From Chiloscyllium plagiosum (lineage: Eukaryota), in assembly GCF_004010195.1 (NCBI RefSeq), contig NC_057759.1, positions 7,181,746-7,233,441 on the forward strand: a stretch of DNA of 51,696 nt, read 5' to 3'. Numbering within the stretch: position 1 is the first letter of the stretch; every line of letters begins with the position of its first letter. The notes below the pieces were generated by a model, which had not been told where the DNA came from, did no database searches, and worked only from the letters and a program-made list of their open reading frames with translations. The translations under genes were made by a program, and so were the position numbers. Shown piece after piece: positions 1 through 51,696 of the stretch.

Positions 1-520
1 GAGGGGAGGGAAATATATCCCTGGTGGTGGGGTCTGTTTGGAGGTGGCGGAAATGACAAAGGATGATACGATGTATCTGGAAGTTAGTGGGGTGGTAGGT
101 GAGGACCAGTGGGGTTCTATCCTGGTGGCGATTGGAGGGGCGGGGTTTAAGGGCGGCGGAGCGGGAAGCGGAGGAGATGCGGTAAAGAAAATCGTCAACC
201 ACGTCTGAGGGGAAATTGCGGTCTTTGAAGAAGGGTCTTTGAAGAAGGAGGCCATCTGGGTTGTTCGGTGTTGGAATTGGTCCTCCTGGGAGCAGATGAG
301 ACGAAGGCGAAGGAATTGGGAATATGGGATGGTATTTTAACGGGGGCCAGGGTGGGAGGAGGTGTAATCTAGGTAGCTGTGGGAGTCGGTCGGTTTATAG
401 TAAATGTCCGTGTTGAGTTGGTCGTCCGAGATAGAAATGGAGACGTCTAAGAAGGGGAGTTAGGAGTCTGAGATGGTCCAGGTAAATTTGAGGTCGGGGT
501 GGAAGGTGCGGCTTGAACTG
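1..520 (-). mobile_element. Penelope-like element, RT C-terminal/thumb and linker (degenerate)
   Basis: Minus strand reads TFHPDLKFTWTISDS*LPFLDVSISISDDQLNTDIYYKPTDSHSYLDY then RTPLVLTYHPTNFQIHRIILCHFRHLQTDPTTRDIFPSP, typical PLE RT thumb region. Confidence 0.85.
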
Positions 521-796
521 TCCAACCATTACCCTTCCACTGACACCCTCCTTCGACTGACTGAACTGGTCCTCACTCTGAACAACTTCTCTTTCCAATC
601 CTCCCACTTCCTCCAAACCAAAGGAGTAACCAGGGGCACCCGCATGGGCCCCAGCTATGCCTGCCTCTTTGTTGGATATGTGGAACAGTCCATCTTCCGC
701 AGCTACACTGGCACCACTCCCGTCTTTTCCTCCGCTACATCGATGACTGTATCGGTGCTACCTCGTGCTCCCACGAGGAGGTTGAACAGTTCAACC
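521..796 (+). mobile_element. Penelope-like element RT core, inverted relative to 1-520
   Basis: LTELVLTLNNFSFQSSHFLQTKGVTRGTRMGPSYACLFVGYVEQ and, after a frameshift, RYIDDCIGATSCSHEEVEQF (YIDD catalytic motif). Confidence 0.85.
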
Positions 797-799
797 CTC

Positions 800-940
800 T
801 AACATTCTATTTGCCCATTTTTGTGCCGCTTCTCTCTCTTTTCCTCTCTTTTCTTTTCTTTCTTTTCTGTCTTTTCATCTCCATCTATTGTTCCCATTTT
901 CCCTTCATCCACCCCTATTTCCTTTCAGTATCTCCCACCC
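800..940. repeat. Pyrimidine-rich low-complexity tract
   Basis: C/T-rich runs such as tctctctcttttcctctcttttcttttctttc. Confidence 0.7.
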
Positions 941-1835
941 ATAGCAGAAAGCATAAGGGACTGTCAGAGAATACAGGAGGACTTACATAGATCGGAGAGT
1001 TGGGCGGAAAAGAGGAAGATGGATTTCGATCCAGACAAATGTGAGGTGATGCATTTAGGCAAGTCTAATTCTCGAGCGAATTATGCAATGAATGGAAGAA
1101 CCTTGGGAAAAGTTGATGGGCCCAGAGATTGGGGAGTGCAGGTCCATTGCACCTTGAAGGTTGCTGCACAGGTGGATAGAGTGGTCAAGAAGGCATATAG
1201 TGTGCTTGCTTTATCGGATGGGGTATTGAATATAAGAGCTGAAAAGTCATGTTAAAACTACAGGACCTTGGTTCGGCCGCATTGTTTACAATTATGGCTG
1301 CCACATTATCAAAAGGATGTAGACGTTTTGGAGAGGGTGCAGAGAAGGTTTACGAGGATGTTCCCTGATATAGAAGGTGCTAGCTGTGCAGAGAGTTTAA
1401 GTAGGTTAAGTTTACTTTCACTAGAAAAAAGGAGATTGAGGGAGGACCTGATTGAGGTTTACAACATCATGAAGGGTATAGACAGAGTGGATGGAGACAA
1501 GTTTTTTCCCAGGGTAAAAGATTGAATAACGAGAGGTCATGCTTTCAAAGAGAGACGTGGGAAGTTTAAGGGGGATAGACGCAGTAAGTACTTCACACAG
1601 AGGGTGGTGGGCGTTTGGAACGCGTTGGCAGCAGAGGTGGTAGAGGTAGGCACGGTAGAGTCATTTAAGATGCAACTGGACAGATGCATGAGTAGATGGG
1701 GAGCAGAGGGATACAGATGCTTTGGAATTGACCGACAGGTTTAGACAGTACATTTGGATCGGTTCAGGCTTGGAGGGTCTAAGGGCCTGTTCCTGCGCTG
1801 TAAATTTTCTTTGCTCTTTGTTTTTTGTTCTCTTT
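941..1835 (+). mobile_element. CR1 LINE, 5'-truncated 3' end of ORF2 plus 3' UTR
   Basis: KCEVMHLGKSN, LERVQRRFTRM, LEKRRLREDLIEVYNIMKGIDRVD, FTQRVVGVWNAL; ends in gggcctgttcctgcgctgtaa plus ttctttg-type tail. Confidence 0.92.
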
Positions 1836-2007
1836 CTCCAACTGGCTAGCCCTCTCAGTAGCTCACAGGTCAATATGCAGAAAGTTCCAAAAGTGCTTGC
1901 AATCCTAATTTTTAGAATAAAGAGACTTCATTAAGATTGCGTGATTGTTGAGAATGTCACTGGGGGAAAGATTGAAGCTTCCTTTTTGGTTTTCTATGTT
2001 ACGATAA

Positions 2008-2412
2008 TGTGATGATATTTTGGCTTTAACAAGTGCACTTCATCCTTTTTTTGTGAAAAGTGGATAAGGCAGAGTTGGCAGCCGATTGGCTGCAAGCCAT
2101 AATTAAACAGCTTGTGAAGCTTTTTTTTAAAACTTGGGGCAGGAGCAGCAGGATGAATTGGTGGAGTTAGGATCTCACTGATCCAGGGTTTTAGCATAGC
2201 TTTCATCAGTTGTTGGTGTCTTGAAGCTGGATGTGGAACCTATTATTCCTGTCTCTGTTATAGAAAGAAGGTTGAGTTTTCTCTGCTGCCAATATTGCGT
2301 GTGAAAATATTGATTTTACTAAATTGGCCTTTGCCAAAGGTGGGTTTATGGGATGCTAGTACATTCAAACACTTGCCGTTGAGTTGCTAAATGCTCTACT
2401 GTTTAAACATAC
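2008..2412 (+). mobile_element. Partial LTR, same family as solo LTR at 34593-35257
   Basis: Shares collinear blocks with reverse complement of 34593-35257: gatatt(t/a)tggcttta, aatta(a/g)cagcttgtga, tttact.aatt..cctttgccaa...tg.gtttatggga; truncated where the LINE at 2415 begins. Confidence 0.6.
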
Positions 2413-2414
2413 AT

Positions 2415-4620
2415 TCATTTTGTAGGATGAGGGCATGTCCAGCTGAGCAGCATTTACTAACATCGCCAAGCTACCGTTTAGAAGATGGTGCTGAGCTGCC
2501 TACTCGAACTGCTGAAAACCACTTCCTGTGGGTTGACCCCAGTGCTCTGGTGGAGGGAATTCCAGGATGTTTACTCAGCGACAGTGAAGAAACGGCGCCA
2601 TGTTTCCAAGTCAGGCTGGTGGTCGTGAGTGTGATGCTGGTTTGTCAGTTCCTTGGGCAGGCACTGTAAAAGGAGACGTTGCAGTGGTAGCGACTCTGCT
2701 TCAGGATGGTGATTTGGCGGTAAACTTGAAGGTGGTGGGGTATTCCCATGTATCTGCTGTCCATGTCTTTCTAGATGCAAGTGATCATGGGTTTGGAACG
2801 GGAGATCTGAGGATCTTTGTATAATTTCTGCTGTGCATTTTGTCGATACTATACACTGCTGATACTGAGCATCGATTGAGGAGGGAGTGAATGCATGTGG
2901 ATGCAGTGCCAATCATGTTATTTGCTTTGTCCTGGATGGTGTCAAGCTTCTTGAGCGTTTTGTGGCTATACTTATCAAAGCAAATGAGGAGTATTACATC
3001 ATACTTCTGACTTGTGCCTTGCAGATGGCGAGCAAACCTTTGGGAGTCAGGAGGTGAGCTAGTCATTGTAGTATTCCTAGTCTCTGACTTGCTCCTGTAG
3101 CCACTATGTTTATGTGGTGAGTCCAGTTGAGTTTCTGATCAATGAAAACTCCCAGGATTTTGATACTGGGGGATCTCAGCGATGGTGACGACATTGAATG
3201 TCAAGGGGCAGTGGTTATATTGTCTCTTATTGATGATGGATATTGTCTGGCAATGGTTAACCGATCTGTCACTAATTGGCCTGGTTGGATTTGTCCTGAT
3301 TTTTTGATGTAGAAGACTTACTTGGGCGATTTTCTACATTGTCGTTTAAATGTCTGTGTTGTAATTGTACTGGAACATCTTGGCGAGGAAAATGGCAACA
3401 TCCAGAGCACAGGACGTTTGTACTATTGCCGGAATGTTGTCAGTGTCCATAGCGTTTGTGGTATCCAGTGCCTCAAACCATTCCTTGTAAAACGTTGAGG
3501 GACTTGCATTGGCTGAAGATTGGTGTTTGTAATGCTGGGGACTACTGGAGGAGGCCGTGATGGATCATCCACTAATCATTTCTAGCTGAAGATTGTGGCG
3601 AAAGCTTCAGCCATACCTTTTGCACTGATGTCCTCAGCTCAACTATCACTGAGGATGGAGATATTTGAGGACCTTCCTACTCCAGTGTGTTGTTTAATCG
3701 TCCACCATCATTTGTGACCGGAAGTGACAGGACTGCAGAGCTTCACCTTCAGGTATGCCTGGTCCTACTCATGGAATCCTACACTCTTCATTGAAACACG
3801 GTTGATATCCTACCTGGATAGTAATGGTAAGTGGGCGATATGCTGGGCCATGAGATTACAGATTGTGTTGGTGTACAATTCTGCTGCTATTGATGGCCAA
3901 CTGCACCCCATAGATACCCATTGCTAGATCTATTCGATGTGTGCCCCATTTAAAATCGTGACAGTCCTACACAACATAATAGAAGTTATGTGGCACTGTG
4001 AAGGTGGGACATCATCTCCACAAGGTGTATATTGTTGTTGGTCTTACTGGCACTGTCATGGACAGATGCATCTGTAGCTGGCAGATTGGTAAGGATGGTG
4101 TTCAAGTATGTTTTTTTTCCCTCCTATTGCTTCCCTCAGCGCCTGTCGCAGACTGTTCAGCAGCTGTGTTCCTTTCCGATCCGGCAACCGGATCAGTAAT
4201 ACCGATGCCAAGCCAGTCTGGGTTGTGGACATTGAAATCCCCCACGCAGGGTGCATTTTGTGCCCTTGGCATACTCAATGTTTCTTCTACGTGTTGATCA
4301 ACATGGAGCAATATCAATTCTTTGACTGAAGGAAGATATTAGGTCGAAATCGGCCGATTACATTGCCCATGTTAAAACTGAAGACATGAGACTTCACAGG
4401 ATCTGCAGTCAGTGTTGAGTACTCCCAAAGCAAACCCCTCCTGGTTGTATACCAGTGTTCCCCCACTTCTGCTGGGTCTGTCCTGTTGGTGAGACAGTAC
4501 AGATCCAGGGATTGTGATGATGTCTGGGACGTTGTCTGTAAGATATGATTCCGTGAATTTGACTGTATCAGGTGTCACTTGTCTAGTCTATAAGACAGCT
4601 CTCCACATTTTGTCATTGAC
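2415..4620 (-). mobile_element. L2/Crack-like LINE ORF2 remnant (APE endonuclease to RT C-terminus and 3' tail)
   Basis: Minus frames: FTESYLTDNVPD..DRPSRSGGTLVY, CVGDFNVHNPDWLG (APE); LKKLDTIQDKA..IHSLLNRCSVSAVYSIDKMHS; 3' tail gttagtaaatgctgc..gccctcatcctacaaaatgaa. Clade assignment is by recall. Confidence 0.8.
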
Positions 4621-5989
4621 CCTCGAGTCTGCTCCATTAAATATGATCATGGCCGATCATTCACCCAATACCTTAAACCCAACATCCCTTGATCACCTAC
4701 TCTGTGAGTTTCAGATGAAGGAAGTGCAGTGGGAACCATACTCTACATCAACCCTTGTGATTTGTTTGCCCTTAGTGTGTTCTGCAGCAGCCTTCTGGCT
4801 GTTGAAACACAGATAGATTGCTAACTTGGCCAAACAGCAAGGGATGCAAGGGTACATTCGCCAAGTAAAATCTTGAAATCACAAAACCCACACACCAGGC
4901 ACAGTGGAAACACAGCAACCAGGTTTTACTGACATCAGCATAATATAAAAGACAACAAATATTCTGGACAGTTGCATCCCAATAACTAATCAACTAAACA
5001 AAGGAGGGCTGAGACAAAAAGGCACCAAGCTCTGCTATACAAGGAAACTATATATAGCATGGTATCTAAATTATTGACTTCTGTTTCAAACTATTGAAAG
5101 TATCTCCCTGATTGATCAGAACTATAGAAAGCTCCAAGAAAACTCTCTAACATGTGAAAAAACAGCTGCAGAGTTGACTCTTTGATTCTCTTGAATGCTT
5201 TTCAAATCTTCCAGAGACATTCGGAGGAGACCAGCATGGCTCGAGACAGAGACCAGTTGACTATCCAGAGAGAGAGAGGGGAAGAAAGCAGCTTCACAGC
5301 CCTACAGAGAGAGCACCTGCATAAATCTACAAGTGAGTGGAGAACTATTATAACGTTAAGAAGTCAAATAGGATGACAGACAGTATGTGTAGTATCGAAG
5401 GTTCCTGCTCCTTTGTTCCTAATGAAATTAGGACTGCTTTTCATTGGTATCGACTTGTGTTCGTGTTGATTTGACCATTTTGGTATTCTGGGTCACCTGG
5501 GCGAATTGATTCGTGAGATCCCAGTTATGAACATTGCTTAAATGAGAACCTAGACAACAGTTTAATTGAGCAGAATTGGTGAGGAAGTTATTTCATCAAT
5601 ATCTAACTGCACGGTGAATTAGGTCTTGGAATTTAAAAAAAAACACAAGTGCAGTTCGGATAGAGCTTTATACTGTATCTAGCTCCATTCTCTACCTGCC
5701 ATGGAGTTTTAGATAAGGACAGATTAATGGCAGCTTTATTCTGTGTGTACCCTATGTTGTATGTGCCGTGGGAATGTACTGGGAAGGTTGTATCACCTCT
5801 GCGAATATGGATGGTAGGAATATTGACGGGGACACAATGCAAATAGAAATGCTTGGGTCCAATGCCTTCACATTTATGAAAGAAGGTCTCAAATTTGTTT
5901 TGGGATGAGTGATGGAGTTAAAGCGTCTGTAGCAGAATGAATGCAACATTGGCTCAGAGACAGAAGACAGTGAAGAGATCAATGAGTCT

Positions 5990-6190
5990 TTCAGATTTGA
6001 GGGAGCTGCTGTGCACGATCTTACACGAGTTCATTTTCGGAACACCACATTTTGCCCTTCATCACTAATGAACTGGATGTGGAAATTAACAGGACATCAG
6101 GTAAGATTTTGCAGTTGACATACAAATTGACAATGTCGTAAACGGGGAAGAGAATAGTCACAGATCGAAAGAGGATATGGGGAATCTAGT
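5990..6190 (+). mobile_element. Highly decayed CR1 RT fragment
   Basis: actaatgaactggatgtggaaatt..tttgcagttgacatacaaattg resembles INDLD..KFADDTKI region. Confidence 0.5.
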
Positions 6191-6284
6191 CTGATCAGAG
6201 TCTTAAACAAAACTCAGCAGTACATCTCTGCTCTTGTAATTTATGCCTTCCTAACTGCCAACTGAACCTGCCTATTAACCTGAA

Positions 6285-6590
6285 GAAAACATAGAACATT
6301 AGAGTACAGCCCTCGATTGGTTCCCAGGTCGGCCCTCGATGTTGTGCTGACCTGGGAACCAATCTGAAGCATATCTAACCTACAGTGTTGCATTATCATC
6401 CATATATTCATTCAATGAACATTGAATTGCTCTTAATATTGGCGAGTCTCCTGTTGTTGCCGGCAGTGCATCCCACGCCCTTACAACTCGCTGAGTAATG
6501 AACCTACCTCTGACATCTGTCCTATATCTATCACCCCACAATTACAGCTATGTCCCCTCGTACTAGCCAACACCATCGAGGAAAACGGCT
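6285..6590 (-). mobile_element. CR1 3' end
   Basis: aacatagaacat tail; ccggcagtgcatcccacgcccttacaactcgctgagtaatgaac is the reverse complement of the FTQRVV..WNAL motif. Confidence 0.75.
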
Positions 6591-7050
6591 TGATTAATCT
6601 TAAAAATATAAGCCAGAAGTTTTAAAGTTAGCCTGGAACAATGCTTTGTAGAAGAATAAGACAATGTTTTTTTTTCAAGGTCTGCCGATTGAAAGAAGCA
6701 AAAATAGCTTTTTGGAGAATGATGTGCTCTTCTTGTCGGATGTGGGAGTTCAGGGAGAGTTTACATGTTACTGAGGATTATATCTGCAGTAAAGACTGCT
6801 ATTTGTGAATCCCATCAGATCGAATAGATCAGTTGGAGAGACGGTTCGAGGCAATGGGGAATTTACAAGAGCAAGGGGATGTGATGAATGGGAGTTATAT
6901 GAAGGGATAAAAGCTCTGGAAACAGTAACATAGATGTGTTAACTCCAGGAAAGGTAAGAGAGGTAGGCATGTAGTGCAGGAATCTTCTGTGTTCTTTAAA
7001 TATATATACATAACCAATTAGAGAGTGAAACAAGGACCATAGAGGACATG

Positions 7051-7242
7051 GAGAAAGTGAGGATTGCAGATGCTGGAGAGAAGAGTCGAGAGTGTGGTGC
7101 TAGAAACGCACAGCAGGTCAGGTAGCATCCTAGAAGCAGGAGAATTGACGTTTCGGTAATAAACCCTTCATCAATAAAAAAGGGCTGATGAAGGGCTTAT
7201 GCCCAAAACGTCGATTATCCTGCTCCTCAGATGCTGCCTGAC
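7051..7242. mobile_element. Short PLE-derived asymmetric inverted repeat with hammerhead-like cores
   Basis: Opposed arms; ctgatgaagggcttatgcccaaaacgtc at 7185 and reverse copy at 7147-7174; flanked by ccatagaggacatg / ccatgctggacatg (putative TSD). Confidence 0.75.
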
Positions 7243-8793
7243 CCATGCTGGACATGTATTTCACTTCTGTGCTTCCAGTGAAGAAGACATGAAGACCTGG
7301 GGAAGTTAGTGGTGATAGCTTTGGGACAGTCCATATCAGAGTAGAGGAGATGTGGGGCTTATTAGAATGTATAAAGGTCGATAAATCGCCTCGTTCTGAT
7401 TAGACATATACAAGAATACTGCAAGAGGCTAGAGAAGAAATTGCAGGAGTTTGACTGGCATTTATGTGTCATCATTAACCACAGGTGAGGTCACAGTAGA
7501 CTGGAAGATAATTTATGTACTACACGTATTCCAGAAGAGCTACAAAGAAAAACATGGGAACTATAGACTAATAAGCTTAACATTTGTGTAAGGTAAGTTA
7601 CTTGAGAAGATGCTAATGGATTCGATATATGTGAATTTGGAACATCAGGGTTTGATTATGAGTCGTCAGCATGGCTGTGGGAGGTCACGCCTCACCAATG
7701 TGTTAGAGATCTTTGATGAAATGAACATGAAAGTTGATGAGGGCAGGGTGGCAGACTTAGTCTATATGAATTTCACTAAGGCCTTTGAGAAGGTTCCACA
7801 TGGTACACTGCTCTGGAACGTTAGATCGCATTGAATCCAAGTGGAGCTGGCAAATTGGATACACAATTGGCTTGATGGTAGGAAGCAGAATGTAATGGTA
7901 GAAGGATATTTGTCGGACTGGGGGCCTGTGACTAGTGGAGTGCCTCAGGGGTCAGTGCTGGGCTCATTGCTGATTGTTATCTGTACCAATGATTTGGATG
8001 AGAACGTTATTAGTAAGTTTGCAGATGACACTAAAATAGGTGCTATCGTGGACAGTGAGGAAGGTTGTCAGAAATTAAAGTAGGACCATGATCAGCTCGG
8101 AAGAGGGCCAAAAAGTTGCAAATGGTGTTTAAAATAGATAAGTGTGAGTTCTTGCGTTTTAGAAAGTAAAATCAAGGTAGAAGTTTTGTGGTGAATGGTA
8201 GGGCGTTAAGGATTTTGTGGAGCAGAGGGATCTTGGAGTTCAGGTGCATGGTTTTCTGAAAGTGAAGTCACAGGTAAACAGGACAGTCTGGTCATTGAGT
8301 ACAGAACTTAGGAAGTTATGCTGCAGTTGTACAGGATGTTGGTGAGGCTGCACTTGGAGTATTATGTTCAGTTTTGGTCACCTGGCTATAAGAAGGATGT
8401 TATTAAACTGAAAAGAGTTTAGGAGAAATTTACAAGGATGTAGCCAGGACTCAAAGATCTGAGTTATGGGGAAGGCTGAACAAACTAAGACATTTTTCCT
8501 TAGAGTGTAGGAGATTGTGGAGAGAACTTATAGAATTGTATAAGATCATGAGAAGCATGGATAGGGCGAATACACTCAGTTTCTTCCACAGGGTTGGGGA
8601 GTTGAGGATTAGAGTGGAAATGTTTACAGTTAGGGGGAAGGAATAAAAGGGAACCTGAGGGGCAACTTCTTTACACAGAGGGTGGTATGCATATGGAATG
8701 AGCTGCCTGTGGAAGCATTTAAGCCGGGTACATTAAAAACAATTAAACGATATTTGGACAAATACATGAATTGAAAATATTTCGAAGGGTATG

Positions 8794-8965
8794 TGTGGAC
8801 AGTGTGGTGCTGGAAAAGCACAGCATGTTAGGCAGCATCTGAGAAGCAGGGCTTTTGCCCAAAGCATCGACTCTCCTGCTCTTCGGATGCTGCCTGACCT
8901 GCTGTGCATTCCTAGCACCACAATCTCGACTCTAATCTCCACCATCTGCAGTCTTCACTTTCACC
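8794..8965. mobile_element. Short PLE-derived hairpin insertion with 13-bp TSD
   Basis: gtggtgctggaaaagcacagc..gcagg versus cctgc..gctgtgcattcctagcaccac; TSD ttcgaagggtatg (8781-8793) / ttcgaaggatatg (8966-8978). Confidence 0.85.
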
Positions 8966-9084
8966 TTCGAAGGATATGAGCCAAGTGCAGGGAAATGGTT
9001 TAAGAATGAATGGACGTTTTGGTCGGCATGGACTTGTTAGGCTAAAGAGCCAATCTCCATGCTGTGGGACCCTATAACTCACAT

Positions 9085-9580
9085 TAGTGAGCATTCCCAG
9101 CAGGGGTCAGCTCTGGGATCACTGGGTGAGGACCTACCATGATTTTCATGGCTAGGATCAATGAGTGAAGTCCTAAAATGAGGATCAGCACTGGGATCAG
9201 TGCGTGAGTATCCCAAGTGATGGTCAGTGTTGATATCAGTGAGTTAGAACCCTGAATGATGCATAGCCATGGGATCAGTAGCGACCATTTTACGTCAGTT
9301 TCAGCACTGGGATCGGTAATTGAAGTTGCCTGGTGATAATCAGCATTGGGATTGGTAAGCGAGGATGCCCAGTAAGGGTAAGCACTGGATTCGGTGCGTG
9401 AGGACCCCTAGTAAGCATTGGCACTGGGATCAGTGAATGAGGATCAACAGTGAGGGTCAACAGTTGGATCAGTGAGCAAGGATCCCCAGTGAGTATCAAT
9501 ATTGGGATCAATGAGTGAAGACTTCCAGTGAGTATCAGCACTGGGATCAGTGAATGAGAATTCTCAGTGAGGATCAGCAC
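9085..9580. repeat. 39-bp degenerate minisatellite, about 12-13 copies
   Basis: Unit like cagtgagtatcagcactgggatcagtgaatgagaattct. Confidence 0.9.
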
Positions 9581-9930
9581 AGAGTCAGAGGTGTACAGCA
9601 CGTCAACAGACTCTGTGGTCCAAATCGTCCATGACAAACAGATATCCCAAAGTAATCTAGTCCCATTTGCCAGCATTTGGGCCATATACCTCGAAAACCG
9701 TCCTTTCATATACCCATCCAGATACCTTTTAAATGTTGCAATTGTACCAGCTTCCACCACTTCTTCTGGCAGCTCATTCCATACGTGCACCACCCTCTGC
9801 GTGAAAAACTTTCCCCTTAGTTCCCTTTTATATCTTTCCACTCTCACCCAAAATCTATGCCCTCGAGTTCTGGAATCACCAATGTCAGGGAAAAGAGTTT
9901 ACCCATTTATCCTATTAATGCCCCTTCATG
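9581..9930 (-). mobile_element. CR1 3' end
   Basis: ELRGKFFTQRVVHVWNELPEEVVEAGTIATFKRYLD on minus strand. Confidence 0.9.
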
Positions 9931-10045
9931 ATGGGGTTGAAGGAGCTAGGGCTTTTCTCACGGGAGGGAAGACGGATGAGAGGTAACTTGATGGAGGTGG
10001 ACAAGATAACGAGATGCATAGATGGAGTGTATAGCTGAATTCTTG
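9931..10045 (+). mobile_element. CR1 ORF2 fragment
   Basis: LKELGLFSREGRRMRGNLMEVDKITRCID. Confidence 0.7.
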
Positions 10046-10147
10046 CTCGTCTAAAGTGAACAGACAGACCACCTCCTGTGCTCACGACTGACGGTGAACA
10101 GCACAGCCAGACAGTCAATGATTTTCATATTCCCACTCAGCCAGATG

Positions 10148-10425
10148 GCCAGTACTGAGGGATGCCATACTATCAGAGGATCAGGAATTAGGGAGTTGGC
10201 ACATTGTTGGAGGGTCAGTATTAAAAGAGTGCTGCTCTGTCGGAGGGTCAGTATTGAGGGAGTGACACACTGTCAGAGGTTCATTAACTAGTGAGTACCA
10301 TTCCGTGTGTCAGTACTGAGGGGATGCTGCACTGTTGAACCATCAGTACTGATGCAGTGCTGGATTGTCAGAGAGTCAGTACTGTGGAAGTATTCCATTG
10401 TCTGTGGATTAGTACTAAGAACACT
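10148..10425. repeat. 33-bp degenerate minisatellite, about 8 copies
   Basis: Unit like ggtcagtactgagggagtgctgcactgtcagag; gtcagta recurs at 10214 and 10247. Confidence 0.85.
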
Positions 10426-12060
10426 GAATAAAAACTCTCACCTTCATTCACAAAAAAGCAAATGCCTAAAATGCCAGAGAGGAACTTCAGATTTTCTTTC
10501 ATCTTCAGTTTCCTTCTTGCAGGTCAGTGAAATAAATCTCTTCCCGAAGCTCTGCACACTGATTCTATCAGTCAGTGCATATATAGTATAGATAACTGCC
10601 TCCAACCCCAGATCCTCATACTTTCCTGATTTCTTTCCAAGAACATTAGATCAATCATTAATAATTTATCTTTACATTAATTACTTATTTAGTTAGAATT
10701 ATTTATTGCACAGAATGAAGTGAAATCACTTTCAATTTTAAAGATCAGGTTGACGCGATTGTTTCTTATCTTTGCAGTTTGGTGTAATTTCCTTGCATTT
10801 CTGACTGTAACAATCTAAATGACAATATGTGTTTCATTGACATTCACTCCCCTCATCAACTGAGTTCTCAATCCGTGATATTTTTTTGTGTGTCACAATC
10901 TCTAAAGTCTCCTATGAAGAAAGTTTTCCCGAGCAGTGTAACTGTTCTGTTTGCACTATTACCCCAGACACATTCTAATAGAAATGTTGCTTAAGAATGA
11001 CTCAACGCATACTTCAAACTTAGTCTGTAATTAAATAAGACCATGGCTGATCCAAGACCTGACATCAATGCCTCACTATTGCACCTTGTTACTTCACAAC
11101 TTGACTACCAAACTTCGTTCATCTTGGAATCAATTTAACAATGATTATATACCATTAACTACTTTCTGCAAAGATTTTCAAACACCTCACACTCTGTCTG
11201 AAAATTCTTTATTCCACTACAAATGAAACAATTCTCCTTCAACACAAGATTGTGAGCTGCGGCTTTGTATGATTTGGTAGCTTTGGTGATTTCATGAATT
11301 CAAGTCAAAACACACGAATTGTGTACGAGAATACATGGACACACCTGGGGCTATTAAACTTAGAGAGGACACAGCTGATAGGAATTTTGACTGAGGTAAT
11401 CAAATCATGAGAAACTGAACAGAATTAATCAAACAAGATTTCCCCTTTGGAAATCTGTGCTAATAATTCATTACTGCAGTTCACGTTCTAGTCTAAGCCA
11501 TTTGACTTGCATCATCTTGACCATCATCACAGGTAGGGTAGGGAGGCAGATCCTTAATCCATCACAGCTGGAAGGGGGTCTTTCAAATCAATTTGATCCA
11601 TATTGTCTAACTAGATACGAGCCAACTATCCCTCCAAACAAAAAGAAAACTGGGTTGCTGTGGCAACACTTTAGCCTGCAGGCAGTATCCAAGAGCTGGG
11701 AATAGTGATCACGGTGATTACATTTTTCTTCATTCTGGATGGCCAGGAATCTGCCATCTTCTTGCCAGCCGTCTTTGGTGTGAGTTGGATGCATACTCTG
11801 TTTGATCACGGTGCATTCACACTTTGCTTGGCTCTTGCTCTGTGGGGCTCCAGAGCGTTTTTCTCAAAGGCAGAGGTAATGCCCATGTCATCGCAAGTCA
11901 TAATTATTATGAATATCAAGATAATTTAATATTCCATGCATCTGTCATTTCTTGTGGTACTATCCTGTTAATTCATTTGTTGATCCTATTCCCATTACGG
12001 TCATCCTTCTTTTTATACATCTGCAGTATATTTTACACTTTTGCTTTTTCTATGTATATT

Positions 12061-12310
12061 CATTCGTGAGGTGAGAGTGCCGTTAGCAAGGGATGGCATT
12101 TATTGTCCATTCCTAATTGCCTAAATAGCAGTTCAGAGTCAATCACTTTTTTTGTGGATTTGAAGTCACAAGGAGGCGAGACCAGGCAAGGATGGCTGTC
12201 TCCTTCCCTAAAGTGTTTTTTTCTTCTGATAATTGACAAGGGATACATGGTCATTGTTAGACTCTTAATTCCAGATTATTAGTCCAGTGAAAATACTACT
12301 GTATTACCAC
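12061..12310 (-). mobile_element. tRNA-derived SINE with L2/Crack-like 3' tail
   Basis: Reverse complement aligns with copies at 47850-48230 and 50550-50850 (ctttagggaagga, ctggtct, tgtgact) and ends in gacaataaatgcc tail. Confidence 0.7.
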
Positions 12311-12384
12311 CTGAAAAGACACTTAGAATCATCTGCAAAGAGAAGAAAATCCCAGTTTACAACTGTTGCACTTTACATAGACAC

Positions 12385-12750
12385 TAACAGCAGGTGTAGG
12401 CCACTCAGCCCTCTGAGTCTACCCTACCTTTCAATATGACTATAATTGAACCTGTATCTCAATGCCATGTTTCCACTTTATCTATTTATCCCTTGGTGCC
12501 ATTAATATCTAAAATTCTATCAATTATATTCAGTGAACCTGCTTCCACAGAATTCCATTTGTTGAACACCCTCTCAGTGGAGAAATGTTTCCACATCTCA
12601 GTTTGAAATGAGTTAGCCCATATCCTGAGACTTTGCCCCTGATTCTAGACTTCCCAATCAAGAGAAACCTCCTCCTTAAATCTAGTCTGTTCAGGCCAGT
12701 TAGAGTTTTATACATTTCAATAATATTCCCTGAATTTTCTGAACTTTGTA
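12385..12750 (-). mobile_element. CR1 3' end
   Basis: IEMYKTLTGLNRLD on minus strand; gcaggtgtaggccactcagccc tail region. Confidence 0.8.
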
Positions 12751-13194
12751 TATGGGCCAATTTCTGATCTCACCAATCGTATGCTAAATGAGAATTCATT
12801 TTAACGAAAATGGCAGATTTCATTTAGTTCGTACATTTAAAAACTAAAAAAAATCTATCAACCTGATTTCTTTAATAAACACATCATTATTGATGTATTC
12901 TGAATCACAAAGTGCTCGGTGAAGATGCAGAATTGCTAAACATGCCATGTGTAACACGCAAATGTTAGCTGGTGGGTATACTGGACAGGTCAAAGCTCAG
13001 AATGAAGTTTGTCTTGATGGATCCGAAGTTTTATTTTTTACAATTACTGTCATTATCAGTCATTGAACTTTTGACATGCAAGTGTTCTTTTAATGAAAGA
13101 ACAGAAGATCATGAGACAGAAGCAAAACAAAATGTTCTTTCCCTCTCTGTGTTTACGGACACTTTAGAAAGTTGTGCATCGTCTGGGCTTCTTG

Positions 13195-13380
13195 CCATGG
13201 AGAACTGTGGGGGCAGAGTCCTTGTGCATGTTGAAGACAGCGATATAGTTTTGATCAGCCGGCGTATCAAGGGTTACAAGAATGCATAGGACAATGGACA
13301 GGAAGAATGTTGGATCAGCCATGATCCTATTAAATGGTGGAACAAACTCGTGGCACCAAGTGGCTTATTCCTGTGCCTAC
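13195..13380 (+). mobile_element. CR1 3' UTR fragment
   Basis: atcaagggttac..gatcagccatgatcctattaaatggtggaacaaactcg..tggcttattcctg. Confidence 0.7.
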
Positions 13381-14619
13381 TGCGAAACAATTAAAAGAAA
13401 ATTCGATTTCTTTTCCAACTATATTCCTTGTATTCATTCAATCCTTATAAAATATGACTGCGATCACAACTTTTCAATTTTTTTTTACTCAAATATTATT
13501 TTCTGTTTTGTGATCAGACAAAATTATTAAAATCATTGTGCCAATTCTGACCCAGGCCTCTAACGACTTCTTCATTATGGACTCCACTATACTAAAGATG
13601 AGGTGAGGAGAATGTATGGTCAGATCACATCCAGGGTATTTTGCGGAATCCAAACGTCATTTCCTGAGATGGGAAAGGAAGTAGGAAGTGGCTTAATCCA
13701 TCTGATCCAAGAAAGTTCTTCTACAGATCCTGGATGAGCGTCCCTGGGGTTGAAACGTGTAACTATTCCAAAAGGCAAGTTTTGTTGGCACAGTGTGTGG
13801 AGTTAACTCGGTCCTCCTATTTCCGAAGCTGGCGGCCATGTTCATGCTGACTGTGATGAAACAGTTATCAGAAGATGTATACATTGATGCTACGATGATG
13901 CAGTGAAAGCAAAGGAAAGGCCACCTGGTGTGCAGCACTAGCCTGGCATCAGACACACCAATTGTGAGGTGGTTCTGAAGAGGAAAAGGCATGAGATTTC
14001 CAACGAATGGTTGATGCACTCAGAGCTGGCCAGTGCACAGGAGCACCAGGTTAATTCAGGTCTCAGACTGTCAAACCAGGACAATGGAGAACACGGCTGT
14101 GAGGCTGCACAGCTTAATCCCTGGGCAAGAGTTAAATGTCAAGGAGTCAGCTGGTGGTGCAGAGAAGAGGCAGAAGCACTTGCAAGAGATGAACATGACA
14201 TAAGATGCATTGAGCACCTCCTGATGGTTATTCGCCTCACCTGTGCACAATAAATCTGTACAGAAACAGATCAATCAAAACGTCATCAATCAAGATTGTA
14301 TCACAAAGTGGGATTAATGTGAAAACATCAATGCAGCTTGGTTGGGCAGAAGGTATCATAAAGCACCGAAGAGGTCTATTACTCAAAGCCTGTGACTCCC
14401 TGTTCATTTCCAGTTATATCATGGAGTATGTTGGCCCGTTTACCTCTGTATGGACTATGGTCAACTTGATAACTAGGCAATGCCCCAGTGAAAACTAATA
14501 TCTTGAACTGGAAATGCCCTGGATAAACATGTGATGTGTACATGGTTGTTTCACTCTGGACCGGGAAAACTCTACCAATGGGGTTTCACTGCAGAAAGAA
14601 GACCAGGACTGAACCTTCA

Positions 14620-14892
14620 ACAGTTCAGCACTCCCTCCATTCTATCCCTATTAACCTGCATTTTCCCCGGATACTCCACACTAATCTTCACATCACTGGA
14701 TGCTATGGGCGACTTAGCATGGCCTACCTTACCAATAGGATTGTGGGAGGACACTAGACCACCCGGCAGAAACCCATGTAACATGGGGAGAGCATGCAAA
14801 CTCAACACAGGCCGGTTCCTGAGGCTGGATTCAAACCTAGCTCCCCGGCACTGTGAGGCAACTATTTTAACCACTGAACCACTGTGCCATAC
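14620..14892 (-). mobile_element. HE1/V-SINE-like tRNA-derived SINE
   Basis: Minus strand ggcacagtggttcagtggtta (A box), ggtttgaatcc (B box), tgtgttgagtttgcatgctctccccatg (V-domain-like). Confidence 0.85.
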
Positions 14893-14964
14893 ATCTAGAT
14901 AGATGTGGAAAAGATAATTAATTTTGTTGGTGAGTGAAGAACAACAAGACACAATTTTAAAGCT

Positions 14965-15985
14965 TTTCTTAGGTGTCTTCGAAACGATTTGTAGCTCGTG
15001 TTGTTGATGAGGACGTAGAATAGTTATCCAAGTTGTTGTGGTTTTCTGTGATTTCTTGTCACCTAGCTAGGTCGCAGCATCAGAGCATATTTGATAAACT
15101 ATTAATTGTCTATCCCACCTGGTATTTATGTTTCTCTGCTTTTTGTACTTCCGGCTCTGTGTCTGTCTGCGTTGTATAAGGGATCCTATTCAATGTATTT
15201 ATTGATTGAGTTTCGGTTTGAGTGCCAAGCGTCAAGGAATTCTCTGGCGTTTCTCTGTTTTGCCTGTGCTAAGATGGTTACATTGTCTCAGCTGAATTTG
15301 TGTCCTTCATTGTCTGTGTGGTAGGAAATAAGAGAAGTTGTGTCTGGTGGTGGCAAGCTGAGGTTTGTACACTTTTATAGTCAGTTTTCGTCCTATTTGT
15401 CCTATGCAGTGTTTTCGTTCACATTCCTTGCAGGGTATCTAGTAGATAACATTCCTCCTGCTGGGTATGGGTGTCTGGTCTTCAAATTTTGTGATGAGCT
15501 GGTCAAAGATCTTTACTGGATTGTGGATCACTGAGATTCCTAGGGATCTGAGTGATCGAGTAATCATTGCTGATGGGTGTTTGATGTATGGTATGGTGGC
15601 TATATTATGTGGTCATGAAGTTTCTTCTTTAGGTTTGTTGTATAAGTACCAGAGGATAGTGCTCTTGGGATACCCGTTTCATCTAAATCCCTTGAAAAGG
15701 TCTTCTTGCTCTGCCTTCTGGAGTTGTGGGTTGATAAATTATGTTCATGCCCATTTAATTAGAGTCCTATGAAGCTATGTTTGGGGGTGCTGTGTTGCTG
15801 CTGTTCTAGTTCAGTATCTGGTCTGTATGGGTGTCTTTCTGTACACATTGGTTTGGAGTTCACCTGTGGCCGAGCATTCCATGCTGTTGTTTTCCCCTTC
15901 TTTAATGAACTTTATTCTGGCAAGGATGTTTTGGTGTAGTTGTGTACGTTTAGTGATGACAAAGGCGTGAACAATAAACCGGATT
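14965..15985 (-). mobile_element. Penelope-like element 3' half (thumb, GIY-YIG, pLTR), decayed
   Basis: Minus strand VTILAQAKQRNAREFLDAWHSNRNSINKYIE; homologous to 40900-41830; degenerate hammerhead-like core near 15055-15083. Confidence 0.8.
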
Positions 15986-16029
15986 TAGAACTTGAGTTGG
16001 TTTATGGGGAGGTCTGCCCGTGCTAAGCA

Positions 16030-16118
16030 TTCCAGCACCCACAAACAAAGCTGTATTGGAACACTATCCAAACGAGCAACGACACACTGCAGCAACCCAG
16101 AAGGCAGAGTAAGAACAC
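16030..16118 (+). mobile_element. Inverted fragment of the same PLE family
   Basis: THKQSCIGTLSKRATTHCSNPE; inverse of 15700-15790. Confidence 0.65.
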
Positions 16119-16119
16119 T

Positions 16120-16770
16120 CTCTGGCTCCTTCACTCCTCCATGTCTGCGTAATCAGCTCCAACCACGACAACCCTCTCTGTCTCTGTAACCCCGCTCCGG
16201 CCCCAAAACACCCCTCCCTATCTATTTACCCCTCTCCAGCTCCAATACCATTCCATGTTTCTGCAACCTCCTCTAGCCCCAACACCCTCCCTGTCTATGT
16301 ATCCCTCTCTGTCCCCAATAGCTCTCCCTGCTCTGTAATCCCTCCAACTCCAACACACATCCCTGTCTCTATAACCCCCTTCGGCCCCAACATCCCTCCA
16401 TGTTTCCGTAACCCTCTCCAACTTCGACACCCCTCCATGTCTCTGTAATCCCCTCCTACCCTAACACCACGCCCTATCTATTTAATCTTCTCTATCCCCA
16501 GTACCTCCCAACCCCCAGTCTCTATATCTTCCTTTGTTACCAATACCCCTCCATATCTCTGTAAAATCATCGAGTTGTACCAACCTTCTCGATCTCTATA
16601 CGACCTACAGACCCTGCACTGCTCCACATCACTGTAATCTCCTCCATCATCAGCACCACTATTCCTGTAACCTTCTCCAGTCCCTACTACAATCATTCTC
16701 TCGGTAACCTCCTTGAGCTCCACCACTCTTCTCTATCTCTATAACTTGCCCGAGCTCCTACAAATCTCAG
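16120..16770. repeat. About 37-bp C-rich minisatellite, about 17 copies
   Basis: Unit like ctccctgtctctgtaaccccctccagccccaacacc; ctcca recurs at 16396 and 16433. Confidence 0.9.
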
Positions 16771-16960
16771 ATTCTTAACTGCTCAGGACTTGGCCCCTTG
16801 AACATCCGCCAATTAACATCGGTCTACCATTAGTGACCTATTTAACATCTGGAGCTTTGTCCTTGACCCTGTCTGCATTTCTCTTTCCTTCACCTCTTTC
16901 AGGATGCAATCCAAAACTGAAAGTGGTCTTTTGACCGATCTGTTGGTCACTAGTACTGCC
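16771..16960 (+). mobile_element. L2-type LINE 3' remnant
   Basis: ggccccttgaacatcc..ccattagtgacc..cctctttcaggatgcaatccaaaac..ttttgacc resembles L2 ORF2 terminus; recall only. Confidence 0.45.
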
Positions 16961-17384
16961 ATCCTAATGTCACCGACTGCCAGATGGTGAAAGTTCACTG
17001 TACGATCCTTTATCCTCATTGAGATCTGGGCTCCGTTTACTATTCAAGAGCAGCATAAAAACCTAATAGATTAAGAATTACAAGAGACCTAAACTCCTGT
17101 ACAATAAAAGGAAGACGCCATCTTTATCTGAATTAAACCCTTAAAAACCACCATCACACCTTCCTGTACTAGGGGAGAATAGTATGTTCCCAAATACTAT
17201 ATTTTGGCATTGTCATTTCTTTCGTTTTGTGGTACTGGGTCAAGGTTATTAAGATATTTTACTGGCAACCGATTGTCCTCTGTCTTTGCTGTGTCTTGGA
17301 CCTATCTGGAGATTGCTAAGGAAAGTAAATGATATGTTGACCTACACAGCAAGCGGTCTCCAGTAGAGTACCGAAAAATGCAGG

Positions 17385-17945
17385 GTGGCATCTCAGAAAC
17401 ATATACAATTCTAACTGAACGAGACAGACTAGATACAGGAAAGATGTTCTTGAATGACAGAGGAGGCCAGAATCAAAGTTCTTAGCCTGAAGAGTTAGAC
17501 CAAGCCTTCTGGGACTGAAATGAGAAGAAATGTCACTTTCTTTAGGACTGAAATGAGAAGAAACATCCCTCCCTGTCTATTTTTCCCTTTCTGTCCCCAA
17601 TACCTCTCCCTGCTCTGTAATCCCTCCAACTCCAACACACATCCTTGTCTCTGTAATCCCCTTCGGCTCCAACATCACTCTATGTTTCTGTAACCCTCTC
17701 CAAACCCGCCACCCCTCCATGTCTAAAAGAAAGTGGTGAGCCGGTGCAATTTGCGATTACAGAAAACAGTTGACTGAAACATGTGTAATTTGAAGAAGTT
17801 AAATTTAGCATTTGGGAGCTAAAGGGATCAAAGGACATGGGGAGAAAAAATGTGAACAGTATTCTGAGCTGAACGATAAGCAACAATCACAATGAATGGT
17901 ACAGTTGGTTTGAACAGCCAAACGTCCTGCTGCTGCTCCTTTGTT
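17385..17945 (+). mobile_element. CR1 3' end containing a templated insertion at 17564-17724
   Basis: gggtggcatctcagaaacatatacaattcta, ggactgaaatgagaagaaa, gggatcaaaggacatgggg, tcctgctgctgctcctttg. Confidence 0.8.
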
Positions 17946-17989
17946 CTTTGTTAAAAAGGAATAAACATTACAGCTGGTAGATTTCTGAA

Positions 17990-18090
17990 GCAAAAAGCCT
18001 GAAATTTCTGCGATATACAAGACATCTGGCAGCATCTGCGGAGAGAGAAACAGAGTTAACATTTCAAGTCCCATGATCTTTCTATGAAAT
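17990..18090 (-). mobile_element. PLE terminal-repeat fragment (second family)
   Basis: tctggcagcatctgcggagagagaaacagagttaacatttcaagtcc; homologous to 22895-23030. Confidence 0.6.
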
Positions 18091-18094
18091 ATCA

Positions 18095-18840
18095 GAGTTC
18101 AGGACTGGGATGTTCCATTGAGGAGGAAAGACAAGGATGGCAAGTTGGGAAACCTCGGATAAAAAGGGAGGTAGTAAATTCACTCAAAAGGTAAAAGAAG
18201 CATACGTAAAGTTTAGGAAGCTAAAATCAGCCAGAGCCCATGAGGATTATGCAGAAAGTAATAATCCCAAGTAGGGAATTGAGAGAGCAAAATGGCGCCA
18301 TGAAATGACATTGGCCGGTAGGGTTAAAAGGAATCCCAGGCATTCTTTCCATACATTAAAAACAAGAGGTTCAGTAGGGAGAAGGTAGGACCTCTCAAGG
18401 ATAAAACAAGGAACTTGCGCTTGGAGGCAGAGAATGTGGGTGAGATCCTAAACGAATACTTTGCATCAATATTCGCCACGGAGAAGGTTATGGAAGATAG
18501 CGAGATTAGTGTGCCAGGGCATTTTGAGACCAAGAAAGAAATAGTGTTGAGTTTTTTGAAGAGCATTATAGTGAATTAGTCCTCAGGTTATCGAGACAGG
18601 CAAGAGGGAAGATTGCTGTGGAATTGACCAAGATCTTTGTGTCCTCGCTAGCCTTTGGAGATGTCCCAGAGAACTATCGAGTAGCTAATGTTGTTCCTCT
18701 GTTCGAGAAAGGAAGTGGGGATAAACCAGGAAACTCTAGACAAGTGAGTCTCACATCGGTTGTTGAGATGGGATTGGAGAGATTCTTAGGGATAGGATTT
18801 ACATGCATCTGGGAATGCATGGCCTAGTTAGGGACATAAT
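18095..18840 (+). mobile_element. CR1 ORF2 middle fragment
   Basis: LNEYFASIF, GDVPENYRVANVVPLFEKGSGDKPGNSRQVSLTSVV. Confidence 0.88.
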
Positions 18841-18849
18841 ATGGAGAAG

Positions 18850-18955
18850 TCCGTGTGCGACTGGGATGGACAAAATCAGGTGGACACCAGGTTATAGTGC
18901 AACTGGTTTATTTGAAATCACAAACGTTCTTAGAGCTGCTCCTTCATAGATATGA
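18850..18955 (-). mobile_element. PLE terminal-repeat fragment (third family)
   Basis: caccaggttatagtgcaactggtttatttg..gagctgctccttcat is the reverse complement of 21454-21525. Confidence 0.6.
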
Positions 18956-19114
18956 AATGTAAAATCCATTTGCAATATTTCTGTTAATGATCACAGTCAC
19001 ACAACAATAGAAAATCTCCAGAAAATTCAATGTTCTTTCAAACAAGAAGTTTAATTGCAGAACCGCAATAACTACAAGTACATGGGGTCAGACAGAATCA
19101 GGACAGCATCGGGA

Positions 19115-19460
19115 CGTTGAAAATCAGAGGAGCAGTTCAGTCGGCTCATTCTGCTTGTCCTGACATTCCACAGAATCTTGACTGATCCTCCATCTCAATG
19201 TCATTTGTTTGTGCTGTTCCTGTATCCCTCGAATATGAAATTATCCATCTCCTTCTTAAACATATTCAGTGAAATAGCCTCCCCAGGTTTCTGTGGTCCA
19301 GAAATCCACTTTCTCTGCATTCCCTGAGTTAAGAAATGTCTTTTCATCGTAGTCTGAAATAGCCTGCCACATATATCCATGCAATAAGGAGAAATATCAT
19401 TCTTACAACCAGTATATCTACCCCGTCAGAATTTTATACATTTCAATTATATCCCTTTCC
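19115..19460 (-). mobile_element. CR1 3' end, decayed
   Basis: atccatctccttcttaaacatattcagtga..gcctccccaggtttctgtgg..ctgagttaagaaat. Confidence 0.7.
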
Positions 19461-19509
19461 ATTATACCTCCTTTATTCAATTATATCACTTTTATCGACT
19501 GCACACGTT

Positions 19510-20290
19510 TCATATAGTCATACAGTACTGAAACATACCCTTCGGCTCAGGCCGTCAATGCCGAACATATTCCCCAAACTGACCTTGTCCGATTTGCCCA
19601 CAATTAGCCAAGATCCTTCCAAACATTTTTTTAAATTCATGTACATTCCCAAATGTCTTCTAAATGTTACAATATTACCTGCATCTGGCAGTTCATTCCA
19701 CATAGTAATCACCCTCTGTGCAAAAATGTTGTCCCTCAGCTCCATTTTAAATCTTTCGCCTCTCATACTAAAAATATTCCGTCTGGTTTCAAATAGTTCC
19801 GCCCTAGGGAAAAGACCTTTGATGCTTACCTTATCTGTGCTCCTCATGATTTCGTAAATCTCTAAGTTCATCACTCAACCACTAACATGTCAGTGAAAAA
19901 GTGCCAGTTAACTCATATAACGCAAACCCTTCAGTCCCAGCAACATTCTTGTAAAACTTTTCTGAATCCTCTCTAATTTAATAATATCCTTTGGGTAGCA
20001 GGGTGACCAAAACTGTAATGCAGTTCTACAAGAGTAGTCTCACTTCCTTCTTGTACAGACACAAGATGACGTCTCAACTCATTCTCAATACTCTGACCAA
20101 TAGGCATGATAAACGCCTTCTTAACCACCATGTCAACCTATGATGTAACTTTCAAAGCTTTAAGTACCTACACTCTTAGGTCACTCTGTTCGAGAACACT
20201 ACCTATGGTCCTACCAGTAACTGTACAAGTCTTGTCAAAATGCAAAACCTCACATTTATCCGAATTCAACCGGAACTGCCACTCCTCTCA
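19510..20290 (-). mobile_element. CR1 3' ORF2 and UTR
   Basis: LEIYEIMRSTDKV, IFAQRVITMWNELP; KCEVLHF motif near 20245. Confidence 0.88.
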
Positions 20291-20449
20291 ATAATAATTA
20301 GGGAAGGATACTGATGCGTTGGATGTAAATCAAAGTCAGTTTATTAGATTGATACCAGAAATGAATGGGTTGTCTGAACATGATAGGTTACACAGTCTGG
20401 GCTCCATTCCAACAGAAATAAAAGTTAAAACGTCTTAACAGTATTCAGA

Positions 20450-20765
20450 CATCAAAGAATCCCTACGGGTTTGGAAACAGGCCCTTCAGCCGAACAATCC
20501 CACGCCTATACTCCGAAGAGACCCATTCACTCAACCCTATATTTACCCCTGAGTAATGCACCTTGCCTACACATACCTGAACACAATTGGCAATTTAGCA
20601 TGGCCAGTTCATCTGACCACATCTTTGGACTTTAGGAGGAAACCCAAACAGACGTCGGGAGAATGTGCAAATTTCCCAAAGTCAGTCGTCCGAGGCTGGA
20701 ATTGAACCTGGGTTCCTGATGTTGTGAGGCAGCAGTGCTAATCACTGAGCCAACGTGCCGCCCAG
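20450..20765 (-). mobile_element. HE1/V-SINE-like SINE with CR1-like tail
   Basis: Minus strand ggcggcacgttggctcagtgattagcactgctgcctcac, ggttcaattcc; tail ggctgaagggcctgtttccaaaccc. Confidence 0.88.
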
Positions 20766-20944
20766 ATTGTGCCAAAGTATGGGGATTCTCTGCAAGCTCT
20801 CCGCAGCAAATTATCCCCTCACATTTTTTAAATAATCTTTCTAATCTTTTAAATCCCAATTGTAAATCTGTCAGAATTACTAACAGCATTATCTTAAATC
20901 TCCTTACAGTTCAGACAATCTTTCAATGTCTTCTCTCTACCTTT

Positions 20945-21075
20945 CACCTTATATTCTGCATTCTGTTTTATTACCCTGATATATTTATGTAAGATACAAT
21001 TTTCCTGGACAGCACGCAAGACACCACTTTTCACTGTATCTCAGGATATGTGACAATAATAAATCTAATCAAATG
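20945..21075 (+). mobile_element. Rex1/Babar-like LINE 3' tail
   Basis: cacttttcactgtatctcaggatatgtgacaataataaatctaatcaaat; family by recall. Confidence 0.5.
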
Positions 21076-21389
21076 AAATATGGATAGATTTTTGTTTGGC
21101 AAGGTTATTGGGGTATAAATGGAAACATGGAATTCAAAACACTAGCGGTGTGACTGGCGTACAAAGACAGCCAGGATCCTTAGTAAATCACCATTGCACG
21201 ACCTCTCACGAATTAAATAATCTTCTGCCATTCCTCTCATGGATCTTATACTCTTTTGAAAAGTATCGTGAAAACCCTTGACTATTTGCCTGCGCCCATA
21301 GACACATCGGAAGAATGGCTGCAGTCAATGTAAAGTGAACATTAAACTCGACTTAATAATTATCTTCTACTATGAAGAGTTTTGAATTG

Positions 21390-21540
21390 GAGACACCAGT
21401 GTTAGTCTGGGGTGTACAAAGTTAAAACTCACACTACAGGTTGTCAGAATCACCTGATGAAGGAGCAGTGCTCCAAAAGCTAGTGCTTCCAAATAAGCCT
21501 GTTGGATTATAAACTGGTGTTGTATGATTTTTTAACTGGA
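21390..21540. mobile_element. Short PLE-derived asymmetric inverted repeat with hammerhead-like core
   Basis: ctgatga-aggagc-agt-gctcc-aaaagcta at 21454; agttaaaactcacac pairs with gttgtatgattttttaact. Confidence 0.65.
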
Positions 21541-21772
21541 TACAGCTAGGGTGGGGATACAGAGAGGGGAGTCAACATTGAAGGCGGTGAGAGGGACGAG
21601 AGGCAGAGCAGTGATGGGAGAGACAGAAAGGGAGTATTTCCATTTCGCAGTAGGAAAGGGGAATGTAAACAGTACAGAGACCCCTACTCTCCTTTGAGAG
21701 GAAGTCACCCGCTATATTGCCAGTGTCAGTGTTAAACAGTGTGAGGACTTGGTCAGCTGGCTGCTCGAAACT

Positions 21773-21925
21773 GAGTAAAGCTTTCTCTACACTGCCTCCC
21801 ATCAAACACTCCAAGGACAGGGAGAGAAGTATGGATGTTGAGTAAAGCTACCTCTACACTGTCCCCATCAAATTCTCCCTGGACAGAGACAGATGTGGTT
21901 TGATAGATAGTAAAGCCATACTCTT
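21773..21925. repeat. About 67-bp tandem repeat, 2.3 copies
   Basis: agtaaagc..ctctacactg..cccatcaaa..ggacag at 21774, 21841 and 21909. Confidence 0.8.
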
Positions 21926-22419
21926 CCATCTTTTAGTGCAAAGTAAAACTTTTACCAACACTTTTAAACTGAAACGTATAAGTCCATAGCCACAATGCCC
22001 ACCAAGAAAGGAGCTTTATTCTGCATCTAAACACATGCTGTCCCTGTCCTACGAGTTTTTGATGGCGGCAATGTCTAGGGAGTTTTTCTTTAATTTCAAA
22101 GTATCGATGGAGTTTTATTTTCAGCAAAAACAACACGAGTAGAGAGTGGTATAATGTGTTGTTAATGTGTGAGGGAGAACTCGAATCTTGATGTTACCAA
22201 CTGGCTTGGAATTTGTTCTTTGTCTGTCAGGCAAAGTGTTCAAAATGTGCTCCTACTCAGCACTCTGTGTGCACAGCTACAGGCCATGGACAGCAGCGGT
22301 TTAAGATGGGAGTAGACGCCCGTCATATTGTTAGGTAATGAGGAATTGGAAACAACTTTGGAACCCAGATGTCTCAGTGTGTACATTTATTAACCAGCTG
22401 AGGTGACACAACATGTACG

Positions 22420-22890
22420 GATGCTTTTGAGACAGAAGTCGTTGATACAGTTTTTATTAATAAAGATACATCTTTCAAAATAAAGAGGGTCATTGTTGAT
22501 GTGCTTATACCATACTGTTTGGTGTCCAGTCTAGGCACCACACGTTGGCATTCTTCATAACGATCTTGAGAGGAGAAGGGTGAGATTTACTGGGAATGTC
22601 GAGAGGCTTTGTTTCATGTGGACGGATTGGAAGAGTCTGGGATGAGAATTCCCTGAAGCAATGTCGAGGCGGGATGTGTCTGCATGTGAGTATGGTCCGT
22701 ACAGAGAAGAGAGAGACCTCGCATTTTCCCTTTGATCTTGGACCAAGCTTGTGCTGTGGATTTGAAGAAATGGGAGAACGTTTTTCAGGTATTAAGTTAA
22801 CAATGTGTTCACCTAGAAGGTGTATATCTTTGGTGATGACTGCCTGAAAGGAGGTAAAGAGTAGAAATATAACAACATCGAAAGGAGAAA
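22420..22890 (+). mobile_element. CR1 3' ORF2, decayed
   Basis: catactgtttggtgtccagtctaggcaccaca, gagaggagaagggtgagatttactgggaatg, tgttcacctagaaggtg. Confidence 0.65.
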
Positions 22891-22894
22891 AACA

Positions 22895-23030
22895 AAACAA
22901 CAAAAACTGCCGACGTTGGAAATCTGCAAGCGAAACCGGAATTGCTGGAGAAATGCAGCGGGTTTGCAAGCAGACGTGGAGAGAAAGCAAAGTTGACCTT
23001 TCAGATCCAGTGACCTTTATTCAGATCTCA
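22895..23030 (-). mobile_element. PLE terminal-repeat fragment with degenerate hammerhead-like core
   Basis: Reverse complement ctgaataaaggtcactggatctgaaaggtcaactttgctttctctcc. Confidence 0.6.
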
Positions 23031-23407
23031 TTCAAAACATTTACAATGTGGTTAAGTCAACACGTGAAGTGCCATGATGTACACGACTACAGGATATGTG
23101 ATGGAGAGTTAGAGAGGAGAAGATAGAGGCTTGAAGATTAGCACAGACACAATGGGTCAAGTGGCCTCTTTGCTTATTGTAAAATACTGACTCTACAAGA
23201 ACAGCAAAGTGAATGAAATTACTGGCAGGGTGTTGTTCAGGAGCAAATCATTCTACAGTATGTCATTAACAGAGAAAAGGGCTAGTTAGTGTAATGCATG
23301 TAACTACAGCAAGAGAACAGTAAAGGAATAATTTAGCAGACGAGTATAAAAGAAGAAAAAGTAAAAGCTGGGTTAGAGAAAGGAGTTCTATATAATTGTG
23401 AGCTAAT

Positions 23408-23569
23408 TATTCTCTGTTAGACTTAAAAGTAAAGGTGTTAGTTTTTACTTAAAATATTGAGTCTAAGGACAGTTCTCTGCCTCTCGAATTTTAGCAGATT
23501 GCAGGTTTAAATTAGCAGGGGCTGGTGGGCCGGTGGGCGGGGGTGGGGTATTTAATTCGTGTCGTAACA
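23408..23569 (+). repeat. 5' LTR (3' portion)
   Basis: tattctctgttagactt, ttagtttttactt, tgcctctcgaatttta, caggtttaaattagc, gtgtcgtaaca shared with 28460-28631; ends in CA. Confidence 0.85.
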
Positions 23570-23572
23570 ATT

Positions 23573-23593
23573 TGAGGGCTTTCATCCGAGATT
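23573..23593 (+). promoter_or_regulatory. Primer-binding site, tRNA-Pro-like (degenerate)
   Basis: tgagggctttcatccgagatt versus TGGGGGCTCGTCCGGGATT, 3 nt after LTR end. Confidence 0.7.
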
Positions 23594-23753
23594 GGAACTG
23601 GTTTAGAAAGATTTACATAGATTAGCGGGTACGAAAAATCACAGCAAATTTAAACTTTTGCAGGTTAGTGTCTTAGATCTTTAAATAAAACGTAGGTGAG
23701 ACAATTTGTTTAATTTCGGTGACATGTGGTTGATTCAATTAAAAGTGAGAGAA

Positions 23754-24965
23754 ATGGCTCGTAAAATTGCTAAAGAGGTTCTGGAGTTTGAAGATGATTT
23801 CAACTTTGCCAAGAAAGTTTAGAAGGAAAGAAAACAGGCCATACATTTAGAATTAGCAAAGAATGTGGGTTTGGGTTTAGCGAAGGACAAAAGTAAAGCG
23901 GAATTTTTAAGGCAGTGATCAAACATACAAGTGTGTCAGAGAAACAGGCAAGTGCAGTAGAGATAGAAAAATTTCGAAAACAATTGAAGAAGATGGAGTT
24001 ACTAGATAAACAGAGAGGAAAGAGAGAGAGAGAAGGTTCCTAGCTGAGCGAAGAAAGAGAAAAGAGAGGAGAGAGAAGCGAAGAGAAGGGTAGGGAGGAG
24101 AGGAGAGAGAGGAGACACGAAAGGCAGAGAGGAGAGGAGAGGAGAGAAACAGAAAGAGAGAAAAGGTTCTAAGCTCAGTAAAAAGAGCGAATTTGATCTT
24201 GAGAAGTTGCGACTTAGTCAGTAAAGTCAAGTTAACAAGATGGAGATTAAAAGAGAAGTGTGTGTGTGTGCACGTGTGTGTGTGTGTTTGTGTCTGTGTG
24301 TGTGTAAACTCTGCCACATTTCGATGAGAAACATTTTGAGGCCTTCTGTATTGCATTTGAAAAATTGGCTATGCAGATGGAGTGGTCCGAGGATTTATGT
24401 GTAATGCTAGTTCAGACAAAACTGGTAGCCAGAACTAATGAGGTATTTGTCGCATTTTCAGATGAGGTGTCAACAGATTGCGAAAAAAAAATAGACTCTT
24501 TTAAGTGCTTAAGAATTGGCACTGGAAGCATATAGACAACGTTTCAGAGACACAAATAAGAAACCAGATCTAACATATGTTGAGTTCGAAAGAATTAAAC
24601 AGTCAATCAGTCATTTTGATAGATGGGTGCATGCTTTAAAAATGGATGCCTGAGGCTCTACAAGAGATTATTCTGCTGGAGGAGTTTAAAAACTCACTTC
24701 CAAGGATGGTAGGAATTTACGTGGAGGAACAGCAAGTTCAGGAAGTGAGAAGGGCAGCAGAATTAACAGATGAATGCATGTTTCTGCATAAGACAATCTT
24801 TCAGTCAGAATGTTGCCCTGTAAGGGACAAACGTTGGGAAAAAGGGAGGTCCTACAACATGAAACAGTGGGACACAGAAAATTAGATTGCCGGTGGTTTC
24901 AGAAGGACACTGGGAAAATGTGTCTTTACTGCCATAAGGTGGGACACGTAAAGTCATAGTGCAGG
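23754..24965 (+). pseudogene. gag: gag remnant: charged coiled-coil, capsid/SCAN-like domain, zinc knuckle
   Basis: ATG 23754; FEKLAMQMEW; EAYRQRFR (24525); LQEIILLEEFKNSLPRMVGIYVEEQQVQEVRRAAELTDE; CLYCHKVGHVKS*C (24921-24962); (TG)n at 24258-24305. Confidence 0.85.
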
Positions 24966-25179
24966 TCATTTAAAAAAGGCAATGTGGGAAAGATGCGGTC
25001 AAAGATGCTAAGCCAGTGGCCTTAACGAAGGTAGTAACGTAGACTGCAAGAAGAGCCGAGCCAATGCAGGACAGTGCACAGCCTAGGCAGGAGCTGGGCA
25101 TGGATTTAGTACCTGGTCTGTACAAAGAATTTACCTCTGTGGGTAAAGTTTTCTCAGAAAGAACGGGGGAGAAGAACAA

Positions 25180-25420
25180 GGCGTTATAATTTTGAGAGAT
25201 ACAGAACCTAACAAGTCGCTGATAGTAAGGAATGAGCGAATATGCACTATTTCTGATGTGTTACCCAAGAATATGGTAATTTTGGGGATAGATGGACAAA
25301 GATTTTACATTCCCCTATGTAAGATCAGGTTGGAATCCCACTTCAAGACTGGGGAATATACAGTGTGTGTGATTGACAGAGTGTCAGTTTGTTCTTGAGA
25401 ATGATATGGTAGGATCCAAG
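25180..25420 (+). pseudogene. Aspartic protease remnant
   Basis: ILRDTEPNKSLI, degenerate LRDTGA motif. Confidence 0.75.
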
Positions 25421-25719
25421 TTAGGAGTGATACTTCTTGTTGTGGAGAAGCCCAAAGAAGACCAAGAAACTGAGGAGCTAAAAAATAAATATCTTGGTAT
25501 TTTCCCAGACTATGTAGTAACCAGATCCCACTATCATTAGTAATAGTACGAAGCTAAAACTAAAAGAAACGTTGAAAGAGATGAGGTTCAGTTCACGGAC
25601 TCACTGTTTGATGTAATGGTGCAAGAAAAATCTAAACAGGCAGAGCGTCAGGCAGAAGTGTTTTGTCCTGAAAGGCTAGGAGATTTGCAACAGCAAGACA
25701 AGATGATAAATTGTATATT

Positions 25720-26655
25720 GCCCTGGAATGCACAAAGATGTGGTTAACCTTTGCTGGACATGTCATACATGCTAAATGGTAGTTAAGCCACAGGTGGTAG
25801 TAAAACAAGCAGCTTTGTTGCCAAATCTTGCATTTGATGAACCTTTCATGCGGGTTATAATTGATTGAGTAGGATTCTTCCCGAGAACTAAAAATGGGAA
25901 AAGGAACTTGTTAACCATAATGGATATGTCTACCAGATTTCTGGAGGGAATTCCATTACAGAGTCTCAAGGCAATAAAGGGTAGTAGAGGAGTTAGTAAC
26001 TGTCTACACAAAGTATGGCATACCCAGAGAGATTCAGTCGGATCAAAAGTCAAATTTTACTGCGAAGTTGTTTTGGGAGGTTATGGATAGTGTAGGTATA
26101 CAGCATTTTAAATCCACTGCGTACCATCCTGAAAGTTGGCATCAGACCTTGAGGACCATGTTGAGAGTATATTATCAGGGTTATCCAAAAGTTTGGGATA
26201 ACGGTATCCCAAATGTACTGTTTGCCATGAGATATGCTCCAAACGAATCTATTCAGTTCACTCTCTTTGAGTTAATATTCGGACATGAAGTGGGAGGCCC
26301 TTTGAAATTAAATAATTAAAAATTGTCAGGACCAAAATTGGAGATCTCACTCTTAGATTATGTATCAGAGGTGAGGGAGCAATTAAATTGAGTAGGTGAG
26401 TTAACTAAATAGCACCTAAAGAGAGCACAGTATAGAATGAAGCAGGTGGCCGGAAAAATCTCAGAGACTTGGACGTTTTCCGTAGGGGATGATGTGTTCG
26501 TACTGTTATCAGTGTCAGGAGAGCCCTTAAAAAAACAGAGTTAATGGTCCCTATCAAATTGCGAAAACATTGAGTCAGGTAAAATATCTAGTAAAGATGC
26601 CAGATACAATAAAATCAGTATCGGTTATGTCATACGTGCATCTTGAAACCGTACT
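25720..26655 (+). pseudogene. Integrase remnant
   Basis: CWTCHTC, EPFMRVIID*VG, LLTIMDMSTRFLEGIPL, PREIQSDQ, STAYHPES, FELIFGHEVGGPL, GPYQI. Confidence 0.92.
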
Positions 26656-26829
26656 AGTTGAGAGAGAAAGAACTAGAGAAACAGGTGTTAGTTACTGCCC
26701 CACAAAGTGAGGAATCAAATCCAGGTGATGTGGATTTTGATGTTCCTCAAAATAGGTTTAAAAATGAAAATGTCCTGGGGGAGAGTGATAGGTTCGTCAG
26801 CTACCAGTCTCAAGAGCATAGAACTACAG

Positions 26830-28371
26830 TATAAGGAAATATTTAAGAATCAGATGGGGAGGAATAATGCTATTGTACGTGAAGTAGACATAGGGAATAC
26901 TGCTCCGATAAAACAACACCACTATTGTCTTAATCCTTTCAAAGCCAGACAGGTCTAGAAGGACGTCGAGGCCATGCTCGACAAGCATATCATTGAACCA
27001 AGCCAGAGACAGTGGAGTTCACCGATCGTCTTAGATCCCAATCCGGATCAATAGGACAACACTGTTACAAAATCAGACTCAGACCAAATTTCTAGATTGG
27101 CAGACTATATCGAGAAAGTCAGTCAACCCAGTTGCCTCACCAAGTTGGAATTAATGCGTGGTTACTGTTTGGTACCTATATCAAAGACGGCAAGGAATAT
27201 TTCTGCGTTTGAAACCCCAAATGGGTTATATCAAGTTAAAGTGATGCCCTTTAGAATGAAGAACGCACCCGCCATATTGGAAAGTCTCATTCAGTGTTGT
27301 GGCTGGGTTAACAAAAAGTGCAGTTCATTTGAACGATGCAGTGATTGATAGTAAGTCCTGAAAAGATCACATGGTACAGTTAGCAGAGTTATTTGAATGA
27401 CTACGAGAAGCAAATTGAATTTGCAAAAGTAGTGGGAGCATTCTTGGTACATGACATCGGTCATGGAAGGTTTACTTCACGGAATGCAAAGACAAAGGCC
27501 ATCAAGGAATTTCCATAACCAACGTCAAAGAAAGAGGTGTTTCGATTCCTGGAACTCCTGTTCCAAACTTCAGTTGTGTTATGACACCGATAACGGGTTT
27601 GCTGAAGAAAAACTCGAAGTTTCAGTGGTTAGAACAATGCCAGCAGACATTCAACCATTCAAATCAATACTAGCCGCCAAACCATAACATGCAGTTTAGT
27701 TACACCAATCTTTCCAAAAACTTTAAAGTCGTCATCGATGCTAGTGACATAGGAGTTGCAACAGGTTCTAGATTAGAGTGGTGCTGGAAAAGCACAGCAG
27801 TTCAGGCAGCATCCGAGGAGCAGGAAAAAGCCCTTAATCAGGAATAGAGGCAGAATGCTTGCAGGGTGGAGAGATATTTAGCTCTCCACCCTGCAGGTAC
27901 TCTGCCTCTATTCCCGATGAAGGGCTTTTGCCAGAAACGTCGATTTTCATGCTCCTCGGATGCTGCCTGAACTGCTGTGCTTTTCCAGCACCACTCTAAT
28001 CTAAAATCTGGTTTCCAGCATCTGCAGTCATTGTTTTTACCTAGCTGCATTGCTCAGGAAGTTGAGGATGGAGTTGAGCTGCCAGTTGTATACTTTTCGA
28101 GGAAGCTCAACATCCACCAGAGGAAATGCTCCACGATTGAAAAGGAAATATTGAGTGTGCTACTGGCCTAACAACATTTTATTGTGTATTCACGATCAAG
28201 GTGTCGGAGATGGTTGTGTGCAGGGAACACATTTCTTGCATCCTAAAGACGTTTTCTGACATGAATATGAGACTATTGAATTGCAGTGTGATATTACAGA
28301 CTTTTAATTTTAAAATTGCTCATGTACCTGGTCTTAAAAATGCAATCGCAGATGTGTTATTGTGGATTTAA
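26830..28371 (+). pseudogene. Reverse transcriptase and RNase H remnant, interrupted at 27761-28042
   Basis: PIKQHHY, IIEPSQRQWSSPIVL, SAFETPNGLYQVKVMPFRMKNAPA, IDASDIGV, PVVYFSRKL..STIEKE, HVPGLKNAIADVL. Confidence 0.92.
27761..28042. mobile_element. Near-perfect PLE-derived hairpin inserted in Gypsy RNase H
   Basis: About 110-125 bp arms around ggagag-atatttag-ctctcc; ccgatgaagggcttttgccagaaacgtc; putative TSD agttgca (27754-27760) / agctgca (28043-28049). Confidence 0.88.
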
Positions 28372-28459
28372 CTGAAAGTGTTTTGATGAGATTTGTATTT
28401 ATCCAAAGTTTTTTTATATATAGGTGAGATAAAGAAATTGTAAATAGTTTTTAGTTCAA

Positions 28460-28631
28460 TATTCTCTGTTAGACTTTAAAAAAAAACTTATTAGTTTTTA
28501 CTTCAACTCGTGAGTTTTGGGGCAATTTTTGCCTCTCGAATTTTAACAGATTACAACAAGCGTTAAATCATTTCTGTGTTTCAGGTTTAAATTAGCGGGG
28601 TGGGTGAAGTCGTTTACCCAGTGTCGTAGCA
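28460..28631 (+). repeat. 3' LTR remnant (5' part apparently deleted)
   Basis: Direct repeat of 23408-23569, ends gtgtcgtagca; under 100 bp from RNase H end. Confidence 0.85.
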
Positions 28632-28789
28632 ATATATCCATTTTAATATGCTTGTTAACTTTGTAACAATTCACATTGGTTATTACCGCAGGTTATAAAT
28701 TTAATGTGCTAGTAATCATTGTTCTTATTATATTCAATTCTTTCATACAGTGCAATGCTTTTCACATAGTCCACTTGATCGTCAGCCAG

Positions 28790-29400
28790 GCATTTCTCAA
28801 GGTCTTGCACGCAAGAGGGATGGCGCAGGAAAAAGTTCATCCAAGGAGATTTGGATGATTGACTGAAATGCAAAGCCTGATGATTTAAGAATGCTTTTGT
28901 GACTGAAATACTGTGTCCAGTGGAGTTCTGCAGTGGTCTGTTTTTGGATTCTTGTCATTTGTGGTATATAGAAATGCATAATAAAGATGGGACCGTGGGA
29001 GGTCGAGGATCAGGGGAACCATGGTGTGCATGCCCAACAGTCCATTAAGGTATTCCGATAGAGGAATAAAATGTTTGAAAAGGCATATGGGATGCTGTTT
29101 TATTAGCCGAGGCACAGAATTTATAAGATTATAGTTGGAGTATTTTGTGCAATTCTGGAATCAAGAACTTAGATAAGATAGAAATGAAGGAATGTTTGCC
29201 CTTGTTGAATGGATAAGTAACCGAGATTGGGTGAGGCACAGATTGATAGTCAGATTCAGGTGGTTTCGAGGAGATGAAAGAATACCTTTTCTTCACCCAA
29301 AGTAGATGGAACTCGCAGCGTTTAAGGCTGGTAGAGGCAGAAACCACCATGAAGAAGTATTTCGATGTGCACTCGCGATGCCAAGGCATTCAAGACTATG
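28790..29400 (+). mobile_element. CR1 RT and 3' end, decayed
   Basis: aaggcatatgggatgctg..tttattagccgaggcacagaa, ttggagtattttgtgcaattctgg, ttcacccaaag. Confidence 0.7.
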
Positions 29401-29401
29401 G

Positions 29402-29520
29402 CAAAAGCGAGGACTGCAGATGCTGGAAACCAGAGTTTAGAATAGAGTGGTGTTGGAAAAGCACAGCAGGTCTGGCAGCATCCGAGGAGCAGGAAAATTG
29501 ACGTTTCGGGCAAAAAGCCT
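29402..29520 (-). mobile_element. PLE terminal-repeat fragment
   Basis: gaggactgcagatgctggaaaccagag..gacgtttcgggcaaaaagcc, same family as 27761-28042. Confidence 0.8.
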
Positions 29521-30324
29521 GCTCTGCAATGCTCACATCCGATGAAACAATAGATATTCATGTACAATTTCGGATGTAATCAGGCTTTATTTGTGTAGGA
29601 TTCCTAAATCACAGAGGTGTCAAACTCGAGAGGTAGAACCCAGGACAACACAAAGGGTAAACAGTGAAAGCATACGCAATAGACAGGACTAAGCAATTTA
29701 ACAACAAATTGATCTGATCTGAGCTCTGCAACCCACTACATCTGGCCATGAAGAGTAGTGGACAATTAAATGACGTTTTGCAGGAGCCTCCACATGTATC
29801 ATCCTCCTCAATGATGAGGGAACCTGCATACCAGTGCTACAGGCGAGGTTGAAGTGTTTGGATATTTCCTGCGCTTTCATTACTTTAATTAAATTATTTC
29901 AGTTCCATTCTTCGCTGGAAAACTGCCACCTCCTTTCCAAATATTGGTGGGAATTTCAAATTTGAAAGAAAGCAATTGATGATTTAGCGCCAATTTCCTT
30001 GCCCACCCTCCTTATCCACGTTCATAACTGCAGCTGAGGGACAACAAGTGGAGATAAATGTTACCGAGAATTTCTAATCTCCTCCATGCATGAAGGCCAT
30101 ACTTCAATTATTTTCTGTGATCACAGTTAAAAATCTCAATTTGTAATTTCACTGCTGCTTGCCGAAGATTGACTATAATTAATGTCACACAAATGCATCA
30201 GTTAGTCGCTCGGCACTTTTTCTCGGGCAGATTCAGTTTCATCAAATTACAGCTGTATTAAGCCAGTGTAGCAACAGCAAGACATGGGCTTGTAACAACG
30301 AAATGATGATCGCATAGCGCTTCC

Positions 30325-30362
30325 CGCTCTCTCTGGAGGGTTTAGTGGCTCTGAGAAAAGCT
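30325..30362 (-). terminator. Degenerate histone 3' stem-loop and downstream element (H3)
   Basis: agcttttctcagagcc (30347-30362) versus GGCTCTTTTCAGAGCC, followed by purine-rich cagagagagcg; (GA)n at 30365-30388 between stop and stem-loop. Confidence 0.7.
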
Positions 30363-30420
30363 GGTCTCTCTCTCTCTCTCTCTCTCTCGAGGTGAATGTG
30401 CAGGACCGACCATGCTCCGT

Positions 30421-30831
<411 letters not shown>

Positions 30832-30958
30832 TCTCTTCAACTATCTATAACACACACACGCGCGCGCGCACACACACGCACACAGGCTGCTACTGTCAAT
30901 GCTGAGGCTGCTGCGGTGCTGCCTGTTTCAGGGGAATGGAGAGCGAACTGGAGCTGGG

Positions 30959-31047
30959 ATTGGATACAGCCCTGTCCCTCAACCCACAGAGAAACAGCTC
31001 CGAAAGGTACAGAGAAGGCAGAAAAAGAATTGTTTGAGTCTGATTGG
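30959..31047 (-). promoter_or_regulatory. Two CCAAT boxes upstream of H3
   Basis: attgg at 30959-30963 and 31043-31047; no clear TATA box remains. Confidence 0.5.
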
Positions 31048-31670
31048 TTCACTGGAAATGGCAGTTGGTTGATTTCATGATATCCGCCGAATGCACTGTC
31101 ACAAACCCTGAGATTAAATTAAACATTGAAACACAAATCACCATCTGTCTTCAACTAAGATAAAAGTTTAGACTTTATAGTCATTACTTAAAACCTAGTT
31201 CACAGTCAGTGTGGACCGGAGGCGGGATCATTGTCTGATCGGTCTGTAACAGGCAGGAGGAAAGCACGGGGTTAAAACAGCCCAGACAAACTGAACAACC
31301 GAACGTGTGCCCTCCGTGAATCAACCTAAACAAATCCGCCGAGTTAAACCTATTGAAAGTGAACCGCGATGAAATTACAGAGCCTTACTGTATCGATATA
31401 TTTTATTTCACTCAGATTAGAATCACCTGGAACACACCTTAATTGCTGCCTCAAAGGTCTGTAACAGGTACATGGAAAGGGCAGGCTGTGAAAAATTCCA
31501 CAGGGTCACAGCATCAAAACTCATGAAAGTATCATTTCTGTAAGAGTAAATGAAATACAAAGACTGAATATGTAACATCAGCGTCTGGGTAGAATGACAA
31601 ATGACACGTTAAACAACCGGTTACGGTACACAATCCCCTGGTGGTATGTTCCCTTCCCTTCTTCAGGTCT

Positions 31671-31711
31671 GCGCTCTCTATTGGAGGGTTTGGTTGGCTC
31701 TGAAAAGAGCA
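31671..31711 (-). terminator. Histone 3' stem-loop and downstream element (H4)
   Basis: cccaaa-tgctcttttcagagcc-aacca (31696-31711), one change from consensus; tagagagcg downstream. Confidence 0.85.
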
Positions 31712-31737
31712 TTTGGGTTCGCTGGAAAAGGATCGCT

Positions 31738-32052
31738 TTATCCTCGGCCGCCGAATCCATAGAGGGTGCGGTTTTGGTGATTCAGAGTATACACCACATC
31801 CATGGTGGCGACCGTCTTGCGCTTGGCGTGCTCAGTGTAGGTGACCGCATCCCTGATCACATTCTCCAGCAAAACCTTCAGCACCCCGCGGGTCTCCTCG
31901 TAGATCAAGCCCGAGATGCATTTGACCCCGCCACGGCGAGCCAGGCGGATGGCTGGTTTCGTGATGCCCTGGATGTTATCACGGAGCACTTTGCGGTGCC
32001 GTTTCGCTCCACCTTTTCCCAGGCCTTTTCCTCCTTTGCATCTTCCAGACAT
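31738..32052 (-). pseudogene. H4: Histone H4, open frame but divergent (probable pseudogene)
   Basis: [104 protein letters not shown]; nine substitutions, one codon deleted, two-residue extension. Confidence 0.9.
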
Positions 32053-32105
32053 CACGCTTCTTCACTCCAATTACCGCCGAATGAGAGCCGAGCTGCCTCC
32101 CCTTC

Positions 32106-32142
32106 CTTTTATATACAGGCCGACCGGACCTGACTGAGAAAG
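32106..32142 (-). promoter_or_regulatory. H4 promoter: TATA box and site II-like GGTCC element
   Basis: Minus strand ctttctcagtcaggtccggtcggcctgtatataaaagg. Confidence 0.75.
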
Positions 32143-32304
32143 AGCTGACAGAGAGTGAGTAGCGGGTCCTGAGAGGAAACTGAGTGACAGAAAGAGCAGG
32201 GAAATGGCTTTGTTCATCCAGCTCCGCCTCCAGCTCACACCAGCCCCAACTGTATCTTAGACTGAACCTTTTCTCCCCAAAGCTCACTGTTCCTGACGAG
32301 AGGA

Positions 32305-32314
32305 GCGCATGCGT
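32305..32314. promoter_or_regulatory. NRF1-like palindromic site in GC-rich region
   Basis: gcgcatgcgt versus consensus GCGCATGCGC. Confidence 0.45.
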
Positions 32315-33094
32315 GAGGCCCTTCCCCAGCGCTGCCATTGAGGAGCATTTACTCAGTGAGTGCAAGCTGTTTGCTTGAAACAGACCGCAATGGAGAGATC
32401 AGCGCCCAGGGAAGCGAGGGAACAGCAGGCTCCTTCCAGCAGCATATCGAGATGTGAGCCTGGGGCACTGAGGATACTCCGAGACCGGAATTGAGTCAGG
32501 GTGAGTTCAGGGAGAACCAGGGGCTCTTTGTAAGAGGCCGAGCAGAGCAGGACCTGGTCCCAGAGCTTGCAGTGCTGGGCTGTGGGGAAAGGCAGAGGCC
32601 TTTCTCGGGCTGTGTGTGGGCCTGCTGTGGGAGACAGAGTGCGAACAAGCTGCTATGGATCATTATTGTGGTTTTTAATCGCCGAAACCCCGATGGAAAT
32701 TCCTTGTTTATTGTGTGTTCCACGCTGTTTTTTTGGCAAGGTGCAATGCATTTGGAAAACGTGGTAGTCCCTTAAAGGATGCACATTTGCATCACGAGAT
32801 TAGAAATTTCCAGTAAAGCATTTGTAATAGCGTTTGTTATTCTCTTTAACAGTTAGCTTATTCGGAGCTGGATATTAAACTGTGTGTGTACTTCCGATGC
32901 TTTGATTCACCCCATTGATGGAGCAGTTGTATTGTTGCTCAGTTCAAGGATTTTACTCAATCGATACAGAATTATATTTAAAAAATCACCAAAGAGCAAC
33001 GCATGGCAAAAATGGAATCTGATCCGTGGTTATTTTCGAATTTCTGGCTTGAAGGAAAAAAAGTCATCATGCTGACAACTGAATGTTACATTCT

Positions 33095-33685
33095 CCTCCA
33101 TATTGGGGATACCGGACTCTTATTTGTGGATCAGTTCAGTAAACATAACTGGGACACACGCACGAACCAACCCGACCACCCCATGGCTGAAAACTTTAAC
33201 TCCCCCTCCCACTCCACCAAAGGTATGCAGATCCTGGTCCTCCTCTGCTGCCAAGTCTTACCACCCGAAGCCTGGAGGAACATCTCCTCAACTTCCTCCT
33301 TCGGATTCTCCAACCACATGGGATCAATGTGGATTTCACCAGTTTCCTCATTTTCCCTCTCCCCACCTTATCCGAGATCCAAACTTCCAACTCAGCACCG
33401 ATCATTTCACCTGTCTTACCTGTCCATCTTTCTTCCCACCTATCTTCTCCACTATCCTCTCCAAAGTATCACCCTCACATTCAATTTCATCACATTCTCA
33501 GCTAGCCTACCCCCAGCTCACCACCTCCATTTATCTCTCTGTCCCCTTGAGCCACCCCCTCATTCCTGATTTATGATCGAAACATCAATTCTCCTGCTCC
33601 TTGGATGCTTCCTGACCGGCTGTGTTTTTATATCACCACAATCTTCGACTCTAATCTCCCACATCTGCTTCGCTCAAATTCTCCC
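33095..33685 (+). mobile_element. Penelope-like element 3' end (GIY-YIG C-terminus plus pLTR)
   Basis: LLHIGDTGLLFVDQFSKHNWDTRTNQPDHPMAENFNSPSHS..LQPHGINVDFTSF; followed by cattcctgat..gaaacatcaattctcctgctcc terminal repeat. Confidence 0.88.
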
Positions 33686-33764
33686 TGTGACATTGATCAG
33701 TTCAATTCTGTCAAATTCACTAATGTTGATTTAAAAAAGACATATTTCTTCTGTCTTCCTCCAG

Positions 33765-33846
33765 GCAAATACTTGGAGGACCTAGACAATATAATATTCC
33801 CTCGGTAGAGAGCCAAGTGTGACCGGCTTCTTCGAACAAAGAGCAG
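33765..33846 (+). other. Candidate non-coding internal exon (82 nt)
   Basis: Acceptor tttcttctgtcttcctccag, donor cag/gtatgt; stops in all three frames. Confidence 0.4.
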
Positions 33847-34379
33847 GTATGTTACCGTTGTCAGAGCAGAAAACATCCTTTCCATAGTCACGGAGTGGAT
33901 TGAGTCAGAGACACATTGACCCCAACTCCCAGAAAGATTTATTCAAACCAAATCAACCACTACCAAGCAATTTCAAGATTGTGTTTTTTTTCTCCATTCA
34001 CAATGCATACTATCCCGGATCAAGTAAATTTCATAATTTATAGTGTGCACCATTTCTCAGAAGGGACAGACCGAATCCTCATCTGAAATCGACGCTTGAT
34101 TACGTTAAGTGTCATTTAATAAGGGCATTTATAATATTGCCATCAAGGTCAACAGATACATCATGCTGTTATATCTTTTCAACAAACTTATGTTGGGTAA
34201 ATGTAAAATATGGAGAAAGAAGAAAAGTGCTGGCAGACGGGACAAGAATCATCAATGTAAAGGGTGAGTATTTTTCAGTAACTGAGAGGCACAGAATCAA
34301 TCCTACAACTAATCATTGTTATGCACATAGAAACAACGTGTAAATAACGTGAATTCTAAAAAGAAAAACTGTGCCAAAG

Positions 34380-37300
34380 CCTAAAAAACCGAGACAAATC
34401 ACAAGCATGCCCACAAACACAAACACACAGGTACTGACTGATTTAAACTGCGTTGCATATACACACGCTCTCTGAAGGCACAAATTTTAATGTTTACTAG
34501 CCATATCGCATGAACAGACAGGTATATTTTGGTGATTATGCTTATATATTGACAGAGCTGGAACTGACAGGCATATATTGTTAACTACACTCTGTTATAT
34601 GTCAGAATGAATCCCCTTCAAATATATCAATGAGATAGTCTGCAAACTATCTTTTATTTTGTGAAAGGCAAGTCTAAGGTGCTGTTTTCCAGATGTAAAT
34701 CAAATGGTCACACCACTAGACATTAAGTAAGACACACATTATTACTTATACGACAGTTAAAATACAAGCAGAAGAAAGGAGAATTGGCTTAACTTTAACT
34801 CAGTTGGGAAACTTAACAGAATGATAGATTATTTAACTGTTCAACAACAAATGTTCCAATATAGTGACTTCCCATAAACACAATCTTGGCAAAGGGAAAT
34901 TCAGTAAAGTAGCTTGTCTCACATATAATATTTCTCCAGTCCAGGTTAAAACAGCACCAAGAGAAAATTCTGACAGAAAGAGGATTTCAGCTTTTTGTTC
35001 TTCCTGGAAGAAATGAAACTGCTTCCACAGCCATTTGCAAAGCCCTAACAAATTAAAACAAACCTTACTCTGGTTCTGTGTGAGCCTGACTCCGTTCATT
35101 CATGCTGCTTTTGTTAGAACTTTTAAATGTAAAAACCAAGGTCTCACAAGCTGCTTAATTTATTAGGTTGGAAGAGATCGCTTTGCACTTCTGTCTTAAA
35201 GCCTCTCTTCAAATAATAAAGGCAAGATTTACCTAATAAAGCCATAATATCGTTACAACTCATAGACAGACATGGCCAAACTTGAAAGGTAGTTGACAAT
35301 ACCCACGTTAACATAGTCAAATAGAGAAAAACAACAGGAAGAAATTAACAACTGTATTTACATATTCACACGGCAGAGACGAACAGGGAGTGTTCATTAG
35401 CAAAACGCACCTATTGAAATAACAGAAACTGCCAGGTAGAGACTGATGAGGATAATTACATATTGATTGAAAACTAAATTTAAATCCACATCACAGAAAC
35501 AGACATGGACTGAAGCTGTTTGAGTATATGAATGCATTTAGCAATCAGTCCCTGTCTGTTTCTACTTTGTGGAGATGTGACTGTACCTGTCAGTTTCTGC
35601 TCTGTGAATATGTAAATACATATACAAGAGACTTGGAGGAACAGCTTGTAACTACACTCACACATTCACATAACCGAAACTGACAGGCAAAGATATATGA
35701 AAAACCTCTCAAAACTGCAGTGAGTAAAGAAAGCTAACAGGAACCGCTCGACAGTTGCACTCAAATATTCACAAAACAGAATCTCACACAGAATCTCAGA
35801 GGTACAGTTTGATAAATGCACTTACACATTTAGCTAGCAGAAACCGACAGATTTACATTGATATCTAAACTCATACATTGAAAGAGCAGAAAGTGACAGG
35901 CATAGGTGAATATCTGTATTCATATTAATGATGATACGCGGGCATTCACATGACAGAAACTGACAAGAATTTATCAATAATAAAATGTACATATTCACAT
36001 AGCAGAAGCTGTCAGGTACAGATTTCGAACTACACTCACATATTCACATAGTCTAAACTGACTGGGATATCTTGGAACTATATCCGGATATTCACCCTCA
36101 CCCATTCACATAGTATAAGCTGACAGGTACATATTTATATTTGGATATTCACATAGTCAAAACAGAAATGCAGAGAATGATAATTCACATTGCAAAAACT
36201 AACAAGACACAGATTGACAACTGCGTTTACATATTTACATGGTAGAGACTGATCGGGACAGATTGATAACTACACTCACATTCACCTAGCAAGGAACTGA
36301 CAGTTAGTAATTGCACTCACATTCATATACCAGAAACTGACAGGTGCAGATCGGTAATACTACTTTCAGTTTCACATAGTATAAAATGATAGGTGCAGAA
36401 TAAGAACTAGACTTTCAGATTCGCAGAGCAGAAACTGACAGGGTCAGATTGGTAACTACACTCACACATTTTCATTGCCGAAACTGACCATTTCAGTTTG
36501 AAGCTATACTCAAAATATTCACAGAGCAGGGAAAATTTGATAACTCCAGTCATACATTCATCATCAGATGCTGACAGGTCGCAGAGTCATAGAGTCATAG
36601 AGATGTACGGCATGGAGACAGATCCTCTGGTCCAACTTGATAATTAAATTCACATACTGGCATAGACAAAACTGACACCAATAATTGATAACTACACTCA
36701 CACACACTCATTGCAGAAACGAACAAGTGCAGATTGACAGGTACACACTCATGCCTGAAACTGACAAGGATAGATGGATGACTGTATTTCCATATTTGCA
36801 TAGCACAAGGCAGAAATTGAAAGGGGAAGTTTGATAAATGCACTCACACATTCACATTGCAGTGACTCACAAGGACAGATTGATAACAACTCACACAGTC
36901 ACATAATAGAAAGTGACAGGTACAGATTTAACACTAAACTCAAATACTCAAATAACAGAAATTGACACGAAGCAACATATAACTACACATATTTATTGCC
37001 ATCACTGAAACTGACCGAAATTTATTAATAAGTAAAGTCACATATTACATAGCAGAACTGAAGTTACATATCAATACTTAAACTCTTATATTCACACAGA
37101 ATAATGGACAGTTACGTTTTAATACCTAAACAGACACAATCACGGCAGAAACTGACAGATACAGATTGATTCTTGAATTGACATATTAACATAGCAGATA
37201 CTGGCAAGGACAGCTTGATTACTATATTTGAATATTCACCTGGAAGAGACTGACGTTAATAGATGGATAAATGAACGCACACATTCACGTCTCAGAAACT

Positions 37301-37710
37301 GAGGCATACAGACTGAGTTCTGCATATTCACATAGTGCAAACTAAACTCACACATCACAGAAACTGACAGGTATGGATTGATTGCCATTTTTATATATTC
37401 GTACATCAGAGACTGACGGACAGATTTATAAGGACATGCACATTCATACAACACAAACTGGTACAATTTGCTAATGACATACAAATAATCACATATCAGA
37501 TCTGACTGGTAGAGAGTGAGAACTACATGCTAACATTGACATTGCAGAAATGGACATTATTAAATTGATGAATAAACTCATTAATCACATAGGAGGAACC
37601 AACAGTTACATAGGGGTACCAAAAGTGCCACAATCACACTTCAGAAACTGACAAAACTGATTGTGAACTAAACTCGCATATTCACACAACAGAATTGACA
37701 GATACATAGA
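34380..37710. repeat. 49-bp degenerate tandem array (main block)
   Basis: Unit like attcacatagcagaaactgacaggtacagattgataactacactcacat; interrupted by solo LTR and a short CR1 tail at about 36583-36637. Confidence 0.9.
34593..35257 (-). mobile_element. Solo LTR, 665 bp, with 4-bp TSD
   Basis: TG..CA termini (tgttat..gttaca) flanked by actc at 34589-34592 and 35258-35261; AATAAA on minus strand near 34740; interrupts one array unit. Confidence 0.8.
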
Positions 37711-38400
37711 ACAGTGCAACACGCTACAGATTTTTCGTCCCTCAATATTGTGCCAGCCTTTTATCCTATTCTAAGATCAGACGTACCTACATAGCCTTCC
37801 AGGTACGAACTTCCGACAGTCGCTTAAATGTCCTTAATGTATCTGAATCTCCTACCACCAGTCCATTCGACGCACCCACAATTCTCTGATTAAAGAATCT
37901 ACCTCTGACAGTCCCCAAACCTTCTTCCGATTACCTTAAAATGATGCCCCCTCCTGATAGATATTTCTGCTATAGCAAAAAAAATCTCTGATTATCCACT
38001 CTATCTGTGTCTGTCAACAAGTTGTGCAGCTCCATCAAGTCACCACTCGTCCTTCTTTTCTCCAATGAGAGAGCCCTAGCATCCTCAACCTTTCGTCATA
38101 AAACACACCCTCCAATCCAGGAAGAATTCTTGTAAATCTCCTATGACCCTCTTGACAATTCCTCATCCTTCCCATAATGAGGCAAACAGAAGAGAACAGG
38201 ATATTCCAAGTGTCGTCTCAGCAGAACTCAATAGAGCTGCAGCATAACCTTGCAGCTCTTAAACTCATTTCTCCTTCCAATGAAACCCAGCACACCCAAC
38301 GCCTTCTTACCAACCCTATCAACCTAGCTGGCAACTTTGAGGGATCTATGGACATGGACCCCAATATCCCTCTGTTTGTGCATCAAACAGCCTTCCCCCA
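37705..38400 (-). mobile_element. CR1 3' ORF2 and UTR
   Basis: acatagaacagtgcaac tail; tccatcaagtcaccactcgtccttcttttctccaatgag is reverse of LERRR.RGDLIE. Confidence 0.85.
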
Positions 38401-38459
38401 AATGTATCACAATAACACACATATCCAAAGCCCCACCTTCTACATGAGCCTTGCATCCA

Positions 38460-38850
38460 GTCTGTATTCCTAGCCTGACTAGCCCATGACAGTGGTGGCA
38501 GTCTTGAGACTACTACTCTACTCATCCTGCCTTCTAACGATCAAACTAACTCCTATATTCTACTTTCAGGTCCTCCTCCCTTTGCCTATTGATGTCATTG
38601 GTACCAATGTGTACCACGACGTCTGACTGCTCTACCTACCACTTAAGAATCCTTTACACTCGATCTAAGACATCACTGATCCTGGCACCTTGGAGGCAAC
38701 ATAGTATCCGGGAGTCTTGCTCACAACGACAAAATATCCAGTCTTACCTCTCATGATTGAATCTCCTTTCACGATTGCTCTCCTATTCCTCCCCCTTCCC
38801 TTATGAGCCACAGAGCCAGGGTGAGTGCCAGAATCCTGGCCAGAAACTAA
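38460..38850 (-). mobile_element. CR1 ORF1 SGNH-esterase-like fragment
   Basis: RRAIVKGDSIMRG, CCLQGARISDV, DVVVHIGTNDI. Confidence 0.85.
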
Positions 38851-38859
38851 TGCCATAAC

Positions 38860-38980
38860 ATATTGATACCTAATTTTACATAATCACATTGCAGAAACAG
38901 ACATGTAAATATTCAGAACGACACTCATATACTCGCATAATAGAAACATTCAAACACAAATTGAGAACAATATTTACATA
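38860..38980. repeat. 49-bp array, middle remnant
   Basis: acataatcacattgcagaaacagacatg..actcgcataatagaaac. Confidence 0.75.
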
Positions 38981-39470
38981 GTCATGAAGTCATAGAGACG
39001 TATAGCACAGAAACAGAGCTTTCAATTCTATTGATCCATGCTGACCAGATAACTTCAATTAATCTAGTCCCATTTGCCAGAATTTGGCCGAGATCCCTCT
39101 AAATCCTTCCTATTCATATACCTGTTCAGATGTCCTTTAAATGTTGTAATTGTACCATCCTCCAACACATTGCCTGGCAGCTCATTCCATACACATATCA
39201 GCCTCTGTGTGAAAAAAAAGTTGACCTACAGGTGTCTTGTTAGTATATCTCATTTCAGCTTAAACCTATACTGTCTAGTTTTGTACTCAGCTACCCTGTC
39301 TTTTCACTCTATCCATGCCCCTCATGTTTTTATAAACTTATTTAAGGCTGCCACTCAGCCTCTGTTGCCCCAGGGATAACACCCATTGTTTATTCAGACT
39401 CACACCCTTTAACCCCAACAACAGCCTTGTTCATCTTTTTCAATTTCAAGTTTCACAGCTTCCTTCATAT
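38981..39470 (-). mobile_element. CR1 3' end, continued at 41830-42395
   Basis: gtcatagagacgtatagcacagaaac tail; ctggcagctcattccatacac. Confidence 0.85.
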
Positions 39471-40122
39471 TAGGATTTTTGAGAAGATTTGTAGCTCAAG
39501 TCGATAAGTATGTGAGTTAGCTCAATAAGTTGAAAGGTTAGTCCCCAAATGTTCGTCACAATAATAAGCAACATCATCAGTTTCTGGTGAAGCGCTGGAG
39601 CCATGTCCCAGCACTCTATTTATAGGTCTTGGTTGCTAAAGGTAGGTGATGACATTTCCGATTCATTTATTTCAAGGGAAGGTAGATGGGATCTAATTAG
39701 ATGTATTTATTGATGGCGTTCTGATTAGAATGCCATGTCTCTAAGATTTCTCGTGCATGTCTTTGTTTTGCCTGTCATAGGATGTGTTTGTTGACCCAGT
39801 CAAAGTAGTGTCCTTCTTTGTCTCTATGTATGGAATCTGGTGGCTATAGTTTTTGGTTGTGCTGTGTCTGCTTTCTTAGATTTATTTCTGAGGAATCAGC
39901 GGATGTGCACATTGTGTACCCATTTTTCTTGATAACGTTGCATAGATTTTTTTCTGCTATTTACAGTTCTTGGGTGCTGCAGTGTGATGAAGCTCGTTGA
40001 AATAATTACTTGATGCAACGTTTGTGGGTGTTGCGATTAATGCTTCTGAAGTTAAGTATTTAGCCTGCTTTTGTTGCTTTTTTTTCTGTAGATGCTGGTT
40101 TGAAACTGTTGGTTAACAGTAA
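39471..40122 (-). mobile_element. Penelope-like element 3' portion with complete terminus
   Basis: Reverse-complement homolog of 40980-41830 with internal deletion; ctgatgatgttgc..gtgacgaacatt core at 39548-39580; extra terminal gagctacaaatcttctcaaaaatc. Confidence 0.85.
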
Positions 40123-41830
40123 TAATTCCCTCAGACAAGGGGCGCATGACCATTATTTTAAACAAATCAGACTATCTTAAAACGGCAAATGCTCTCCTTG
40201 CACATACTGACAGTTGCCAGCAGTTGGCGATGGACCTGACTCCACAACTACAAAACAGAATTTCATCCTTTCTAACAGGACTTTAAAAATCAAGAGAATT
40301 AAACATGACAGACTTCCAGACTATGAAACCAGATCGATCTAACACACCATGCTTCTATGTGTAGGGCACTTCTGAGACCCACAGTCTCCCTACTTGGTAC
40401 ACCAACGTACAGATTAACCAAGGAACTCCCTCAAAAACTGAAATACCTTATTGAAGATTCACGCCCCTCCATTCACTCCACCCAAGAATTCCTGAACACA
40501 CACCACGATAGAAGAGGATGGAATAATGGTCTCCTTTGATGTTACAGCCCTTTTCAAATCAATTAACATCGACCTGGCCAAAGAAAAACTGACATCACCT
40601 ATAGGAAAACGAGGACCACAAGCATCAGACACCATCAACTTCATCAGCAAAGCCAACATTCTCAAGCTAGTGGACGTGTGCCTCACGACCCACTTTATAT
40701 TCAAGAACAAAACCTGCAATCAAGTCAACGGAACACCCATAGGATCACCAATATAAGGGCTCATAGTAGAAGCAGTAATACAGAGACTTGAACAAGCTGC
40801 CCTCCCATCTATCCAACCCAAACTTTGGGCCCATAATGACGACACATTTGTCATCACAACACAGAACAAATTAGAGGAAACATTCAACACCATCAACAAT
40901 ATCCTGACAGGCATAAAATTCACGAAAGAAGAGGAGAACGACAACATACTCCCATTCCTCGGCGTGACAGATGAACGTACAGTTAATAGAGAGATTCAAA
41001 CCAGCCTCTACAGAAAAATAACACAGACGGACTAAAAACTTAACTTCAGAAGCAATCATCCCAACATCCACAAATGAAGCTGCATCAAGACATTATTTCA
41101 ACGAGCTACATCACACTGCAGCACCCAAGAACTACAAACAGCAGAAGAAAAAAAAATCTATGTACCGTTTTCAAGAAAAACTGGTACCCAATAAACACAA
41201 TCACTACACAACCAAAACCTACAGCCACATTAGCTTACATCAAAGATATATCAGAAATGACTTCGAGACGATTTAGGCCAGTTGGCATCAAATCTACAGA
41301 CCACTAACCTACCAAAATGCTTAAGCAGCGACTAAAACATAAAGGATCCATTTGATACTCCCAGCAAAACTAACGTCATTTACAGGATATCACGAAAGAA
41401 CTGTAAAAAAAGATGACATCGGAAATACAAGCAGGAAACCTAGCACCAGGATGCATGAACATCAATTAGCCACCAAAAGACATGACCCACGATCACCAGT
41501 TTCCATACGTACAGTTAAAGAAGGACACCACTTTGACTGTAGCAACACGCATATCCTAGGACAGGCGAAACAGAGACACGTATGAGAATTCTAAGAGACA
41601 TAGCATTCTAACCAAAACTCCATGAATAAACAGATCGATTAAGATCCCATCTATCTTCCCTTGCAAAAAGAACCACAAATTACATCAGCCAACTTCAGAA
41701 AAAGACATATAAATAGATAGGCGGGACATACCACCAGCACAGACACTCTCACTTATGATGTTACCTAGTCATGGTGACGAAACGTCTGAAAACATACATT
41801 CCAGCTCAGCGAACTAACTTGGATACTTAC
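40123..41830 (+). mobile_element. Penelope-like element RT, GIY-YIG and pLTR (degenerate)
   Basis: IIPSDKGRMTIILNKSDY, MVSFDVTALFKSI, GTPIGSPI, DDTFVI, IKFTKEEE..LPFL, IGNTSRKPSTRMHEHQLA, ILGQAKQRH. Confidence 0.92.
41752..41787 (+). ncRNA. Putative minimal hammerhead ribozyme (one core change)
   Basis: cttatga-t-gttacc-tagtcat-ggtgac-gaaacgtc. Confidence 0.55.
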
Positions 41831-42395
41831 ATCTCTCCGATATCACAGAGACCAGCATTTAACGCAAGACTTTAAACGTAGCCTCACACATCTCCTGTGT
41901 AGCCACGACATGGCATCCTGTACTCAATGCACTGACTAATGATGGCAAGTGTGCCAAACGACTTCTTCATTACCCTGTCTACATGCGACTCTACTTGCCT
42001 GCACTATGAATCTGTAACCCGAGTTCGATTTCTTTGGCAATACTCCCCATTCAGTGTTTCAATTCTGCCCTGATTTGTCTTCGCAAAATGCAGCACCTCA
42101 CATTTCTCTAAATTATACTTCATTGGCCCATCTGACCACGATATAATTGTACTTTGAAGCAACCTTTCCCACTGTCAGTTGCAACACCAATTTTGGTGTC
42201 ACCTTCAAATTCACTAACCATACTTCCTTTATTCACATCCCAATGATTTATATAAATGGCACACCACTGCTCAGCCTGAAAGAAACACTCCACCAGCACC
42301 CTCTCTCTCTAACTGACAAATTAATTTTGAATCCAAATGGGTATTTCTCTCTCCCTATTTTCTGCGTGATCTAATTTTGCTAATCGGACTACCAA
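41831..42395 (-). mobile_element. CR1 ORF2 continuation
   Basis: aaaatgcagcacctcacatttctc (KCEVLHF), ccaattttggtgtcaccttcaaat (F.DDTKIG). Confidence 0.8.
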
Positions 42396-42399
42396 ACCC

Positions 42400-42990
42400 A
42401 CATAGTCACAAATTCAAAATTGACAGGCAGGGAATGGTAAACACATTCACTCATTCATTTTGCACAACTGATAGTTGCAGAGTGACAACTTCACTCAAGA
42501 ATGGAGAGACACAATCTGACATGAACAGCTCGAAAACTGAACTTTGATTTTCATATTACAGCTAGAGATTGATAACTAAACTCACGCAATCACAAATGTG
42601 AAATATTCGAGAGGTACGTATTCATATCCGCAGTCATACTTTTGCAATGCAGTAATTGACAGGGACAGTTTGACAATGCTCACGTGATCGCATGACAGTA
42701 ACTGACAGAATCAGACAGATAACTGTCTTGACTGATTTACATTGCACAAACTGACACGAACAGGTTGATAACGGGTCTCCAATATTCACATAGCAGAAAT
42801 GAACATGAACAGATTGATAACTCGACTCACATTGACACAACAGAGGCTGACGGGCAAAGTCCCATAACTGCAGTCAAGTATTCACATAGTAGAAACTAAC
42901 ATAGACCCATTTGTAAATGCATTTACACATTCACACAGCAGAGAATGACAGGTACAGATTGATAGCTGCACTCGCACATTCACATTACTG
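42400..42990. repeat. 49-bp array, distal block
   Basis: cattcacacagcagagaatgacaggtacagattgatagctgcactcgca and similar units, same orientation as main block. Confidence 0.85.
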
Positions 42991-43004
42991 ATAGAGAGAG
43001 ATAT

Positions 43005-43136
43005 AGATCACCCGGCGGAATCAGACACGGAGACAGGGAGAATGTGCGAGCTTCACACAGGCTGTCGCCCAAGGGTGGAGTCCACGCCCGATCCCTGGCA
43101 CTATGAGGCAGCAGTGCTAACCACTGAACCACCGTG
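43005..43136 (-). mobile_element. HE1/V-SINE-like SINE 5' part
   Basis: Minus strand cacggtggttcagtggttagcactgctgcctcatagtgccaggga. Confidence 0.85.
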
Positions 43137-44502
43137 GACACCCAATTTAAGAACAGGGGTAAGGAAAAGACAGGGAAATATAGACCAGTGAGCCTGACGC
43201 CACTGGTGGGTATGTTTTTGGGGAAAATTCTGTGGGTCTGGATTTACAGGAATTTGAAACTCGCTTCCAAGTCACTCCAGTCCTCGATTCCGGACCATGC
43301 CAAGCACTCATTTCCAGGCCATACTGGGCACTCACCTGCAGTCTGCTCCAGTCCCCACCTGGGTTAATGTCCCTCAGCTTTCACATGGACAATACTTCTG
43401 ACTAATGCGCAGACCATAAACCAGTTCAAGCTCTGATCTCTCCCATTCCCCGACTAGCCTTCGCCTCTGTTGACATTTAGCATCTACCATCTGACAGAAC
43501 CTAAGGCCTCTCTGGAGTTGAAGCTCCTACAAAGCACTTTCAACAAACATCACCCTGCAATTAACGTCCAGGCCTGGCCTCTGAAACAAATAATAATTTT
43601 TAAAACAAAAAAAACTACTGCAGCTCACAGTCCAAATGTTGCTTTTAGCTCTCAGCTCAGTTTTAGATCTGAAATGTATAAATAATTGCTCAGTAAAGCT
43701 ATTAATGGAGATGACTAAAAGGCAGGTATGCAGACTTTGGTCAGAAGTCAGCCATGATCTCATTCAACGGTGGATTAGGCTCGAGGTGCTGAATGTCCTC
43801 CTGTTTCTTTGTTCCTCTAAGTTTCAAGCCAAAAGTGATACAAGGAATTAAAAATCAGCAAAGGTTCTAACATGATAGATTTTGTTGCATCTGAATCCTT
43901 GAATATTTTTCGGTTCTGGTGGTTTCATTCTATTCTGTATAAAATAGAACTAGTGAAAAGCTTTTAATTTGGAATTGTAGTCTTTTTTTAACAAAAAAAT
44001 GATGTGGGCCATTATACAATTGCATCATCTTCACAGTTCTAATCTGGATCAATTTGCAAATAGTTATTTTGATCATTGATAAATTTGCAGTTCAGCTGCT
44101 CAGCAAAAATACTTAAACGGTTCGGAAATGATGTGGTTTTTTTTGCAGCTGTGAACTTGAATGGCTATCATGTAACATCTTATGATTGTCCAGCTTCACA
44201 GATTCACTTTGGATTCTCAGAGGCAGCGTGTTCAAGGCCATACTGACACTGCATGCTATTGGACTCATTCAACTATTGACTTTTGTAGTGCATAATGATA
44301 TGAATACACATTTGTTCCACGTTTGTTTTTGTTGTGACAGAGAAGGTATAAGGTAGAGATATGCACATACTCTGGAGCGAGTGTGGTTTCAATATTTAAA
44401 CTTCAGCTGACAAGTCAACTACAGCCACAATATCACAGACTACCTAGACATTGCATTGCACAGCTAGAAATAAAAGTCAGAGCCCTGTTAAAAATAGTCC
44501 AA

Positions 44503-45025
44503 ATGTGGTGCTGGAAAAGCACAACAGGTCAGGCAACATCCGAGGAGCAGTAGAGTCTACGTTGCAGGTATAAGCTCTTCATCAGGAATGTTGGGGTGGA
44601 TGAAGGTGAGAGATTAATAGGAGGGTAGGACGGAAGGTAGCTGAGAAGGCAATAGGTAGATGGGGGTGATAATGATAGTTTAGAGAGGAGGATGGGTGGA
44701 TAAGTAGGAAGGAAGATGGGCAGGTAGGGCAACTCAAGAGTGCAGTGCCAAGTTGAAGGATTGAATCTGGATAGAGGTGGGAGAATAGGAAAACGATGAT
44801 GTCTGTATTGAAGAGCCCCAAAGGCAGAAGGTAAGGCGTTCTTCCTCCAATCATCAGTATTCTCTATGCCAACATGTCCACATCACTCCCCCACATTCCT
44901 GAAGAAGGGCTTATGCCTGAAATAGTAATTCTCCTGCTTCTCGGATGCTGCCGAAACGCTGTGCTTTTCCAGCGCCAGACGTTTCAACTCTGATCTCCAG
45001 CATCTCCAGTCCTCACTTTCTCTCT
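44503..45025. mobile_element. PLE asymmetric inverted repeat (minus pLTR plus GIY-YIG end, then plus pLTR with full terminus)
   Basis: 44503-44855 is reverse homolog of 33270-33640; ctgaagaagggcttatgcctgaaa at 44899; ends ctccagcatctccagtcctcactttctc. Confidence 0.8.
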
Positions 45026-45054
45026 TTTAAAGGTAACATACTCTGTGCAATTTC

Positions 45055-45147
45055 TGGATCAGTGGTGCTGGAAGAGCACAGCAATTCAGGCAGCGTCCAA
45101 CGAGCAGCGAAATCGACGTTTCAGGCAAAAGCCCTTCATCAGGAATG
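45055..45147 (-). mobile_element. PLE terminal-repeat fragment
   Basis: gtggtgctggaagagcacagcaattcaggcagc..gacgtttcaggcaaaagcccttcatcaggaat. Confidence 0.85.
45113..45146 (-). ncRNA. Putative minimal hammerhead ribozyme with intact core
   Basis: attc-CTGATGA-agggc-tttt-gcct-GAAA-cGTC-ga. Confidence 0.65.
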
Positions 45148-45649
45148 TACGGCTGCTAAAAATTTCATTATTTCACACGTTTCAAAAGAAAGTATTAAGG
45201 TTAAATTACGTGCTCCTTTGGCTGATCATTATGTCATTATCTTGTGAACTTAATTTGCCATGGGGGAATAGCATAAGAACACAGGAAATAGCCTTCGCTC
45301 ACACAACAGTGTGTCCATTCCACGAATCAGCTAAGTAAACCTTCTCTGAACTGCCTCTAATGAAACAACATATATCCTTAAATACTAAGAGCAAAACTGC
45401 TTGCAGTACTCCCTTGCACTGCCCACCTCAAGTCCCTTTGTTCTTTAGCTTTTTGCAGTTCACAACCTATGCTGTTCAGTCACTCATAGAATCAGATTAC
45501 TGATCATTTTCAAGCATTCTGATTTGGGACACAACAGAATTGACAACATCAACTGCGAGAGAAAGAGAACACATTGAGTTTGGAGACACAAAAGACGAGA
45601 GAACGGAAGCCAACCAACTCTCGACCACATTCGTAGGTTCATTAGATGT

Positions 45650-47195
45650 AGTAGCAGAATTAGGCTATTTGACCCATCATGTCAGCTTCGCCATTCGCTC
45701 ATTCGGATGTGCTCCTCGGTCCCATTTTCCTGCCTTCTCTCCATATACTTTCAACCAATTACCAATTAAAAATCTGTCGAACCCCTCCATAAATTTGCTT
45801 TCTGTCCCAGCATCCACCACACTTTGAGGCAGCAAATTCCATAGATTCACAACCCTTTGAGAGAAGTAGTGTCCCCTAAATTCTGTTTAAACGTGTTACC
45901 CCGTATCCTAAAGCTTTGACCTCTCAGCCTATAATGTTCCAGAAGAAGAAGCACCTGCTCCACATCTGTTCAGGGTTGAAACAGTGCCTTAGTGGTAAGC
46001 ATTGCTGCCTCATAGTGCCAGGAATGCAGGTTCGATTCCAGCCTCAGGTGGCCGTCTCTGTGGAGTTTACACATTCTCCCTGTGTCTGCGTGAGTTTTCT
46101 CTGGGTGCTCTGGTTTCCTCTAACAATCCAAAGATGTACAGGTTAGGACAAATGGCCACGATAATTTGTCCATATTGTTCAGGCATACATAGCTTATGTG
46201 CATTAGTCAGGTGTAAATATACTGGAGTGGGTTACTCTTCAGAAATATGATGTGAACCTGTTGGATCAACTTGCCTGTTTCCGCACTGTAGGGATTCTGT
46301 GATATTATCCACAACACTTATCATCTTGAGTAGTTCAATTTGATCTCCACTCATTCTTCTAAATTCCAGAGAGTATGAGGCTAAACTGTTCAATCTCTCT
46401 TCATATAACAAACGACTCACCTCTGGGATGAATCGAATGAACTTTCTCTGAACTGCATTCAATGCCATTGCATATTTCCTCGAATATGGGGACCAAAACT
46501 GTGCACAATACTCCAGGTGTGCTCTCACCAATGCCTTGCATAATTGCAACAATACTTTCTTACTTTTATATTCTATTCCCTTAGCTAAAAAAAGCCAACT
46601 AACCATTCGCCTTCTTTTATTATCTACTGCAACTGTATGCCAGTTTTTTGCTTCTCATGAACAAGGACAACTAGATCCCTGTGCATTGGAGCACCCTGAA
46701 GTCTCTCCCCTTTTAAACAATTGGTCACCTTCCCATTTTTCTGACAAAATGCTTGACTTCACACTTGTCTACGCTCAACTCCATCTGCCACATTCTAGAC
46801 CACTCCCAACTTGTCTGTATCCAATTGTAAGGTGCTTATCCCCTCATCGCAATTTACCATCCTACCTATTTTTGCATCATCTGTAATTATGGTGATGGAC
46901 TTATATCACAGTATCCACGTTGATAATCGAGATTGCAAATAACTGAGGTCTAAGAACCGAACCCTGTGGCACTCCACTAGTTATTTCTTGCCAACCAGAA
47001 AGTAAATCGTTTATCCTGACTCTTTGTCTACTGACCATTAGACAGTCATTTATCCAAGCTAATAAAGTACCCCAATCTCATATAATCAAACCTTGCGAAT
47101 TACCCTTTTGTGCAGCACCTCAGCAAATGCCTTCCAGGAGTCCAGATATAGTACATGTACAGGATCCACATTATTCACTTTGCTTGTGAAATCTT
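45650..47195 (-). mobile_element. CR1 ORF2 RT to 3' UTR, interrupted by a SINE
   Basis: GIEYKSKKVLLQLCKALVRAHLEYCAQFWSPY, SGVPQGSVL, YLDSWKAFAEVLHKRV. Confidence 0.9.
45973..46283 (+). mobile_element. HE1/V-SINE-like SINE
   Basis: agtggtaagcattgctgcctcatagtgccagg, ggttcgattcc, ctgtggagtttacacattctccctgtgtctgcgtg, gcctgtttccgcactgtagggattctgtg. Confidence 0.88.
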
Positions 47196-47494
47196 CGAAC
47201 ATGTAGCCTCTGAAAAGCTACGACGTGAAACTGAGTACGTTCTCTCTTCCTAGCTATACGTTGCGGCCATACATTATAATGCAGACTCTCGATACAATAA
47301 AGGGGTGCAGTCTTGTAAAACTGGGAGGTCCAAGAATATCTTCTCACAGAAGACAGCCAATATCTGGAATTTGAATACCTAGAGGGTTGTAGAAGATGGC
47401 TCACTCAAAACATTTAGCTAACTGAGAGTTGAGGCCTGTAGAGTTGGCAACCCGGAGGACTGTGTCAGATTAGCCATGGTTTTCTCGAATGGCT

Positions 47495-47710
47495 CATCGC
47501 CCCAACTTGGGAAATATATCCGTCGTTCATTCAGTGTCACTGGGTCAAAATTCTGGAATTATCACCCCAGAGATATTATGGGTCAACATATAGCACATGC
47601 ACTGCAGCGATTCGAGAAGGCAAATCACCACCACCTTCTCAATGGGGCAACTAGGGAAGGGCAATAAATGCTGGCCTCAGGAAGGACACCCATATCCCAT
47701 GAGTGAACAA
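47495..47710 (+). mobile_element. L2/Crack-like LINE 3' end
   Basis: RRSFSVTGSKFWN..ALQRFEKANHHHLLNG, tail gggcaataaatgctggcc..cccatatcccatgagtgaa; reverse homolog of 2415-2620. Confidence 0.85.
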
Positions 47711-47849
47711 TGGAAAGATGGAAGTGGATGGCCCACTCCTACTCCGATCTCTTTAGTACAAACATTCTGTGCTGTATAATACCTACACTACGTGCTCTTA
47801 AGACTGGTTTCATGCCACCTCTAAATCTTTAGGGACCACAGTATTATAT

Positions 47850-48230
47850 ATACGTGATGGTCTACTGGTGATATTGATAGACTACTAACGGAAAACGTCA
47901 GCTATCATTTTGAGGAACTGGATTCAAATCCTGCCATGGCAGATGGTGGAATTTGAGCACAATTTGTGGAAAGTAAATATCCTGCTGCAATTACCAATCG
48001 ACTGATGATCATGAAACCATCGTCAATTCTTAGAAAAACCCATCCGGCTTCCTAATGTTCTTCAGGGAAGGAAATCTGTCATCGTCACCTGGTCTGGCCT
48101 AAATGCCACTCCAGGAATGCAGCAATGTGTTTGACTGTCACCTACCCTCTGAAAGGTCTGGCAACCCCCTCAGTTCAAGGGAAGCTTGAAGTGGGCACTA
48201 AATGTTGGTCACTTAAGTCACACAGGTAAA
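47850..48230 (+). mobile_element. tRNA-derived SINE with L2/Crack-like 3' tail
   Basis: gattcaaatcc B-box-like, cagggaaggaaatctgtc, ctggtctggccta, gggcactaaatgttggtc. Confidence 0.75.
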
Positions 48231-48669
48231 TTAGAAAAAAGAATGGTTGCTGCAGATTTGTTGAATTCCGTCCAGTTTATTACAAAATCTTGTCCTAAAG
48301 AGTCAGTATAAAAAAACTGTCCAGACTGTAAAGCAGTTTTTGAAGGTCATGCAAGGACTAAATATAACTATTTGAAATAACTATTTGAAATATGAACCTG
48401 AACTGCTGTGACTCAAAGATTCAACAAATCATAGTGGCATCACAGCTGTGATCATCGTTTCTGAAGTTGCAGTTGATACTCCAGTGAGGCAAATGGGCAC
48501 CAAGAAACAGAAAATGCCCAGCTGCAGGGCGTGGAGCAGTTTGCTATAGAACTGAGAGCAGGAGAAGCAGATACATTATTGTACCATTCAAAGCCTGCAA
48601 GAAAGCCAGACATTACTCTCCCATCCCCTCCATGTAGACAAAGAATGACAGTCAACTCCCCTGCAAAGT

Positions 48670-49130
48670 GCTTCTCAAGTGTTGCATTGATCCAGACAAG
48701 TGGGAAGCATTCCATCACACTCCTGACTTGTGCCTTATCGATAATGCGGAGGCATTGGCAGGTCAGGAAGTGAGCTATGTGCTGCAGAATTCCCATCCTC
48801 TGACGTGATCTTGTTGCCACAGTATTTATATTGATTCAGTTTAACTGAGTATGGACAGAGTGGGATTCAGTGATGGTGATGATATTGAATGTCAAGGAAC
48901 AATGGCTAGATTCTCATTCAATGTTGATTGTGTGTGGGGGCGTGCGGGGGGTGGTATATTGAGTGATGGTCATAGTATTGAATGTCAAGGATTGATAGTT
49001 AGATTACCTTTCAGTGGTAACCTCCAGAATATTGATAATGGTGGTGGGAGGTAGGGGTTCGGGGTGTGGGGAGTAAGGATTCACAGATGGTGATAGCATC
49101 AAATGTCAACGAGTGATGGTTAGAATCTCT
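48670..49130 (-). mobile_element. L2/Crack-like LINE fragment with internal triplication
   Basis: KAQVRSVMECFPLVW; homologous to 2945-3230. Confidence 0.8.
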
Positions 49131-49394
49131 TGCCAATATAGAATTGAATCAGGGAAAGTGCCTAAGTAAGCAATTAAAAATAATTTCAATACAGAAGAGC
49201 AACACTAAAATCACCAACGTAGCTGAAGGTCAAAGAGGCTCGACTGGATGTATGGAGAAGTGTTTATTGTTAATGGTGTGATTGGCGTCCAAATGTTCAG
49301 AACAAAGCACAGAAATAAAGCGATGAATTAAGCTCTGTTTGACCATTTCTACCATCATGACCAAACTGGTGAACTACAATGAGTTTGATGGCTG

Positions 49395-49493
49395 CTATTT
49401 CACTGTTGCATAAAGGGAAGGTTCTCTCCTCCAATGTTGTCCGGAGATTGTGCATAAATCTGTAGCATCTACCGTATCATATACATACTCCAA
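49395..49493 (-). CDS. Candidate terminal coding exon of an ITIM-bearing receptor
   Basis: Acceptor tgtttatttctcttccag, then LEYVYDTVDATDLCTISGQHWRREPSLYATVK*; AATAAA on minus strand at 49263-49268. Confidence 0.55.
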   Translation of the reverse strand: MEYVYDTVDATDLCTISGQHWRREPSLYATVK

Positions 49494-49679
49494 CTGGAAG
49501 AGAAATAAACATTTGATACTGGTGAATAACATTGCACAATTGAAGTGGTCTGTCACTTCATTTGTCTCTCCTCTCCCCGCTCCCATCACCCATCCTTATC
49601 TTTATGTTATTCATACTGGGGCTTTCCCATAGATGGCATGCATATTGACCGACATAAAAGTCCATTGGAACTTAGACAG

Positions 49680-50520
49680 TAGAAGTAGGAGAAGGCCATT
49701 CAGCCCTTTGAGCCTGCTCACTCATTCATTACTGTCACTATTGATCACTCTATGTGCTTGACTTTGGCTCTTTGGTCATTAAGAGATTGGCAAGAAATGA
49801 GCAGCACAGACAACCCATGAATAAATATTTGGAATGTTCCACATTTCACCACTCCCACCTCCTAATACCATTTGATTCCCTTTACCTTTAACTCTATCTA
49901 ACACCTTCTTGAAGTCATACAATGTATTGACCTTAACCGCATTCTGTGCCAAATAGTTCAACAGGCTCCCAACTCTCTAGTTGAAGACATTTTTCCTCAT
50001 CTCAGTCTTAGCCCATCCCCTTTAGACAGCGGCCCACTTGGTCTGGACTGTCTCCCAATCACTAGGAACTTCTTTCCTATGTTTAAACTGTGTACACCTG
50101 TTAGGATATTATAAAGTTTCAGTGAGATTCCCATTTTTTTTCTAAACTACAGTGAATATAATTCCAATTCATCTATTCTGTCTTCATACGTCAGTCCTAC
50201 CATCCCATGAATGAGCCTTTTAAACCTTTGCTGCACTCCTTGCTAAGATAGAACTTTCTTCCTTTGGTAAGGCGGACATAACTGCACACAAAGTATTCCA
50301 GGGTATAGTCTCACCATGTACATTTGGAGCAAGACATTCCTGCTGCTAGACTCAAATCCTCTCACTATGGAGACCAACATACCAACTGCCTTCCTAGCCA
50401 TCAGCTGCTGCTGCACAGCTGACTTTCAGTGACTGGTGTCTATGGGGCACCCAGGTCTCACTGACCATCCTCCATCTCAATAAACAACCATTACAGTAAT
50501 AATGTGTCTTTCCGCTTTAG
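49680..50520 (-). mobile_element. CR1 3' ORF2 and UTR, decayed
   Basis: gtaggagaaggccattcagccctttgagcctgctc tail; actgcacacaaagtattccagg is reverse of LEYCVQ. Confidence 0.8.
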
Positions 50521-50549
50521 CTATCCAACCTCGTGTGGGTGAAGCATAA

Positions 50550-50852
50550 AACCTAGTGTCATTATTGCTAGACCAGTAATCTCAATCCTCACTATAGTAC
50601 ATAATGGAACTTGATTCCAGTTTCTAAAAAAAAAACGCAATATGGATTTACATGTCTTAATGATGGCTATGAAACTGGTTCACTAATATCCTTTAGGGAA
50701 GGGAACTGTTATTCTTTTCTGGTCTGATCTACGTGTGACTCTAGACCCACAGAAATGTGGGCTGAATCCCAGCTGCTGTCAGGGCAAACATTGGTGAGGG
50801 AAAACAAATACTGCGCCTAACCAGTGATGCCCACGTACCATGAATGAAGAAA
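50550..50852 (+). mobile_element. tRNA-derived SINE with L2/Crack-like 3' tail
   Basis: ctggttcactaatatcctttagggaagg, ctggtctgatctacgtgtgactctagacccacag, ccagtgatgcccacgtaccatgaatgaa. Confidence 0.75.
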
Positions 50853-51099
50853 CAAAACGTAATAAACACATCAAAATAAGTTTAGTACCATAAAAATATA
50901 GAATGCTAAAACCGTTTTGCAGTGAAATAATTTTCCCCTTTGGGACTATCTTGTTTGCACAGGCTGAAGGGAGAGCAATTTTGCCCCATTCCACTTTGCA
51001 GTTTGCCTTCAGCAGACTTAAAAAATATGGCATATCAAGTGCCTCTCAGATAATCTTTTTAAACTGCTTTGGTTTTTGGAAGGAAATCATTGCTCGCCC

Positions 51100-51620
51100 A
51101 GAGTTATGAAGCACGAAATTAGACCCTTCAGTCTAACTCGTCCAGGCTGACCAGGTTTTGCAAACTGAACTAGAACCAGTTGTTTGCGATAGGCCCATAT
51201 CCCTCTCAATCCTATCTGCACAAGTACTTTTCCAGATGTCTTAAGTGTTGTAATTATACTCATCACCTCCTCTGGTACCCTCTGTGTGAAAAGCTGCCTC
51301 TCTGGTCCCTTTTAATTCTTGCTTCTCTCACCTTAAAGCTATGCCCTCTGGTTTTAGACTCCCATTCTCTGGGGGAATAAGAACTTGTCTACTCAGCTTA
51401 TCTCCCTCACTGCTGATCTGATAAACCCCTCTATGGTCACCACTCCAAAGCTGCTTGCTACTCAAATCTTCCAGTTTTAGTAACTCGCTTAGAAGTTTTT
51501 TCTTCACATGTCCCAGTTTAAAAAGATCATTTCTGTAGCAGGGAACCAGAATTATACGCAGTACTCTTACTGTGACCTTAACAATGTCTTACAGTATGTA
51601 CCATACTTTTACACACTGTG
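51100..51620 (-). mobile_element. CR1 3' end, decayed
   Basis: agacccttcagtctaactcgtcc, accctctgtgtgaaaagctgcc, accagaattatacgcagtactc. Confidence 0.8.

Positions 51621-51622
<2 letters not shown>

Positions 51623-51696
<74 letters not shown>
51623..51696. repeat. (CT)n microsatellite running off the window end
   Basis: Uninterrupted tc repeats. Confidence 0.98.

What the first reader, a model, noticed from the sequence alone, without database searches (positions are those of the whole stretch)
49263..49515. Hidden terminal exon of a putative inhibitory immune receptor
Seen: in a non-repetitive island, a strong acceptor is followed by 32 codons, a stop and AATAAA about 130 nt later. The peptide has YVYDTV and ends EPSLYATVK*, a match to the ITIM consensus (S/I/V/L)xYxx(I/V/L), with the two motif tyrosines 23 residues apart. 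Known: LILRB/PIR-B-type receptors end in very similar PS(I/V)YATL motifs, and tandem tyrosine motifs recruit SHP-1/2. Inference: last exon of a minus-strand receptor gene whose other exons lie beyond the right end of the window, possibly an uncharacterised chondrichthyan receptor family. Family identity cannot be determined here.
Basis: partly seen in the sequence, partly recalled or inferred. Interest (0 to 1): 0.7.

Follow-up and report, generated by a model that had tools for sequence, protein, structure and literature searches.

The report
Shark inhibitory Ig-receptor's last exon
This is the real, spliced last exon of an already predicted but unstudied bamboo-shark gene for a six-Ig-domain surface receptor with an inhibitory signalling tail, from a shark family that resembles mammalian LILR/KIR and Fc-receptor-like proteins.

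Summary
The exon is real. Its 32 residues equal residues 686-717 of RefSeq XP_043539894.1 (LOC122544686, Chiloscyllium plagiosum, 'uncharacterized'): signal peptide, six C2-type Ig domains, uncharged transmembrane helix, 69-residue tail. Contigs from two probable RNA runs stop matching exactly at acceptor 49493. All three listed coding differences in the more distant organism are synonymous in this frame. A Mustelus homologue keeps both tyrosines, the 23-residue spacing and the terminal ITIM (20 of 32 identical); a Heterodontus paralogue keeps the tyrosines but not the ITIM. YVYDTV is not a consensus ITIM. So the exon is not hidden, but the family is undescribed in the papers I could search: 9 shark proteins from 7 species, shuffled domains, tandem paralogues, one distant frog relative. 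Folds resemble LRC receptors (OSCAR, CHIR, PIR-B, KIR), with PECAM-1 tied. Neighbouring gene IDs hint at a human-1q21-like (Fc-receptor) block, not the LRC. Best reading: a leukocyte inhibitory receptor recruiting SHP-1/2. Expression site, ligand and family membership are untested. It may matter for dating the Fc-receptor/LRC superfamily, reported absent from sharks in 2014.

The parts
49494..49509 (-). Polypyrimidine tract and CAG splice acceptor of the last intron (phase 0)
   Evidence: Sequence. Contigs of runs X1 and X2 begin to match exactly at 49493, and both have zero depth at 49510-49621.
49395..49493 (-). Coding part of the terminal exon: 32 codons plus TAG, residues 686-717 of XP_043539894.1 (LOC122544686)
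   Evidence: 32 of 32 identical.
49470..49487 (-). YVYDTV, Tyr690: conserved YxxV/I docking site, not a consensus ITIM
   Evidence: The tyrosine is kept in Mustelus (YDMV) and Heterodontus P0013 (YRMI); position -2 is Y, H or R.
49401..49418 (-). SLYATV, Tyr713: consensus ITIM at the C-terminus
   Evidence: SLYATI in Mustelus; PIYDNI (not an ITIM) in Heterodontus P0013.
49250..49394 (-). 3' UTR
   Evidence: The X2 contig covers 49250-49493; its one indel lies at 49388, outside the coding part.
49263..49268 (-). AATAAA poly(A) signal, 127 nt after the stop
   Evidence: The X2 contig ends 13 nt beyond it; this fits a cleavage site, but contigs cannot prove an end.
49510..51696 (-). Last intron, running off the right end of the window; holds repeat fragments and a (TC)n tract; no further exon found
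   Evidence: no joint from 49493 into 49494-50600.

Best explanation
The stretch is the spliced terminal exon of a bamboo-shark gene (LOC122544686 or its orthologue in a very close congener) for a 717-aa type I membrane glycoprotein. SHOWN: signal peptide, six tandem C2-type Ig domains, a transmembrane helix with no charged residue, and a disordered tail with three YxxI/V sites (Y670 upstream of this exon, Y690 and Y713 in it). INFERRED mechanism: a leukocyte inhibitory receptor of the Fc-receptor/LRC superfamily. Ligand binding or co-clustering with an activating receptor lets a Src-family kinase phosphorylate the tail. pY713 (ITIM) plus pY690 or pY670 engage the two SH2 domains of SHP-1, SHP-2 or SHP-2L, whose phosphatase activity damps activation. 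The ligand is unknown; MHC class I, Ig Fc or collagen are candidates by analogy with LRC and FcR members. The gene belongs to a small, fast-evolving, domain-shuffling shark family.
For: Identity to the RefSeq model: 32 of 32. Architecture: (mean pLDDT 74.6; tail under 50). Splicing: 2 of 2 probable-RNA contig runs laid break exactly at 49493; the X1 contig has 111 other letters before it and 0 differences over 101 nt. Frame: 3 of 3 listed coding differences in X2 are synonymous third positions, p about 0.012. Conservation: Mustelus tail 20 of 32 identical against 42-47% in the Ig domains, with the same 23-residue spacing, also kept in Heterodontus P0013. No mid-membrane charge in any of the 8 shark proteins with a transmembrane helix. 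Ectodomain profile: PIR-B 1.6e-22, FCRL5 5.1e-22, CEA 1.4e-17, KIR3DL1 1.4e-6, FcERIa 4.3e-6. Folds: PIR-B ranks first in both Foldseek runs; 9 of the top 11 non-redundant matches are LRC domains. [quoted passage not shown] Teleost LITR tails recruit SHP-1/2 through ITIMs (PMC4810170, passages).
Against: No biochemical or cell data. Only Y713 is a consensus ITIM in more than one species: Y670 fits in Chiloscyllium only, and Y690 fits in none. Heterodontus P0013 ends in PIYDNI, a YxN-type site (recalled as Grb2-type). The terminal exon could be compared in only 3 of 9 shark proteins; the other models end early or in unrelated sequence. Four of the 13 differences in X2 lie near contig ends and were not listed, so Y690 is unchecked there. 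X1 and X2 are RNA by guess, and the letters upstream of the junction were not displayed. Leukocyte expression is not shown: the gene is not among 8,645 cluster-marker rows of a bamboo-shark single-cell atlas (PMC11372145, supplement file 3, cut when stored). PECAM-1 ties in fold Z-score and leads the Atlas feature search.
Confidence: 0.7

Rival explanations
1. Identity rival A: the family is the shark branch of the Fc-receptor/FCRL locus (human 1q21-23 paralogon), i.e. an FCRL- or LITR-like receptor, possibly binding shark Ig.
For: Gene IDs next to LOC122544686 are named CDC42SE1 (...689), APH1A (...693), RPS27 (...699), MCL1 (...708), SHE (...717) and many histones (...495-601). The first five map to human 1q21 (recalled), where FCGR1A lies beside a histone cluster (recalled). 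The window itself holds an H4-H3 pair. FCRL5 is the best single-sequence PDB hit (1.9e-16), and the Mustelus homologue is auto-named FCRL5.
Against: Adjacent gene IDs are not proven linkage, and only genes that are cluster markers were visible. Single-domain fold match: FCRLA Z 10.4, 16% identity against CHIR-AB1 Z 12.3, rmsd 2.2, 28% identity. FCRL5 and PIR-B tie in the profile search.
Confidence: 0.4
2. Identity rival B: a true LRC-lineage receptor (LILR/PIR/KIR/CHIR/OSCAR clade) surviving in sharks.
For: 45 of 50 VIA rows are LRC domains (redundant entries); 9 of the top 11 in the non-redundant library; PIR-B is first. It has six domains, like PIR-B. Exon shuffling and local expansion are described as typical of the LRC (PMC6557307, passages) and are seen here.
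Against: Identities are only 17-28%. PECAM-1 is within 1 Z unit. No LRC flanking gene (TTYH1, LENG8, RPS9, TSEN34, named in PMC6557307) appears among the neighbouring IDs seen. No activating partner with an NxxR or Lys helix among the 8 shark transmembrane helices.
Confidence: 0.25
3. A PECAM-1/allergin-1/HIDE1-type molecule: a six-Ig homophilic adhesion receptor with a tandem-tyrosine tail.
For: Atlas features rank PECAM-1 clusters first (0.97), then allergin-1 and HIDE1 (0.96). PECAM-1 D1-D2 Z 13.2 and 11.8. Pfam Ig_C19orf38 passes its cut-off.
Against: Only 13-14% identity to PECAM-1. It is absent from the best 60 of 82 profile hits. Atlas TM-scores are 0.45 or lower. Other bamboo-shark genes carry the PECAM-like name. 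Domain number and order vary between paralogues, unlike a conserved adhesion orthologue.
Confidence: 0.08
4. Mechanism rival: the tail is a mixed docking platform rather than purely inhibitory. YDxV could bind Nck or SLP-76, and YxN in a paralogue could bind Grb2 (motifs recalled), as in catfish IpLITR 1.1b, which also signals without SHP.
For: Y690 is conserved but never has an ITIM residue at -2, and a Heterodontus paralogue has YDNI in place of the ITIM. SHP-independent signalling through Csk is described for IpLITR 1.1b (PMC4810170, passages).
Against: The best-conserved block between Chiloscyllium and Mustelus is the terminal ITIM and the residues just before it.
Confidence: 0.2
5. Chance pattern or dead exon.
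For: Acceptor + terminal ITIM + AATAAA occurs 0.6 times per simulated window.
Against: RefSeq match, two contigs breaking at the acceptor, synonymous-only changes and cross-order conservation.
Confidence: 0.01

Closest known systems
RefSeq model LOC122544686 / XP_043539894.1 (Chiloscyllium plagiosum, 'uncharacterized protein')
   Same: The exon peptide is its last 32 residues, letter for letter.
   Different: Nothing in sequence. The record has no family name or function; whether the window comes from that very assembly was not established.
Mouse PIR-B / human LILRB (LRC inhibitory receptors)
   Same: Six (PIR-B) C2-type Ig domains, uncharged transmembrane helix, C-terminal ITIM; best profile and Foldseek match.
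   Different: 17-19% identity; one conserved consensus ITIM rather than several; no activating partner found; no LRC synteny seen; MHC binding untested.
FCRL5 / FCRL family and teleost LITRs
   Same: Long C2-only ectodomain with shuffled domains and tyrosine tail; FCRL5 ties with PIR-B in the profile search and is first for the single sequence; neighbouring gene IDs look 1q21-like. LITRs are likewise intermediate between FcR/FCRL and LRC (PMC4810170).
   Different: Fold match to FCRLA is about 2 Z units below the LRC match; no LITR or FCRL protein came up in the word-limited homologue searches; Ig binding untested.
PECAM-1, allergin-1, HIDE1
   Same: Six Ig domains plus a two-tyrosine tail (PECAM-1); top language-model features; HIDE1-type Pfam domain.
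   Different: 13-14% identity to PECAM-1, no sequence hit, variable domain content among paralogues.
Frog Nanorana parkeri LOC108792363 (P0015)
   Same: Aligns over 387 columns with the membrane-proximal domains and helix (25% identity, probability 99.6); the only non-shark hit (3.7e-28).
   Different: The gene model is fused to an olfactory receptor, so its tail is missing; it is also uncharacterised.

Membership tests
ITIM-bearing IgSF inhibitory receptors (functional class) | Type I membrane protein with Ig ectodomain and uncharged transmembrane helix | tested here: met
ITIM-bearing IgSF inhibitory receptors (functional class) | Conserved cytoplasmic (S/I/V/L)xYxx(I/V/L) | tested here: met
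   Y713 in Chiloscyllium and Mustelus; not kept in Heterodontus paralogue P0013. Consensus as given in PMC12151841.
ITIM-bearing IgSF inhibitory receptors (functional class) | Phosphorylation-dependent SHP-1/SHP-2/SHIP recruitment and inhibition | not testable with these tools
   Needs pull-down and cell assay.
LRC (LILR/PIR/KIR/CHIR/OSCAR) | C2-only ectodomain of LRC domain type | tested here: inconclusive
   LRC domains lead all fold searches, but PECAM-1 is within 1 Z unit and FCRL5 ties by profile.
LRC (LILR/PIR/KIR/CHIR/OSCAR) | Domains group with LRC domain subtypes in phylogeny | not testable with these tools
   No reference LRC sequences could be fetched into the session.
LRC (LILR/PIR/KIR/CHIR/OSCAR) | Synteny with TTYH1, LENG8, RPS9, TSEN34 block | tested here: inconclusive
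   No genome held. Neighbouring gene IDs seen are 1q21-like and histone genes, but ID order is only a hint and the list is partial.
LRC (LILR/PIR/KIR/CHIR/OSCAR) | Paired activating members with Arg (NxxR) or Lys in the helix | tested here: inconclusive
   0 of 8 shark helices carry a mid-membrane charge; proteins under 221 aa were not searched, and the searches were word-limited.
FcR/FCRL | Domains of the D1-D5 FcR subtypes | tested here: inconclusive
   FCRL5 1.9e-16 and 5.1e-22; FcERIa about 4e-6; FCRLA Z 10.4; no tree.
FcR/FCRL | Location in the human chromosome 1q21-23 paralogon | tested here: inconclusive
   Suggestive gene-ID neighbourhood and a histone pair in the window; human map positions recalled; linkage not shown.
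FcR/FCRL | Ig Fc binding | not testable with these tools
   Needs a binding assay.
PECAM-1 | Sequence orthology with fixed six-domain order | tested here: inconclusive
   Not among the best 60 of 82 profile hits; 13-14% identity in fold alignments; features score 0.97; paralogues have 3 to 7 domains.

The most novel reading that the evidence does not exclude
Sharks keep a cluster of C2-only leukocyte receptors with LRC-type domains inside the Fc-receptor (1q21-like) paralogon, with a frog relative. This family would descend from the common ancestor of Fc receptors/FCRL and the LRC, dating that superfamily and its ITIM brake to the jawed-vertebrate ancestor, against the 2014 claim that both arose in bony fish. 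It would be a testable candidate for the shark MHC-I 'missing-self' or Ig-Fc inhibitory receptor.
Probability: 0.3. Interest if true: 0.7.

Novelty: new member of a known kind. Interest (0 to 1): 0.42.

Why it matters
The exon itself is ordinary and already modelled. The family matters because the origin of LRC and Fc-receptor-like genes is open. Akula 2014 (PMC4016189, passages) found no FcRL and no C2-only LRC homologues in sharks; Guselnikov 2019 (PMC6557307, passages) calls the time of LRC origin unclear; a 2026 survey (PMC13262535, passages) lists KIR/LILR as mammal-specific; the whale-shark paper (PMC8455134, passages) found no lectin NK cluster in cartilaginous fish. A shark receptor with LRC-like folds, a conserved terminal ITIM and possible 1q21-type neighbours is a concrete, cloneable candidate for how shark leukocytes are inhibited. 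The surprise is tempered because FCRL-like names are already auto-assigned to other bamboo-shark genes and used in print (PMC11372145, section 9).

Tried and rejected
No whole genome is held, so upstream exons, paralogue count and true synteny could not be read. Single-cell runs X8 and X9 (one sample, tissue unknown, about 2 and 6 in 100 of each run read): X8 laid 24 reads, none on the exon and all partial on repeat-like stretches; X9 laid none, so this is no test of expression. phmmer of the 32-mer against 1.84 billion representatives gave 3 hits, all tandem-repeat proteins, rejected as artefacts. The Atlas gave no usable hit for the 32-mer. Both full-length homologue searches scored only about 8,000 word-sharing candidates, so the lack of rays, chimaeras and bony fish is not evidence of absence. 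No FcgammaR, FcepsilonRI or FCRL chain is among the 50 rows; this does not exclude them. The two terminal Lys residues flagged in P0009 and P0013 helices sit at the cytoplasmic edge and were not counted as activating. Ten paper searches found no description of this family; the library lacks most subscription journals. The bamboo-shark genome paper, whale-shark paper, elephant-shark paper (its one held supplement gave 0 hits and may not be the main supplement), a fish immunity review and PMC4701786, PMC9652883, PMC8562567 were term-searched only and had nothing on it. In PMC11372145 the supplement was cut when stored and one PDF was too large, so later tables may list the gene. Three look-ups of earlier findings returned nothing. 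No complex prediction was run: phosphotyrosine binding cannot be modelled there.

Full report
Observation. On the minus strand a pyrimidine tract ends in CAG at 49494. Phase 0 reads 32 codons and TAG (49493-49395); the other two phases close after 7 and 4 codons. AATAAA follows 127 nt after the stop. The two motif tyrosines are 23 residues apart. SLYATV fits the ITIM consensus; YVYDTV does not, because position -2 is Tyr. The pattern alone is only moderately unusual: acceptor + terminal ITIM + AATAAA arose 0.6 times per simulated window, and with a second YxxI/V/L 0 times in 40 windows; in the real window 1 of 280 acceptor frames had both ITIM and poly(A) signal.

The exon is spliced in this frame. 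Four runs were laid on 48950-50600. A 212-nt contig of run X1 matches 49493-49393 with no difference and carries 111 other letters before 49493. A 252-nt contig of run X2 (another organism label) matches 49493-49250 with 7 other letters before it. Both break exactly at the acceptor, and neither has depth at 49510-49621. Both runs are RNA by guess only, and the upstream letters were not displayed. Of 13 differences in X2, 9 were listed. The 3 in the coding part are synonymous third positions in phase 0 and non-synonymous in the other phases (p about 0.012 at a synonymous share of 0.227); the one indel is in the UTR. Four differences near the contig ends were not listed, so Y690 is unchecked in X2. 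The X2 contig ends 13 nt past AATAAA. The two single-cell runs gave no read on the exon, which is no test (unknown tissue, small share read).

The gene. A protein search returned 1 hit of 1 candidate: XP_043539894.1, 'uncharacterized protein LOC122544686' of Chiloscyllium plagiosum, 717 aa, whose last 32 residues are this peptide. It has a signal peptide, six tandem Ig domains of about 100 residues (Pfam Ig_2, Ig_3, ig, Ig_C19orf38), ten N-glycosylation sequons, a helix at about 622-648 without charge and a tail of about 69 residues. AlphaFold gives six beta-sandwiches (mean pLDDT 74.6, pTM 0.40) and a disordered tail. The tail has a third site upstream of this exon, LDYPMI (Y670), which fits the ITIM consensus. 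No other exon is in the window. The window is from this species or a close congener; I did not establish which.

The family. Two searches of about 8,000 word-sharing candidates each gave 9 shark proteins from 7 species (C. plagiosum, C. punctatum, Stegostoma, Heterodontus three times on contigs of identical length, two Scyliorhinus, Mustelus) and one frog protein at 3.7e-28. Domain content is shuffled: D1-D5-D6 and D1-D2-D4-D5-D4-D5-D6 in Heterodontus, (D2-D4-D6) twice in the Mustelus model. The terminal exon can be compared in 3 of 9 proteins. Mustelus keeps 20 of 32 residues, both tyrosines, the 23 spacing and SLYATI, against 42-47% identity in its Ig domains. Heterodontus P0013 keeps both tyrosines and the spacing (9 of 32) but ends in PIYDNI, which is not an ITIM. 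The other six models end early or in unrelated sequence; the S. canicula model diverges exactly where this exon begins, as a phase-0 read-through would. Y670 is kept as YxxI in Mustelus and S. canicula, without the ITIM residue at -2. None of the 8 shark helices has a mid-membrane charge. The frog protein aligns over 387 columns with the proximal domains and helix but is fused to an olfactory receptor model.

What it resembles. The family profile against solved structures ranks PIR-B (1.6e-22) and FCRL5 (5.1e-22) level, then CEA, KIR3DL1, FcERIa and LILRB1; PECAM-1 is not among the best 60 of 82. Foldseek ranks PIR-B first for both models. VIA-align gives 45 of 50 rows to LRC domains for the full protein (redundant entries; multi-domain rmsd about 10 A because of hinge angles). 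In the non-redundant library, run on the Heterodontus three-domain paralogue, 9 of the top 11 are LRC domains: OSCAR Z 12.4, CHIR-AB1 Z 12.3 (rmsd 2.2 over 90 residues, 28% identity), LILRB4 Z 11.7 (rmsd 2.4). PECAM-1 is tied at 11.8 (14% identity) and FCRLA scores 10.4. The Atlas features favour PECAM-1, allergin-1 and HIDE1 (0.96-0.97), with TM-scores of 0.45 or lower. So the domains lean to the LRC type, without a clean margin.

Where it may lie. No genome is held. A published marker table for bamboo shark uses RefSeq gene IDs (PMC11372145, supplement file 3, searched by term). LOC122544686 is not among its 8,645 rows. Neighbouring IDs are named CDC42SE1, APH1A, RPS27, MCL1 and SHE, with many histone genes just below. 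Those five genes map to human 1q21, where FCGR1A lies beside a histone cluster (recalled, from no call). The window holds an H4-H3 pair, which fits. The same ID block has an 'IGSF1-like' myeloid marker and 'PECAM-like' and 'perlecan-like' B-cell markers, which may be further multi-Ig receptors; I could not fetch them. ID order is a hint only: unrelated genes (haemoglobin, haptoglobin, COUP-TF2) appear about 80-110 IDs away.

Mechanism. Shown: exon, splicing, frame, architecture, conserved tyrosines. Inferred: an inhibitory leukocyte receptor whose tail is phosphorylated by a Src-family kinase and binds the tandem SH2 domains of SHP-1, SHP-2 or SHP-2L through pY713 plus pY690 or pY670. These phosphatases are reported in sharks with conserved pockets (PMC12151841, passages), and catfish LITR tails work this way (PMC4810170, passages). 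I put this at 0.7. A mixed docking role (0.2) is the main mechanistic rival, since Y690 is never a consensus ITIM and one paralogue has lost the terminal one. Ligand and cell type are unknown.

Comparison and novelty. It works like PIR-B/LILRB, but membership of the LRC, of FCRL/LITR or of PECAM-1 is inconclusive on every feature I could test. Akula 2014 found no FcRL and no C2-only LRC homologues in sharks and suggested a common ancestor for both loci (PMC4016189, passages). Guselnikov 2019 calls the LRC's origin unclear (passages). A 2026 survey lists KIR/LILR as mammalian (PMC13262535, passages). A 2024 atlas already uses fcgr1a-like, fcrl3 and fcrl5 names for bamboo-shark B-cell genes (section 9), so FcR-like receptors in sharks are not unheard of. 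Ten searches found no description of this family, but most subscription journals are not held, and supplements that I could not see may bear on this.

Verdict. A real, annotated, uncharacterised gene: a new member of a known kind (ITIM-bearing C2-Ig receptors), interest 0.42. The bolder reading, a shark survivor of the FcR/LRC ancestor with LRC-type domains in a 1q21-like block, has probability about 0.3 and would deserve 0.7.

Noticed in passing
window 30420-30830 and 31730-32055, minus strand: A tandem H4-H3 histone gene pair that looks degenerate: H3 has frameshifts near its start; H4 lacks one codon, has many substitutions and has lost its normal stop frame. Pseudogenes or assembly errors at the edge of a histone cluster.
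   Followed up: partly
PMC11372145 supplement, gene IDs LOC122544480, LOC122544513, LOC122544517: Genes auto-named IGSF1-like (myeloid marker, log2FC 6.2), PECAM-like and perlecan-like (B-cell markers, log2FC 4.5 and 4.7) share the ID block of this gene and may form a cluster of shark multi-Ig leukocyte receptors.
   Followed up: partly
P0015 (Nanorana parkeri LOC108792363): The only non-shark relative is a gene model fusing about four Ig domains and a helix to an olfactory receptor, probably two adjacent genes.
   Followed up: partly
P0008, P0009, P0013 (Heterodontus francisci): Three paralogues on contigs of identical length (27,249,576) with 7, 6 and 3 domains and different tails; P0013 ends in an EPIY-type, YxN site instead of an ITIM.
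   Followed up: partly
P0006 residues 48-96 and 147-197: Domains 1 and 2 each carry two extra cysteines, shared by most homologues, suggesting a second disulphide; the Ig domains almost lack tryptophan.
   Followed up: no
window 24600-27700, plus strand: Broken gag-, protease-, integrase- and reverse-transcriptase-like frames of what looks like a Gypsy-type LTR retrotransposon, recognised by eye from the ORF list.
   Followed up: no
window 49670-49730: A short high-copy repeat inside the last intron draws most of the reads and contigs laid.
   Followed up: no
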